15,797 nt of DNA. It comes from Promethearchaeota archaeon (GTDB lineage: Archaea; Asgardarchaeota; Lokiarchaeia; Sigyniarchaeales; SOKP01). Below the pieces are notes generated by a model. It saw nothing but the letters and a program-made list of their open reading frames with translations. It had not been told where the DNA came from and ran no database searches. Positions 1-15,797 of the stretch are shown one piece after another (the stretch's first letter is position 1; each line of letters starts with the position of its first letter). The stretch spans positions 1-15,797 of the forward strand of contig JBHLNT010000095.1 of NCBI GenBank assembly GCA_048941265.1, written 5' to 3'. The position numbers and the translations under genes were made by a program.

Positions 1-131
1 ATGCTCAAGAACATCCAGAAGATCCCGATCTTCCCGAGCTTTTGGCTAAATTAAATAAAGAGAAAAACCTATATCTGAAGTGGGAGCGGGAAGCATTTGG
101 GTGGGCTGTTTATGTGTTTAGAAAGACGTAA
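1..131 (+). CDS. 3' end of a probable class I SAM-dependent methyltransferase (partial)
   Basis: The frame from position 3 reads AQEHPEDPDLPELLAKLNKEKNLYLKWEREAFGWAVYVFRKT* (TAA 129-131). The P.DP...Y..W.RE..GW.V.V pattern resembles the C-terminus of YjhP-like methyltransferases. Only about 42 aa are visible. Confidence 0.5.
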   Translation, partial: AQEHPEDPDLPELLAKLNKEKNLYLKWEREAFGWAVYVFRKT

Positions 132-141
132 ATATAATAAG

Positions 142-161
142 AAAAAAAAATTGAAAAAAAA
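142..161 (-). terminator. oligo-T tracts downstream of the acetoacetyl-CoA synthetase gene
   Basis: Two A-runs on + (T-runs on -) directly after the stop at 165, in the gap between convergent genes; typical of archaeal intrinsic termination. Confidence 0.4.
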
Positions 162-164
162 GAT

Positions 165-2183
165 TTATTTTAATTTTGCTTTTATTTCTTCATAAAAATC
201 TAAGGAATCCGGATTTCTAAGAGCACCTCGGTTAGCTACAGGCATATCATGTATGATCTTGGTAACTGCGATTTCAACTTTTTTATTGCTGAATGTATAC
301 GGTATGCCATCTGGAGGTGTCTGAAAGATTAATCCAGGGATATGTCGAGGAGAGGTTTTTTCTCGTAGTGTTTGCTTTATTTTTGCCTTTAAATCATCAT
401 TTAATGTATATCCTTCATTAAGAAGAACAAACATGATAATTCGGATATCACCTTCGAATTTCTGACCTATAACAAGCGAATCTGCTACTTCAGGTAATTG
501 TTCAACTACGTTATAAATCTCTGCTGTTCCAATTCGGACACCACTTGGTTTCAAAACCGCATCTGATCTTCCCCAAAATGTTATACCTCCTGTATCGCTA
601 TGAATTACTATATAATCTCCATGCCTCCAGACATTTTTTCCAGTATCTTTGAAGAACTCAAAATAGGCGGCTTTATATTTTGTCATATTATCGTCATCAC
701 CCCAAAAATAAACAGGCATTGAGGGTGCGGGAGCCTCACACACAAGTTCAGCTTGTTCATCTTCAACGGGTTCAGCGTTTTCATTATAAGATTCCACTTT
801 CATACCTAATGCTCTCCCCTGTAACTCCCCTGAATACACAGGAAGAATTGGAATAGCCCCTGCAAAACATCCATTTATATCTGTACCACCGCTAATCGAA
901 TTGAAGTATAGATCTTTTTTAATTTCTCGGTACACGTATTCAAAACCTTCTGGAGAAAGAGTAGATGCTGTTTGTGAAATCTCTCTTAGTGAACTTAAAT
1001 CGTATTTTTCGGCGGGTTTAAGCTCAAGACCCATTAGGTAATGTATATAAGCAGCACTAGTACCAAAGATAGTAATTTTGTGTTTTTCCATGAATTCAAA
1101 AAATCTTAATGGATCTGGGTATAAGGGATTACCATCATACAAGAATATCGTTGCACCCGTCGCTAAGGCACTGATAAGCCAGTTCCACATTTTGGCTGGT
1201 ATAAGAAAATCTTATATCATCATCCATGAGGGCGCAGTGATATAATTTAGCACATCGCTTCTTTTAACATCAGTAGAAAGGATAAGCTCTTTTAAATGAT
1301 TAATAAGAACACCTCCTGCGCTTTGTACCATACACTTTGGTTTGCCAGTCGTGCCAGATGAGAACATTACAAAAACGGGATGATCAAAGGGTAATTGTTC
1401 AAAATCTATTTTGGGATCTACTTCTTTGGCAATAAAATCCTCCCAATTAACTGCCTTTGGAATGCCAGTAACATCTGCTTTGCCATCAGAAATATATGAC
1501 ACAACAACCACTTTCTCAATAGAGGGGATTGCTTCGACCACTTTCTTAGCATTCTCTCTAATATCAAACGCTTGATCCCTATAAAAATATCCGTCCACTG
1601 TAAAGAGTACTTTGGGTTCGATTTGACCGAATCTGTCTATGACCGCGCTTGACTGTAATTCAGCTCCGCAAGAAGCCCATGTTGCTCCAATTGTGGTTGC
1701 GGCAAGCATCGCTGTAGGAGTTTCGATTAAGTTTGGAATATAGGATACAACTCTATCTCCGATTTTCACTCCCATATCTTTTAAAGATTTTGCTAAGCGA
1801 GCTACGGTTTTATTTAATTCAGAATACGTAATTTGCTTAGATACTTTTGTTTCTCCTTGAAAAATGAAGGCTAGTTGATTATCTTTATATTTCAAAAGAT
1901 TTTCAGCAAAATTTAGACGTGCTCCGGGAAACCATTTAGTTCCCGGAAATACCCTTAGATCCTCAACCACTTTATCATATTTCTTAGAATATACAATTTC
2001 TCCAAAATCCCACATAGCTTCCCAAAATTCGGGTATACTTTCCACTGACCATTTGTATAGATCTTTACCTCCATTAATTCTTTGACCATGTATTTTATTT
2101 ACATATTCGATAAATCGAGTGACCTCTGCATTTTTTATCCATTCTTGAGATGGTTCCCATAATTTTTTTCTTTTATCACTCAT
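165..2183 (-). CDS. acetoacetate--CoA ligase (acetoacetyl-CoA synthetase), interrupted by a 30-nt insert; predicted join 2183..1221 + 1190..165, about 662 aa
   Basis: Motifs WFPGARLNFAENLL, FSSGTTGKPKC (AMP-binding loop), SISGGTD, VWRHGD, GRSDAVLKPSGVRIGTAEIY and KKVEIAV. The two ORFs are in the same frame (2195-1190 = 1005 nt). The track ORF starts at a GTG (2195) that lies within an SD-like GAGTGA, so ATG 2183 is the likelier start. Confidence 0.92.
1191..1220 (-). other. candidate 30-nt bulge-helix-bulge (tRNA-splicing-endonuclease-type) mRNA intron with in-frame TAA
   Basis: mRNA reads CCUCA-UGGA-UG^A-UGA-UAUAAGA-UUU-UCUUAUA-CCA-GCCA-AA^A-UGUGG. It has two 3-nt bulges (UGA, AAA) on opposite strands, a 4-nt central helix UGGA/GCCA (3 Watson-Crick pairs plus A.G) and a perfect 7-bp inner stem. 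Cutting after the 2nd nt of each bulge gives UCA UGG AUG|AUG UGG AAC UGG = SWMMWNW. Confidence 0.75.
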
Positions 2184-2444
2184 TATAATATTCACTCTAT
2201 TAGATTATTTATCCATAACATAATCTGTTAATATTGATTATTTCTAAATACGTGTCTTTTTTTATTAAGTTTTATTAATTTGGAAAGTTAATCTTACACA
2301 TTTTTTTTATAATCCTTTTTCTGCCGAAATATTGTGTCTATTAAATATTAATCAATGATTTATATATCAAACCGGAATAGATTTAATTAATCAAAAAAAT
2401 ATTTTAAAGCTAAAATTATGAAATCTAATATGAGGCGATATTAA

Positions 2445-3383
2445 ATGAATAACGATATATGGTTTGGTTATCATGTCCCTTCTGAGGGTCTTGATTTCGA
2501 AAAGATGAAAAAAATCTGCTTAACGGCTGAAGATGTCGGTATTGATCTTTTTACAACGACAGATCATTTTATGAATATGATGAATCCGATGGGGAAGGAA
2601 AATCATCCTCTTGAATGTTGGACCTTGCTAGCAGGTCTTGCGGCTGTTACTAAAAAAATTCGGTTAGGACCACTCGTATCATGTTATGGATATAGAGCAC
2701 CAACTCTTCTTGCAAAAATAGCAACAAGTGTTGATATTATAAGTAATGGAAGACTAGTAATGGGACTTGGAGCAGGATGGCATCAAGCTGAATTTAAAGG
2801 ATTTTATGGAAAATTCCCTCCGACAAGGGAACGAATACAAGGTTTTGAAGACACATTAGCCATTATCCATTCTATGTTCCATAATGAGCATACTTCATAT
2901 AAAGGAAAAATTTTCTCAGTCGAAAATACTTTAAATAGCCCGCTTCCTATTCAGAAAGAATTACCGATAATGGCGGGAGTTTTTGGGAAATTAACGATCA
3001 AGATTGCTACACGCTATGCTGATATTATTCATTGTATTTTTGATCCTGTACCAGAAGTCGTAGACAGCCGGAAAGTTCAAATAATTGAAAGCTGTAAAGA
3101 AACAGGAAGAAATCCAGATGAAATACGTATTGCTGGAGGATATACGCTGTGGCTAAATCCAACAAAAGAAGACATTTCTGGACGCGTTATGAGATTAAAA
3201 ATGAGGGGTCAAATATCTACTAAAGAAGCAGAGAAGATCGTTAAAAGTGCTCCAACGACGCCAGATGCTCACATTGAGGCAATGCAAGAGTTAATCAATC
3301 GTGGATTGAGAGTTTTTACTTTTATGGGTTCTATCGACAATTTAAAAATATTCGGAGAAAGAGTTATTTCAAAATTGAAATGA
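2445..3383 (+). CDS. LLM-class (luciferase-like) flavin/F420-dependent oxidoreductase
   Basis: DHF motif, LECWTLLAGLAAVTKKIRLGPLV, YRAPTLLAKIATSVDIISNGRLVMGLGAGW, P.Q..LPI. Confidence 0.9.
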   Translation: MNNDIWFGYHVPSEGLDFEKMKKICLTAEDVGIDLFTTTDHFMNMMNPMGKENHPLECWTLLAGLAAVTKKIRLGPLVSCYGYRAPTLLAKIATSVDIISNGRLVMGLGAGWHQAEFKGFYGKFPPTRERIQGFEDTLAIIHSMFHNEHTSYKGKIFSVENTLNSPLPIQKELPIMAGVFGKLTIKIATRYADIIHCIFDPVPEVVDSRKVQIIESCKETGRNPDEIRIAGGYTLWLNPTKEDISGRVMRLKMRGQISTKEAEKIVKSAPTTPDAHIEAMQELINRGLRVFTFMGSIDNLKIFGERVISKLK

Positions 3384-3504
3384 TAAAGATAAAAAAACGA
3401 AAATTTTCTTTTATTTCTTACTTATACGAACTATGAAATAAATGATTTTAAGATTAATATTTTAATACTAGGAAAATATTTTAAAAGAAAACCCCAAAAA
3501 CCTT

Positions 3505-3511
3505 GAGGTGA
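3505..3511 (+). promoter_or_regulatory. Shine-Dalgarno site GAGGTGA
   Basis: Strong SD consensus 6 nt upstream of the in-frame ATT at 3518. Confidence 0.65.
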
Positions 3512-3517
3512 AGTAAT

Positions 3518-4138
3518 ATTATCATAAAACATAGAGGATTTATACCTGATGTCAATCCTTCCGCGTTTATAGCGCCAACTGCCGTTCTTGTTGGAAAAGT
3601 TACCATAGGAAAAAATTCAAGAATAATGTATGGTTCAGTTCTTGATTCTGAGGGTTCAGAAATAGATATCGGTGATTCTACAGTTATCTGTGAGAATGCT
3701 GTCCTTAGAGCCACCGCTGCAGGGAATAAAAATTATCCTGTTAAGGTGGGTGATAACGTTTTTATTAGTCCACATGCGACGCTCATAGGGTGCCAAGTAC
3801 AATCTTCTTCATATATCGCCACAGGTGCGACTGTATTGCAAGGTGCTATTATTCATTCAGGGGCAGCGATCGCAGTTGGTGCATTTGTTCATGCAAATAC
3901 AGTTATTCCATCCGAAATGTTCATCCCGCCTAATAACATCGCAATAGGAGATCCTATGAAACTGTATAGTCCTGATGATAAAGAAAGACTTGTTAAAGCT
4001 ATAAAATCTATAGAATTTGCAAAAACTGCATTTGATATTAATGTTCAATGGGAAAACCGTATTGAACGCTATAAGCAAGCTACAAAAGTTCGGTCAAAGG
4101 AGTTTAGAAATCATTTTCGTGATGAAATAGTCAAATAA
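3518..4138 (+). CDS. gamma-class carbonic anhydrase-like / left-handed beta-helix protein; probable start at ATT 3518 (206 aa)
   Basis: Hexapeptide repeats throughout. The frame stays open for 36 codons upstream of ATG 3626 and reads (I)IIKHRGFIPDVNPSAFIAPTAVLVGKVTIGKNSRI, the typical N-terminus of this family. SD GAGGTGA at 3505-3511. Confidence 0.85.
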   Translation: MIIKHRGFIPDVNPSAFIAPTAVLVGKVTIGKNSRIMYGSVLDSEGSEIDIGDSTVICENAVLRATAAGNKNYPVKVGDNVFISPHATLIGCQVQSSSYIATGATVLQGAIIHSGAAIAVGAFVHANTVIPSEMFIPPNNIAIGDPMKLYSPDDKERLVKAIKSIEFAKTAFDINVQWENRIERYKQATKVRSKEFRNHFRDEIVK

Positions 4139-4360
4139 TACAGGGTTAGAAAGAAATAATAATAGAGAGAGATTAAATTTTGATTAACACAAAATTTATT
4201 TCCCATTCAAAGGATATTCTAAAAAGATAGAATTTCCTTCAGTTTTAGTTTTATTTTCATTAAAAGCCAAGCTGTATTTTCAAAAGTCTATATAAAATAT
4301 AATAAAAAATAATTAATATTAAACAGTTTATCATATAAATTAAAAGAGTGAGGAAATGCT

Positions 4361-5419
4361 GTGCCAAAATTAATAAAAAACATCTCCAAAAAAGCGGGTC
4401 TTCCACCAGGTACCCTTTTGTATGTAGGAGACGAGAAGAAGGAGAAGGTTAAAATCCAAATGATAACTTATGATAAAAATGAATTTGACGAGAAAGAGAT
4501 AACCTTTATAGATGATGCCGTTTCTCAAATGGATCGTTCTAAGATAACATGGATAAAAATATCGGGAGTACATGATGTCAAAATCATACAAAAAATTGGA
4601 GATCTCTTACATATACATCCACTTGTGTTAGAAGATATTATGAATACAGAGCAACGTCCTAAAACTGAAATATTTAATGACTATATTTTTATCATTTTAA
4701 AAAGATTTTACTTTTCTGAACAGAAGGAAAGATTGAACGAAGAGCAAATAAGTATAATTTTAGGTTCAAATCTATTGGTTTCTTTTCAAGAACAAGAGTT
4801 TGATACATTTAATAACGTCCGAATAAGAATAAAGGAAAATATGGGGGTTATAAGAAACATGGGAGCAGATTTTCTTACTTATAGCATAATCGATATTATA
4901 GTAGACGATTATTTTAAAATCTTAGAAAAGTTATCTAATATGATTGAGAAAATTGAAGAAGATTTTATAAAGAACCCCGAGCAAGAAATTCTTCAATTAT
5001 TGTTTAAAGTTAGAAGGGAAATTCTCATATTACAAAAATCTATTTTACCATTGAGAGAAGTAATAAATGGATTAGAAAAAACTAAATTTATTGATCAGTC
5101 AACATATCTGTTTTTCAAGGATATATATGATCATATAATTCACATTTTAGATATGATTGAACTATTGAGAAATATAATGATTGAAATGATTAATCTCTAC
5201 CTTTCAAGTGTTAGTAATAAATTAAATGAAGTTATGAAATTATTAACGATTGTTTCTACAATATTTATACCAATAACATTTTTAGCTAGTCTCTATGGAA
5301 TGAATTTTCTTTTTCTTCCAGGTTCAAATTTGTATTATGGTTTTTTTATATTGTTAATATTAATGTTATTAATAAGTATAACGATGTTGATTTATTTTAG
5401 AAAAATAAAATGGTTATAA
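4361..5419 (+). CDS. corA: magnesium/cobalt transporter CorA
   Basis: N-terminal KAGLPPGTL.YVG, HPLVLEDIMNTEQRPK, NEVMKLLT...FIPITFLASLYGMNF signature, two C-terminal TM helices. GTG start with purine-rich GAGTGAGGA upstream. Confidence 0.95.
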   Translation: MPKLIKNISKKAGLPPGTLLYVGDEKKEKVKIQMITYDKNEFDEKEITFIDDAVSQMDRSKITWIKISGVHDVKIIQKIGDLLHIHPLVLEDIMNTEQRPKTEIFNDYIFIILKRFYFSEQKERLNEEQISIILGSNLLVSFQEQEFDTFNNVRIRIKENMGVIRNMGADFLTYSIIDIIVDDYFKILEKLSNMIEKIEEDFIKNPEQEILQLLFKVRREILILQKSILPLREVINGLEKTKFIDQSTYLFFKDIYDHIIHILDMIELLRNIMIEMINLYLSSVSNKLNEVMKLLTIVSTIFIPITFLASLYGMNFLFLPGSNLYYGFFILLILMLLISITMLIYFRKIKWL

Positions 5420-5669
5420 TAAGAACCTTAAAAAAATTTTTAATGAATTTTCTTATATAGAATCTCTAAATAGTAATCTGGTTTAAATCATTTCCATAAT
5501 AATCAATTATTACCATTTTATAACTATTGAAACACAAAGACGTAACTCAATTCATAACTATTTACCTAATAATTTTTTAATTTATGATTCAAATAAATAA
5601 TCCTTATATAGAGGATTAAAATCCATAATTATTATCATAGAACAAAGTTTTATAAATCGGATTTTTTAG

Positions 5670-8084
5670 ATGCTTTCAACGGATACAATGGTTTATAAGG
5701 ATATCTCAATCGAAAATGCAATTAAAATATTAGATGTATCATTAAATGGTCTAACCGAAACAGAAGCCTCCCAGAGAATTGCACTATTTGGAGAAAATAG
5801 AATTCAAGAACAAAAAAAAAATCCACTTTTAGAGTTTTTTTCTCGATATTGGGGACCTATGCCATGGTTATTAGAATTAGCAATGTTGCTCTCATTTTTA
5901 GTAGGTCATTATATTGAAGTTATAATAATTTTCGTATTGCTTACTGTTAATGTGATTATTGGTTTTATTCATAATCTTAATTCACAAAAAGCATTAGAAT
6001 ATCTTAAAAAAAGGCTGGCAATTAAAGCTAATATATTACGTGATGGAAAATGGATTTTGAAAGATTCTTTTGAGATTGTGCCTGGAGATATTTTTAGAGT
6101 TGAACTTGGTGATGTTATTCCTGCTGATTCCAAAATTATCAATGGTGAACTCTCAGTTGATCAATCTGTTCTTACTGGTGAATCTTTTCCTATAAATAAA
6201 CATAGATCAGATATCCTCTTTTCGGGTAGTATGGCCATTCACGGTGAAGCTAAATGCTTAGCTGTAAATACAGGCTTAAATACATATTTCGGTAAAACAA
6301 TTGAATTAGTTAAAATAGCGAAGCCAAAATCTCATCAAGAAGAGTTAATATTAACTATTAACAAATATATGTTATATATTGGAATCATAGCGTTAGCCTT
6401 AGTAATAATAAATGCTTTATTTTTGAAAAAAGATTTCCTATCAATAATTACCTTTGCAGCTATTTTTTTGATTGGATCTGTTCCGATAGCATTGCCTGCA
6501 GTATTTACTATTGTTCAGTCTGTCGGTGCTAAAGAACTTTCTAAAAAAGATGCTTTAGTGACTAAGCTTGATTCAATCGAGGATGCAGCCTCAATGAATA
6601 TACTATTTATTGATAAAACTGGTACAATTACCCAAAATAAACTATCAATTGTTAATATTGTTTCTTTTTCAGGGTATAATACTGATGATGTAATTAAAAT
6701 CGCCAGTTTAGCCTCTAATGAAGAAAGTAAAGAAGCTATTGATATTATTATAATTGATTATGCGAGGAAAAATAATATTGATTTTAAAATATATAAAAAA
6801 ATTGAATTCACCCCATTCGATCCATCAATCAAACGTTCAGAAGCTATAATTGAAACTAATGGGACAACATTTAAGGGAATAAAGGGTTCTCCACCAATCG
6901 TATTATCTCTTTGCACTGGCTTGGATCAAGATTCTCGAGTCAAGATAAATAATACTTTAGAGGAATTATCTATGAAAGGATATAGAACTCTTGGAGTTGC
7001 GGTGTCAAAAAAAAAAGATTTTGAAAATATACAATTTATTGGAATAATCACATTTGCTGATCCTATTAGAAATGATTCGAAACACATGATTGAAGAACTT
7101 AAAAGTCTAGGTATAAAACCTATTATGCTCACAGGTGACAGTCTTAGTATAGCAAAGGAGATTGCTTCACAATCTTCGTTTGGAACCAATATACTTCAAA
7201 TGAATACTCTAAGAGATTTGATTGATAGATATCAAGTAAAAGATATTGAGAGTATCGATGGAGTTGCTGAGATTTATCCCGAAGATAAATATAAAATAGT
7301 AAAATTTTTACAGTCAATAGGACATATTGTTGGAATGACTGGCGATGGTTTAAATGATGCTCCTGCCTTAAAACAAGCAGAAATGGGAATCGCTGTAAGT
7401 AATTCTACAGATGTCGCTAAAGCATCTGCTGATATAGTTTTAATGACAGAAGGCTTAGGCGTTATAAATGATACAATAAAAATTAGTAGGAAAATTTATC
7501 AACGAATGCTTTCTTGGGTAATAAATAAAGTATCTAAAGTTATACAAATTATTGGAATACTTGTTATAGCTTTTTTTTGGTTAGATTATATCATAATAAC
7601 TCTTATAGGTATGGTTTTGATTATGTTTGCGAATGATTTTGTCACTATCTCATTAGCAACAGATAATGTAAAACATACTCCTAATCCAAATTATTGGAAC
7701 GTGAAAAAAATAATGTTGTCATCCTCAGTAATTGGAATATTATTAGTTATACAAGGATTAATTGCTATACAAATTGGCTTAGTATTTTTCCAATTAGGTA
7801 TCGAGAAATTAAGTGCATTTATAATATTGTTAGTTATATTTTCTAGTCAATTTAGAGCATATATTGTAAGGGAAAGAAGACATTTCTGGTCCTCAAAGCC
7901 TTGTAAAGAACTTATAATCTCAACTTCTGCGGCAATTGTTATATTTATTTTCATCGGTTTATATGGATTAATTATTCCATCTCTAACATTAAGCCAAATA
8001 ATTTTTATCCTTATATATTCAGCATTATTTACATTTAGTATAGATATTCCAAAATATTACATATTTCGAAAAACGGGATTATAG
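5670..8084 (+). CDS. plasma-membrane proton-efflux P-type ATPase (P3A), paralogue 1
   Basis: WGPMPW, DQSVLTGES, PIALP (M4), DKTGT phosphorylation site, PFDP..KR, TGD, TGDGLNDAPALK, M6 ..AND. Confidence 0.9.
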   Translation: MLSTDTMVYKDISIENAIKILDVSLNGLTETEASQRIALFGENRIQEQKKNPLLEFFSRYWGPMPWLLELAMLLSFLVGHYIEVIIIFVLLTVNVIIGFIHNLNSQKALEYLKKRLAIKANILRDGKWILKDSFEIVPGDIFRVELGDVIPADSKIINGELSVDQSVLTGESFPINKHRSDILFSGSMAIHGEAKCLAVNTGLNTYFGKTIELVKIAKPKSHQEELILTINKYMLYIGIIALALVIINALFLKKDFLSIITFAAIFLIGSVPIALPAVFTIVQSVGAKELSKKDALVTKLDSIEDAASMNILFIDKTGTITQNKLSIVNIVSFSGYNTDDVIKIASLASNEESKEAIDIIIIDYARKNNIDFKIYKKIEFTPFDPSIKRSEAIIETNGTTFKGIKGSPPIVLSLCTGLDQDSRVKINNTLEELSMKGYRTLGVAVSKKKDFENIQFIGIITFADPIRNDSKHMIEELKSLGIKPIMLTGDSLSIAKEIASQSSFGTNILQMNTLRDLIDRYQVKDIESIDGVAEIYPEDKYKIVKFLQSIGHIVGMTGDGLNDAPALKQAEMGIAVSNSTDVAKASADIVLMTEGLGVINDTIKISRKIYQRMLSWVINKVSKVIQIIGILVIAFFWLDYIIITLIGMVLIMFANDFVTISLATDNVKHTPNPNYWNVKKIMLSSSVIGILLVIQGLIAIQIGLVFFQLGIEKLSAFIILLVIFSSQFRAYIVRERRHFWSSKPCKELIISTSAAIVIFIFIGLYGLIIPSLTLSQIIFILIYSALFTFSIDIPKYYIFRKTGL

Positions 8085-8131
8085 GAATGGATTCATTTTC
8101 CATAAGTATTAAATTTAAATTCTAAAAATAA

Positions 8132-8281
8132 TTAAGAGCCAATAATAGGTTTCTGATTTTTAAATTTAAACGGTAGTTTAATTCCAGAGTATGGACAATG
8201 ATTATTTTTAATATCATTGAAATCCAGTAATAATGAACCACAATAAAAACAAAATCTTAGTTTTTTTTTCTTACTTACCAT
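8132..8281 (-). CDS. small basic zinc-ribbon-like protein (49 aa), possibly degenerate
   Basis: From ATG 8281: MVSKKKKLRFCFYCGSLL...NHCPYSGIKL, i.e. CxxCG ... CPxSG with the fourth Cys replaced by Ser. Confidence 0.45.
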   Translation of the reverse strand: MVSKKKKLRFCFYCGSLLLDFNDIKNNHCPYSGIKLPFKFKNQKPIIGS

Positions 8282-8329
8282 AATAGATATCATCTTGAGA
8301 CATTTAAAAAAATATAAAAAAAACATAAA

Positions 8330-8499
8330 TTAATGTAATACTAAAACGTCTGTATCTACTTCATTAATTATATGTGTTGACACTGAACAATCCAAAATAT
8401 ATCTAGAGTATTTCCATATCCAGGTGCGATAAGAATATCCTCTGTAGTTTGTTCTTTAATTATAAGAGTAAACAAATTATTTTTTAACATTCTTAACAT
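8330..8499 (-). pseudogene. degraded universal stress protein (USP) remnant
   Basis: The minus frame ending at TAA (8330-8332) reads ..ILDCSVSTHIINEVDTDVLVLH*, matching the USP C-terminus (neighbour: LLGTVSSHVVNNAECDVLIVR). A different frame upstream gives IIKEQTTEDILIAPGYG (cf. KIKEENFDLVVLGGKG). Frameshifted and 5'-truncated. Confidence 0.6.
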
Positions 8500-8756
8500 T
8501 TCAATCGCTTAAATCCTTACAATTTCGAATTTATATTATTTACATTACATTTGATTAATCACTTTTTAAAATATATTGATTATTAATTATGTGATAAAAT
8601 TCTTTGGGAGTTAAAACGACTTTTAAGTTTTTATTTAAGGTTTATAAAAAAGGAATTTAGACAATTAACTGTTATAATAAGAAATTTAAAAAAATATTTT
8701 ATTGATTTTATTAATTAAAATCTCTAGATATTAATTTAGGCTATATAATTTCCACA

Positions 8757-9212
8757 TTATCGAACTATTAAAACATCACATTCTGCATTGTTCACCACAT
8801 GGGATGAGACTGTTCCTAACAATGTTCCTATTTTTGAATGATGTCCTTTTCCCCCTAATACTACCAAGTCAAAGTTTTCTTCCTTAATCTTATCTAAGAT
8901 ATAGTGTTCTGGTTTAACATCCTCAACCAGCCTTGTCTCGGTGGGAATCCCTGCCTTTTCGAAAATTTTTTTTGCTTCTTCTAACGTTTTTTCACTTCCT
9001 TTTCTGAATTCTCTTTGATATATTGAATATGAATCATCTGGGATTATATAACCGACACCGAACGCTGGAAAAACTGGTGGAATCATATGATGTTCCATAG
9101 AGTGAAATATTACAACCTGAGACTTCCAGTCTTCATAAAAATCAATAACTTTCTTAAGAGCTTTATGCGCATCCTCAGAGCCATCAATACCTATCAAAAT
9201 TTTTTTATACAT
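8757..9212 (-). CDS. universal stress protein (UspA family)
   Basis: MYKKILIGIDGSE N-terminus; DLVVLGGKG...LLGTVSSHVV...CDVLIVR C-terminus; SD AGGTGG upstream. Confidence 0.95.
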   Translation of the reverse strand: MYKKILIGIDGSEDAHKALKKVIDFYEDWKSQVVIFHSMEHHMIPPVFPAFGVGYIIPDDSYSIYQREFRKGSEKTLEEAKKIFEKAGIPTETRLVEDVKPEHYILDKIKEENFDLVVLGGKGHHSKIGTLLGTVSSHVVNNAECDVLIVR

Positions 9213-9379
9213 TAAACCACCTTTTTATGTTGATAAAATTATCGAAATTGATTTTAGTAAATTACTTCGGAAGAAAATATATTTCTTTTTTATTTAAATA
9301 TACTTTCTATAAATTATAATAAAAAGATTAATTTTAATAATATGTTATGGAGAATCTTATCTCTTTTAAAAAAAATGAT

Positions 9380-10057
9380 TTAAAGTAAGCTAGCAAAGAT
9401 ATTGGGAAGGAAATCAAAGATATAATGTACTAGAATACAAGATATTATCGAACGAGTTTTTATGAATATTATACACAAGATCCACCCCGATATAATTTGT
9501 GCTGCTAGTAATGTAAGAGCTACCGTGATTTGTTGACCATAAGCAAACCAATTATATCCAAAAAAATCAATAGGAATATGCAGCATACCAAATAATAATC
9601 CTCCAAAAAACCATGCTTTTTTAATTCCCAGTGATCTTTCCAATTTACTCGTAATTAATGATCGTGCTATTACTTCTTCAATGATTGCAGGATTAATAAT
9701 GCCATACAAAAGTATTAAAATATTTGTCTTTTCACCACCTAAAAAGAAGAAAATTCCAATAGAATAAATAATAAAAATTATTATCATCAAAATGGAATTT
9801 TTCGAATTACGGGGCAGATTAAATCCTGCATCCTCTCTATCCCTCCCCTTTCTCCAAACTCGAAGAAATATTATCGAGAGTAATACAGTGGAAATGAAGT
9901 ACATATCTATCTGAAATCCAAATAAGATTATAAGAAAAAATGGTAAAGATTTCATAAAATATAATTGGATCATTGAATAGGTTAAAATTATAAAAATGAT
10001 AGCCCATACAAATAATGCTTCAACTATTTCTCCTTTAGAACTTCGAATTTCTTCCAA
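9380..10057 (-). CDS. CPBP/CAAX-family (Abi) intramembrane glutamic protease; the frame extends to ATG 10159 through an in-frame TGA
   Basis: EEVIARS (EExxxR), FGMLH (FxxxH), RS....LVHYIFD (HxxxD/N), multiple TM helices. The track start is TTG 10057. Confidence 0.85.
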   Translation of the reverse strand: MEEIRSSKGEIVEALFVWAIIFIILTYSMIQLYFMKSLPFFLIILFGFQIDMYFISTVLLSIIFLRVWRKGRDREDAGFNLPRNSKNSILMIIIFIIYSIGIFFFLGGEKTNILILLYGIINPAIIEEVIARSLITSKLERSLGIKKAWFFGGLLFGMLHIPIDFFGYNWFAYGQQITVALTLLAAQIISGWILCIIFIKTRSIISCILVHYIFDFLPNIFASLL

Positions 10058-10568
10058 TTCAATAGGATAATCTCCTATTTTTTTTCCAATAATATAAAGT
10101 ATTATTAGTAAAACTACTACTTGAATAATAATAGCAATGGGAATAACAACTCATGCCATAATTTATAAATTCTCTTTTAATTAATAGTTAATTTTTTATT
10201 TTATTTTTTAATATTATTCATTTTAAATCAAGATCGATTTTTCAAATATTTAAGAAAAAGGACTAGAAATTATTAACTAAAAACAAAACCACCTGAACGT
10301 TCTTCAATTAAAATGTGTATTTTAACAGCAAGAAGAACTTACGGACCTAGCAATCTCTCAAAAAAAAGCTTATATTTTTAGTTTAAGTGGATCAAAAGAC
10401 AAGAAAAAAATTAAATATTAAACTTGATATTTTATAATTGGATGTTTTAAGGAATCTAATCATAATGGGAATAATCATTTATTGATATTTGTTTTATTAC
10501 CCTTAATTTTAAAAATCAAGGTAATGAAAAAAATAATAATAGATTAAATTTATTAAAAAAAGTGATCA

Positions 10569-13019
10569 ATGATGAGTCAACAAATTATTACTCAAGAAGA
10601 GGCTAAGAATAATGAAATCAGTGAAGTATTTAATAAATTACATGCACAAGAAAACGGACTCACCTCCTCTGAGGCAAAAAATCGCTTAGAAATATATGGT
10701 CCAAATGAAATCCCTGAAAAGAAAGAAAAACCGATAATAAAGTTTCTACGAAATTTTTGGGGTCCTATCCCTTGGATGATAGAAATTGCAGCTATATTAT
10801 CTATTATAATTGGAGAATTGGATGATTTCTTTGTGATTTTAGCTATGTTGTTAATAAATGCAGTAGTTAGATTTTGGGAAGAGAATAAAGCCGATAATGC
10901 GGTGGAGTTATTAAAACAGAAATTGGCATTGGAAGCACGAGTTTTAAGAGATGGAAAATGGACAGAGTTATTAGCAAGTGGACTTGTACCTGGAGATGTT
11001 ATTCGGGTACGATTAGGAGATATTGTGCCTGCAGATATTAAGTTGTTTGAAGGTGAATTTCTTACATTAGATGAATCTGTATTAACGGGTGAATCTTTAC
11101 CAGTAGACAAAAAAGCTTCTGACATCGCTTATGAGGGTGCAATAGTTAAAAAAGGTGAAATGAATGGGGTTGTAGTTGGTACAGCCACTAATACTTTTTT
11201 TGGTAAGACTACATCTTTAGTTTCTGAAGCTAAAACTAGAAGTCATTTTCAAAAAGCAGTGGTAAAGATAGGAAATTATTTAATTATTTTAGCTATTAGC
11301 TTAGTAACAATTGTGTTTATTGTAGGTTTAATGAGAAATGAAAGTCCATTGGCGTTATTACAATTTACATTAGTATTAATTATTGCGGCAATACCTGTTG
11401 CATTACCTGCCGTTTTAATGGTTTCAATGGCAGTTGGAGCAGCCGACCTTGCTAAAAAAAAAGCTATTGCTAAAAAATTATTATCAATTGAAGAAATGGC
11501 AAGTATGGATATACTATGCTCAGATAAAACAGGCACAATTACTAAAAATGAAATTTCGGTCGGTGAAATAATACCATTAGAAGATTTCTCCCAGGAAGAA
11601 GTTATAAAATATGGTGTTTTGGCGTCAAGAGAAGAAGATAAAGATCCTATAGATGATGCATTCTTTAGTAAATTTAAAGAGTTTAATGGAGATGTTTCAG
11701 GATATAAAGTTTCGAAATTTCAACCATTTGATCCCGTAATCAAGCGAACAGAAGCTCAAGTTGAGAAAGGAAGTGAAAAAGTAAAAGTATCTAAAGGAGC
11801 AATTCAAGTTATTTTATCTTTGGTTTCTAATAAAGAACAAATTGCTTCCCAAATTGAACAACAAGGAGAAATGTTCGCACAACAAGGGTATCGTGCTTTA
11901 GGTGTTGCTAAAATGGATCCTAATGGAGTTTGGCATTATGTGGGATTAGTCGCTCTCTTTGATCCTCCACGAGAAGATTCGGCTGAGGTAATTAAAACAG
12001 CTATTTCTATGGGTGTTGATGTTAAAATGATTACAGGGGATCACAGTGCTATAGCAAAACAAATGGCTACGAAATTAGGAATGGGCACAGATTTTGTTAC
12101 TGCGTCCACGCTTTTAGAAGCAAAAGGAGATGAGGCAGTAAAGTTAGCGGAAGATGCAAATGGATTTGCAGAAGTTTATCCTGAACACAAATATAAAATT
12201 GTGGAAGATCTTCAAAATAAAGGGCATGTTATTGGTATGACAGGTGATGGAGTCAATGATGCTCCTGCGTTGAAAAAAGCAGATGTAGGTATTGCTGTAT
12301 CAAATGCTACTGATGCTGCAAAATCCGCGGCGGATATCGTTCTTACTGAACCAGGACTTTCAATTATAATCGGAGCAACTGAGGAAAGTCGAATAATTTT
12401 TGAGCGCATGAAAAGTTATGCCACTTATCGTATTGCTGAGACAGTCAGAGTGCTAATATTTCTTGTTTTAGCTATTTTAATATTTAGTTTTTATCCGATT
12501 ACAGCTATTATGATAGTGATTTTAGCTTTATTAAACGATTTACCGATAATGACAATAGCTTTTGATAATGCTAGACCTGCACCTAAACCGGTTCGATGGA
12601 AGATGAAAAGAGTACTGATTGTGGCTTCCACATTAGGTATAATCGGTGTTTTTTTCAGTTTCACGCTCTTTTTGATTGGAAGAGATGTGTTTCTACTCGA
12701 TCCACAAACATTACAGACACTAATTTTTCTTAAATTAGCAGTTGGAGGCCATATGACGATTTATTTAACTAGAGCAGAAGAGAACAACTTCTGGCATAGA
12801 CCATTTCCTGCAAAAATATTGATAATAGTCTGTGAAGTAACTCAAGTAGTTGCAACTATTTTTGCTGCGGTTGGAATCCTTATGGCCCCAATTGGTTGGA
12901 CATTAGCACTTTTCGTGTGGGCATATGCATTTTTAGCATTCGTAGTAGCAAATTTTCTAAAAGTATTAACTGTTAGGTGGCTGAATAAGAGAGAATCGAA
13001 AAATATAGAAATATTTTGA
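10569..13019 (+). CDS. plasma-membrane proton-efflux P-type ATPase (P3A), paralogue 2
   Basis: FWGPIPWMIE, LTGESLPV, IPVALP, CSDKTGT, KGA, DPPR, MITGD, TGDGVNDAPALKKAD, YRIAETVR (M5), LLND (M6). Confidence 0.95.
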   Translation: MMSQQIITQEEAKNNEISEVFNKLHAQENGLTSSEAKNRLEIYGPNEIPEKKEKPIIKFLRNFWGPIPWMIEIAAILSIIIGELDDFFVILAMLLINAVVRFWEENKADNAVELLKQKLALEARVLRDGKWTELLASGLVPGDVIRVRLGDIVPADIKLFEGEFLTLDESVLTGESLPVDKKASDIAYEGAIVKKGEMNGVVVGTATNTFFGKTTSLVSEAKTRSHFQKAVVKIGNYLIILAISLVTIVFIVGLMRNESPLALLQFTLVLIIAAIPVALPAVLMVSMAVGAADLAKKKAIAKKLLSIEEMASMDILCSDKTGTITKNEISVGEIIPLEDFSQEEVIKYGVLASREEDKDPIDDAFFSKFKEFNGDVSGYKVSKFQPFDPVIKRTEAQVEKGSEKVKVSKGAIQVILSLVSNKEQIASQIEQQGEMFAQQGYRALGVAKMDPNGVWHYVGLVALFDPPREDSAEVIKTAISMGVDVKMITGDHSAIAKQMATKLGMGTDFVTASTLLEAKGDEAVKLAEDANGFAEVYPEHKYKIVEDLQNKGHVIGMTGDGVNDAPALKKADVGIAVSNATDAAKSAADIVLTEPGLSIIIGATEESRIIFERMKSYATYRIAETVRVLIFLVLAILIFSFYPITAIMIVILALLNDLPIMTIAFDNARPAPKPVRWKMKRVLIVASTLGIIGVFFSFTLFLIGRDVFLLDPQTLQTLIFLKLAVGGHMTIYLTRAEENNFWHRPFPAKILIIVCEVTQVVATIFAAVGILMAPIGWTLALFVWAYAFLAFVVANFLKVLTVRWLNKRESKNIEIF

Positions 13020-13044
13020 AATCCATCTCAATTTATCACTTAAA

Positions 13045-13054
13045 ATTTTTTTTT
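13045..13054 (+). terminator. oligo-T tract after ATPase paralogue 2
   Basis: T10 run 25 nt after the TGA stop, in the gap between convergent genes. Confidence 0.4.
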
Positions 13055-13113
13055 ATAAAACTAATAAAAATATTTTATTTTTTTATTTCCTTTTAAAAAT
13101 GTGAAATTCCTTT

Positions 13114-13440
13114 TCAATGCTTTTTATTTTCAAATTTATCTATATAGTTTTTATAGAGTTGCTCTCTAATTTTTTGCTTAGTAATATCCACTTGTTTAGG
13201 TTTTAAGCTTAAATCTTTATTTTTTAATCCAAATTTAACTAATTCCTCTTCATATTTAATAATAATTTCGTCTTCTAAATTGTATAATTCCAATACCTTA
13301 TCTAAAGCATCAAAAAAACCTAATCCCTCATCTTTATCTTGATTTAACATTTTTGATATATCACTTACACATTTTTTAATTACAGATTCTAAAATCTTGT
13401 GAATGTCCGATTTTTTTTTATTGTTATTAACTTTTACCAA
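13114..13440 (-). CDS. hypothetical protein (108 aa, highly charged)
   Basis: The ORF fills the gap between flanking genes; TTG start preceded by SD-like GGGAGTG; no recognisable motif. Confidence 0.65.
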   Translation of the reverse strand: MVKVNNNKKKSDIHKILESVIKKCVSDISKMLNQDKDEGLGFFDALDKVLELYNLEDEIIIKYEEELVKFGLKNKDLSLKPKQVDITKQKIREQLYKNYIDKFENKKH

Positions 13441-13523
13441 AACAATACACTCCCTTAATTAAAGTTTGTTTTCTTCAGTATTTGTGATTTAATTTTCATA
13501 ATTATAGATTCTAAATATTAAAT

Positions 13524-14771
13524 TTAAGATAAATCATACTGATCATCAAGTAATAAGATTATCCTCCTAACAAGTGAATATGCCTCAGTTAATATTATTG
13601 GATCCACCTTTTCTGGAACATCCTCTCTACTATGTGTATATTTTGCCGCTGAACGTGTCGTTATATCAATAGAATCAAATTTTCTTAAATGGAAAGGGAT
13701 TGAATCTGTATGGGCTCCAACGGTAACATGGAAACTGTTGATATTTATATTTTCTAATCTTGCTGATTCTTGAATATAGTCGTTTAAAATTGGTGAAATT
13801 TTTTTTCGAGGCAATAAACCATATGATTTTATAAATTCTACCTGATTTTTTTTAAGATTTTGAGCTGATACCATATCAAAATTGATCTGAAAGGTTTTAC
13901 CTTTAACAAATTGGTATTCATATTTATCAATAAAATTTCTAGAACCCATAGTCCCTATTTCTTCAGCAGAGAATTGGCAAAACCAAATATTAAAATTATT
14001 TAAAGGATTTATTTTGAAAAAAGAGCTTAATTCAAATACAATTGACATTCCTGAAGCGTTATCTAATGCTCCTAATGATTTATTTTCAGTATTAAGAAAT
14101 AATAGAAAGAAATTTGAGAGAATTACTAATGCTGCTGATAAACCAATAAAAAATTCGAAAATAAGAATTGTCTCTCTAAAATAAATGGAAAACTCATGAT
14201 AATCAATTATAAAGATGAAATAACAAATTCCAAAAAAGATTTCAAAATACATCCAAATTCTAAATAATAACACTCTCCATATTGTTTGATATGTTTGAGA
14301 TTTGGAATCTAAATGAGCTGAAACAATTATATCTCCCAATTCTCTTTGAGAGGAAGTATCTGCTGGAATTTTTGCAAATACATTTGTAGCTGAGATGTTT
14401 TTACCAAAATGTTTTTCCCAGAAACAATTCAATTCTGGATGTCTAAATAATCTATGTGTTGATATCAATATTATAAACATAATGCAAATTATTATCAGAA
14501 TGAGAAAGGGATAAAGATATTTTACTAGTAAGAGTATTGAGATGATAAAGATGTTCATTACTATCATTAGTTTTATAAATATTGTTGAATAAAAATTTGA
14601 AAATTCAAAATTTTGTTTTGTTATTTGTTCATTTTGAAATCCAATTTTTTTAAATGTCTCACTAACTAATTTTACGGCTTTTCTCTCTCCTTCTGTGCCA
14701 GCAAGACGGGGAAAACTAAAAAGTTTAACATATTCAAATAACTTTTCTGTATTTATTATTGATATATTCAT
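13524..14771 (-). CDS. membrane-embedded M28-family metallopeptidase
   Basis: PRLAGTEGE, SAHLDS, GALDNASG, SAEEIGTMGS, NFDMV, HTD, YTHSRED zinc-peptidase motifs, with two pairs of hydrophobic segments inserted. Confidence 0.88.
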   Translation of the reverse strand: MNISIINTEKLFEYVKLFSFPRLAGTEGERKAVKLVSETFKKIGFQNEQITKQNFEFSNFYSTIFIKLMIVMNIFIISILLLVKYLYPFLILIIICIMFIILISTHRLFRHPELNCFWEKHFGKNISATNVFAKIPADTSSQRELGDIIVSAHLDSKSQTYQTIWRVLLFRIWMYFEIFFGICYFIFIIDYHEFSIYFRETILIFEFFIGLSAALVILSNFFLLFLNTENKSLGALDNASGMSIVFELSSFFKINPLNNFNIWFCQFSAEEIGTMGSRNFIDKYEYQFVKGKTFQINFDMVSAQNLKKNQVEFIKSYGLLPRKKISPILNDYIQESARLENININSFHVTVGAHTDSIPFHLRKFDSIDITTRSAAKYTHSREDVPEKVDPIILTEAYSLVRRIILLLDDQYDLS

Positions 14772-14924
14772 AATTTTCTTATTGCAATATAGGCAATTAC
14801 TTTTGATTATTTATTATTATTATTACTTTAATTATATTCTAAATAAAGTATTATCAAAAAGAGAGATCTTATAACAATCCAAATCTCAAACTTTTTTATA
14901 ATTATAATAATGAATAGCCGTCAT

Positions 14925-15797
14925 CTAAATGCTTTTCCACATAGGTTGTCTTTCGATCATATAACCCTTTTTAGCATATTCTCTTATCATTCGATTTGTA
15001 CTGAAATATGAGCCCAATTTTATAGCATATTTCATTCTTTCTTGCCATTCGTTTTGATTATTTTGAAATGTAGGGATAATTTGATATTCAAATTTTTGAT
15101 ATAGATCTTCAGCATCAGAGCGATCATCTAAATTATTTGCATTAGGATCGTTTGGCTCAGGGCCTATTGCCCAACCAGCCATTTTGTCTGAGAGATTATA
15201 TCCTTCTATCCACCAACCATCTAAAACAGAGAAATTTAATACTCCATTTATAGCAGCTTTCATACCGCTAGTACCACTCGCTTCATTATATCTTCTAGGA
15301 TTATTAAGCCACAAATCAACACCACTTACCAATAGTTTTGCAAGTTCTATTTCGTAATTTTCTAAAAATACCAAACCAATTTTATAAGAATTCCACAGAT
15401 AATCACTAAAATCATTAATATTCTTAATATAAGATTTAGATTGAAGATCTGCCGGATGAGCTTTTCCGGCAAAAATGATTTGTGCCTTATTTTTAATAAT
15501 CTTAGCTAATCTTTCAATATCCGTGAAAATAAGCAAGGGTCTTTTATATTCTGCCATTCTTCGAGCGAATCCTATTGTTAATAAGTTTTTATCAAATAAA
15601 ATCCAAGAATGTGATCTTTCATAATTTATTAGATCTTTTTTCGCTTTAAGATGCGTTCGCCAGAGTTCATAGCCATCTAATTCTGTTGCTCGCTCTAAAA
15701 TACTTATATCATGATGCCAATCACGCCCTAATTCGTTATTTAAGAAATTTCTCATATAATCTGAAAGCCAGTAGCCATGATGAATACCATTAGTTAT
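14925..15797 (-). CDS. glgP: alpha-glucan (glycogen/starch) phosphorylase, C-terminal part (5' end outside window)
   Basis: Frame open to the window edge (ITNGIHHGYWLS...), IGFARRMAEYKR, IFAGKAHPAD, EASGTSGMKAAINGVLNFSVLDGWW PLP-binding motif. Confidence 0.95.
   Translation of the reverse strand: MTNGIHHGYWLSDYMRNFLNNELGRDWHHDISILERATELDGYELWRTHLKAKKDLINYERSHSWILFDKNLLTIGFARRMAEYKRPLLIFTDIERLAKIIKNKAQIIFAGKAHPADLQSKSYIKNINDFSDYLWNSYKIGLVFLENYEIELAKLLVSGVDLWLNNPRRYNEASGTSGMKAAINGVLNFSVLDGWWIEGYNLSDKMAGWAIGPEPNDPNANNLDDRSDAEDLYQKFEYQIIPTFQNNQNEWQERMKYAIKLGSYFSTNRMIREYAKKGYMIERQPMWKSI

Follow-up and report, generated by a model that had tools for sequence, protein, structure and literature searches.

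How can a full-length enzyme be made from a gene whose family motif is broken by a stop codon? The question is raised by a minus-strand gene in a 15,797-nt stretch of DNA (hereafter the window). It encodes an acetoacetate-CoA ligase, and its WMMWNW motif is interrupted by 30 nt that contain an in-frame TAA. The gene reads ...ITAPSWM/MI-stop-DFLIPAK/MWNWLIS..., where the slashes mark the borders of the insert (window 1220..1191, 30 nt; ATGATATAAGATTTTCTTATACCAGCCAAA). Judging from the letters and their homologues, these 30 nt probably are a bulge-helix-bulge (BHB) intron within the coding sequence of the sole acetoacetate-CoA ligase gene of the host. A previous sequence-only reading of this DNA had pointed to such an intron and to its bearing on the origin of non-spliceosomal mRNA splicing, should the host be an Asgard archaeon; the host is indeed a Loki-type Asgard archaeon.

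The same reading had held that exactly 30 nt (1191-1220) interrupt WMMWNW and that the gene encodes acetoacetyl-CoA synthetase, and both statements agree with the profile comparison. Exon 1 covers positions 3-318 of the NCBIfam profile TIGR01217 (361.1 bits) and exon 2 positions 319-650 (426.6 bits), and the profile positions run 318/319 across the exon join with neither gap nor overlap. Either half by itself falls below the curated whole-protein cut-off of 520.9 bits; together they reach 787.7 bits, against 787.9 bits for the uninterrupted orthologue L008. The adjoining halves and the score of L008 identify the gene as acetoacetate-CoA ligase (TIGR01217 / NF002937). It is present as a single copy in this genome (G000), where the next match is 29% identical, and the N-termini of its orthologues read MSD(E/K)RKKLWEP. 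Insert and exon 2 both start with ATG, so the joined product is identical in four registers (shift 0 to +3). The features of the locus are collected in Table 1.

Table 1. Features of the interrupted acetoacetate-CoA ligase gene, in window coordinates; slashes within bulges mark predicted cuts.
Feature	Positions	Strand	Details
Exon 1 of acetoacetate-CoA ligase gene	1221..2183	-	ATG 2183-2181; ends ...TCA TGG ATG = S-W-M; 321 aa
Candidate BHB intron, 30-nt insert	1191..1220	-	in-frame TAA at 1214-1212
Exon 2	165..1190	-	begins ATG TGG AAC TGG = M-W-N-W; stop codon 167-165; 341 aa
Helix h, 5' strand CCUCA, exon 1	1227..1231	-	partner 1185-1189; 76% of cells paired, 21 sequences
Helix h, 3' strand UGUGG, exon 2	1185..1189	-	letters set by Met-Trp codons
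Central helix H, 5' strand UGGA, exon 1	1223..1226	-	partner 1193-1196
Central helix H, 3' strand GCCA, intron	1193..1196	-	CCA invariant 21/21; first letter G, A or U
Bulge 1, UG/A	1220..1222	-	predicted 5' cut between 1221 and 1220; letters invariant in alignment
Bulge 2, AA/A	1190..1192	-	predicted 3' cut 1191/1190; invariant in 12 sequences found without pattern
Intron hairpin h'	1197..1219	-	stem 1219-1210 with 1197-1206; loop 1209-1207
Possible long-range exon-exon helix, 5' strand GCGCCC	1230..1235	-	partner 1153-1158; shares two bases with helix h
Possible long-range exon-exon helix, 3' strand GGGUGC, exon 2	1153..1158	-	RNAalifold

All the base pairs that had been proposed for the pre-mRNA are present. 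The central helix contains three real pairs, not four (U1226-A1193, G1225-C1194 and G1224-C1195), plus the mismatch A1223×G1196. Helix h consists of C1231-G1185, C1230-G1186, U1229×U1187, C1228-G1188 and A1227-U1189. The hairpin h' opens with U1219-A1197 and G1218-C1198, followed by A1217×C1199, a mismatch in this genome, and then by seven perfect pairs (1216-1210 with 1200-1206). Bulge sizes and register match the hBHBh' layout exactly, and the deviations are a three-pair central helix in 20 of the 21 sequences and a U.U in helix h. The three pairs of H (U-A, G-C, G-C) are invariant in 21/21 sequences, while its fourth position is A.G or A.A in all except L054, the one sequence in which A-U makes four pairs. 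The U.U of helix h recurs in 20/21 sequences, and synonymous changes of Ser and Pro codons have weakened the helix in L139 and L135 and removed most of it in L010. The motif is therefore a slightly relaxed, not a canonical, bulge-helix-bulge. Cutting after the second base of each bulge would restore WMMWNW, at borders that coincide with those defined by homology. This is what the sequence-only reading had derived from the EndA rule (cuts at 1221/1220 and 1191/1190), and the rule also reproduces the canonical 37/38 intron of a host tRNA-Ser(CGA) (G000:C138:42989-43089).

The host carries the enzymes that such splicing would need. Two genes match the EndA family PF01974 (C258, 107 bits; C323, 69 bits), both ORFs of approximately 200 aa with N and C domains each, and an intact RtcB gene scores 569 bits with 0 stops. 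Asgard archaea are described as having an (alpha-beta)2 EndA with an L1 insert, and in the same account relaxed motifs are cut only by (alpha-beta)2 and epsilon2 enzymes (PMC5829648).

The insert has the shape of a substrate of the archaeal tRNA-splicing enzyme and is therefore most likely a spliced mRNA intron; cleavage and ligation are what we infer from its build, from its conserved and covarying letters, from the intact gene around it and from the enzymes that the host encodes. In the pre-mRNA, CCUCA of exon 1 would pair with UGUGG of exon 2, the Trp codon UGG of exon 1 would pair with CCA of the intron, and the rest of the intron would fold as a hairpin of 9-10 bp, leaving two 3-nt bulges (UG/A and AA/A) on opposite strands. 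The two-subunit host EndA would then cut after the second base of each bulge, and RtcB would ligate the exons to ...TCA TGG ATG/ATG TGG AAC..., restoring WMMWNW. The predicted spliced junction is ...TCATGGATG/ATGTGGAAC... and the predicted joined peptide ...ITAPSWMMWNWLISALATG.... Translation of the unspliced mRNA would stop at the in-frame TAA after SWMMI, so that the full-length enzyme would depend on splicing.

Conservation of the insert speaks for a maintained structure. The sequence-only reading had named an alignment of orthologues as a check on intron presence or absence and compensatory stem changes; such a comparison shows both. A homologous 30-nt insert lies at the same site in 17 of 97 orthologous loci (12 distinct 58-nt sequences), among orthologues from relatives in 7/17, and in 14 metagenome contigs that add 8 further distinct 58-nt variants; the interruption spans at least four genus codes of the family (g1, g11, g12, g13). 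Between genomes, non-loop positions of the insert are 90% identical and the loop 44%, and four-fold sites of the intron-bearing genes are 37% identical, where 31% is expected at random. Four of the ten hairpin pairs have changed on both sides (G-C/A-U/G-U), with 92% of cells paired. Among 500 shuffles, no more than 10 have as many covarying pairs and 2 to 4 attain the covariation score, and sliding the partners lowers pairing from 84% to 29-50%. The other two helices are uninformative on covariation because H is invariant and h, whose 3' strand is fixed by the Met-Trp codons, cannot covary. Also invariant across the insert sequences are the TAA, the in-frame length of 30 nt and the ATG on both sides, none of which the BHB model needs and all of which would suit ribosome hopping or a stop/start cassette.

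The gene itself is under strong purifying selection on either side of the insert, as expected from the earlier view of an intact gene rather than a pseudogene. Median dN/dS over 45 pairs of intron-bearing genes is 0.062 for the N half and 0.039 for the C half, measured at saturated synonymous sites (dS 1.6-2.1), compared to 0.052 for intronless genes, and 15 intron-bearing full coding sequences hold 0 further stops. Next to the insert, 15 of 19 distinct intron-bearing alleles spell Pro-Ser as CCC TCA, versus 1 of 17 distinct intronless ones, and synonymous conservation is raised only at codons -6 to -3 and +4 to +8. This similarity of flanking codons could stem from hitch-hiking with a recombination tract instead of structural constraint. 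When intron-bearing and intronless alleles were compared for helix pairing, every helix tried gave a low p, a result that we discount because the helices were derived from the intron-bearing sequences and the alleles share descent.

How much weight can the fold carry by itself? With thresholds of at least 3/4 pairs in H, 4/5 in h and 9/10 in h', a 30-nt layout at least as good occurs at 321 of 9,978,984 genome positions (3.2e-5), and the flanks fit in 1.9% of the 17,008 cases where a hairpin already stands in register. The BHB geometry by itself is thus no more than moderately rare in a genome of 30.5% GC. Energy models give the BHB conformer no preference. The 67-nt fold has z = 0.01, the minimum free energy form of 8 of 12 sequences combines the exon-exon helix and the hairpin with a 6×6 internal loop, and the BHB conformer lies 1.3-2.3 kcal/mol above that form. 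RNAalifold predicts helix h from the 58-nt alignment; from the 108-nt alignment it pairs the intron CCA with the downstream UGG and adds the possible long-range exon helix overlapping h, in which 94% of cells are paired and two of the six pairs change on both sides among the 21 sequences. The intron hairpin h' is predicted in every fold made.

Phage T4 gene 60 and yeast mitochondria provide documented cases of translational bypassing, which is not known from archaea. A programmed event of this kind is the rival to BHB splicing that survives best, although we consider it improbable. Ribosomes would decode the second Met codon (1220-1218), take off at the hairpin, slide over 27 nt and land on the ATG at 1190-1188, making the same WMMWNW protein with no RNA processing. 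As in T4 gene 60, there would be a short untranslated gap in the coding sequence with matching end codons (ATG/ATG), a hairpin and a stop codon; the conserved hairpin begins at the take-off codon, the TAA is invariant in all 12 sequences found without a pattern, and the gap length is invariant too. However, the two Met residues of the motif would keep both ATGs unchanged in any case, and the stop, which in T4 gene 60 directly follows the take-off codon, is here separated from it by a sense codon (ATA, GTA or GTG). Bypassing of the T4 type would also leave the BHB-specific features of the insert unexplained, namely the invariant CCA opposite the exon UGG and the 1-nt and 6-nt hairpin offsets that match the BHB layout, alongside host tRNA introns of the same build.

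Slightly less probable again is an enzyme made in two pieces that assemble unjoined, with the insert acting as a stop/start cassette: the N fragment would end ...SWMM(I/V)-stop and the C fragment would start at an ATG 21 nt on (M-WNW...). In its favour, neither the TAA nor the ATG after it varies, purifying selection acts on both halves, and the 30 nt shifted by 3 hold exactly one stop and one start codon. Nonetheless, the break would fall within the most conserved motif of the family, with the profile matched without gap or overlap, and no Shine-Dalgarno-like word precedes the ATG. The intron tail CCAGCCAAA contains no GGTGA-like word, a type over-represented ahead of start codons in this genome (CCAG stands before 11 of 2,371 starts, versus 65 in the coding background, and GTGA before 258, versus 60). 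Two separate pieces give no reason for a covarying hairpin or for the CCA/UGG pairing, and close relatives carry an uninterrupted gene, L008 and the intron-bearing L005 sharing 93.5% DNA identity.

The least probable of the three is a conserved RNA or DNA element left in place (a translational attenuator, say, or a site for a nuclease, leading to a truncated enzyme) or a decaying gene still intact through recent origin: conservation and structure are the only direct facts and simple TAA-interrupted genes are found elsewhere in the genome, but constraint on the C half, past the stop, equals that on the N half, which is unexpected if the C half is untranslated, and the interruption persists across the genus codes named above. 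Finally, an assembly artefact is ruled out by the recurrence of the insert in orthologous loci and metagenome contigs, a pseudogene by dN/dS of 0.04-0.06 in both halves and the coding sequences free of further stops, and a group I/II intron or intein by the 30 nt with a stop codon, which leave no room for a ribozyme core of hundreds of nt or an in-frame protein-splicing domain.

Presence of the candidate intron is patchy, with at least nine state changes on a 64-row gene tree. In one pair of close relatives, one with and one without the intron, the sequences diverge over ~260 nt around the site, a patch that points to spread or loss by recombination. Based on these sequences, frequent change of intron state between lineages probably occurs by homologous recombination carrying flanking exon sequence along. 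Within this genome the insert is not a repeat family, as blastn-short found no copies longer than 16 nt elsewhere, and a second mRNA intron was not found by structural, hairpin-first or paralogue-based screens. The structural scan (lengths 12-130) gave ~2.9 million motif matches, of which 13,831 passed the open-frame filter and were mostly ordinary gene junctions; its first weighting scored the true site 9/12 and thus missed it at the threshold. The hairpin-first scan returned 2,337 candidates including the true site and was not selective. The paralogue-based search for split genes reduced 3,391 ORF pairs to 22 candidates and recovered the acetoacetate-CoA ligase as a positive control; none of the others had a convincing BHB, and they looked like neighbouring genes, frameshifts or single stop codons.

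Close parallels are the tRNA introns of the host itself, for which our comparison rests on three hand-checked examples, the automatic definition (splicing plus aragorn) being too permissive. The introns of tRNA-Ala (C107, 29 nt) and tRNA-Gly (C247, 31 nt) are built as 1 nt, hairpin, 4 nt and AA, all three host introns end in AA directly before the cut like the candidate mRNA intron, and a probable tRNA intron on C343 likewise has just 3/4 central pairs. With the candidate they share a size class of 18-31 nt and the succession of 1 nt, an A/U-rich hairpin, a 4-nt central-helix strand and AA at the cut, and presumably the enzymes as well. Sequence likeness between the insert and host tRNA introns was not found (blastn-short, whole genome; best match 16 nt). 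Unlike them, the candidate intron sits in an mRNA, and the exon side of its motif is therefore limited by codons.

In the literature searched, cbf5, in one archaeal phylum, is the only protein-coding gene with a BHB intron, and one further case lies in a 5' UTR; none is described there for an Asgard protein-coding gene. The cbf5 (pseudouridine synthase) pre-mRNA carries a BHB intron in Crenarchaeota of the Desulfurococcales and Sulfolobales (PMC2738675), and is cited as the one mRNA case in PMC7714728 and PMC5829648. The cbf5 intron and the candidate here are alike in being short, in lying within an archaeal coding sequence in a BHB context, in having a host with a two-subunit EndA and in their lineage-dependent presence. 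In contrast, cbf5 encodes an RNA-modification enzyme of Crenarchaeota, whereas here a metabolic CoA ligase of a Loki-type Asgard archaeon is interrupted, by a relaxed motif with a 3-bp central helix. At least two losses are reported for cbf5, compared to at least nine changes on our tree and a recombination patch, and its splicing was shown experimentally there, while that of the acetoacetate-CoA ligase is predicted. The 5'-UTR case, the HVO_1309 mRNA of Haloferax volcanii, was confirmed in vitro as an endonuclease substrate (PMC7714728). Like our candidate, for which this is a prediction, it is an mRNA cut by the archaeal splicing endonuclease, but its intron lies in an untranslated leader, leaving the reading frame uninterrupted, and its host is euryarchaeal.

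A well-conserved second case, in a metabolic Asgard gene, matters for the mRNA roles of tRNA-splicing enzymes: with an intron in such a gene, these enzymes probably serve mRNA clients too in the lineage nearest to eukaryotes. Genes of this kind will come out of gene callers as pseudogenes or as two fragments, which distorts metabolic reconstructions of uncultured archaea. The many alleles with and without the intron at one site, together with the recombination patch, offer a natural system to study intron gain and loss.

In eukaryotes, the RtcB-type ligase family splices XBP1/HAC1 mRNA, an unconventional cytoplasmic splicing in which IRE1 cuts and a tRNA ligase or RtcB joins. This splicing is treated in PMC13149111 and appears among the references of PMC5829648. 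A bolder and rather doubtful extension of our reading would make the ligase gene an archaeal counterpart of this RtcB-dependent HAC1/XBP1-type splicing. Loki-type EndA and RtcB might also act on mRNA, the mini-intron might be a mobile element spread by recombination, whose stop makes a central ketone-body/CoA enzyme dependent on splicing, and the long-range helix (1230-1235 with 1153-1158) might be part of a larger folded splice platform. HAC1/XBP1 differs in using IRE1 instead of EndA/TSEN, in its motif of two stem-loops and in being regulated by stress. Yet the two would have in common a coding sequence interrupted by a very short intron, a structure-guided protein endonuclease and a tRNA-type ligase, and in both splicing would decide which protein is made.

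The acetoacetate-CoA ligase gene lies in two minus-strand open reading frames separated by a 30-nt insert (coordinates in the table). Both frames are assigned to the AMP-binding family (Pfam profile positions 8-208, then 223-307) and bear the same NCBIfam name, the first half spanning positions 3-318 of TIGR01217 and the second 319-650, with scores (361.1 + 426.6 bits) that add up to that of the uninterrupted orthologue L008 (787.9 bits). Because the profile ranges adjoin at 318/319 and the summed score matches the intact orthologue, the alignments place the break, residue-exact, within the family motif WMMWNW. The sequence-only reading had named the gene acetoacetyl-CoA synthetase and set the interruption of this motif at 1191-1220, and both proposals are borne out. 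The insert and exon 2 each open with ATG, so that removal in any of four registers yields an identical product. No second ligase copy was found in the host genome G000, an assembly of 5.0 Mb in 361 contigs (30.5% GC, 91% complete). Elsewhere in the window, genes for a universal stress protein and an Rce1-like protease sit between the ATPase and CorA genes; this appears to be a routine set of ion-homeostasis genes with no link to the ligase.

Table. Coordinates of features in the window, in other contigs of G000 (C-numbers) and at orthologous ligase loci (L-numbers).
Feature	Location	Strand	Remarks
Contig C40	entire window		15,797 nt
Exon 1 (upstream ORF)	2183 to 1221	minus	
Insert between ORFs	1220..1191	minus	30 nt, in frame, reads M-I-stop-D-F-L-I-P-A-K
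Exon 2 (downstream ORF)	1190 to 165	minus	
Exon-exon helix, h			CCUCA/UGUGG, one U.U
Central helix, H			UGG/CCA plus A.G
Bulges			UG/A and AA/A (slash, cut)
h'			intron hairpin
Predicted long-range exon-exon helix	1230-1235 with 1153-1158	minus	GCGCCC with GGGUGC; RNAalifold, 108-nt alignment
Two paralogous P-type cation ATPases	5670-8084; 10569-13019	plus	804 and 816 aa
CorA Mg2+ channel	4361-5419		close to both ATPases
Compared intron sites	L005:2512-2543 region; L008:2466-2467 region		
Downstream ligase-end-like stretches	L005:761-871; L007:597-680; L010:4101-4310; L030:4225-4320; L040:4075-4281; L052:4346-4498; L057:4018-4149		
Single in-frame TAA	C66:3203-3205; C9:1173-1175; C142:3682-3684; C87:908-910; C102:4437-4439		
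Single in-frame TGA	C251:11304-11306; C301:41104-41106; C350:5783-5785		three paralogous genes
Long tRNA matches (examples)	C107:2862-2962; C247:432-534; C183:8413-8549		

Across 41 related genomes, 17 full orthologues were compared: 7 have the insert at the same site and the other 10 an uninterrupted WMMWNW. In a wider search it was present in 17 of 97 loci (12 distinct 58-nt sequences). Metagenome contigs added 14 carriers with eight new variants, found by an exact-pattern scan that fixed TAA and the borders, so that its rows are uninformative on the invariance of those letters. This recurrence in orthologues and metagenome contigs rules out an assembly artefact. A dead gene is ruled out by low dN/dS in both halves (0.062 and 0.039, the same as the 0.052 of intronless genes) together with the lack of additional stop codons in 15 intron-bearing full coding sequences, and the earlier view of an intact gene rather than a pseudogene holds. 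Synonymous sites are saturated between intron-bearing genes (median dS 1.6 and 2.1 for the two halves). Simple nonsense lesions do exist in the G000 assembly, as five genes with a single in-frame TAA show; their paralogue alignments run on past the stop, and either pseudogenisation or sequencing error could account for them. Three further genes have TGA at FPTDDC(G/A/S)I* and can be aligned across it without a break to a paralogue of 797 aa encoded on C20; the codon looks like one for selenocysteine in HdrA-like proteins.

Comparative data indicate selection on the insert itself: over 45 pairs of intron-bearing genes, its 25 non-loop positions are 90% identical and its five loop positions 44%, compared with 37% at four-fold degenerate sites, for which the random expectation is 31%. 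Compensatory stem changes, which the sequence-only reading had suggested seeking among orthologues alongside presence and absence of the insert, appear as two-sided changes at 4 of 10 hairpin pairs (G-C/A-U/G-U at three, A-U/G-C at the closing pair). Hairpin cells are paired in 92% of cases, and whole-structure pairing of 84% drops to 29-50% once partners are shifted against each other. The observed count of two-sided pairs was reached in no more than 10 of 500 shuffles and the covariation score in 2 to 4 of 500; since the shuffles ignore relatedness of the sequences, this support is moderate and no proof.

The flanked insert can be folded as a bulge-helix-bulge (BHB) with correct strand order, the 4-nt helix strand lying 5' of its bulge on each strand. 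Cuts after the second bulge base fall at 1221/1220 and 1191/1190, the borders set independently by homology, so the agreement first claimed for the tRNA-splicing endonuclease (EndA) rule is recovered. Applied to the host tRNA-Ser(CGA) on C138, the rule delimits an 18-nt intron at the canonical 37/38 position. The insert also shares the build of the host tRNA-Ala (C107, 29 nt) and tRNA-Gly (C247, 31 nt) introns: 1 nt, A/U-rich hairpin, 4 nt, then AA and the cut. Neither the CCA opposite exon UGG nor any bulge letter varies. The exon-exon helix, both 3-nt bulges and the hairpin of the fold originally drawn stand; its central helix comes down to three pairs plus A.G, the fourth position pairing (A-U) in only one of 21 sequences, L054, and being mismatched in the other 20, and the motif is relaxed.

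The nearest ligase orthologues come from Promethearchaeota, the Loki-type Asgard group, which agrees with the proviso of an Asgard host. According to PMC5829648, Asgard archaea have an (alpha-beta)2 EndA with an L1 insert, and relaxed motifs are cut by (alpha-beta)2 and epsilon2 enzymes only. G000 has two EndA-family genes of ~200 aa, both with N-terminal and catalytic domains, and an intact gene for the ligase RtcB. Twelve of its 22 tRNA matches are 101-137 nt long, implying introns. ARAGORN finds only 10-12 tRNA genes in this 91% complete genome and the Rfam tRNA model 22; many are probably too disrupted for standard finders, and some introns lie at non-canonical positions (e.g., tRNA nt 32 and 52).

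Several observations weaken the BHB fold. Layouts at least as good occur at 321 of 9.98 million positions of the AT-rich G000, and the flanks fit around 1.9% of the hairpins that are already in register. Energy models favour h and h' separated by a 6x6 internal loop; in 8 of 12 sequences the BHB form is less stable than the MFE by 1.3-2.3 kcal/mol. On the 108-nt alignment, RNAalifold pairs CCA instead with the downstream UGG. The long-range helix that it predicts is possible: it is 94% paired in 21 sequences, with two-sided changes at 2 of 6 pairs (both third-codon-position), surrounds the intron together with 32 nt of exon 2, and overlaps and competes with two bases of h. Most of helix h itself is missing from L010, and L135 and L139 have a weaker form of it.

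Ribosome hopping over the insert would explain the identical ATGs, hairpin, invariant TAA and fixed length, but the protein sequence already dictates both ATGs, the stop does not directly follow the take-off codon, and the BHB-specific features are left unexplained. TAA plus ATG would make sense in a two-piece enzyme, yet the break sits in a core motif, the covarying hairpin goes unexplained, and the ATG lacks a preceding Shine-Dalgarno-like word, though such words are enriched before starts in G000. We consider BHB splicing of the insert the probable explanation.

In the exon flanks, the Pro-Ser pair whose codons form h is encoded by CCC TCA in 15 of 19 distinct intron-bearing sequences versus 1 of 17 distinct intronless ones, and synonymous-codon identity is raised only at codons -6 to -3 and +4 to +8, equalling the intronless background beyond. 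This pattern fits structural constraint on the exons and also hitch-hiking with a short recombination tract; direct helix comparison between the two allele types is biased and does not separate these two explanations. A quick maximum-likelihood tree with 64 proteins, 54 of them different, requires at least nine changes of intron state for its 15 intron-bearing rows, eight changes being forced by well-supported branches. The DNA of L005 (intron) and L008 (intronless) is 93.5% identical overall and only 84% from -60 to +200 around the site. Inside this patch of ~260 nt, the closest matches of L005 are other intron-bearing alleles and those of L008 are intronless; beyond it, the two are mutually nearest (94.5-95.2% versus about 80-82% for the next allele). 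The patch looks like a gene-conversion tract and, given this switch of nearest relatives, intron state seems to move by homologous recombination carrying neighbouring exon sequence along, with either L005 or L008 as the recombinant. At several related loci the ligase gene is followed, 0.5-0.9 kb further on and on the same strand, by a short stretch resembling its last 30-65 residues (56-89% identity); no such second match was among those that this search listed for L004, the locus of the window.

Searchable literature yielded no BHB introns in Asgard mRNAs. Its coding-sequence case is cbf5 of Crenarchaeota (PMC2738675), and it has one 5'-UTR case, in Haloferax (PMC7714728). The ligase intron would add to these known BHB mRNA introns, since the presumed mechanism is that of cbf5, whereas the gene and the lineage are new.
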